From: an uncultured Verrucomicrobiales bacterium
GTDB lineage: Bacteria; Verrucomicrobiota; Verrucomicrobiia; Verrucomicrobiales; DEV007
NCBI GenBank assembly: GCA_938091905.1
Contig: CALKOM010000028.1
Coordinates: forward strand, 1-36,561
Direction of reading: 5' to 3'
DNA length: 36,561 nt
Part shown: positions 1-36,561 of the stretch, one piece after another
Numbering within the stretch: the stretch's first letter is position 1
How the letters are laid out: each line of letters starts with the position of its first letter
The notes under the pieces: generated by a model
What the model was told of the DNA's origin: nothing
The model's database searches: none
Seen by the model: the letters and a program-made list of their open reading frames with translations, nothing else
Made by a program: the position numbers and the translations under genes

Positions 1-2
1 GG

Positions 3-358
3 TGGTGGAGGCGAGGGGAGTTGAACCCCTGTCCTAGTAGCTCCGAGGAGAAGGCATCTACACGCATAGTTGGATCTTTGATTTAAAGAGGGAGGCTTCA
101 ACCAACGAAATCCACACTCTCGATCACCCTGTTTCATTTCGCGCCCCGATCCGGATGCCCGATCGAGGAACTAGCCTGCTTTATGCGCCTCCCAGCCTAG
201 CAGGCGTGGGTCGGAAGACGTCGCTGGTTAAGCAGCGAGAGCTAATTCGTTTGAAGAATCTGCATTTATTTGTGTGATCCGATGATTAACGAGGCCAACG
301 AATCATCCTCGACGTGCCGCCCAATCTGTAAGCAACCAGTCGAAACCAAGACGCCCCC
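3..358 (-). ncRNA. ssrA: tmRNA (transfer-messenger RNA)
   Basis: The minus strand begins GGGGGCGTCTTGGTTTCGAC (358) and ends GGACAGGGGTTCAACTCCCCTCGCCTCCACCA (3). The 7-bp acceptor stem GGGGGCG/CGCCTCC has the G3:U pair. A T-arm and encoded CCA are present, length is 356 nt, and there is an internal tag ORF. Confidence 0.97.
228..263 (-). other. tmRNA proteolysis tag reading frame, (A)ADSSNELALAA*
   Basis: After AATAAAT the frame reads GCA GAT TCT TCA AAC GAA TTA GCT CTC GCT GCT TAA, giving the canonical ALAA C-terminus. Confidence 0.9.
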
Positions 359-389
359 AAGTTGAGTTGGTCTTGCGACCAAGCTCTTT

Positions 390-418
390 AAGATAGGCCC
401 CATTGGGTCGAGGCGCAA
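390..418 (-). promoter_or_regulatory. Putative sigma70 promoter of ssrA
   Basis: Minus strand TTGCGC (418-413), 17-nt spacer, TATCTT (395-390), about 30 nt upstream of the mature 5' end. The leader holds a hairpin TTGGTC-GCAA-GACCAA. Confidence 0.55.
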
Positions 419-598
419 ATCGGATCCTGGGTTTCTGGTTAGCATAGATTCGCATTATTGAGAATCAAACTCTCGAAATTATAGAAATTAGAGTTGAGTG
501 TTCCTGGGAAAGTTGTATCCTTGGAGAAGTTTCTTATATCTGCGGCTCCACACTGCGGAACATCGTGAGAACGGCCCCCTCTGAATCAAGACGACCCC

Positions 599-1345
599 AT
601 GAACGCTTCCAACGCTTTCGCTGAGAATGCCACGAGCACGCTCGAATCTGAGTCGAGTAACGGCAGCAAGCCGACCCCATTCACGAATGAAGATATGGTC
701 AAGCGCCGGACACGTCGGCGGATCATGGAGCGCTTCGAGCAGGCGTTCTTTGCGGGCCTTCTTCTAACATTGCTCTTGTTCGCGGGTTACATCGGTTTCT
801 CCGAGTACTCCACGCCCACCGCGATGGCGGCCTCCGAGCCCACGTCTCTGTTGATGCCTGATGAGAACGTTCGGGTGACTTGGGAAGATGAACCTGCATT
901 TGAGCTCCCTGCAGTGCCGCAGATGGGAGATTCGGAATCGTATCCGGTGGTGGGTGAAGCGTTTGAAACGACGTGGATCGCCAGTGAAGCGGGAGCTGAA
1001 GAGGTGGAATCAAGTCCGTATGTCAAAGAGAAGTCGACTTCAGTGGATGTGCTAGAAACCGTTCCGGCTCCTGCAGCTTTGGATGCGGAGACTGAGTCGG
1101 CAATTGCGACGGAGATGGAGAGGCCAGTTGGCGGTGTGCCAATGGATGCGAGCCTTGGCAACGATGATATCAAGCTTGTGGTTGAAACGACACCGGGTAG
1201 CGAGGAAGTCGCCGTGGTGGAGTCTCTGGCCCAAGCGTTGACAGAGTCATCGGCTCGGATTGGCGTGCTGAGAGTGGGAGGCGGTCACGCCGGTGATCTG
1301 AAGCGTCTCTACACCGATCCTGCCGTGGTTTATGGGCTGGAGTGA
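599..1345 (+). CDS. Hypothetical single-pass membrane protein with acidic low-complexity region
   Basis: 248-aa ORF. An Arg-rich patch precedes a hydrophobic helix (AFFAGLLLTLLLFAGYIGF), followed by an E/A/P/V-rich tail. No family recognised. Confidence 0.7.
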   Translation: MNASNAFAENATSTLESESSNGSKPTPFTNEDMVKRRTRRRIMERFEQAFFAGLLLTLLLFAGYIGFSEYSTPTAMAASEPTSLLMPDENVRVTWEDEPAFELPAVPQMGDSESYPVVGEAFETTWIASEAGAEEVESSPYVKEKSTSVDVLETVPAPAALDAETESAIATEMERPVGGVPMDASLGNDDIKLVVETTPGSEEVAVVESLAQALTESSARIGVLRVGGGHAGDLKRLYTDPAVVYGLE

Positions 1346-1475
1346 TTTGACGTGTGCGGTTGTGCTTTGTGCGACAGAACGATCAGTGTGATAGGAAACG
1401 TGGACATCGCTGATAGGGACTAGAATCCTGGTCTCGGGGATTGACGCTGCCGGAGTATGCTCTCATAACCACTGG

Positions 1476-2477
1476 ATGCTTCTCACACCTACTCAGACCT
1501 GCACCCTATTCAAGCACGCCCTGGCAGAGCACTATGCTATCTTAGCGGTCAATGCGGATAGTCCGGCCGCGGTGGTGGATGCTCTGGAGGCTGCCCGTCA
1601 GTGTCAGTCGCCAGTCATTGTTGAAACGAGTTTGTGGCAATTGATGGGACACAGCTTTGGCTATGGCGATCCTGTTCTTGGGATGACGCAGTACCTGACC
1701 GATCTTGCTGTGCTAGGGCAATCCAAGCGTTATCGGGACGTGCCGATTGTGTATCACACCGATCACATCAAGGGCCCCATGACGGTTTCCCTCCTGCAAC
1801 GTGCGATCCGTGGATTGGACGTCTCGTTTGGTGGGCAAGAGCTCCGTCTGTCAGCCTCTAGTGTATCGTTAGATTCCTCGGAGTTGAGCGTGGAGGAGAA
1901 TCTGGCGACCATTGCAACTTTGTGTGAAACGGCGCGCGAGGCCGACGTGGAGGCAACTCTGGAAATGGAGGCTGGCGTGGATGATGGGGTAACTTCGTTA
2001 GACGAAGCACGTGCGCTTTTTGGTGCAGCGGAAAGGGCGAATCCTGGTTACTTAGCGTTGTGGGCACCGGGTGTGGGGACAAAGCATGGGTTGGGATCTG
2101 CAGGAGGGTTTGAGCCGGAAGCGGTGGCTCGTCATCAGACGCTCGCCTCCGAGCTTGCGGGTCGCCCCATTGGTATTGCCTTGCACGGTTCGTCCGGATT
2201 GGACACCGCGCAGTTGCAAGCGGCGGTTGCTGCTGGCGTCTCTAAAGTGAATTGGTCTTCCGAATCCTTGTTGATTCGGTCAGGAGCCGCTCGGGAATTC
2301 TATTTAGACCATCAAGAGCAGCTGACCAAAGGGCACGCGAATTTCAAAGAGACCGCGATGGACAATGGCGTACAAAGTTCGGTCTCGGCGGTCTATGTGC
2401 CGCGGGTGGTTGAGCGACTGAAGGCTTTGGGTTCGGATGGAAAAGTGGCTTCGTTCATGGAAGCTTTAGCAGAATAA
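1476..2477 (+). CDS. Class II (metal-dependent) fructose/tagatose-bisphosphate aldolase family protein
   Basis: Motifs AILAVN, SPVIVE, HTDH, EMEAG, GTKHG, ALHGSSG and GVSKVN. Substrate cannot be determined from sequence. Confidence 0.88.
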   Translation: MLLTPTQTCTLFKHALAEHYAILAVNADSPAAVVDALEAARQCQSPVIVETSLWQLMGHSFGYGDPVLGMTQYLTDLAVLGQSKRYRDVPIVYHTDHIKGPMTVSLLQRAIRGLDVSFGGQELRLSASSVSLDSSELSVEENLATIATLCETAREADVEATLEMEAGVDDGVTSLDEARALFGAAERANPGYLALWAPGVGTKHGLGSAGGFEPEAVARHQTLASELAGRPIGIALHGSSGLDTAQLQAAVAAGVSKVNWSSESLLIRSGAAREFYLDHQEQLTKGHANFKETAMDNGVQSSVSAVYVPRVVERLKALGSDGKVASFMEALAE

Positions 2478-3472
2478 CCCAATCTTTGGTATTGCCGTGA
2501 GGAGGCCTTCCGAGTCGCCGGACTCCGCCTCCTGGCATGGATTTGTCACTGCCGATTTGGAGGTTGCTCCCGTCGACGGGAGCGAACCAGCGCCGCTCGA
2601 AGACTTTGGATACGGCGGGTAGATCGATTTCGATGGGATGAGGGGGTGGATGGTATAGATCTCGCCTTCGATGCCGAAGCCTTGGGCGTCTTCGTCTGAA
2701 ATGACGTCGTTCATGGGGACCATCTTCCAGTAGGGAAGGTGATCCTCGAAGAGAGTTAGGGCGTTGCGAGTCTGTTTCCAGAGATGGGTAGGTGTGCGCG
2801 AATCTTCGAGTGTGAGGTCATTGTGAGGATGCCTGGCTCCAAAGTACCATTCCACGCCGGTGCCGCCTTCGCAGACTGCCCCAGAGTGCGTGTCGTCTTA
2901 GGTATCGTGATGTGGACTGGTGGCATCTGGCAGGGCTCCTGTGTGCCACAGGCCAATCTCGTCCATGGTGATGGGCCAGGGAGGTTTAGCGTCTTGAGCC
3001 AGTCGCGACCGGTTGCAGGGAATCGGAAATAGCCGCCGTCGATACCGAGCCTGCCGAGGGCGCGGAAGCTGGGGCCGGCTTGAGTGTTTGCTGTCACCTC
3101 GAACTCGCCGGTGGCTTTGGCGAGCAGGAAAGGCTTGCCGGGCTTGTTGCTGATGGCGAGGTCTTTGCCGAAATTTAAGGTGTCCTCGTGGCGCTAGGGA
3201 CCTAACAAGTCGGGGGTAAATCGGGCTTGCCACTGATTGCCAGCGCGAGCGCTTGTCTCGGCCGCATTGCCATCGGCGGCAAAGAAACCGCGCGCCTTTG
3301 CCGACTTTTCGGCGGGATTGACAGTTACCGCTAGGCGGTAGCCCGTGAAAGGATTCACGCGGGCTTGCTCGCTTGTCTGAGGACCTCGAAAGCTGAGAAT
3401 GAGCGTTTCCCACTGTTCTAGGGCATGGCTAGGTAAGAGGGTGAAAGCAAGAAAGAGGAGCGGAAGGCGCAT
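2455..3472 (-). pseudogene. Degraded DUF5060-type secreted protein (C-terminal collagen-binding-like domain); in-frame stop, frameshifts, large internal deletion
   Basis: Joined frames: signal peptide + GPQTSE..NPFTGYRL..GFFAADGNAAETSA..WQARFTPD, then TAG (3194-3196) at a Trp-like position, then FRALGRL..YFRF..WLK | PWPITMDEIG..HDT / RRHALWGS / GGTGVEWYFGARHPHNDLTLED..LPYWKM / IDLP..RWF..LGRPP..DWVILLKLP*. About 340 codons survive. Confidence 0.8.
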
Positions 3473-3473
3473 G

Positions 3474-5987
3474 TTAGGAGAAGAGGCTCATCTGGGGAGA
3501 TGGGCTCTCTGGCTTAGGATCGTCCTTAGTCTGGGCTCTGGTTGGGCGGGCGCGTTTCTTCTTGGCGACAGCGGCTTTGTCAGGCTGAGCGCCATTCTGG
3601 GATTCAAGATGATCGAGGATGGCTTGCGCCCGACTGACGACTTCCTTGGGAAGGCCTGCGAGTCGGGCGACTTGGATGCCGTAGCTACGGTCGGCGGCAC
3701 CGGGGATGATCTTGCGGAGAAAGATGATCTCTTCGTTCCACTCACGGACGGCCACATTGTAGTTCTGCACGCTAGGGCGGCTTTGAGCGAGGGCGGTGAT
3801 TTCGTGGTAGTGGGTGGCAAACAGGGTGCGTGCCTCGATGGTGTCGTTGACGTGTTCGGCGACACTCCAAGCAATGGAAAGGCCGTCAAAGGTGGACGTG
3901 CCGCGTCCGATTTCATCAAGCACGATGAGGCTTCGGTCGGTGGCGTTGTTGATGATGCTAGCCGTCTCGTTCATCTCGACCATGAAGGTGGATTGACCAC
4001 GGGCGAGATCGTCATTGGCACCCACCCGGGTGAAGATGCGGTCCACGAGACCGATCTCCGCTTGGGCCGCAGGAATGAAGCTACCTACTTGTGCCATTAG
4101 TGTAAGCAGGGCGACCTGACGGATGTAGGTCGACTTTCCCGCCATGTTTGGTCCGGTGATGAGGAGCAATCGGTTGATGTCGTGATCGAGCGTGGTGTCG
4201 TTGGGGACAAACTTCTCCTCGGCCAGGTTCTGATCGAGCATGGGATGCCGACCATCCTTGATGTAGAGGTTCTTGGACTCGTTGAGAAGAGGGCGGGTGT
4301 AATTGTAGAGTCGCGCTTTCTCGGCGAGTCCCGCCATGACATCGATCTCGGCTAGCGTGTCTGCTAGAATCTGCAGGGGGCGTAGATCTGTGAGGACGCG
4401 TTCGCGTAACTTTTGGAATTCCTCATACTCGTACGCGCGCATGCGTTCATCTGCGCCGAGGATCTTGTTCTCCATTTCCTTGAGTTCAGGCGTGATGAAT
4501 CGCTCGGCATTGGCGGTGGTCTGCTTGCGATGATAGTCGTCGGGGACTTGAGAGAGATTTGATTTCGTGATCTCGATGAAGTAACCAAAGACAGCGTTGT
4601 ATTTTACTTTGAGTGACTTGATGCCCGTGCGTTCGCTTTCGCGAACCTGTAAGTCAGCGATCCACTGTTTGCCTTCGCTAGAGGCTTTTCGAATTTCATC
4701 GAGTTCGGTGTTGTAGCCATCGCGGAAGATGCCGCCTTCCTTTACGGAAACGGGAGGCTCCTCGATGATGGCCTTTTCCAAAAGGTCGACGAGTTCTGGG
4801 AACTCGTGCAAGCGTTCCAACCAATCTTGGATGAGTGCAGGCGGGGTTCCTGGAACGAGCGATTCGAGATGCGCGCGCATGTCGGGGATGGCTTGGAGCG
4901 CTGCGGAGAGATTGCGCATATCGCGACCATTGCCCGATCCCTGACTGAGTCGTCCGAGGGTGCGCTCAACATCGCGGATGCCCTTGAGGGCTTCCTGGGT
5001 TTGTGAAAGAACAAAGGGTTGATTGAGAAAGGCCTCGAGGGCGTCTTGCCGGCTGCGCAGACGTTGCAAGTCGCGCAGAGGATGGAGAAGCCAGTCCCGG
5101 AGCTTTCGGCCACCCATGGGCGTGCACGTCTGATCAAGCGCATGCAACAGGGTGTGTTTGGTGCCGGCGCGGCACTCAACGAGATCGAGGTTTTGTTGGC
5201 TTGCCGTGTCGATGAGTACGCAGCTGTCCGTTTGATAGGGCTGCAATGTGAGCACGTGGTCGAGTTTGCGTCGCAAGACTTGCTGCAAGTAGTGAAGCAA
5301 GGCTCCTGCAGCGCTGATGGAGCCTTCGAGTCCGGCGCAGCCAAAGCCATCGAGGGAATGGACTTTGAATTGCTCTTTCAGCGAATGATAGGCTTGGTCG
5401 TAAAGGAAGGCGTAGCCATCGTAGGCAATGCCGCCAGGCAAGTCGGCTAAGCTTTCTTGTTCTTCGCTGTAGAGGAGTTCTGAGGGAGCAATGCGATGGA
5501 TTTCATCTTGCAGTGCAGCGCGGTCCTGAAATTCGGTTAGACGGAAATCCCCGGTGGTGAGATCGATGTAGGCCAGTCCGTAGGCTTTCTTGAATTGAAA
5601 GACACCTGCCAAGTAATTGGCGCGATTGGCGTCCAAGAGATTGAGATCGCTGATGGTGCCCGCGCTGATCACCTGGCCGATTTCTCGTTCGACAATCTTG
5701 CCCGCTTGCGGTTCGCTCACTTGTTCTCCGAGCGCGACTCGTTTCCCGGCTTTGACCAGTTTGCCAATGTAGCCCTCGGCAGCGTGGTGAGGTACGCCGC
5801 ACATGGGCGTGCCTTGACGTTTGGTTAGAGCAATGTTGAGAATACCTGCGGCTTCTTTGGCGTCGTCGAAGAAGAGCTCGTAGAAGTCGCCCAGTCGGAA
5901 GAAGAGGAGCACGTCTTTGGGGAGGCTCTGGCGCAGTCGCTGGTACTGCTGCATCATGGGGGTAAGTTTCCCGTCTTTCTTCGCCAT
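3474..5987 (-). CDS. mutS: DNA mismatch repair protein MutS
   Basis: TPMMQQY, GDFYELF mismatch-binding motif, Walker A GPNMAGKST, STFMVEM, DEIGRGTST, FATHYHE, SYGIQVA and a C-terminal clamp-binding-like QMSLF. Confidence 0.98.
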   Translation of the reverse strand: MAKKDGKLTPMMQQYQRLRQSLPKDVLLFFRLGDFYELFFDDAKEAAGILNIALTKRQGTPMCGVPHHAAEGYIGKLVKAGKRVALGEQVSEPQAGKIVEREIGQVISAGTISDLNLLDANRANYLAGVFQFKKAYGLAYIDLTTGDFRLTEFQDRAALQDEIHRIAPSELLYSEEQESLADLPGGIAYDGYAFLYDQAYHSLKEQFKVHSLDGFGCAGLEGSISAAGALLHYLQQVLRRKLDHVLTLQPYQTDSCVLIDTASQQNLDLVECRAGTKHTLLHALDQTCTPMGGRKLRDWLLHPLRDLQRLRSRQDALEAFLNQPFVLSQTQEALKGIRDVERTLGRLSQGSGNGRDMRNLSAALQAIPDMRAHLESLVPGTPPALIQDWLERLHEFPELVDLLEKAIIEEPPVSVKEGGIFRDGYNTELDEIRKASSEGKQWIADLQVRESERTGIKSLKVKYNAVFGYFIEITKSNLSQVPDDYHRKQTTANAERFITPELKEMENKILGADERMRAYEYEEFQKLRERVLTDLRPLQILADTLAEIDVMAGLAEKARLYNYTRPLLNESKNLYIKDGRHPMLDQNLAEEKFVPNDTTLDHDINRLLLITGPNMAGKSTYIRQVALLTLMAQVGSFIPAAQAEIGLVDRIFTRVGANDDLARGQSTFMVEMNETASIINNATDRSLIVLDEIGRGTSTFDGLSIAWSVAEHVNDTIEARTLFATHYHEITALAQSRPSVQNYNVAVREWNEEIIFLRKIIPGAADRSYGIQVARLAGLPKEVVSRAQAILDHLESQNGAQPDKAAVAKKKRARPTRAQTKDDPKPESPSPQMSLFS

Positions 5988-6080
5988 ACATGCAGCCTAG
6001 AGCACGCTTTGAAGCGTTGTAAAGACGTTGACCATAATGTGGCGGCATGTAAGCGTCCGCCTAACCGACAACCTATCCTT

Positions 6081-6305
6081 ATGAAGATTTCTATCGAATA
6101 CTGTTCCCAGTGAAACTACCAACCCAACGCTGCTAGTGTAGCAGCGGAACTCAAAGCGGCATTTGATGCGGATGCAACGCTCATTCCTGGTGGTGGTGGC
6201 ATTTTTGACGTGGTCGTGGATGGTGTGCGGATCTACTGCAAGCATGAGACGGAGAAGTTTCCTGATGGCGGGGAGATCGTGGTCCTCCTGAAGAATCGAG
6301 GGTAA
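6081..6305 (+). CDS. SelT/SelW/SelH (Rdx) family selenoprotein, CxxU motif, 74 aa (TGA 6111-6113 read as Sec)
   Basis: MKISIEYCSQ-U-NYQPNAASVAAELKAAFDADATLIPGGGGIFDVVVDGVRIYCKHETEKFPDGGEIVVLLKNRG*. It has the Rdx hallmarks IEYCxxU, GGxFxVxVDG and FP, no other lesion, and a downstream hairpin. Absent from the ORF track. Confidence 0.92.
6128..6146 (+). promoter_or_regulatory. Putative bacterial SECIS element
   Basis: Perfect 8-bp stem CGCTGCTA-GTG-TAGCAGCG with a G-containing apical loop and 22 nt between the UGA and the loop. Confidence 0.7.
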
Positions 6306-6346
6306 GAAGCTTGCTGGAACGGGCGTGCTTTGCGAGGGTGTTGGCA

Positions 6347-7681
6347 ATGAAACGCCTTATCTTGCTCCTCAGCGTCGTCGTTCCTCTCAGCCATCAGACT
6401 TCGTTGGCGGATGACTGGCCTCAGTGGTTTGGTCCGCAACGGGACGGGATTTGGCGGGAGACCGGGATTGTTGAAAAACTTCCCACCGGAGGCCCTGAGC
6501 TTGTTTGGAAAGCACCGATTGGAACTGGCTATGCTGGTCCTGCGGTCAGTGGCGGCCGTGCTTATGTTTTTGATAGGACTCTGGCGGATGTCACAGACTC
6601 GCCGGACAATCCGTTCGAGCGCGGTGAGATCCCCGGGAAGGAGAGCTTGCATTGCTTGGAGAGCGCGACTGGCAAGGTTGTTTGGTCGAAGAGTTATGAC
6701 ACGAACTACACGGTCAGTTATGCCGCGGGGCCACGGTGCACTCCTGTGATTCACGAAGGGCTCGTTTACACACTTGGTGCGGAAGGAAGACTTTTTGTTC
6801 GTCGCGTCGGAACCGGTGATGTTGTTTGGGAGAAAGACTTTGTCAGTGTGCTGAAAACCAAGACACCGACTTGGGGCTTTGCGGCGACGCCACTAATCGA
6901 GGATGATCTTCTCATCTGCTTAGCGGCAGGCGACGGTTCGACAGTGGTGGCTTATGACAAGAAGACAGGAGAAGAACGATGGCGCGCGCTTGGTGCCAAG
7001 GAGCCTGGTTACTGTCCACCGCGCCTGCTTGTGGAAGGTGACAAGCGGGTGCTTCTAATTTGGCATCCCGAGGCGATCAATGGACTGGACCCGAAGAGCG
7101 GCAAGGTTCTGTGGACGATTCCTTGGAAGATCAAGGCTGGGTTGACGGCACCGACGCCACGTCGCGAAGGAAAGCGGGTCTTCTTTACGAGTTTCTACAA
7201 TGGGGCAACGATGTTAGAGTTTGCCGAGTTTGACAAAGAACCCAAGGTGATGTGGCAGACGAAGCGGGCGAGCGAGAAACGAACCGAGCATTTAAATAGC
7301 ATCATGGGGACGCCTGTTTTTCATAAAGGCCATTTGTATGGTAACTGCAGCTATGGGCAATTCCGATGCTTGAAAGCGGAGACAGGCGAGCGGTTGTGGG
7401 AGTCGTTAGAGCCAGTCGTGAAGAAGGAAGTGCGTTGGGGGAACGTTTTCGTCACTCCTCATGAAGATCGCTACTTTCTTTTTAACGAGCAGGGAGAACT
7501 ACTCATTGGAAAGTTTTCTCCGCAGGGCTACGAAGAAATCAGTCGGGCAAAGTTGATCGAACCTGACGGAGCCGATATGCGCCAGCGGTCGATTGTGTGG
7601 TCGCACCCGGCCTATGCCAATCAGTGTATTTTCGTGCGCAATGATAGTGAGATCAAGTGCTTCTCGCTCAAGGCGCGCTAA
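6347..7681 (+). CDS. Secreted PQQ-binding-like beta-propeller repeat protein (BamB-like PVC family)
   Basis: Signal peptide MKRLILLLSVVVPL.., then DDWPQWFGPQRDG, repeated TG..VW/RW blade motifs and terminal WSHPAYAN..FVRND. ATG 6347 is preferred over TTG 6311. Confidence 0.9.
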   Translation: MKRLILLLSVVVPLSHQTSLADDWPQWFGPQRDGIWRETGIVEKLPTGGPELVWKAPIGTGYAGPAVSGGRAYVFDRTLADVTDSPDNPFERGEIPGKESLHCLESATGKVVWSKSYDTNYTVSYAAGPRCTPVIHEGLVYTLGAEGRLFVRRVGTGDVVWEKDFVSVLKTKTPTWGFAATPLIEDDLLICLAAGDGSTVVAYDKKTGEERWRALGAKEPGYCPPRLLVEGDKRVLLIWHPEAINGLDPKSGKVLWTIPWKIKAGLTAPTPRREGKRVFFTSFYNGATMLEFAEFDKEPKVMWQTKRASEKRTEHLNSIMGTPVFHKGHLYGNCSYGQFRCLKAETGERLWESLEPVVKKEVRWGNVFVTPHEDRYFLFNEQGELLIGKFSPQGYEEISRAKLIEPDGADMRQRSIVWSHPAYANQCIFVRNDSEIKCFSLKAR

Positions 7682-8148
7682 TCACGAGTTGGGTGAAGAG
7701 CTGTGGAGTGGTGGGATCGTTTGCGCTCCAGCGCATGGTGCCAAGTGGCTGCTCCGTGAGTTCGCTCGTGGGCGCAGGGGGCCAGGTGCGCAAGTCGATG
7801 GATGTCTCCACGTTCAATGTGAACCTGTTCGAACTGCGTAAACGAGACTGGTAGTCGATTCGATAGGGACTTTGACTGGTGATAAAGGGGATGTCTGTGG
7901 CCGTCGCGCCGGGGAGGGATCAGTTGTATTTGCGTCCTGTGGCACGAAAGTCTGGGTAGGCACGGAAAGAGTTATTGTCGAAGTCTTCGTGCCGTCCTTA
8001 GTCGAGGATCTCAATCCGGGTCATGGCATCGAGACCTGGAAATTCTAGACTGTATTCCTTACTTAGGCTGTCTCCAAAGACGAGAACCTCTTCTGCGGCC
8101 CATTGATTGGGCTACTAAGAGGAATGCGAGTGGATTGGAGCGTTGCAT
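7668..8148 (-). pseudogene. Collapsed GDSL/SGNH hydrolase pseudogene
   Basis: A signal-like start at 8148 frameshifts into AAEEVLVFGDSLSKEYSLEFP..IEILD*GRHEDFD..PDFRATGRKYN*SLPGATATD..VETSIDLRTW..QLFTQLVISAP*. GDSL is at 8064-8075, with stops at 7998-8000 and 7920-7922. SGNH blocks GxND and DxxH are absent. Confidence 0.72.
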
Positions 8149-8152
8149 TACA

Positions 8153-8524
8153 TCAGATGGAGACACGTCTGGCGCGGATGATATCTTGCAGCTTCTGAAG
8201 CAGCGCCATGATCGTGTCCTGGTAGTGCATGGCGATGGCGGCAAGCAGAAGACTTCCGATCAAGAAGATCCAGCGTCGACGTTTCTGGGCACGTCTTCGC
8301 TCGCCCACGTAGTCATCGTGATTTTCCGTCGGCCTAATGCTAATGGATTCAGGAACTTTCACGAAGCCATCAAGAGCAACATTGAGGAGGTTGCCAGACT
8401 GCAGGCAGCGGGCGCGCCAGAAGGGTCGCTGGTCTTCATCCACGACCACCTCCAGAAGGCGCAGGTGGTTCTTACCGGCGGGAATCTGTTCGCCGCGAAC
8501 GCGATGGACTAGAGACTCGGGCAT
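8153..8524 (-). CDS. Hypothetical small membrane protein
   Basis: 123-aa ORF with a basic patch (RRRAQKRRR) before a C-terminal hydrophobic helix. Confidence 0.6.
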   Translation of the reverse strand: MPESLVHRVRGEQIPAGKNHLRLLEVVVDEDQRPFWRARCLQSGNLLNVALDGFVKVPESISIRPTENHDDYVGERRRAQKRRRWIFLIGSLLLAAIAMHYQDTIMALLQKLQDIIRARRVSI

Positions 8525-9214
8525 GGTTGACCATGACTTAAGCGAGGCTCGCTGGCAAATTCAAGCAGTCGGTCTGAATTAATTATGATTCAAGTGAGTG
8601 TTAGTTCTACGATTCATGCTGAGCGGTGCTAGCCATCCAGAGTCCCACGTGATCTGTTCGCCTATGTCAATGGTGCTAACAAGGCTCGCATGCGAGTAAA
8701 CGTTGAGCGTCATGTTCTCGATGTCCATACGGTCCTGAGTGGACACATGCCTTGGAAAACATTTGTCCCCCGGGTATCGAACATCGAGTGGGCAGGGCGC
8801 GAAAAGCTCTTTGCTTGAGAACTCTTTCTGACGTCTTTCTCGGGCAAGCAACCTGCTGAAGCCGAAGAGACGAACGAGATCGAGGAGTGCCAAGCCCTTG
8901 CATCGATAGACGAGGAACTTCCCGTCGATGAGGAGCGGGCCATTGCCAGCGGTTGGTTGCCCAAGGACTAGGTCATAGACCCCATTCGGCTTGAGGTAGA
9001 AGGAAACCTCGAAAAGCGAGCCCTTGCTGAGATCCCGGAATCCTGGCAAAGGTATTAATAGCAGGCGTGTGGGGCCGGGATCGTCCTGGGACGCGTGGCG
9101 AGAAGCGGAGGGCTTCGCTGACTGGACAGCCCAAGCAACATGAGAGAGTCTGCAGCCCGAGGTTCTCTCCCCTTGCCAAGGAGGATTGCGCACCCTTAAC
9201 TAGGAGGCGAGTCC

Positions 9215-10078
9215 ATGGATCGTAAAGAACTTCGTAAACAAGTCACACAGTCGTCGCATACCGAGGCGGAGGATGATATTCGAAAGGCTTGGCAGAAGTT
9301 TGCGGCGATCATTCTTGTAATTTTCGCCATCCTGATGGTGATTCTGTCGGTTGTGCTCATTATCCGAGGCACTGCTGAGGTGGACGAGCCTACTGTTGTG
9401 CAAGAAATACCTCCGCTGTCTTTAGGGGAGTTCTCTCTCCGCGCAGTTGAAGTTACTCGCGCCTTTCTTGAAGCAGACACCGTGCTTGATAAAGCGAATC
9501 AAGTGATGGAGCCGCGGCGTGTCATGCCACTCATGGAGGACTATTACAGCAAGGTTCCCATGGAGGATAAGAAGTTGTTAGAGCTGAGCGGCGAGAAGTT
9601 TCACGTGGCCGAAGAGCGTGATTTTCTTCTGGCCGATGTGATCTTTGAAGACAACAGTCGAGCATCTTGGGTCTTCGAAGCAAATGACGAGGGGAAGGTG
9701 AAGATACAATGGGAAGTTGCGGTGGGCTATTCCGACAAGGATTGGGAAAGGTTTATCGAAACCCGGGATTCGGAAACTGGTACCTTTCGTGTCTTGATGG
9801 AGTTCATGGTGACGAATCCGTATTTCAACTACGACTTTGAGGATTCAGAAACGCATTCGTGTTTCATGATCCGCCATCCGCTGTCAGATAAGTTTGTTTA
9901 CGGTTATTTGGAAACGGTGTCGGATGCGCACAAAACATTCAATGCCGTTCGTATCATGTCAAACTTGAGGTCTTTGCCAGTCATCGCAAAGCTGCGTTTT
10001 CTTGAGAATGGTCAGCCTGACCAGGTGCTTATCGAAGATATTGAGACATTCAGCTGGATTTCCGGCATCGATATGTGA
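9215..10078 (+). CDS. Hypothetical membrane-anchored periplasmic protein
   Basis: 287 aa with a GGAGG SD before the ATG, one strong TM helix (FAAIILVIFAILMVILSVVLII) and a globular C-terminal domain. Confidence 0.8.
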   Translation: MDRKELRKQVTQSSHTEAEDDIRKAWQKFAAIILVIFAILMVILSVVLIIRGTAEVDEPTVVQEIPPLSLGEFSLRAVEVTRAFLEADTVLDKANQVMEPRRVMPLMEDYYSKVPMEDKKLLELSGEKFHVAEERDFLLADVIFEDNSRASWVFEANDEGKVKIQWEVAVGYSDKDWERFIETRDSETGTFRVLMEFMVTNPYFNYDFEDSETHSCFMIRHPLSDKFVYGYLETVSDAHKTFNAVRIMSNLRSLPVIAKLRFLENGQPDQVLIEDIETFSWISGIDM

Positions 10079-10096
10079 AGAAAGCGGCCTGCCCAA

Positions 10097-10330
10097 TTAG
10101 ATAAGCCGCCACACAAGGAAAACGAGGCCGGACCAAAGAAGGAGTGGTGTGCCGATCCAGAGTGCGAAAGCTAGGGTGCCTGAATAGCGAGAGCATGCCC
10201 TGGCGGGCTTCCGAGGCTTAACAGCCCGCCCAGAAGGGGCCGAACGTCTCGAGAAACGGACCGGTGTCGCTTCGGGGAGCGACGAGGGCAAGGGATTGGG
10301 GAGGGAGGACATCACTTGTCTTTCCTCCAA
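10097..10330 (-). CDS. Possible small tail-anchored membrane protein
   Basis: 77 aa, P/R/S-rich N-terminus and a hydrophobic C-terminal helix. Co-oriented just downstream of the GH2 gene. Start uncertain. Confidence 0.4.
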   Translation of the reverse strand: MEERQVMSSLPNPLPSSLPEATPVRFSRRSAPSGRAVKPRKPARACSRYSGTLAFALWIGTPLLLWSGLVFLVWRLI

Positions 10331-10366
10331 TAGACGTTGCCCAGAGGTGGGTTTATCAACTTATTG

Positions 10367-12628
10367 TCATTCTTTTGATTCAAACCGCACATCGAGTAAG
10401 CCACAGTCGATGTACTGGCCGCCTTTGGTTTGCTTTGCGTGAATGGCGATCAGGTTCTTACCTTCCTTTAGAGCGGCTACGGCTTCTGAAGATGCCAGCA
10501 AATTCTCGTAGTTCGAGGTGTAGCCGGCCAGCTGGTCCACTTGGCGCCCGTTGATGTAGATTGTGGCATCTTCGTCATGGTAAATCCTATAGTTTAACTC
10601 GCTTACTGCGACCGAATCCAATGTGAACTGGCGTCGAATCCAAAGGTCGTTCGTTGACCATTCGGTCTGAACGACCGTATTCGGCGTTTCATTTGTCCCG
10701 AAACCAGCTTCGCCCTCTTTCCAAACGGTGTCATCAAAGTCCGGCGTGTACCAATCTTCACCCGGCGCTTCTACCGTGTAGCGCCATTTCTGGGCCATTT
10801 CTTCGCTGGTGGGAAGCAAGGTGGTGCGGGTGATTGTGGGTAGTGGCCCATACACTTGCTCATTCAGGGCACGAATGGCGGGGACGTCGAACTTCACGCG
10901 TTTGCGATCATAGGTCATGAGGCCATTGACCTCACCTTCAACGTCCGTGGTCTGTGTGTAAATGGCCGCTGCTAGGCCGCTCTTGATGAGGGGAAAGAGT
11001 TGACGCGTGATCCGTTGATAGTTCCGCCAGAGTTCGTCGGCGGTCTCGTAAGTGCGGTAGCCCCAATTGCGCTTGTCCCACCAGAGATGATCCTCCAGGG
11101 GGAGCCCGAGACCACCATACTCACCGAGAACGGCCACGCGGTTCTCTGAAACAGGCGGCATGGCAGGACCCGGGTAAACGTGAATGTCATGCATATCGCC
11201 GGTTCCGCGATCAGTCCAGCCGCTCGGGCCATCTATAAGCCTCGAGGGATCAAGGTCTTTCGCCCAGGCGAGGATCTCATCGGTCTTGAACTGGCCCCAG
11301 CCCTCATTGAAAGGGACCCAGGTCACGATGCTAGGATGGTTGTGTAGAAACGTGACCATTTCCTCATACTCTTGCTGATACTGGGCTTCGGATTCTGCCG
11401 TGCGGGTGATGTCTTCTTCGTCTCGCTTGATGGGCCGGTCGCCATTCGGCATGTCTTGCCAGACTAACAAGCCTTTAAGATCACACCAGAAATACCAACG
11501 CGCCGGCTCCACCTTCACGTGCTTGCGGGCCATGTTGAATCCGAGTTGCTTGGTGACGGTGATGTCGTGCTGTAGAGCGGCGTCGGTGGGTGCGGTGTAG
11601 AGGCCGTCTGGCCACCATCCTTGATCGAGTGGGCCGAACATGAAGAGAGGTTCATTGTTTAGCATCAGGCGGTTCACACCTTCAGCATCCTTACCATAGG
11701 AGATCTTTCGCATGCCTGCATAGCTGACGACGGAATCGACTAAGCTGCCGTTCTCATCGATTAGGTGAACGCGAATGGTGTGAATGAAGGGATCTTGGGG
11801 TGACCACAAGCGCGGTTTATCGATATCAAGTTGGAGTTCCTGATTCAGAGCACCCGTCAATTCAGCAACGACTTTACGCCCGGCGAGTACTTCGACCTTC
11901 GCTTTCAGTCCGGCAATGTCCCCATCGGTGGAAACCGTGAGCCGTAGGCTATTCGTGTCGATGTCAGGAATCGTCTTGAGTTGGGTGATGGAGGCTTCTG
12001 GAATTGGCTCAAGCCAGACGGTTTGCCAGATCCCGGTAACGGGTGTGTACCAGATGCCCTTGGGGTTCTCGACCTGTTTGCCGCGGGGTTGGGTGCCAGC
12101 ATCGGTGGGATCCCAAACGCTGACCACAAGTTCCTGATCTTCGGCCTCAGTGAGAGCTTTGCTGATCTCACAGTGAAAGGGCGTGTAGCCGCCGCGATGC
12201 TCGCCGACGGGCTTGCCGTTGACGAAGACCTGAGCGTGCCAGTCCACCCCACCGAAGTGTAGGAGCACCCGATCGTCTTGCCATTGTTTGGGCACGGAGA
12301 ATGGGGTCTTGTACCAGAGGCGCTGGTCTTTGCCGACCCTCTTGCCGACACCTGAAAGCGCGGACTCGACTGCAAACGGTACGAGGATCTTGCCGTCCCA
12401 AGCTTCAGGTTGAGCAGCGTCCTTCTCCGTGATGGCGTATTCCCATTGGCCATTGAGGTTCCCCCATACTTGCCGCACGAGTTGAGGTCGGGGATAGTCA
12501 GGAAGCGGTTTGTTAGGAACGACAGACTTTGCCCAGGCACTCATCATGCCATCGCCAGCGGGCTTCCATTCTTGAGCGTGCCCTACGGTCAACAGGGCAA
12601 TAAAGAGAAGGCTACAATGGTTCGTCAT
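10367..12628 (-). CDS. Secreted glycoside hydrolase family 2 with C-terminal carbohydrate-binding-like domain
   Basis: Signal peptide, YPRPQL, NLNGQW, LHFGGVDW, HRGGYTPF, GIWQTVWLE, LDQGWWPDG, acid/base motif WVPFNEGWGQ, nucleophile region LGEYGG, and a C-terminal WIRRQF..HDEDA..YING domain. Confidence 0.93.
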   Translation of the reverse strand: MTNHCSLLFIALLTVGHAQEWKPAGDGMMSAWAKSVVPNKPLPDYPRPQLVRQVWGNLNGQWEYAITEKDAAQPEAWDGKILVPFAVESALSGVGKRVGKDQRLWYKTPFSVPKQWQDDRVLLHFGGVDWHAQVFVNGKPVGEHRGGYTPFHCEISKALTEAEDQELVVSVWDPTDAGTQPRGKQVENPKGIWYTPVTGIWQTVWLEPIPEASITQLKTIPDIDTNSLRLTVSTDGDIAGLKAKVEVLAGRKVVAELTGALNQELQLDIDKPRLWSPQDPFIHTIRVHLIDENGSLVDSVVSYAGMRKISYGKDAEGVNRLMLNNEPLFMFGPLDQGWWPDGLYTAPTDAALQHDITVTKQLGFNMARKHVKVEPARWYFWCDLKGLLVWQDMPNGDRPIKRDEEDITRTAESEAQYQQEYEEMVTFLHNHPSIVTWVPFNEGWGQFKTDEILAWAKDLDPSRLIDGPSGWTDRGTGDMHDIHVYPGPAMPPVSENRVAVLGEYGGLGLPLEDHLWWDKRNWGYRTYETADELWRNYQRITRQLFPLIKSGLAAAIYTQTTDVEGEVNGLMTYDRKRVKFDVPAIRALNEQVYGPLPTITRTTLLPTSEEMAQKWRYTVEAPGEDWYTPDFDDTVWKEGEAGFGTNETPNTVVQTEWSTNDLWIRRQFTLDSVAVSELNYRIYHDEDATIYINGRQVDQLAGYTSNYENLLASSEAVAALKEGKNLIAIHAKQTKGGQYIDCGLLDVRFESKE

Positions 12629-12707
12629 TCATCCACCAAACGTGCAAGCGGATGATGAGGCAAGGCAATGATGTGGAAGGTGTGGACGAGACGTCTGGCG
12701 ACTTCCG

Positions 12708-13400
12708 CTACGCGAGCTTGATGGCGCTGATGATGCTCTTCACGTGCTCGAGCTGGCCCCAGTGTTCAGAAGATTCTAGCGCTTTCTTCACGTCTTCGGC
12801 TACCTGCGGATAGCCGTAACGTGGATGAGAATCGTGGAAACCGATGCGACCGCCAACTTTGAGGTAGGGCGACCAGTCGGTGAAGTCGAGGTAGGCTTGG
12901 TCGTGATTGCCATCGATCCAGAGGAAGTCGATTTCGTCTTTCCAGTCTTTCACCGCTTCCTGAGAAAAGCCCTCGATGAGGGTCACTCGGTCACCGGCAC
13001 CTAACTTGGCCATTCGCTGAGCGACAAGTTCTTTGGTAGGCTTGTCTTCAAGTTCGACACAGCCATCTGTGCGCTCGGCTTGGGTGTCGAGGTCCGAGTT
13101 AAAGGGATCGATCGAGCAAATGCGCACATCGCGACTCTCAGTCCCTTTTACCAAGTAGCTTGTGGAAAGCCCGCCGTAGCAGCCGATCTCGACAATGGTG
13201 CCACCCTGTGGTACCTCACTCGCCCATTCATACAGCATGCCCGCCTCCGTGTGTCTGATCATGCCGCCGAAGCCCATCTTATCAAATTGGTGCCCATAGA
13301 GGACGCCCATGAGGTTGTGATAGACAGGGCGTGAGAAGCCACTGATCACTTTGGGACCGTTCTCGGAGTAGGCACGTTGAAAGAAGTCGGCGTTGCTCAT
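12708..13400 (-). CDS. Class I SAM-dependent methyltransferase (Methyltransf_24-like)
   Basis: IVEIGCYGGLST, SIDPF, IDFLWIDGNH and LKVGGRIGFHD motifs. Confidence 0.88.
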   Translation of the reverse strand: MSNADFFQRAYSENGPKVISGFSRPVYHNLMGVLYGHQFDKMGFGGMIRHTEAGMLYEWASEVPQGGTIVEIGCYGGLSTSYLVKGTESRDVRICSIDPFNSDLDTQAERTDGCVELEDKPTKELVAQRMAKLGAGDRVTLIEGFSQEAVKDWKDEIDFLWIDGNHDQAYLDFTDWSPYLKVGGRIGFHDSHPRYGYPQVAEDVKKALESSEHWGQLEHVKSIISAIKLA

Positions 13401-13410
13401 GGTGGAAAAG

Positions 13411-15333
13411 TTAGAGTTCCTGTTTCTCGTAGAGTTTGCGGTAGATCGGGCTGCTGTCCATCAATCTCGCATGATTGCCCCGCGCTGAAATCCGCCCTTG
13501 GTCGAAGACGAGGATTTCATCGGCCAGCTTTAAGGTGGCGAATCGGTGCGCGATCATGAGGACTGTCTTTCCTTGCATCAAGCTGTCGAGTTCGGCTTGC
13601 ACGAGGCTCTCGCTCTCAGAGTCGAGCGCGGATGAGGCTTCATCTAGGATGAGCAGTGGTGAGTTGCGCAGGAAGGCTCGGGCAATGGCGATGCGCTGTT
13701 TCTGACCACCGGACAGGCGAGTGCCGCGATCACCGACGAGTGTGTCAAAGCCATCAGGCTCATTCTCAATAAATTCGCGAGCATTTGCCTGCTGGGCCGC
13801 GCGGAAGATGTCTCCTTTGCTGGCATCCGGTCGACTCAGTCGGATGTTTGCCATGATGGTATCATTGAACAGGACAGGATCTTGCGGAACGAGTGCGATT
13901 TGATTTCGGAGGTCTTTAAGTCCGAGATCGCGCAAATCGTGTCCATCTAACAGGATGCTGCCTGTTGTGGGGTCATAGAAACGCATGACCAGGTTGATGA
14001 AGGTCGACTTGCCTGCTCCACTCGGTCCGACCAGGGCATATGTCTTCCCGGGCTCGAGCGTGCAATCGATCCCGCGCAGCACGGGATGGTCTTTGTCAGT
14101 GGTATATTGAAAGCTAACGTTATTAAAACGCAGTTGTCCGCGAACGGGCTCTGGGAGGGGCTTGGCGTCAGGTTTCTCTTCGACGATGATAGGCGCTTTG
14201 AGCACCTCTTCAATGCGGTCTAGTGAAGCAACGCCGCGTTTGAGTGTGTTGTTAATTGCTCCCATCTTCTTGATGGGTTGATAGCACATGTGCAAGGCTA
14301 GGAAGAGCGCAATGACTTCATCAACGCGGAGATTGAGCTGCGAGTTGTAGGCTACATAGATAGCACCCGTGATGGCCATGCCCGTAATGAGTTCGATCAC
14401 TGGTGATAGGCTCTTGTCGTACTTCACCACGCCTAGCTGATACTTGAGGAACTTGGAGACGGCGTGACCAAACTTCTCTCGTTCGCTGTCTTCGAGAGAG
14501 AAAGCGCGCACCTCCCGAACGGCGCCAAGATTCTCGGAAGCCACTTCTGTTACGGTGCCGCTTTGTGCTTGGAGTTGTTTCGCACGGCGGGTGAGCTTCT
14601 TACCGATGTAGCGGATTGGCAGGACGCAAACGGGAATGGCGGCGAGGCAGAAGAGGAGAAAGAGGTTCTCTTGATGGGTGACAGAAAGCCAAACGAGGAA
14701 GCCTAAGGCAGCGAGGAAGGTAAAGGGTTCTCTAATGAGACTATTAGAAACTTCCACAATGCACTGTTTTACCAAGTTACAATCGACCATGAGGCGGCTG
14801 ATGAGGTCACCCTTATTCTGGTTTTGAAAATAGCTTACCGGAAGGTCTTGGAGCCTGGAGAAGACCTGACCACGCACTTGCTCAAGTACCTTAACGCCAC
14901 AGTAGGCGGTGAGGTAGACGTTGAAGAAGCCCGCAATGGCGCGGATGAAGATGGTGAGCGGAAGAAGGAGTAGTGTTTTTGTGAGGAGGGATTCGTCCTT
15001 TGTCTTGGGTTGCCAGTCGACGGGCTTCTTATCGATGAGCACTTCGGCCCCTTTCTTGTCGAGTCCGGTAGCGGTAGATACTCTATCAATGAGTAATTTG
15101 GAGTCTTCGTTGACTGGTGCTTGGTCAATGATGGCGTAGGCGGCTTCTCGCTGTTCGATCGAGAATTCGCCGCTATTAGCGAAGATGACAGGAATGTTCT
15201 CCTTGACCACATAAGGAAAGCCAAGACCACTAGCCACCGCGTAAAGGAGGCCACAGAGGATGGCGACAAAGAACGCGACTTTGTAAGGCGCTAACAGCCC
15301 GTAGTAGGGGGTGAAACGTTTAAGACTGGTCAC
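13411..15333 (-). CDS. ABC exporter, fused permease/ATPase, MsbA-like
   Basis: N-terminal multi-TM domain, Walker A GPSGAGKST, Q-loop VPQD, LSGGQKQR, LILDEASSALD and IAHR. GTG start. Confidence 0.92.
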   Translation of the reverse strand: MTSLKRFTPYYGLLAPYKVAFFVAILCGLLYAVASGLGFPYVVKENIPVIFANSGEFSIEQREAAYAIIDQAPVNEDSKLLIDRVSTATGLDKKGAEVLIDKKPVDWQPKTKDESLLTKTLLLLPLTIFIRAIAGFFNVYLTAYCGVKVLEQVRGQVFSRLQDLPVSYFQNQNKGDLISRLMVDCNLVKQCIVEVSNSLIREPFTFLAALGFLVWLSVTHQENLFLLFCLAAIPVCVLPIRYIGKKLTRRAKQLQAQSGTVTEVASENLGAVREVRAFSLEDSEREKFGHAVSKFLKYQLGVVKYDKSLSPVIELITGMAITGAIYVAYNSQLNLRVDEVIALFLALHMCYQPIKKMGAINNTLKRGVASLDRIEEVLKAPIIVEEKPDAKPLPEPVRGQLRFNNVSFQYTTDKDHPVLRGIDCTLEPGKTYALVGPSGAGKSTFINLVMRFYDPTTGSILLDGHDLRDLGLKDLRNQIALVPQDPVLFNDTIMANIRLSRPDASKGDIFRAAQQANAREFIENEPDGFDTLVGDRGTRLSGGQKQRIAIARAFLRNSPLLILDEASSALDSESESLVQAELDSLMQGKTVLMIAHRFATLKLADEILVFDQGRISARGNHARLMDSSPIYRKLYEKQEL

Positions 15334-15484
15334 GGGTTAGGGAAGCCATCGGTCATGTCGGAACGCTCGGAGAGCACTCTGGCGAAGCCTTGAGCAGAAA
15401 CGGCGGGCAAACAAGGAAAGGTTCCCCTGTGGAGGCGGATTTTTATCTGGCGGTCAGGCAATCTTCAACGAAACTCGCAGGGAA

Positions 15485-16297
15485 ATGCAGGGCCTCGTAG
15501 ACTACCACATGCACACTCCCCTCTGTCATCACGCAGAGGGTCATCCACGGGCCTACGTTGAGGTCGCTGCAGAGCGAGGGCTTACCGAAATCGGGTTTTC
15601 GTGCCACAGCCCGATGATGGCCGAATTCGATGACTGGCGCATGAGCATTGAGGAGTTTCCACGTTATCTAGAGATGGTGGAGGAGGCGCGGGTGCATGGC
15701 GAAACCTTGGGTGTGGCCGTGCGCTTGGGTCTAGAGGTGGACTACTTGCCGGGGCACGATCCGTGGATCGGTGAACTGACCAAGATGGCTTCTTGGGATT
15801 ATCTTATCGGCAGCGTGCACTACCTCACGACGGAACTGGTGGTGGATCATCCAGAGCATCTGAGTCAGGTGGAGAAGCTCTATAGTCCTGAGGCGGTGTG
15901 GGAACTCTACTGGGAACTCTACGAGCGGGCCATTCGGACGAAACTTTTCGATTTCATGGCACATCCGGATTTGCCGAAGAAGTTCGGGCGAGTGCCGGAA
16001 GGAGATCTTTCGAATTACTATGCGGGAAGTCTTATCGCCATGCACGAGACTGGTACGGCCTATGAGATTAACACGGCTGGTTTGCGTAAGCCTGTCGGCG
16101 AGCTCTATCCGACTTCTGAGTTCCTTAGCCTTGCACGTCGAGCTGGGATTGCGTTAGTGATTGGATCTGACGCGCATGCTCCGGAAGATGTGGGGGCAGG
16201 CTTTGATAGAGCGATTACCGCAGCCAAGGAGGCAGGCTACACGCAGTTAGCTCGTTTTGAGAGACGGGAACGGACGTTAACGGATTTTAGAGAATGA
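15485..16297 (+). CDS. Histidinol-phosphatase, PHP (HisJ) family
   Basis: DYHMHTPLCHHA, LGLEVDY, DYLIGSVH, AHPDLPKKF, EINTAGLRKP and GSDAH. Confidence 0.9.
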   Translation: MQGLVDYHMHTPLCHHAEGHPRAYVEVAAERGLTEIGFSCHSPMMAEFDDWRMSIEEFPRYLEMVEEARVHGETLGVAVRLGLEVDYLPGHDPWIGELTKMASWDYLIGSVHYLTTELVVDHPEHLSQVEKLYSPEAVWELYWELYERAIRTKLFDFMAHPDLPKKFGRVPEGDLSNYYAGSLIAMHETGTAYEINTAGLRKPVGELYPTSEFLSLARRAGIALVIGSDAHAPEDVGAGFDRAITAAKEAGYTQLARFERRERTLTDFRE

Positions 16298-17169
16298 ACC
16301 TGCGCGCTCGAGAAAGATCTATCAGTTTCCCGCGTCGCCCATTGCTAATGGGCATCGTGAACATCAATGACGATTCGTTCTGCGATGATGGGACGTTGGA
16401 AGTCGATGCTGCGATAGGGCATGCCGTGCGATTGGCGAGCGAAGGTGCGGACATCATCGATGTCGGAGCAGAAAGTGCCCGTACGAATCGCGAGGCGATC
16501 TCTGTGGACGAAGAGACTGGACGTTTGCTGCCCTTTCTTCGGCGAATGAATCTGGCGCTGAGCATGGTGAGCCCACGGGATGACGATCAGGTTTGGCCAC
16601 CGCTGATTTCGGTCAATACTTGGCGCTCGGATGTGGCTGAACCGATTCTGTCAGAGGGGGTGGATCTCTTGAACGACATCAGCGGGCTGACCGAGTTGAC
16701 CAATGCCGAGCTGTGTCTCAAGCATGGTGTGAGCCTGCTCATCATGCACACTGTGGGGTTGCCTAAGGTGCCGCACTTTCACGAGAACTACGACGATGTG
16801 TGGGCGGCATTGTTCGCGTTCTTTGAAGACCGGGTGACGAAGGCGAAAGCGCTTGGCTTGGCGGATGATCAGCTGGTCCTTGATCCAGGTATCGACTTTG
16901 CGAAACAGTGTAAGGATAATCTGAAGATCTACGGTCAGCTCGACCGGCTAGTCGGGCGTTCCAAGTCGCCCGTGCTGCTTCCCATCTCTCGAAAGACTGT
17001 TATTGGAGATGTCCTGGACCTTCCAGATCCAAACACCCGTGACGCGGGTACCGTGGCTTGCCTGGTCGCTGGCATGCGGCGTGGCGCGCATATCTTCCGC
17101 GTGCATGATGTTGCAGCGATGCATGCTGCATTGAAAGTAATCTGGTCTGTCGAGAAAGTGTCGGTCTAA
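16294..17169 (+). CDS. folP: Dihydropteroate synthase
   Basis: MGIVNINDDSFCDDG, GADIIDVGAESAR, NDISG, LDPGIDFAK, SRK and RVHDV. 4-nt ATGA overlap with the upstream gene. Confidence 0.92.
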   Translation: MNLRARERSISFPRRPLLMGIVNINDDSFCDDGTLEVDAAIGHAVRLASEGADIIDVGAESARTNREAISVDEETGRLLPFLRRMNLALSMVSPRDDDQVWPPLISVNTWRSDVAEPILSEGVDLLNDISGLTELTNAELCLKHGVSLLIMHTVGLPKVPHFHENYDDVWAALFAFFEDRVTKAKALGLADDQLVLDPGIDFAKQCKDNLKIYGQLDRLVGRSKSPVLLPISRKTVIGDVLDLPDPNTRDAGTVACLVAGMRRGAHIFRVHDVAAMHAALKVIWSVEKVSV

Positions 17170-17174
17170 CGGTT

Positions 17175-17927
17175 ATGGAAGGTGTCGCGATCAGCCAGGA
17201 GTTTGAGGCTTGGTTTCCAGACAAGTCCTTTCATGGGGTGGCTGGGCAGTTTCCGTTGGAAATCGAAAGTCATCGCAAGCGTACGTTGGTGTGTAAAGAG
17301 ACGCTGGCGAGCCCGGGGGGAGAAACCCTCACCGTTTACTTTAAGGTTTATGCGTCGCGTAGCAGGGTGTTGGACGGCTTCGCTAGGCGTTCGCGAGCGT
17401 TGAATGAGGCTGCTAATCTGGATCGGTTTGATGCCTGGGGCATTCGCACTCCAGGAGTGGTCGCACGCGGATATCGTCGTCGGTTAGGTGGGCTTTGTGC
17501 TGATCAAAGTTTTATCATTACTCGAGCGGCCGACGCCCAATCATTGGTGGAGAGGTGGGCTAGCAAAACGATGCCAGAGTGTGGTGAGGTCCGGAACGCT
17601 GTCATCAGGGAATTGGCAGAGCAAACGCGCGTGATGCATGAACAACGCTTCTTCCATCAGGATCTCAAATGGAGGAACCTCTTGGTAGATGAGGCGTCTC
17701 AACTTTGGTGGATCGATTGCCCTTCAGGGCATTTCGGCCGCTTTCCGTGGCGATTTGTGCATGGGCGTATGAAAGACTTGGCGTCCTTAGACCACGTTGG
17801 CAAAGATCGCTGTACGCCTGAAGAACGACGTCTCTTCTTATCGGTCTATTTGGGGACGCAGGAGGAAGACGTCATTGAGCGTTGGGCTCGTCTGGTCGTG
17901 AAGTATCGCGAAAAACGATTCCACTAG
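17175..17927 (+). CDS. Lipopolysaccharide kinase, InaA/WaaP/Kdo family
   Basis: YFKVY, SRALNEAANL, catalytic loop HQDLKWRNLL, WIDCP and KDLASLD. Confidence 0.85.
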   Translation: MEGVAISQEFEAWFPDKSFHGVAGQFPLEIESHRKRTLVCKETLASPGGETLTVYFKVYASRSRVLDGFARRSRALNEAANLDRFDAWGIRTPGVVARGYRRRLGGLCADQSFIITRAADAQSLVERWASKTMPECGEVRNAVIRELAEQTRVMHEQRFFHQDLKWRNLLVDEASQLWWIDCPSGHFGRFPWRFVHGRMKDLASLDHVGKDRCTPEERRLFLSVYLGTQEEDVIERWARLVVKYREKRFH

Positions 17928-18220
17928 TCGTTTTTCAACTGAAGTGGATTCCGTATTCATTTACCACCTGCGTGGTTTAGGAGAGGCAAACTGATGTCAG
18001 TCTCGCTTCCAACCACGAAAGCTGCTTGCGTCCTCATGCGCCTGCCATTTGGCAGTCCTGGGGTCTAGGATGGATGTGGTCATAGGGGCTGACGGTGGGG
18101 AGATGATTAGGATGTGTTGGCAATTATCTAAACTAAATTAAAATAAATCACGTTGGGTTATTCTGTGCGGTTACGAAAAGTGGGTGTTGACCAAAGGGCG
18201 CCTTCGGCCCTGCGTGTTTT

Positions 18221-18412
18221 GTGGAATGGATCCCAGTGACTTGCCCTACCTGTTTCGAGACTTTCCGAATTCCTCCGCCTGATGCGAGCGAGGTTTCGGC
18301 GCAGCTCGACTATGACTGTGAGGTCTGCTGTCGTCCGATGACGTTGTCGGTCTACGAAGATGAGCTAGGCGATGTTTGCGTGGAGGCGTATGGACTGGAT
18401 GATTCGGAGTAA
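18221..18412 (+). CDS. CPXCG-motif-type cysteine-rich small protein (zinc ribbon)
   Basis: VTCPTCFE..DYDCEVCCRP pattern, 63 aa, GTG start. Confidence 0.8.
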   Translation: MEWIPVTCPTCFETFRIPPPDASEVSAQLDYDCEVCCRPMTLSVYEDELGDVCVEAYGLDDSE

Positions 18413-18493
18413 TTAAATAACTGTTAGAGATCCTGTATCTCTGCCGTCAAAAGTGTTGCTAATTCAGCCAGAGTTGCTTCTTTCACCCTTCCT

Positions 18494-20044
18494 ATGTCCA
18501 AAGCCAAATCCAGTTCTGATAACGCGCGTAATGTGCTCATGGACAAGATCGTGAGCCTCTGCAAGCGCCGTGGATTCGTTTTCCAGTCCAGCGAAATCTA
18601 TGGTGGTTTGAATGGCTGTTGGGACTACGGCCCTCTTGGCGCTGAACTGAAGAAGAATCTCAAGGACTACTGGTGGACGCGTATGGTGCGGGACCGCGAT
18701 GATGTGGTCGGCATGGATGGTGCGATCCTCCAAAACCGACGTGTCTGGGAGGCAAGTGGCCATGTGGGCACGTTTAGCGACCCGCTGGTCGACTGTAAGG
18801 AGACCAAGGCCCGCTTTCGAGCTGACCAGATCTTTTATGCATCTGCCGTTATCGGTGGTGAGTCGCACGGTTATGTGTCCGTGACGGAATCTCCCACCAT
18901 GGCGGAAGAAGCCGAGCAGAAGATTCGAAAGATTCAGAAGAAGGGCGGAATCAAAGGCGAGATTGCTGCTCTCGAAATGAAGCCGCTCATGGAGGCGACA
19001 CCGGAAGAGCATGCGCTGATTCCGAGCCCGAATTCGACCGAGCCAGGAACGCTGACTGAGCCACGAGAATTCAATCTGATGTTCAAGACCTATGTCGGAC
19101 CGGTGGAGAATGACTCTAATGTGACGTATCTGCGTCCTGAGACCGCCCAGGCTATCTTTGTGCAGTTCAAGAACGTCTGCGATTCTTCACGAATCAAGAT
19201 CCCTTTCGGCATCGCGCAGATTGGCAAGGCATTTCGGAATGAGATTAACCCTCGCAATTTCACTTTCCGCTCCCGCGAGTTTGAGCAGATGGAGATTGAG
19301 TATTTCTGTCGTCCCGAAGAAGGCTTGCCCCTGCTGAAGGAGTGGCTGGAAACCCGTCTCAAGTTTTACGAAGAGATCGGTATCCCGCGTGAGAAGCTGC
19401 ACATCCTCGATGTTCCAGAGAAAGAACGCGCTCATTACTCGGGTGGCACCTACGACATCGAGTATGAATTCCCATTTGGCATCCAGGAGTTGGAAGGTGT
19501 GGCTTACCGCACCAACTATGACCTGACAAAGCATCAGGAGCATAGCGGGAAAACATTGGAGTACATTGATCAGGCCACGAATGAGAAGTTCATCCCTCAT
19601 GTCGTTGAGCCGAGTGCTGGCGTGGATCGCACGGTGTTGGCGGTAATTTGTGAGGCCTTCGATGAGGAGACAATCACCAACGAGAAAGGCAAAGAAGAGG
19701 TTCGCACGGTCTTGCGCTTCTCTCCTCGCATGGCGCCGATCAAATGTGGCATCTTCCCATTGCTGAAGAACAAGCCTGAGCTCGTCGCGAAAGCGCGCGA
19801 GGTGCAGGAAGTGCTTCGCCCACACATGAATGTCTTCTATGACGAAGGTGGCGCGGTCGGACGGCGCTATCGTCGTCAGGATGAGATCGGCACGCCATTC
19901 TGCGTCACCATCGATTTCGATACGATCGGTGAGAATGGCCCTGAAGCGGAAGACACTGTTACCGTGCGCGAACGCGATGCCATGACCCAAGAGCGAATTA
20001 AGATTGCTGACCTTCTCACCTATCTCTTAGAACGAGTCCGTTAG
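18494..20044 (+). CDS. glyQS: Glycine--tRNA ligase, alpha2 (eukaryote/archaea-like) type
   Basis: LCKRRGF..SEIYGG, WEASGH, LRPETAQ, FRNEI..FRSREFEQME, EPSAGVDR, and anticodon domain GRRYRRQDEIGTPF. Confidence 0.97.
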   Translation: MSKAKSSSDNARNVLMDKIVSLCKRRGFVFQSSEIYGGLNGCWDYGPLGAELKKNLKDYWWTRMVRDRDDVVGMDGAILQNRRVWEASGHVGTFSDPLVDCKETKARFRADQIFYASAVIGGESHGYVSVTESPTMAEEAEQKIRKIQKKGGIKGEIAALEMKPLMEATPEEHALIPSPNSTEPGTLTEPREFNLMFKTYVGPVENDSNVTYLRPETAQAIFVQFKNVCDSSRIKIPFGIAQIGKAFRNEINPRNFTFRSREFEQMEIEYFCRPEEGLPLLKEWLETRLKFYEEIGIPREKLHILDVPEKERAHYSGGTYDIEYEFPFGIQELEGVAYRTNYDLTKHQEHSGKTLEYIDQATNEKFIPHVVEPSAGVDRTVLAVICEAFDEETITNEKGKEEVRTVLRFSPRMAPIKCGIFPLLKNKPELVAKAREVQEVLRPHMNVFYDEGGAVGRRYRRQDEIGTPFCVTIDFDTIGENGPEAEDTVTVRERDAMTQERIKIADLLTYLLERVR

Positions 20045-20048
20045 ACTT

Positions 20049-20813
20049 ATGAGCACGGAGACGGCAGAAGAGGAATACAAGGTCAGGCTCGATATTTTTG
20101 AGGGTCCGTTAGACCTTCTCCTTTACCTGATCAAAAAAGACGAGCTCGATATCTATAGCATCTCGATCGAGCGGATCACTAAGCAGTACTTGGAGTACAT
20201 CAACACTTTCAAGATGCTCAATATCGATCTCGCGAGTGAGTTCGTCGTCATGGCGGCAAATCTGATGTATCTCAAGAGCCGCACGCTCTTGCCCAAGCCG
20301 GAGCAGCCACCTGAAGAAGATGCGGAGGAAGATGATCCACGTTGGGATCTCATTCGGCAGCTGGTTGAATACAAGAAATTCAAGGATGCTGCCAATTACC
20401 TAGGACAGTGTGAGATGGAGCAGGGGGAACTCTTTGAGAGTATCCCGGAGGTAATCAAGTTCCCGCAGGGGCCGCCGCCGCCGCCGAATGTGAGTATCTT
20501 TGATCTCATTCGGGCCTTCCAGAACGTCCTCAAACGTTTCCAAGAAGAGCTCGAGCTCGGTGAGATCAAGGATGACCCGTTCACGGTCAGTGATAAGATC
20601 GAGTACTTGCTTGAGCGTTTTGAGCCTGGCGTGGCCATGCCTTTCCTTAGCCTCTTCGATGAAGCCACTTCACGCACCGAAGTGATTGTGACCTTCCTTG
20701 CCATGCTCGAGCTGATTCGTCTTAAGCAATTCCGCTTCGAGCAAGCGAATCCGTTAGGCGATATCGAGGTTATTCGAAAGGAAGTCGCCGAGCGTGGGAT
20801 CGCGGATATCTAG
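20049..20813 (+). CDS. scpA: Segregation and condensation protein A (SMC kleisin)
   Basis: FEGPLDLLLYLI, ITKQYLEY, ASEFVVMAA..LKSRTLLP, LVEYKKFK and VTFLAMLEL. Confidence 0.95.
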   Translation: MSTETAEEEYKVRLDIFEGPLDLLLYLIKKDELDIYSISIERITKQYLEYINTFKMLNIDLASEFVVMAANLMYLKSRTLLPKPEQPPEEDAEEDDPRWDLIRQLVEYKKFKDAANYLGQCEMEQGELFESIPEVIKFPQGPPPPPNVSIFDLIRAFQNVLKRFQEELELGEIKDDPFTVSDKIEYLLERFEPGVAMPFLSLFDEATSRTEVIVTFLAMLELIRLKQFRFEQANPLGDIEVIRKEVAERGIADI

Positions 20814-20824
20814 AGCGCTTTCGT

Positions 20825-22081
20825 TTACCCGAGCGTTTCCCAGCCTTCGCGATAGGCGCGTTTCCACAAAGGCGTTTCTTGCCCGATTACGTCCTTCCAC
20901 GATTGCGCTTTGCTGCGCTCTAGAGTGTCGTTCTGGCGGTAGGCGATGTTGCCCAGATGACATAGCATGGTGCTCCTTTGAGCATCGGCGATGGGGGCGT
21001 TCAGTGGGCTGCCCTCTCGGATCGCATCGATGAAGTTCTTGAAGTGATAGACATCACCAAAGTCGGATTCGACGGTTTCAGTTACTTTGCCCTTGAGATC
21101 GAAGGTCTCATAGCCGCCACGTCCAAAAGCCATGGTGCCGCCCTCACCGTAGAACGCGATGAAAGGATGGTTCTCATGCCTTCGTGGATGACAACTACTA
21201 CCATGCCAACTCGCGCCGCAGTTTCCAAAGTCGAACACGGCATCGCCGGTGTCGGGTGTCTCTTGGTCGTCGTCGAAATGATAGCGCCCGCCCACATAGC
21301 CTACCTTAAGCGGCGAGTCGACCTCGAGCCCCCAACGGGCGAGGTCAAGTGCGTGTACACCGTTATTTCCTAACTCGCCATTGCCCCAATGCCAGTGCCA
21401 ATGCCAGTCGTAGTGCACCAGGTTGTCTTTGTAAGGACGCACCGGGACCGGGCCCTGCCATTGATCGTAATCTAACCACTCGGGAACCGGACCTTCTACC
21501 CCTTTGCCAATGCTCCCTCGTGCATTGTCATACCAACAACGCGCGTAAGTGACTTTCCCGATAGCACCTTCCCGAAGATTGGTCATGCCACGAATAATCG
21601 ACGGTACGCTGCGATATTGGTTGCCCATTTGCACGAGCTTCTTGGTCTCTTTCGCTACGGCAACCATCTTGGTCGCTTCGTGGGGATTGTGGCTCCCAGG
21701 TTTCTCTACATAAACGTGCTTCCCGGCTTGGCATGCCAGGATTGTGGCTGGGGCATGCCAGAAATTGGGTGTCGCGATGGAAAGGACATCGACGGAATCG
21801 TCTTCCAGAATCTTGCGGAAGTCAGTGACCGCCTGAGGTTTCAGCTTCTGCTTTCCTTCCACATGTTTGGCGGCCGATTCTAACCTTCGGGTGTCGACAT
21901 CGCAGACATAAGCAATCTCGACGCCTGGCACCTGGAGAAATGCCTTGATGTGGGCCATCCCGCGGCTCAGTCCCATGACGCCGACGCGGACTCGGTTGGA
22001 AGGGGGCTCCTGACCGCGAGCGATCGTTGTCGAAAGGGTCGTCAGGGCAGAAGCGTGGAGGAAGGTGCGGCGCGATGTCAT
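20825..22081 (-). CDS. Tat-exported Gfo/Idh/MocA family oxidoreductase
   Basis: SRRTFL twin-arginine signal, ATPNFWHA, GKHVYVEKP and GELGNNGVHALD. Confidence 0.92.
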   Translation of the reverse strand: MTSRRTFLHASALTTLSTTIARGQEPPSNRVRVGVMGLSRGMAHIKAFLQVPGVEIAYVCDVDTRRLESAAKHVEGKQKLKPQAVTDFRKILEDDSVDVLSIATPNFWHAPATILACQAGKHVYVEKPGSHNPHEATKMVAVAKETKKLVQMGNQYRSVPSIIRGMTNLREGAIGKVTYARCWYDNARGSIGKGVEGPVPEWLDYDQWQGPVPVRPYKDNLVHYDWHWHWHWGNGELGNNGVHALDLARWGLEVDSPLKVGYVGGRYHFDDDQETPDTGDAVFDFGNCGASWHGSSCHPRRHENHPFIAFYGEGGTMAFGRGGYETFDLKGKVTETVESDFGDVYHFKNFIDAIREGSPLNAPIADAQRSTMLCHLGNIAYRQNDTLERSKAQSWKDVIGQETPLWKRAYREGWETLG

Positions 22082-22126
22082 AGCGGAACCGAACCTACCG
22101 AATTCGAAATGAACTGACCAGAAAGA

Positions 22127-24220
22127 TCAGTCCTTCGCGAGGAAGCGAACGGCATCGACCACAACATAGCCGTCCGTCTGCCTGTTGGTGATCGTGACCG
22201 TGGCTGGTGCTTTCTCAGAGAACTTATACTCTCCCAAAGACACAAAGGCGCTGTCGATGGGTGGTGACTTCCGCTCATTCACGGTAACCACCGTCGTGCC
22301 TATTGTGCTCTCGATAGTCGCCGGCACATTGGTCGCACGATTGGCATCGGGAGTGTAACCGAATTGGACTTCGTAGGTGCCAGACTTTGGCAGGGTCGTC
22401 TGAAAGGTGAAGGTCGCCATGCCATCGGCCTTGTTGTCGTCGTGACGGTAGCCACTGCCGATGAAGGGCGCGTTTGCTGTGCTCCACTTCCAATACCCGG
22501 TGGCTTTCGCTTGGGCATCATCGATAACTACGCCGTCGAGAGCCTTGGAATCGATTCTTCGTGAACTCGTTTTCCGAGGTGGTGAGCTGTAATCGAGCAC
22601 TTGTCCGTCTTTCTCTAATTGCGCGCGCAGGCCATCATACGGGACGTCTTGGACGGCACTGGCATCATCAATTGCTATGGCTGCGGCCGTGCCTGCGCTT
22701 TGCCCGAGGATCATGAAGACGGGCTCCATCCGGATCGATCCAAAGGCAATATGTGAACTGCTCACGCAGATCGTCACGAGTAGATTCTCGCATTGTTCTT
22801 TCTTGGGCACCAAGGAACCATAGGCGATCTGGTAGGGCGGGCATTTCACGCCAATGTCACCCTCGTTCTGGACATAGCCTTCTGGCGTGATGTAGCGTTG
22901 CGTGTTGTGGGAATCGATCGTGTAGCTGCCCATGCCTACGGCGTCGGGCGTTTCTTCGCGTTGGAGAAGCTGGTTCTCGGTCATGACAAACTTGCCAATC
23001 ATTCGACGCGCTTCACGCACATAGATCTGATGAGGCCAGTGGCCGTTGTCCGTGAACTCATCTTTAGGCAGGCCCCAAGTCTTGAATTTCTCTTGGATGT
23101 CCTTTGGAACACGCGGGTCCGTGCAGTGAAACCATAGCCAGCCTTTCTGATAGGTTTGGTGTTCTTTGAGGATCTCCCGCCGATGCTTATAGCTTGCTTC
23201 GGGATAGGCGTAATTGAAACCGATGTTGTCCGTGCTCATAGGACCGTGATTGTTCGTGTCGGTCTTGTGATTTGGAATTGGATCAAACTTGTCGTAGGTT
23301 TCCTCCCAACCGGCCTCGTAGATGCGTCCCAGTAGTTCGTATTGGCCTGGATCATAACCTTCTGGCTCTGAAAACGGAATGCGGTTCTTGGGATCATTGG
23401 TTAGGCACATCCGGTAACAGTAGGCTTGCACCTTCTTGTCACCCTCATGCCGGTTTCCCGGATGCTCAGCCGAAATTCTTGGCAATACCCCACTGTTAGG
23501 ATCGCCTGGTATCATATACGGACTGATCGGCTTGGGCACCGCGCCGAAATGGTGGCGATGATGCAAGACTGTTGTTTGGACGCCATTCCACTCCTCGCCG
23601 TAGACTTCCCGTCCTTCGCGACCTACATGGTAGTCGATCCCTGCTGCTGCCATCAGATCGCCCTCATAGGTCGCATCAATAAACATCTTCCCGGTATAGG
23701 TCTTCCCGCTGAGCATGGTGATAGAAACGATGTTGCCGCCTTCCTTTGTCACGCCGTGGACACGGTCCAACCACTCGTCACGATACACAGGAATCTTGAA
23801 TTCCCTGACATAGTCTTCATAAACTTTCTCTGCGATGCGGGGCTCGAAGATCCACATCGTGCGATTCTTCCCATCGATCGCAGGTGTCCCTTGCCCCTTT
23901 CCGCCATACTCGGATTTCTTCTGAACTGTCCACGTCTCGTCCTTCTGATATTCCTTCCAAATGCGATGATAGAAGTCTCGGGCCAGCCCACCAATGACTG
24001 CCTTGTTTCCCGTATCCGTCCAGCCTAGGCCGCCACTGGTGAGGCCGCCAAGGTGTTTGTCAGGACCAACGATGGCGACCGACTTGCCCATCTTCTTCGC
24101 TTGGACTGCTGAGATGACCCCAGCGGAAGTCCCGCCATAGACCACGAGATCGTAGGACTGATCGGCGTGTGCTGTGAGTAGGGAAGCGGCTGTTGCGTGG
24201 AGTATGAGTGCTTTGATCAT
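22127..24220 (-). CDS. Secreted FAD-dependent oxidoreductase with C-terminal golvesin/xanthan-lyase CBM-like domain
   Basis: VVYGGTSAG, GGLTSGGLG, FIDATYEGDL, YVREARR and SHIAFGSIRMEP. The C-terminal domain reads VIDD..GYRHD..NRATNVP..VVVDAVRF. Confidence 0.9.
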   Translation of the reverse strand: MIKALILHATAASLLTAHADQSYDLVVYGGTSAGVISAVQAKKMGKSVAIVGPDKHLGGLTSGGLGWTDTGNKAVIGGLARDFYHRIWKEYQKDETWTVQKKSEYGGKGQGTPAIDGKNRTMWIFEPRIAEKVYEDYVREFKIPVYRDEWLDRVHGVTKEGGNIVSITMLSGKTYTGKMFIDATYEGDLMAAAGIDYHVGREGREVYGEEWNGVQTTVLHHRHHFGAVPKPISPYMIPGDPNSGVLPRISAEHPGNRHEGDKKVQAYCYRMCLTNDPKNRIPFSEPEGYDPGQYELLGRIYEAGWEETYDKFDPIPNHKTDTNNHGPMSTDNIGFNYAYPEASYKHRREILKEHQTYQKGWLWFHCTDPRVPKDIQEKFKTWGLPKDEFTDNGHWPHQIYVREARRMIGKFVMTENQLLQREETPDAVGMGSYTIDSHNTQRYITPEGYVQNEGDIGVKCPPYQIAYGSLVPKKEQCENLLVTICVSSSHIAFGSIRMEPVFMILGQSAGTAAAIAIDDASAVQDVPYDGLRAQLEKDGQVLDYSSPPRKTSSRRIDSKALDGVVIDDAQAKATGYWKWSTANAPFIGSGYRHDDNKADGMATFTFQTTLPKSGTYEVQFGYTPDANRATNVPATIESTIGTTVVTVNERKSPPIDSAFVSLGEYKFSEKAPATVTITNRQTDGYVVVDAVRFLAKD

Positions 24221-24592
24221 TGGGACGAGAAAGTGGAGTGCGCTTCTAGATGATTGGTCATGGCATGATGAATAGAAAGACCCGATTGCCGTGGTATGAA
24301 CTGATGATTTCGGGGTGCAAGAAATGGTGTTCTTTCGCAGTCACGGTAGTGTCGATGACATGGAATTTCGTCGTCTACTTACTCGTTTCTTCGTGACTGA
24401 CGGTTTCTTGTGCTGTCAGAACGATAGAGCGGCACGTTGCAATTAATAAGGTCAGTATCCGTGTGATGTGATCATTCTTGCAAGCCCCTGGCAAACGTAG
24501 CAGCCGCGATCTGTATCGTTCCTGTCTGACGAGATGCTTGAGCGGGTTGCTCAGTCCTCAGCCAATCTCGACGATATCACTTCCGATGGGTT

Positions 24593-24787
24593 GTGCAACG
24601 TGCGCGAAACGAATGGACGGACTTGCTTGAGGTCTACGAGGAGGACCTGGGGTGTCTCAACTTCTGGATCCCGAGAGAAGACCTCCCTCGTCAGCGATTC
24701 GAGCGTGTTTGGATCAGTCTCGGATTCAGTAAGAATGCCGTACTGAGAAATGTTTGGATTCAAGGGGCTCGGAGGAGTCTGCTTTGA
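24593..24787 (+). pseudogene. Remnant resembling the C-terminus of a YwqG/DUF1963 family protein
   Basis: EWTDLLEV..DLGCLNFWIPREDLPRQRFERVW matches the remembered family tail (W..LL..D.G.LYFWI..EDL....F..VW). No intact upstream frame. Confidence 0.5.
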
Positions 24788-24802
24788 AGGGTAGCCACGG
24801 TT

Positions 24803-26683
24803 TCATGGTTGAGTCACCCAACGCAAATTGCTAAACTCAGGCCTGTTGCCGGACCAGTTTGCGCCAACGGTGCGTTTCTGATCTTGGCCGTTCCCACGCA
24901 GGCGAAGTGTTTCTTTTGCGCCCAAGCGAAGTTCTTTAATGCCCTCCCATCGCGTCAGAGGCGATCCAGCGGCATCTGTAAAATTTGCTGGCGTTAGGGT
25001 GATCGGTTGCCACTTCGATTGACCGGTGAGTTGTACCTCGGTGGCATGTTGGTCGATCCCAACGACCAGGCGATTGGCTTTCTCCGACCGCACCTCAAAC
25101 GCGAGCGCCCCGTTCTCTGGCGCCGCCCATTGCTCATCGTAGACCTTGTGGGTACTCCTCGCCCACTCCTCTGGCTTGTAGGTGAACCATTCCTTCTCCC
25201 AGTCGCCTTCGAAGGATTCAATGAGAGAGGTTGGCTCTATACTAGCAAGAATGCCAGCGGTTAAAAGTTGCTCGGGCCTGACCAGGTGGACTACGGATGA
25301 AAGATTGACAGATTCTGCGGTATAAAGTCCGTAGTAATAGCCGGCACCCGTTTGTGGTGCGTCAATTGCGTAGAGCACGTTGGCGTATGCCCAAAGGGGC
25401 TTCGAGGTGCTTGTTAGGCGGAGGTTTGCGGTCCAGGTATCACCCTCTTTGGAAGTTTTCGCGGACCGCCAGAAACGATTCTTCGTGTTGTCGTGATTGT
25501 TCTTCTCGCCTCCTAATTTCCCATGTTGGGTGTAGTAGATGGAGACAGAAAGAATCTCTCTAGACGTGTCTGGCGTGACTCGAATCGTGGGGGTCCTTGC
25601 CTCCGTTTTTAACGTGAGTTCGGTTATGGGTGTTCGCGGAAATCTGAACGTTTTCTTGAGCTGCTGATCAAACCAGAGCAATCCAGCGATCTGATATTCC
25701 GCGGTGTCTTGATGATTGCTATGGGGCGAGCACGTCACCCTCCATTCTTGGCTTGCGATTTCATTCACTGCCTTCGGAAGATCATTGAGGCGTCCGTGAA
25801 AGTCATTTGATGGACTGAGAAAGATGATCGGGCACTCAATATGCTGTAGGTTCACGTCATCGGCGATCGTGTTGTTATAAAGGGGAATGTCTGTGGAACG
25901 ATTGCTTATGCCCCCGCAGGACGGTGCGGCTGCTTTGATGCGTTTGTCAGCTGCGGCGGTCATCACGGCGAGTTTACCACCCATAGAATGGCCATACACT
26001 CCGAGTTTCTTACGGTCGACTTCCGACTGTTCTTCGAGAAAGGTGATAGCACGACGCGCACCTAAGGTGCAAAGAAACCACGGGTTGTTTCGTGGAGAAT
26101 CGACTTCATCCAACGTCCATTCCGCTGGCGAGACATGGGCAAAAGCATTTCTCGGATTCCTGCAGGGGGCATGATAGGCATCGAGCGGGCCCCAGTCCGT
26201 GGTGACTTTGTAATTTGGGTGATCTCTAGCGTCATCCCAGAATAGCTTCACTTCCTTTGGAGTGACGTTGTAGTCTGGCGCATGGATTCGGCCTGCCCAT
26301 GCGATGGAGATGGTTGCATAACCACGTTTAGCATTGGTGAGCACCGCACGGTAGTCCGCATACTGGCCACCGCCGTGAATCTGTAGCAACCCTGGCAGAC
26401 TCATGGCGCCCTTGGGGTAGCCATAGATGGCTGCCATCATCGCTTTCTGACCTTTGAAGATGCCAATGCGATAGCGCAGGACTCTCAAGATGACGTTTTC
26501 CTCTTCCCATTCCTTGAGGACCTCGACCTCCAGCGGCTCTGCCTGTGGATCAAAGCCAGCCCACATTTCCCCGAGGGATTGCGGAGCAGTTTCGTTAACG
26601 AGTGGCGGAAGGGATTCTTTGGCCTGGCAAATTAGATAGGGTAATGATAGAAAGCCTAAAAAGCAGATGGGAAGAGATCTCAT
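24803..26683 (-). CDS. Secreted alpha/beta-hydrolase (dienelactone hydrolase/esterase-like) with C-terminal beta-sandwich domain
   Basis: Signal peptide, QIHGGGQ, nucleophile elbow GHSMGG, candidate Asp (SNDFHG) and His (HSNHQD). Confidence 0.85.
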   Translation of the reverse strand: MRSLPICFLGFLSLPYLICQAKESLPPLVNETAPQSLGEMWAGFDPQAEPLEVEVLKEWEEENVILRVLRYRIGIFKGQKAMMAAIYGYPKGAMSLPGLLQIHGGGQYADYRAVLTNAKRGYATISIAWAGRIHAPDYNVTPKEVKLFWDDARDHPNYKVTTDWGPLDAYHAPCRNPRNAFAHVSPAEWTLDEVDSPRNNPWFLCTLGARRAITFLEEQSEVDRKKLGVYGHSMGGKLAVMTAAADKRIKAAAPSCGGISNRSTDIPLYNNTIADDVNLQHIECPIIFLSPSNDFHGRLNDLPKAVNEIASQEWRVTCSPHSNHQDTAEYQIAGLLWFDQQLKKTFRFPRTPITELTLKTEARTPTIRVTPDTSREILSVSIYYTQHGKLGGEKNNHDNTKNRFWRSAKTSKEGDTWTANLRLTSTSKPLWAYANVLYAIDAPQTGAGYYYGLYTAESVNLSSVVHLVRPEQLLTAGILASIEPTSLIESFEGDWEKEWFTYKPEEWARSTHKVYDEQWAAPENGALAFEVRSEKANRLVVGIDQHATEVQLTGQSKWQPITLTPANFTDAAGSPLTRWEGIKELRLGAKETLRLRGNGQDQKRTVGANWSGNRPEFSNLRWVTQP

Positions 26684-26693
26684 CGTCGATCAA

Positions 26694-27503
26694 TCAAGAT
26701 ATGGGCTCTTCCTCTTTCTGTGCAGCATCGAGATGATCGCGAATCTTGGAAGACAAGGCGTTCTTTCCTGCTACGGCCAACTTATCGGCAAGCGTTAGGC
26801 TGAAATCGACCACCTGGAGACGCGCCCAACCGCTGGTGTTGTCGACAAGCTTGAGCAGTCCCGGCACAGCCTCAGCGTCGGCCATCATGGCGAGAGCCCA
26901 TGCGGTGGCGAGTCGGATGGTTTCGCTTTTATGACTGAGATGTTTGCGAACGGCGGCAGCGGACGGTGCATCCTGAAATGATCCTAAAGCTTGGAGGGCA
27001 GTTAGGAGATGCTTCTCGGATGAGGCAGCCTTGGCCAGAGTTGCCCGAAATTGCCCGAGACTGGCATCACCCCCAATAGCCTGTAGAGCCTGGGCTGCGT
27101 ATTCCCAGTTCTCTTCGTCGAGCAAGAACGCGCCAATCACAGGGACACTGGAGTCGTTTCCGCACAGCTGAAGTTGGCGTAAGAGATAGCCTTTGATGGA
27201 TGCTGGGTAGTCCTCTTGTAGCTCTGAGCACAGCGTTTCGCGTAACAGCTTACGTTGAACTTGTTTCTCGGGCTTCCCCGCATGCATTACAAGCCCATGG
27301 ATAACGTAGCGAGGCTTGTAATCGGTGCCGTCATCTATCACTTGAAGCATCCCGACGACTTGTCGAATGCTGTCCGCCCCCTGATTCAACAAGGTATCGT
27401 AGATCTTGGCACTCTCAGGCCAGGGCGCTCCATCTACTTTGCCGTACTCGTCCAAATCTGGCGTCTCGTTCACCAGGGCAATAATCTCTGCTGTCGGTTT
27501 CAT
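26694..27503 (-). CDS. HEAT-repeat protein
   Basis: Helical repeats LLRQLQLCG, AAQALQAIGG, ALQALG and IRLATAWALA. Confidence 0.8.
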   Translation of the reverse strand: MKPTAEIIALVNETPDLDEYGKVDGAPWPESAKIYDTLLNQGADSIRQVVGMLQVIDDGTDYKPRYVIHGLVMHAGKPEKQVQRKLLRETLCSELQEDYPASIKGYLLRQLQLCGNDSSVPVIGAFLLDEENWEYAAQALQAIGGDASLGQFRATLAKAASSEKHLLTALQALGSFQDAPSAAAVRKHLSHKSETIRLATAWALAMMADAEAVPGLLKLVDNTSGWARLQVVDFSLTLADKLAVAGKNALSSKIRDHLDAAQKEEEPIS

Positions 27504-27524
27504 AATTGAGTTTCCCAGTGATTG

Positions 27525-28769
27525 TTAGAAGGGGAGATGCCAGGGAGCTCGCATCGGTGGATTCACCAGGCGATTGGCCTGTTCGTCGCCGATGATCTCC
27601 TCCTTGATTGGATCGTACTTGATCTTGCGTCCTGTGCGGATGGAGATGTTTGCGAGATGAAGAAGTGTGGCGCAGCGGTGAGCGGCTTCGGCATGCCCTC
27701 CGGCTTGCTGTCGGGTCTTGACTGCTTCAGGAAAGCTAACCAACGGTTCCGGATCTGGCATGGCGGCAATCTTTGCTTGGTCTTCTTGTGATAGGTCTTG
27801 TAGGGAGAGACCGCGTGCTTTTCTGCGAGTGTAAGGATCGCCCCATTCATCACTTTCCATCACGAGGGTTAAGCCATCGGCATACTTCATCTCGATCCAC
27901 CCCCACATGGCGCAAAGTTCGGGATGGGCTGGCGGCGCATGAGCTTCGATCTCTACTGGACTGGTGTGGTCTTTGGCATAAGTCCACTGAAAGGGGTCTA
28001 ACGAATGCTGCGCCATGTCAGCCAAGCCTCCTCCTTCGTAGTCCCAGTAGTTGCGGTGTGTGCCTCCCGTGCGTTGCCTCACATAAGACTTCATTGGCGA
28101 AGGACCTACGTAGAGATCCCAGTTCAGATTTTCCGGCGGCTCCGTTGGTGTAAGGTCTGCCCGCCCGCTCCATTGCTTGACCTTGAGACCGCCCTTGTGG
28201 TGATACACCACTGGGCAAGGATCAAGCAATCCACTGCTCATGATCTTGTGTCTGAGAATACTGCCCTTCTTTCGACTAACACCGAATCTACCGAAGGTGC
28301 CGATTTGAAAAATACGATTGTATCGCTTGAATGTCTCTACGACAGCTCGTCCTTCAGCGATAAAGCGCGTCATGGGTTTCTCGCAAACGACATCTTTCCC
28401 GGCCGCTGCCGCTGCCATGGAGATGAGCGCATGCCAATGAGGTGGTGTGGCAATGGCCACAACATCGATGTCCTTTCGCTCTAGAAGGCGGCGGAAATCC
28501 GAGTAAACCGTCTTGTTATCCTCCTGTCCTACGTACTTCACGTCGCACTTTGCCAGCATTTGTACATTATCGCCCAGCCGTTTGAATGTGCCCGGCCCTC
28601 GCCCGCCAGCCCCGATGAGTGCTCCTCCTAGGGTTTCACTGGGCGGTGGTACCTTGCCTTGACCACTGACAACATGGCTTGGAACGATTGTGAAACCCGC
28701 AGAAGCGGTAGCCGTCTTCTTGATGAATTGTCTGCGAGACGCGTTGCTAGGAGATTGAGATGGTTCCAT
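27525..28769 (-). CDS. Tat-exported Gfo/Idh/MocA family oxidoreductase
   Basis: SRRQFIK signal, IGAGGRG, IATPPHWHA, GKDVVCEKP, GGGLADMAQHSLD and terminal RAPW. Confidence 0.92.
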   Translation of the reverse strand: MEPSQSPSNASRRQFIKKTATASAGFTIVPSHVVSGQGKVPPPSETLGGALIGAGGRGPGTFKRLGDNVQMLAKCDVKYVGQEDNKTVYSDFRRLLERKDIDVVAIATPPHWHALISMAAAAAGKDVVCEKPMTRFIAEGRAVVETFKRYNRIFQIGTFGRFGVSRKKGSILRHKIMSSGLLDPCPVVYHHKGGLKVKQWSGRADLTPTEPPENLNWDLYVGPSPMKSYVRQRTGGTHRNYWDYEGGGLADMAQHSLDPFQWTYAKDHTSPVEIEAHAPPAHPELCAMWGWIEMKYADGLTLVMESDEWGDPYTRRKARGLSLQDLSQEDQAKIAAMPDPEPLVSFPEAVKTRQQAGGHAEAAHRCATLLHLANISIRTGRKIKYDPIKEEIIGDEQANRLVNPPMRAPWHLPF

Positions 28770-28902
28770 AAATGAAGGCTATCAGAACGAACTTCCATCG
28801 ACCCATCAAAAAAAACGATGAAGCGAAGACTTTGGAAGCTACGGTATTCTCGCTCAATGATTCGACCGCACCACGAGTCCTGAAAAGAGGAAAGATGAAA
28901 CC

Positions 28903-29103
28903 ATGAGTGAACCCTCTCTACTGAAAATGGATCCCGAAGAAGTGATCGGTCATGCAACGATGGCCATGGTTATAGCCTCTAATGAGGCGCGTTGCCTCGC
29001 TGAAGAGAAGGACATGAAATTCATCGCGCGACCAGCAGACATGTTTGTGTATGAACCGAAGCCGATGGAGTCTTGTATGGTGCGTGAGGGACAGAAGGAT
29101 TGA
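28903..29103 (+). CDS. Hypothetical small protein
   Basis: 66-aa ORF filling the gap between two minus-strand genes, with plausible composition. No family recognised. Confidence 0.4.
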   Translation: MSEPSLLKMDPEEVIGHATMAMVIASNEARCLAEEKDMKFIARPADMFVYEPKPMESCMVREGQKD

Positions 29104-29168
29104 CGATTCTTGAGACGTCTCAGGTTGTCTGTACGGCCTGTTCCTTACGTAATTTCGTTGATGGCTGG

Positions 29169-32100
29169 CTACGGCGTACGTAATCGGTAAAAGCCTTTGG
29201 CTTCCTCGGTGCGAGCGGCGTCGCTATCGGTGATCGGCGCATCTAGCGGAGCGTCTGACAGAATGACGGCCCAGGAATCCAATGCTAAGTTGGGTGAGTA
29301 TTCGACGTCACCAAGGGCGTCTGCGTCTGCTCCATCGACATTGAGGATGACGGTGTCACTCGTGTGTGTGATCGAGGATATGTACACGTTGCTATCGATG
29401 GGCTCAGGGTTGTCATCACCTCCAGGCGCAAACAGCTTACCGATGAACATCTGGAGCCCGGCGTCAAGACCGATGGTTCCCGAGGCGAAATCAATACCAT
29501 TGTTAAGTACCGTATTCTCGCCTCCTGCTGCGAATGATGCGGTGCCGATGCCAAACGAAGCACCATCCGATCCGGTCCAATCGGGGCTCATCGCCTTGCT
29601 GTCCTCACCGACAAGCTCTCCATCAAGGTAGAGGGCGATGGTTTGCGCGGCTGCGGGATCGCCATTGTCGACGTCGAAGGTCCAGATGACGGGCACGGAT
29701 CCTGCGGCAAGCTGTTCTGCCGTGAGCGTGTGGTCGACCGTGGCCACGGTGTTGCCTCCATCGCCCACTGCGCGCAAGACAAGGCGATTGCCTGATTCGT
29801 AAACGATTGAGAATCCAATCGTCCCGCCGCCCGACTCCCAGATCATTTCGCGTTCCTCTTCCGTGGCACTGCTTGCATCGAAGTCGATGAAGACGCGAAA
29901 AGTAACGTCGCTGGTATCAGCGCCGCCGTTGAATGTCGGAAGCGTCTGGAGTGTATGCCAGGATTCATTGGGCTCGCCCAGTCGATCTTCTGGAAGGCTG
30001 GAAGCGTCGTTAGGATCTGAATTCTGGGTGACCTCGAAGCCGTCTCTATAGGTATCACCGTCGCTATCCTGCTCGAGCGGGTTGCTCTTAGGATCGCCAT
30101 TGATCTCTTCGCCATCGGTGCGCAAATCACCATCGGTGTCGGCATTCAAGGGGCTGGTGGAGTGCATGTTCACTTCTGGGCCATCATCCACTCCATCTCC
30201 ATCGGTGTCTGTGGCGTTGGGATCAGTGCGTTGATCATGCTCGGCGAGATCCCTTAGGCCATCGCTGTCTGAGTCCGCGCTACCGTCTTTTCTAAGATCG
30301 TTGAAATGAGCCCTTTCCCAATTGTCATCGAGATTATCGTTATCACTATCGATCTGCTTCACGGACGTTGCTGTGAGCAACTGATGGCGATCTGAATCAA
30401 AGCCTTCTGTGGCATCGCCAGGCTCAGGGGTCCAGAACACCTCCAGTGCAGACCCGCCACTTCGTTCAAACATCACGACTTCGACCGTGTGGAGCCCCAA
30501 GCTCAATGTCAGGCTACCTAACGAGTCATTTGGACCTCGGGTGCCCGGGAATGAGACCACTTCTACACCGTCAACGCTAAGACGCCCGCCGTCATCCGAA
30601 TTAAACCCAAAGCTATAAGTGCCAGCTTCATTGATAAAGATGGTTGTCGCGGCAACGACCGCAAAGCCATCCACAGGGTCGCCAATCGCCTCGATGTTGT
30701 CAAAGGGCATGTCGTTTCCGAAATTTCCGAACGCAGCTCCGGAGCCCAAGAAATTGATCAGCGTGTGTTGGTTAAGAACCTCGCTAGAAAAAGTTGCTTC
30801 CTCGATTAGGGCATCAGCTTCCTCCAGGTTATTCAATCCACCCCGTGCTTTCAACGTGCGGACGCTCCAGACGCCTGGATCATCACTTTTAAGAGTAGGA
30901 TCCGTTCCTTGAGCGACTTCAAACCCATCCCAGGCACCGCCACCATCGGAGTCGAGCGTTAACGGGTCGGTGTTTGTATCATTCACCTCAACTCCATCGC
31001 TTAAGCTATCACCATCTGTATCAGCAATGAGTGGTTCAGTTAGGTGGATGTTGACTTCGTCTTCATCGGTTAAGCCATCGCCATCACTGTCGATAGGTCC
31101 GGTGGTGCCCAACTCAGTTCCGGGATTCGCCAGTAGAAACTGCACATCGTTAGGGCTGATCACGCGTTTGTAGATTTGGATGTCGTCTATGCTGCCTGAA
31201 AAGCCCAAGGGACCAAAGGCACCAATGGTGATCTGCTCGGATCCATCAAGTGCGGGAATTGCGGTAATGCCATCACCTTTCCGTTCGCCATCGACATAGA
31301 TAATCGTCTCATCGGTGCTGTAGGTGACGACTGCATGGTGGGCGGTGCTAGCCTCGAGTCCTGCGCCTGTGGTGACAAAGTCAGAATTGGCGTCGACAAA
31401 CCAGTTTAGCTCCCCGGCATTCACAAGCAGAGCAAACACGGGATTGTTGTCCAATCCATTGGCAATCAGTGTGCCCGTAGGCGCAACGTCATCAGCTTGG
31501 AACCAGAGCGATACTGAGAATTCATCAAAGGTCCCCTCATCGAATTTGCGTCCATTCAACATCGCTTTAGCACCTCCGGTCACTCGCATGGCGGACCCTC
31601 CTGCAAGTCCTGCCTCTCCTAGCACGACACTTTCATCGTAGGTGCCAGCCCTTCCAAATCCTGTCACATCACGCATCTCTGTGCCCGATGTCTCATCCAT
31701 GGGGTAGTGGGCAGCCGGTCCGTTGAGATTGATCACACTGGCGGATACAACAACCTCAAGGTGGCTATCTCCATCCGGCGCGGGATCATTGTTTGCCAAG
31801 GTGAAGACGGCTTGGAATCCACCGGTCTCTCCAAGGCTATTGACCGTGAACAAGACCTCACCTGCCTCCCCCGGCGCGATCATGAGAGGAAACTGATCCG
31901 CTTCAACGGAGAAATGATCTGCATCCGCTCCACTGATTTCGATGCCCGTGATTTCTAGCATTTGTGCTTCGCCTGCATTTCTGATGCCCAACGTGCGTTC
32001 GTGTAGCTCGGGGACGGAAGGCAACTGCCCGACGTCGAAGCTCGAACTGACGCGGATGTCTGGATCACTTGCAGACTTCGGGTTACCCAGAGAAATCTGA

Positions 32101-32810
32101 TCAAAGCGAGTGATCTTCTCACCTGGCGACTGATCTGCGGTGAGCACATGCCATTCATTGTCCTGACCAAAGATCTCATCGTAGGTGGCGCCCGCATCCG
32201 CCCAAGTACCCATGTTCTCGTAGACCTGATCCATGCCATCGATGTCCTGCAAACCTTCAATCAGATAACTCCACCCCGTGACATCAGCGGTCAAGGTGAC
32301 GGTGAAACCGTCTTCAAACGAAGCGCGATCCACATCCTCACCTTCATCGAGAATCCAATCGGATTCGCCTCCGGCGTTTTGGTCTCCAGCAATGAGACTA
32401 AATCCACCACTGCTGAACGTGCGTGCTTCTTGGCCAAAGGCGGCGATACCGAAGTTGTTCGTGTTTCGATGAAACACCGAATTGTCATCCACTATACCGA
32501 CGAGAAAGCCATTGGCGTTGGGGTTGCCAACGACTTCGCTGATGACGAACTTCACATAGATCCCATCGGACAACGGGTCGAAGCTGGCGATGCTAGCAAG
32601 GCCGCCATTGGCGTTGCCAGTCGTCGCGGTCACGATGCCATGGCCGTCCTCCTGAGCGATTTCGACTGAGCCCACAGCATTGCGTTGCACGAGCCACCGG
32701 TCGTTGATATCGCCCGAGTCGAAGTCATCGATAAAGCCCTGTGCAAACGTATTGATGCCAAGACTGCCATAAATACTGATAGCAAGAATCGCTACGTATA
32801 AGGGTTTCAT
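29169..32810 (-). CDS. Large secreted acidic multidomain protein: Ig-like (choice-of-anchor D/ASH-like), LamG, thrombospondin-type-3-like Ca-binding repeats, PA14, second jelly-roll, C-terminal FYRL tail
   Basis: Signal peptide. Ig-like: IRNAG..LEITGIEISG..IAPG..NNDP. LamG: AHYPMDE..FSVSLWF..HAVVTY..IYVDG..FSGSIDDIQIY. Multiple D[ST]DGDG repeats. PA14: FNSDDGGRL..FERSGG. Tail: VEYSPNL..W..GFYRLRTP*. Confidence 0.88.
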   Translation of the reverse strand: MKPLYVAILAISIYGSLGINTFAQGFIDDFDSGDINDRWLVQRNAVGSVEIAQEDGHGIVTATTGNANGGLASIASFDPLSDGIYVKFVISEVVGNPNANGFLVGIVDDNSVFHRNTNNFGIAAFGQEARTFSSGGFSLIAGDQNAGGESDWILDEGEDVDRASFEDGFTVTLTADVTGWSYLIEGLQDIDGMDQVYENMGTWADAGATYDEIFGQDNEWHVLTADQSPGEKITRFDQISLGNPKSASDPDIRVSSSFDVGQLPSVPELHERTLGIRNAGEAQMLEITGIEISGADADHFSVEADQFPLMIAPGEAGEVLFTVNSLGETGGFQAVFTLANNDPAPDGDSHLEVVVSASVINLNGPAAHYPMDETSGTEMRDVTGFGRAGTYDESVVLGEAGLAGGSAMRVTGGAKAMLNGRKFDEGTFDEFSVSLWFQADDVAPTGTLIANGLDNNPVFALLVNAGELNWFVDANSDFVTTGAGLEASTAHHAVVTYSTDETIIYVDGERKGDGITAIPALDGSEQITIGAFGPLGFSGSIDDIQIYKRVISPNDVQFLLANPGTELGTTGPIDSDGDGLTDEDEVNIHLTEPLIADTDGDSLSDGVEVNDTNTDPLTLDSDGGGAWDGFEVAQGTDPTLKSDDPGVWSVRTLKARGGLNNLEEADALIEEATFSSEVLNQHTLINFLGSGAAFGNFGNDMPFDNIEAIGDPVDGFAVVAATTIFINEAGTYSFGFNSDDGGRLSVDGVEVVSFPGTRGPNDSLGSLTLSLGLHTVEVVMFERSGGSALEVFWTPEPGDATEGFDSDRHQLLTATSVKQIDSDNDNLDDNWERAHFNDLRKDGSADSDSDGLRDLAEHDQRTDPNATDTDGDGVDDGPEVNMHSTSPLNADTDGDLRTDGEEINGDPKSNPLEQDSDGDTYRDGFEVTQNSDPNDASSLPEDRLGEPNESWHTLQTLPTFNGGADTSDVTFRVFIDFDASSATEEEREMIWESGGGTIGFSIVYESGNRLVLRAVGDGGNTVATVDHTLTAEQLAAGSVPVIWTFDVDNGDPAAAQTIALYLDGELVGEDSKAMSPDWTGSDGASFGIGTASFAAGGENTVLNNGIDFASGTIGLDAGLQMFIGKLFAPGGDDNPEPIDSNVYISSITHTSDTVILNVDGADADALGDVEYSPNLALDSWAVILSDAPLDAPITDSDAARTEEAKGFYRLRTP

Positions 32811-32930
32811 GCTTCAGCCGTAGCACTAATCATTTGCCTTAGGAAGCCCTTCTTTTTTGAGAGGTCGTCGATGCCTTTTGAGTTGATCTGACAACCGTGG
32901 GAATCTTTGGCAAAGGTAATACAGTGATCG

Positions 32931-33140
32931 ATGAAGCTGAAATCGAAACGGAGTAAAGCTTTCCTTATCATAGCTTCAATTTTCGTATGTTTTCCGGTGG
33001 TGGTCGATGCCAAGCCAAATTCTGCTTATCCGCTTCAGGGTGGCGTGGTATGGTATGCGGAAGTGTTTGGATGGGGTGGACCCACGACGGAAGGTGTGAC
33101 CGTCTTGGGTCACGAAGACGCGTTCAAGGTCAACTGTTAG
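32931..33140 (+). pseudogene. Short signal-peptide ORF, possibly a truncated secreted-protein gene
   Basis: MKLKSKRSKAFLIIASIFVCFPVVVDA is a good signal peptide. The TAG stop (33138-33140) lies inside the repeat starting at 33133. Confidence 0.35.
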
Positions 33141-33184
33141 GAAATTGCTTTTCGTCCATGGGGTCAGATTCGCCTCATTGCTAG
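33133..33184. repeat. Left copy of 52-bp direct repeat
   Basis: ACTGTTAGGAAATTGCTTTTCGTCCATGGGGTCAGATTCGCCTCATTGCTAG is 47/52 identical to 34957-35008. Confidence 0.93.
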
Positions 33185-33467
33185 TAATTGGAGGGGCAAA
33201 AGAGTATTGGCGGCAAATGATGGCGTGAAGACGAGGTTGTGCGATCGAGGTTGGCCGATGCCTTGTTCATGTCAGTTGTGCTCGCCGAGTTGATTCGAAA
33301 GTTCACGTAGCAACTGGTGGACCGGATGCGGCGGCGCACTTCTCGGATGCTACAGAGCCAGGGGGGGAATTGAATAGTTGTACGCCTTGGCGAAGGAGCT
33401 GAGCGCAAAACACGAAGTGATGGAAGGGCGTTTGGAGGAGTGCATTGTAAGGCAAGAGTGAGCGGCG

Positions 33468-34856
33468 TTGATGGTTGATCTATGGCCGGGGTTGCCGGTA
33501 GGGTCGACTGTGAGTTGTTCTAAGTGCTTATTGAAGTGGGGTGTTGCCGTGGTGATGGTGGCGTTGCAGACTGGGTGTCAGACGAGTGTGCCATCGCGGC
33601 CAGTGATGACGGAGGAGGAGGCAAAGCGTTCGATACCAAGGGATGAGCGGATCTTGAACCGGCTAGCGGAGGATAATCGAGTGCTAGAGAAGGAATTCGT
33701 GGCGCTGCGTGATTCGGGGGGGTGGCAGAAGCGGGGGTATTTTTCGGCACAGGAAAGTGATCGGATGGAGTTGCTGTTGTTTCGCTTTCACGTTGGACAT
33801 CACCAACTGGCGGGCATTTCGGAACGCTATGAGGGAGTGGAAGGAAAGCAGGCGCAGGAGGTGCATTTGCGGGCTGTTGCGTTGGGCAAAGGGCAGGCGG
33901 AGTTCTTGGTGCGGACGTTCGAGGAAGATCAAGTGGCAGTGGAGAAGCTGAATCAACCGTATCCACGGTCAGAGATTTCCCGGCACACCTACGACAAGTT
34001 GGCGGGAAGCCTACGGAACAAGGTGGAGCGGGAATTGAAGGCGTTGGGCCGCAAAATTGAGGACGACATTGAGGAGTTGAGTTATGAATTACAGGCGGAG
34101 GTGTTCTTTGGGGTGAGTCGGCTCAAGAAGCCTTCTGCCTATGTCGTGCGGTTCAGTGATGCGCAGAAGCGGGAGGTGCGAGAGCGGTTGCAGCCGGGTG
34201 ACCTGGTGCTGACCTACACCGGTGGCTATGCCAGCAACATTTTTATTCCCGGGTCGTTCAAGCACGGGATGACCTACGTCGGGACCCCATCAGAGCGTCA
34301 TGCGGTGGGCTTGTCACCGGAACGAATACTGGCAACCAGCGGGTTGCCTCAGGAACGCGGGCTGGCGGAAAACCTGTGGCGGGCGACGACTTCGGCCGGG
34401 CGCCCAGCAAACTTGATCGAGGCGGTTGGCGAAGGGGTGAAGTTCAGCAATCTGGACCACATCATGGATACTCATATTTGGCGGATGCTAGTGATCCGCC
34501 CATGCTTGGACTCACCTGAGCGAATACGGCAACTGGGCCGGACCTTCTCGTATCTTGGTGAGGAGTATGATTTCCGATTCGACTTTGCTGATGCGGGCCG
34601 GCAGGTCTGCACGGAGGTTATTTACCGGTCATTGAACGGGATGCAGGGCATTGATTTCCCGCTGACTCGACGGGGTGGGCACGTGACGTTGAGCGCTGAT
34701 GACCTGGTCACCTACTGGCTGGAGGACCGTCCAGAGGCCTTCGAGTTTGTGCTGTATGCCGAGGAGGCACCGCTGACTCCGGGACATGGGGCCCGGGTGC
34801 TGCATGGGGAGGCCGGGAAGCGGTGCTTGGAGATGCTGATGAAGCAGGGGAGCTAA
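33468..34856 (+). CDS. YiiX/YebB-like permuted papain-fold (NlpC/P60) hydrolase, probable lipoprotein
   Basis: LQPGDLVL, FIPGSFKHGMTYVG (His), IEAVGEGV and YDFRFDF..VCTEVIY (Cys after His, the permuted order). Lipobox-like LQTGC. The true start is probably a little downstream. Confidence 0.85.
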   Translation: MMVDLWPGLPVGSTVSCSKCLLKWGVAVVMVALQTGCQTSVPSRPVMTEEEAKRSIPRDERILNRLAEDNRVLEKEFVALRDSGGWQKRGYFSAQESDRMELLLFRFHVGHHQLAGISERYEGVEGKQAQEVHLRAVALGKGQAEFLVRTFEEDQVAVEKLNQPYPRSEISRHTYDKLAGSLRNKVERELKALGRKIEDDIEELSYELQAEVFFGVSRLKKPSAYVVRFSDAQKREVRERLQPGDLVLTYTGGYASNIFIPGSFKHGMTYVGTPSERHAVGLSPERILATSGLPQERGLAENLWRATTSAGRPANLIEAVGEGVKFSNLDHIMDTHIWRMLVIRPCLDSPERIRQLGRTFSYLGEEYDFRFDFADAGRQVCTEVIYRSLNGMQGIDFPLTRRGGHVTLSADDLVTYWLEDRPEAFEFVLYAEEAPLTPGHGARVLHGEAGKRCLEMLMKQGS

Positions 34857-34887
34857 GGCTATGGAGGCCAATAAACATCCTCAACAT

Positions 34888-35008
34888 GCGACTGCTAGGA
34901 AATTACGTTTCGTCTGTGGGGCGACTGCTAGGAAATTACGTTTCATCTGTGGGGTGACTGCTAGGAAATTGCTTTTCGTCTACGGGGTCAGATTCGCCTT
35001 ATTGATAG
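34888..35008. repeat. 3 x 33-bp tandem repeat merging into the right copy of the 52-bp direct repeat
   Basis: Units start at 34888, 34921 and 34954 and share GYGACTGCTAGGAAATT..TTTCRTCT..GGG. The third unit continues GTCAGATTCGCCTTATTGATAG. Confidence 0.95.
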
Positions 35009-35102
35009 GGTCTGGGGCAATCTTTTTGAATGTTTGCTATGAAGAATTCTAGTGATACTCGAATTGACGCTTGGCTTGCTTCAGTCTAGGACTATTAGAA
35101 AT

Positions 35103-35552
35103 ATGGAATCGATTTTCGAGCTTGTGTCTGATTTACCGATCCGGACGTTTTCGCCCGGCGATATCATTATGAAGGAGGGTAGTCGTAAAGGTGTGCTCTT
35201 GGTTTTGATTGACGGTGAAGTCGAGATTCTTAAGGGAATTCTCCAAATTAATACTGTTGATTCCTCCGGTAGTATCTTTGGGGAAGTATCCGTGCTGCTA
35301 GATCGCCCGCATATAGCGACTGTGAAGGCGCTTGTAGACTGCCGCTTTTACTGTGTTGACGATCCAATGAAGTTCTTAGAGAGCCAACCCTTGGTAAGCC
35401 TTCACTTGAGCAAGCTTCTCGCGAGGCGTCTAGATTCGGTGACGAACTATTTAGTCGACCTAAAAAAGCAGTTCGAAGAACAAGATGATCATCTAGGTAT
35501 GGTTGATGATGTTCTTGAATCGCTGCTGCATCAACAACGATCTGGTTCTTAG
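35103..35552 (+). CDS. Stand-alone cyclic nucleotide-binding domain protein (no HTH)
   Basis: FSPGDIIMKEG, LIDGEVEI and phosphate-binding cassette GSIFGEVSVLLDRPHIATVKA, followed by a C-helix. ATG 35103 is preferred over GTG 35052. Confidence 0.88.
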   Translation: MESIFELVSDLPIRTFSPGDIIMKEGSRKGVLLVLIDGEVEILKGILQINTVDSSGSIFGEVSVLLDRPHIATVKALVDCRFYCVDDPMKFLESQPLVSLHLSKLLARRLDSVTNYLVDLKKQFEEQDDHLGMVDDVLESLLHQQRSGS

Positions 35553-35561
35553 GTAGCTCCG

Positions 35562-36323
35562 TTATCCGTTCCTGCCAAGTTGCACCGATGGTTGAGGAGT
35601 CCCTTTTCCTAGATCGATTTCTTCTCTTCCCATTTGCGAAATCCAGACCGCTGTCTGGGCTTCAGTATCAATTATGATACATGCCGGTTCGGGGCCAATC
35701 TGAAATCCAGCGTTGAAAACGTGGGTGTTGTCGATGCGATCGACCCAGGAACCCCCGGAGCGAAATGGAGATTGGTGGACGTGCCCGGAAATGACGATCG
35801 AAGGTGAGTAATGCTTAATCCATTCTTTAACATACTCGTCTCCGAAGTAGGTTTTTCCAGTCCAACTGACGGGACATTCTTGAGGTGGAGCGTGGTATAT
35901 CCAGATCCAATTTTCGGGTTTGTTTGCTGCTTCTTCTTCGATTTGCTCAGCGACTTGTTGCCTTGTATAGGGACCTTCCCACCAGGGACAAATGGTAAAT
36001 CGCCAACCATCCTTATCGATGGATTCGCCATCCACACTGACCCCGAGACGGCGCGCTTTTTGAAGCCATGAAGCAACTCGCTCCCCTGCTTCGCTTTCGG
36101 TCGTCACATCATGATTACCTGAGCTGACCACCATGGGTGAGGTAGTGGTAATCTTTTTGAAATATTTGCTCACAACGAGAGCTTGGGTGTCGAGGTCGAC
36201 TGTTGATGCGATATCAAGGAGATCACCCGCGACTACGACTAGATCAAACCCCTTCGCAGCCTGGCTCAACCAATCGAGTTGCTTTAGCGAGTAGTGTAGA
36301 TCAGAAACGGAGAGAATCCTCAT
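35562..36323 (-). CDS. Calcineurin-like metallophosphoesterase (Icc-related)
   Basis: SDLH, GDLLD, GNHD, YHAPP and GHVH. Start MRILSVSDLH at 36323 is preferred over TTG 36449. Confidence 0.9.
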   Translation of the reverse strand: MRILSVSDLHYSLKQLDWLSQAAKGFDLVVVAGDLLDIASTVDLDTQALVVSKYFKKITTTSPMVVSSGNHDVTTESEAGERVASWLQKARRLGVSVDGESIDKDGWRFTICPWWEGPYTRQQVAEQIEEEAANKPENWIWIYHAPPQECPVSWTGKTYFGDEYVKEWIKHYSPSIVISGHVHQSPFRSGGSWVDRIDNTHVFNAGFQIGPEPACIIIDTEAQTAVWISQMGREEIDLGKGTPQPSVQLGRNG

Positions 36324-36561
36324 CGAGAATAGTGTTTTAGTATAATAATTTTGGTCAGCAATCTTAGTTTGTTGGCTCAATAGAGCGTCGAGCGGAGGCT
36401 TGGATTCCGGAGGTAGCCTACCGCGGTTCTCTCGCGGAGAGAATCGCAAAACTGGTTAGATTGTTGTTCATGTCGGGTTCTTGGGATCTGAAGAGGAGGG
36501 CATTCTTGACGTAGATGGATGATTTGATTTTTTTGAATGCTCCATTGCATTGTGAAATCGT

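Follow-up and report, generated by a model that had tools for sequence, protein, structure and literature searches.

A SelW-like selenoprotein gene with an in-frame UGA and a covarying hairpin in an uncultured Verrucomicrobiales bacterium, and its UxxU relatives

Positions 6081-6305 (+ strand) of a contig from an uncultured Verrucomicrobiales bacterium (36,561 nucleotides, the whole of which is referred to here as the window) almost certainly hold a functional gene that encodes a SelW-like protein of the Rdx family, 74 residues long, with a thioredoxin fold and the active site Cys8-x-x-Sec11, in which a UGA codon would be decoded as selenocysteine (Sec) by way of a hairpin in the message. The start codon ATG occupies 6081-6083 and opens a protein whose first residues read MKISIEYCSQ. 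The CxxU redox motif lies at 6102-6113 (+) and is spelled TGT TCC CAG TGA, with the Cys8 codon TGT at 6102-6104 and the TGA, codon 11 and the site of Sec11, at 6111-6113. Another 63 sense codons follow the TGA, making 74 codons in all before the TAA at 6303-6305. The original prediction, made from the letters of the window, had named the ATG at 6081, the TGA at 6111 and the 63 intact codons behind it, and each of these coordinates was re-derived exactly.

When read through the TGA, the 74-residue protein matches the Pfam model PF10262 (Rdx) over residues 2-71 with 65 bits (cut-off 22.6, E 7.5e-18) and the NCBIfam model TIGR02174 (CXXU_selWTH) with 48.7 bits (cut-off 34.2), so that the Rdx and SelWTH models are both passed. 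The top-scoring NCBIfam model is the equivalog NF041051 (SelTWH_Campy), of which 69 of 70 model positions align; as the score of 85.7 bits is under the curated threshold of 88, the gene is not filed under that name. Two of three tested relatives with a UxxU motif, which are taken up below, do pass the same model (105.7 and 92.3 bits), whereas the CxxU protein of the window falls below it. An AlphaFold2 model that took the alignment of 30 family orthologues as its input has a pLDDT of 90.9 and the thioredoxin-like order beta-alpha-beta-beta-beta-alpha, with the CxxU motif placed after strand 3-8 and before helix 14-28. Foldseek found 21 matches to this model in the PDB at E<=0.001, and the top of the list is taken by the bacterial SelW-related structures 2fa8, 3dex, 2obk, 2oka, 2ojl and 2p0g, with TM scores of 0.88-0.92 (0.88 for the first-ranked, 2fa8).

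Among 101 genomes of the family, a number that includes the window's own, a search gave 43 matches in 42 genomes, each with an in-frame TGA; all 43 loci were read, and the TGA is at codon 11 in every one. Of 600 candidate stretches in a collection of named species, 188 code for a relative, and the best 80 of these 188, which come from Planctomycetota, Desulfobacterota, Acidobacteriota, Gammaproteobacteria, Gemmatimonadota and others, are all of the CxxU type with TGA in place of a TGY codon. A search of 300 further genomes of the phylum gave 30 with a match, three with TGA and 27 stop-free. The eight stop-free loci that were fetched are distant homologues, all CxxC with TGC or TGT at the aligned codon, and they belong to a distinct subfamily with a CxxCRWLLR-type motif. 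It had been stated at the outset that proteins of this kind carry either CxxU or CxxC at exactly this position, and the Cys at the aligned position of the CxxC homologues displays just this pairing of Sec and Cys.

An alternative is that a Cys-type (CxxC) Rdx gene has here recently become a nonsense pseudogene, by mutation of a TGY codon to TGA, and that the hairpin is a coincidence. A TGA is one base from TGT or TGC, and the hairpin taken by itself is within chance, as set out below; against this, the codon position of the TGA is shared by all 43 family-level matches and by all of the best 80 cross-phylum relatives, the 63 codons past it are intact and conserved across orthologues, the hairpin covaries, and the same TGA is found in contigs of three other studies. 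Since the TGA is kept in the family and in the cross-phylum relatives, a fresh nonsense mutation is excluded, and we regard a pseudogene as vanishingly improbable. Nor is the TGA an assembly error, because contigs from three other studies have it too. The stretch 5700-6700 of the window was recovered from marine and seawater metagenomes of several studies, and in the three besides the likely source the covering contigs span 5700-6422 (no differences), 5983-6624 (one difference) and 5700-6336 (four differences), with 6081-6146 free of the listed differences in all three. A strain variant in the metagenome of one other study has four base changes in the 3' half of the gene, at window positions 6245, 6268 and 6283-6284, of which one falls on the third base of a codon, one replaces Gly63 with Asp and two jointly replace Val68 with Ala; its TGA and hairpin are the same as those of the window.

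A functional SelW-like selenoprotein gene calls for a host able to insert Sec, and the original prediction had inferred selA, selB, selC and selD for this genome (212 contigs, 95.3% complete). In a profile search, selA reached 489 bits (cut-off 268), selB 285 bits (cut-off 242, with model positions 2-579 of 581 aligned), selD 267 bits (cut-off 125) and tRNA-Sec 68.5 bits (cut-off 47), the last also being called by ARAGORN as tRNA-SeC with the anticodon tca. The Sec trait had further been described as patchy in Verrucomicrobiota, which is borne out at the level of the family: selA is matched strongly in 58 of the 101 genomes (in 56 above the cut-off, in two by fragments lying at the ends of contigs), and a selA match of any kind is found in 19 of the 30 genera. 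Strong selA matches occur in 40 of the 42 gene-bearing genomes and in 18 of the 59 without the gene, and the two gene-bearing genomes that lack one are 80% and 53% complete; as kin are not independent, we offer this co-occurrence as a pattern, with no statistical test attached.

The SelD of the window's genome is encoded by a 793-aa ORF without an internal stop (contig C162, L011:419-2797, - strand), and besides the AIRS and AIRS_C domains it carries a fused N-terminal pyridine nucleotide-disulfide oxidoreductase domain.

Another way to obtain a full-length product would be to read UGA as Trp or some other standard residue, either through a change of the code or through near-cognate read-through, in place of Sec. 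Reassignment of UGA to Trp is reported for Verrucomicrobiota (PMC13462651), and W is frequent at the site in public predicted proteins of the family. On the other side, the genome has the release factor 2 (RF2) gene prfB (474.6 bits, cut-off 370), and 736 of its 2637 ORFs of at least 300 codons terminate in TGA, which together remove the reading of UGA as Trp; TGA is otherwise an ordinary stop codon in this genome. Also against it, seven of the 30 aligned orthologues themselves terminate in TGA, the site aligns with Cys and not with Trp in the CxxC homologues, and the Sec machinery is complete. We therefore hold decoding as a standard residue to be very unlikely, and Sec to be almost certainly the residue inserted.

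The hairpin that we identify as the bacterial SECIS element lies within the coding region at 6128-6146 (+). Its arms, 6128-6135 and 6139-6146, form eight perfect pairs around the loop GTG at 6136-6138, so that the stem begins 14 nt and the loop 22 nt past the TGA; a perfect hairpin with a GTG loop at this distance had been claimed originally, and its coordinates hold. On its own, this hairpin is within chance expectation. The minimum free energy (MFE) of -12.5 kcal/mol corresponds to z = -0.69, with 43 of 200 shuffled sequences folding equally well, and the window contains two perfect hairpins of at least 8 bp where 30 dinucleotide shuffles lead one to expect 3.5 +/- 2.2. Neither folding energy nor hairpin count is significant, and both were dropped as support. 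The hairpin rises above chance by virtue of its placement behind the TGA and of its conservation, with covariation, among relatives.

Two alignments were used for the hairpin, a gap-free one of the family (30 sequences, 29 distinct) and one across phyla (81 sequences, 80 distinct). Over the eight-pair helix, 87% of the cells are paired among the 29 distinct family sequences and 89% among the 80 distinct cross-phylum sequences, and in both sets the stem covaries. In the family, the pairs 23-35, 25-33 and 26-32 are formed in every one of the 29 distinct sequences, their double changes numbering 9, 3 and 10, and the covariation score is 0.42 against 0.22 +/- 0.02 after shuffling (a value reached in none of 500 shuffles), with slid partners scoring at most 0.16. 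Across phyla, all five covariation measures lie above 500 of 500 shuffles, and the pair 23-35 is formed in 79 of 80 sequences by six pair types. Because this pair links the third positions of two Ala codons, where changes are synonymous, the protein cannot explain its covariation. The G of the loop is invariant and the T after it at least 90% conserved in both the 30-sequence and the 81-sequence alignment. The helix is not uniformly kept: the pairs 21-37 and 24-34 are disrupted in 9 and 7 of the 29 family sequences, and four of the eight pairs follow automatically from the codons of Ala-Ala ... Ala-Ala (GCN-GCN ... GCN-GCN). RNAalifold, run unaided on the family alignment, recovered only four of the eight pairs at a weak consensus energy of -2.02 kcal/mol, for which reason the analysis used the named structure and counts of its pairs.

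The bSECIS consensus as given in PMC13188914 has a loop of 3-9 nt on an upper stem of 4-16 bp, a G at the first or second loop position that is frequently followed by G or U, a spacing of 16-37 nt and an MFE of at most -7.5 kcal/mol. The window hairpin lies within it on all four counts, with a 3-nt loop on an 8-bp stem, the loop sequence GUG, a spacing of 22 nt and -12.5 kcal/mol. At gathering level, an Rfam scan of the whole window had as its sole match a tmRNA gene (RF00023, 168.8 bits) at 3-358 (- strand) and left the hairpin unmatched; with permissive settings, 6000-6350 yielded a single snoRNA-like match at chance level (E 0.51) and no curated family over the hairpin. The original prediction had also said what would speak against it, namely a complete genome lacking the Sec machinery together with close orthologues having TGC or TGT and no conserved hairpin, and none of this was found.

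From these elements we infer the following course of events. The mRNA hairpin at 6128-6146, acting as a bacterial SECIS element, would be bound by SelB-GTP carrying Sec-tRNA(Sec), and SelB would thereby bring selenocysteine to the UGA at 6111-6113, so that termination by RF2 is avoided. The product would most likely be a small thiol/selenol oxidoreductase cycling via a Cys8-Sec11 selenenylsulfide, in keeping with the redox role presumed for SelW-like selenoproteins.

The gene lies between mutS (3474-5987, - strand; Pfam MutS domains I-V), from which it diverges, and a PQQ_2/BamB-like beta-propeller gene (6347-7681, + strand; Pfam PF13360, E 2.8e-29), whose ATG at 6347 comes 41 nt past the TAA; the divergent mutS and the 41-nt spacer are as first described. 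The best MutS relatives are all labelled Verrucomicrobiota (59-70% identity), consistent with the earlier placement of the DNA in that phylum. In the mutS-selW intergenic region there is a weak promoter-like site at 6009-6038 (+; TTGAAG, 18 nt, CATAAT) with 9 of 12 consensus matches, which is not evidence of function, and no terminator-like site was found between the selenoprotein and propeller genes. Adjacency to mutS is seen in all five other genomes of the genus and at none of 24 loci from other genera, and the propeller is a neighbour at none of the 29 other loci. As the mutS adjacency is confined to the genus and the propeller neighbour to the window, we treat the selenoprotein gene as a stand-alone unit, and an operon link to the PQQ-like propeller is rejected, none of the 29 other loci having that neighbour. 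In a marine metatranscriptome library, one contig (6237-6562) runs from the 3' end of the selenoprotein gene across the 41-nt spacer into the beginning of the propeller gene; given possible carry-over of DNA, this hints at co-transcription no more than weakly. X15, the one metatranscriptome contig set with a fair share, was rejected as evidence of expression for the 5' part of the gene, as it covers 6237-6700 and not the TGA or the hairpin, and DNA carry-over is possible.

This arrangement bears on the suggestion that translation simply halts at the UGA, yielding a 10-residue peptide or nothing, and that the hairpin instead serves mRNA stability or the attenuation of the propeller gene. The proximity of that gene, 41 nt downstream with no terminator between, would suit such a role, as would the RNA-library contig bridging 6237-6562, and yet the sequence past the TGA is in frame and encodes an Rdx domain that is conserved and foldable, no U tail follows the hairpin, and the propeller is missing from 29 of 29 other loci at which the TGA and hairpin are nevertheless kept. 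A halt at the UGA is thus highly improbable, and decoding of the codon as Sec is the reading we adopt.

Ordinary ORF calling does not see the gene, and this is where it matters for annotation. The mechanical ORF list of the window has no + strand ORF of at least 50 aa between 5997 and 6311, in agreement with the original remark that ORF calling had missed the gene, and in public protein sets the predicted members of the family are cut short or have Trp at the site; our description of the gene as unannotated here rests on that list and on this treatment of the family in those sets. A word-indexed protein collection provided two word-sharing candidates, neither at E<=1e-10, and an exhaustive search of 1.84 billion protein representatives provided 442 matches at E<=0.001, 20 of them at E<=1e-10. 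Eighteen public sequences were read. Nine are full-length with W at the Sec site, seven are truncated sequences that start past the TGA (in two of the seven, an initial M is followed by W at the Sec site), and two are true Cys forms (P0007 and P0013); the entries with Trp or truncation are to be found among P0002-P0011, P0043 and P0063. In P0002 there is a W at both motif positions, which identifies it as a UxxU gene read as WxxW. The W of the databases is most simply explained by a gene caller using a table in which TGA is Trp, and the SelW-like family is systematically mis-called in metagenome protein sets.

The UxxU form just mentioned is found in 19 of the 43 family-level orthologues, spread over five genera of the same family (loci L041-L043, L046-L051 and L243-L252), in which TGA stands at codon 8 as well as at codon 11. 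At these loci the first seven codons show in-frame conservation, and the two UGAs are followed by a single hairpin, at distances of 31 and 22 nt, which both fall inside the SECIS range of 16-37 nt. The form is absent from the best 80 cross-phylum relatives. A literature search found no published SelW-like UxxU form, which is not proof of absence, and where the SelW-like family is catalogued in PMC9312934 and PMC13188914 it appears solely as PF10262, CxxU, with one Sec. We lean towards a history in which the window gene belongs within a verrucomicrobial SelW-like clade, five sister genera of which changed the partner Cys to a second Sec to give a diselenide form, with two UGAs 9 nt apart and one SECIS. 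Such relatives offer a natural system in which to ask how a single SECIS serves two close UGA codons.

The original prediction went on to suggest that other selenoproteins in this genome may be mis-annotated, and indeed at least 12 further redox genes interrupted by TGA were found (L223-L233 and L241, on contigs C5, C35, C46, C171, C111, C117, C125, C159, C178 and C200) in a genome scan that was neither exhaustive nor unbiased, 20 of 85 motif-bearing candidates having been chosen by eye and the first-start rule of the scan having missed the SelW-like gene itself. Three of the 12 are over curated selenoprotein cut-offs: NF041383 (VPGUxxT, 373.9 against 275), NF041106 (ArsC-family, 112.9 against 85) and NF041199 (Trx7/PDZ, 370.4 against 300). 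The other nine have a Pfam redox domain across the TGA, with U as the first Cys of CxxC, the domains being HMA (two), AhpC-TSA (three), DUF3179, Thioredoxin_8, the DsbD C-terminus and Thioredoxin. A number of the families concerned already appear in lists of known selenoproteins. Six of the 20 chosen candidates (L235, L237-L240 and L242) had no Pfam match at E<=0.001; L237, L239, L240 and L242 are probably noise, and L238 is uncertain. With these interrupted genes, the redox and periplasmic thiol-disulfide metabolism of this organism would be badly under-annotated without selenoprotein-aware gene calling.

The same scan turned up a pair of paralogous ORFs, 626 and 545 aa long when read through, that are strongly conserved on both sides of an in-frame TGA directly after a Cys codon, which would give a Cys-Sec dipeptide. 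One of them, L234 (G000:C114:49036-50913, - strand), has a sub-threshold N-terminal match to Metal_resist (24.3 against 29.2 bits) far from the TGA, and the other, L235 (G000:C77:5942-7576, + strand), has no Pfam match; neither has an NCBIfam match, no family reaching its curated cut-off. They may represent an undescribed selenoprotein family, or else two pairs of adjacent genes.

The wider Rdx family sets the window gene in context. Mouse SelW (2npb) and MIEN1 (2ljk) share the Rdx fold with the window model (Foldseek ranks 23 and 22, TM 0.66 and 0.74), and mammalian SelW has a CxxU motif as the window gene does, whereas the identity of these two proteins to the window protein is just 17-22% and eukaryotic SelW has its SECIS in the 3'-UTR, an architecture unlike the bacterial one (PMC1088965). 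The Cys-type SelW-related structures, 2fa8 from Agrobacterium, 3dex from Streptomyces, 2obk and 2oka from Pseudomonas and 2p0g from Vibrio, are closer, having the fold in common with the window model at an rmsd of 1.2-1.7 A and 28-36% identity, and the redox motif at the same position. The difference is in the motif, CxxC in these proteins and CxxU in the window protein, and with CxxC they need neither a SECIS nor the Sec machinery.

Closest of all are the bacterial SelW-like selenoproteins, reported in PMC2398784 to be the most abundant marine bacterial selenoprotein family, with 427 Sec and 56 Cys forms in the GOS data. We found no mention of Verrucomicrobiota in the main text of the selenoprotein reviews PMC9312934 and PMC13188914. 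The finding is correct but ordinary, the SelW-like CxxU family being long known, and the gene alone matters little as one more member of the commonest marine bacterial selenoprotein family. Like the window gene, members of this family encode some 70-80 residues with CxxU near the N-terminus, have the SECIS just past the UGA inside the coding region, and come from a marine setting, and the best 80 cross-phylum relatives share with it the motif, the TGA and the hairpin. We see no substantial difference between the window gene and this family; its host belongs to the Verrucomicrobiota, and its neighbourhood of mutS and the propeller is specific to the genus or to the genome.
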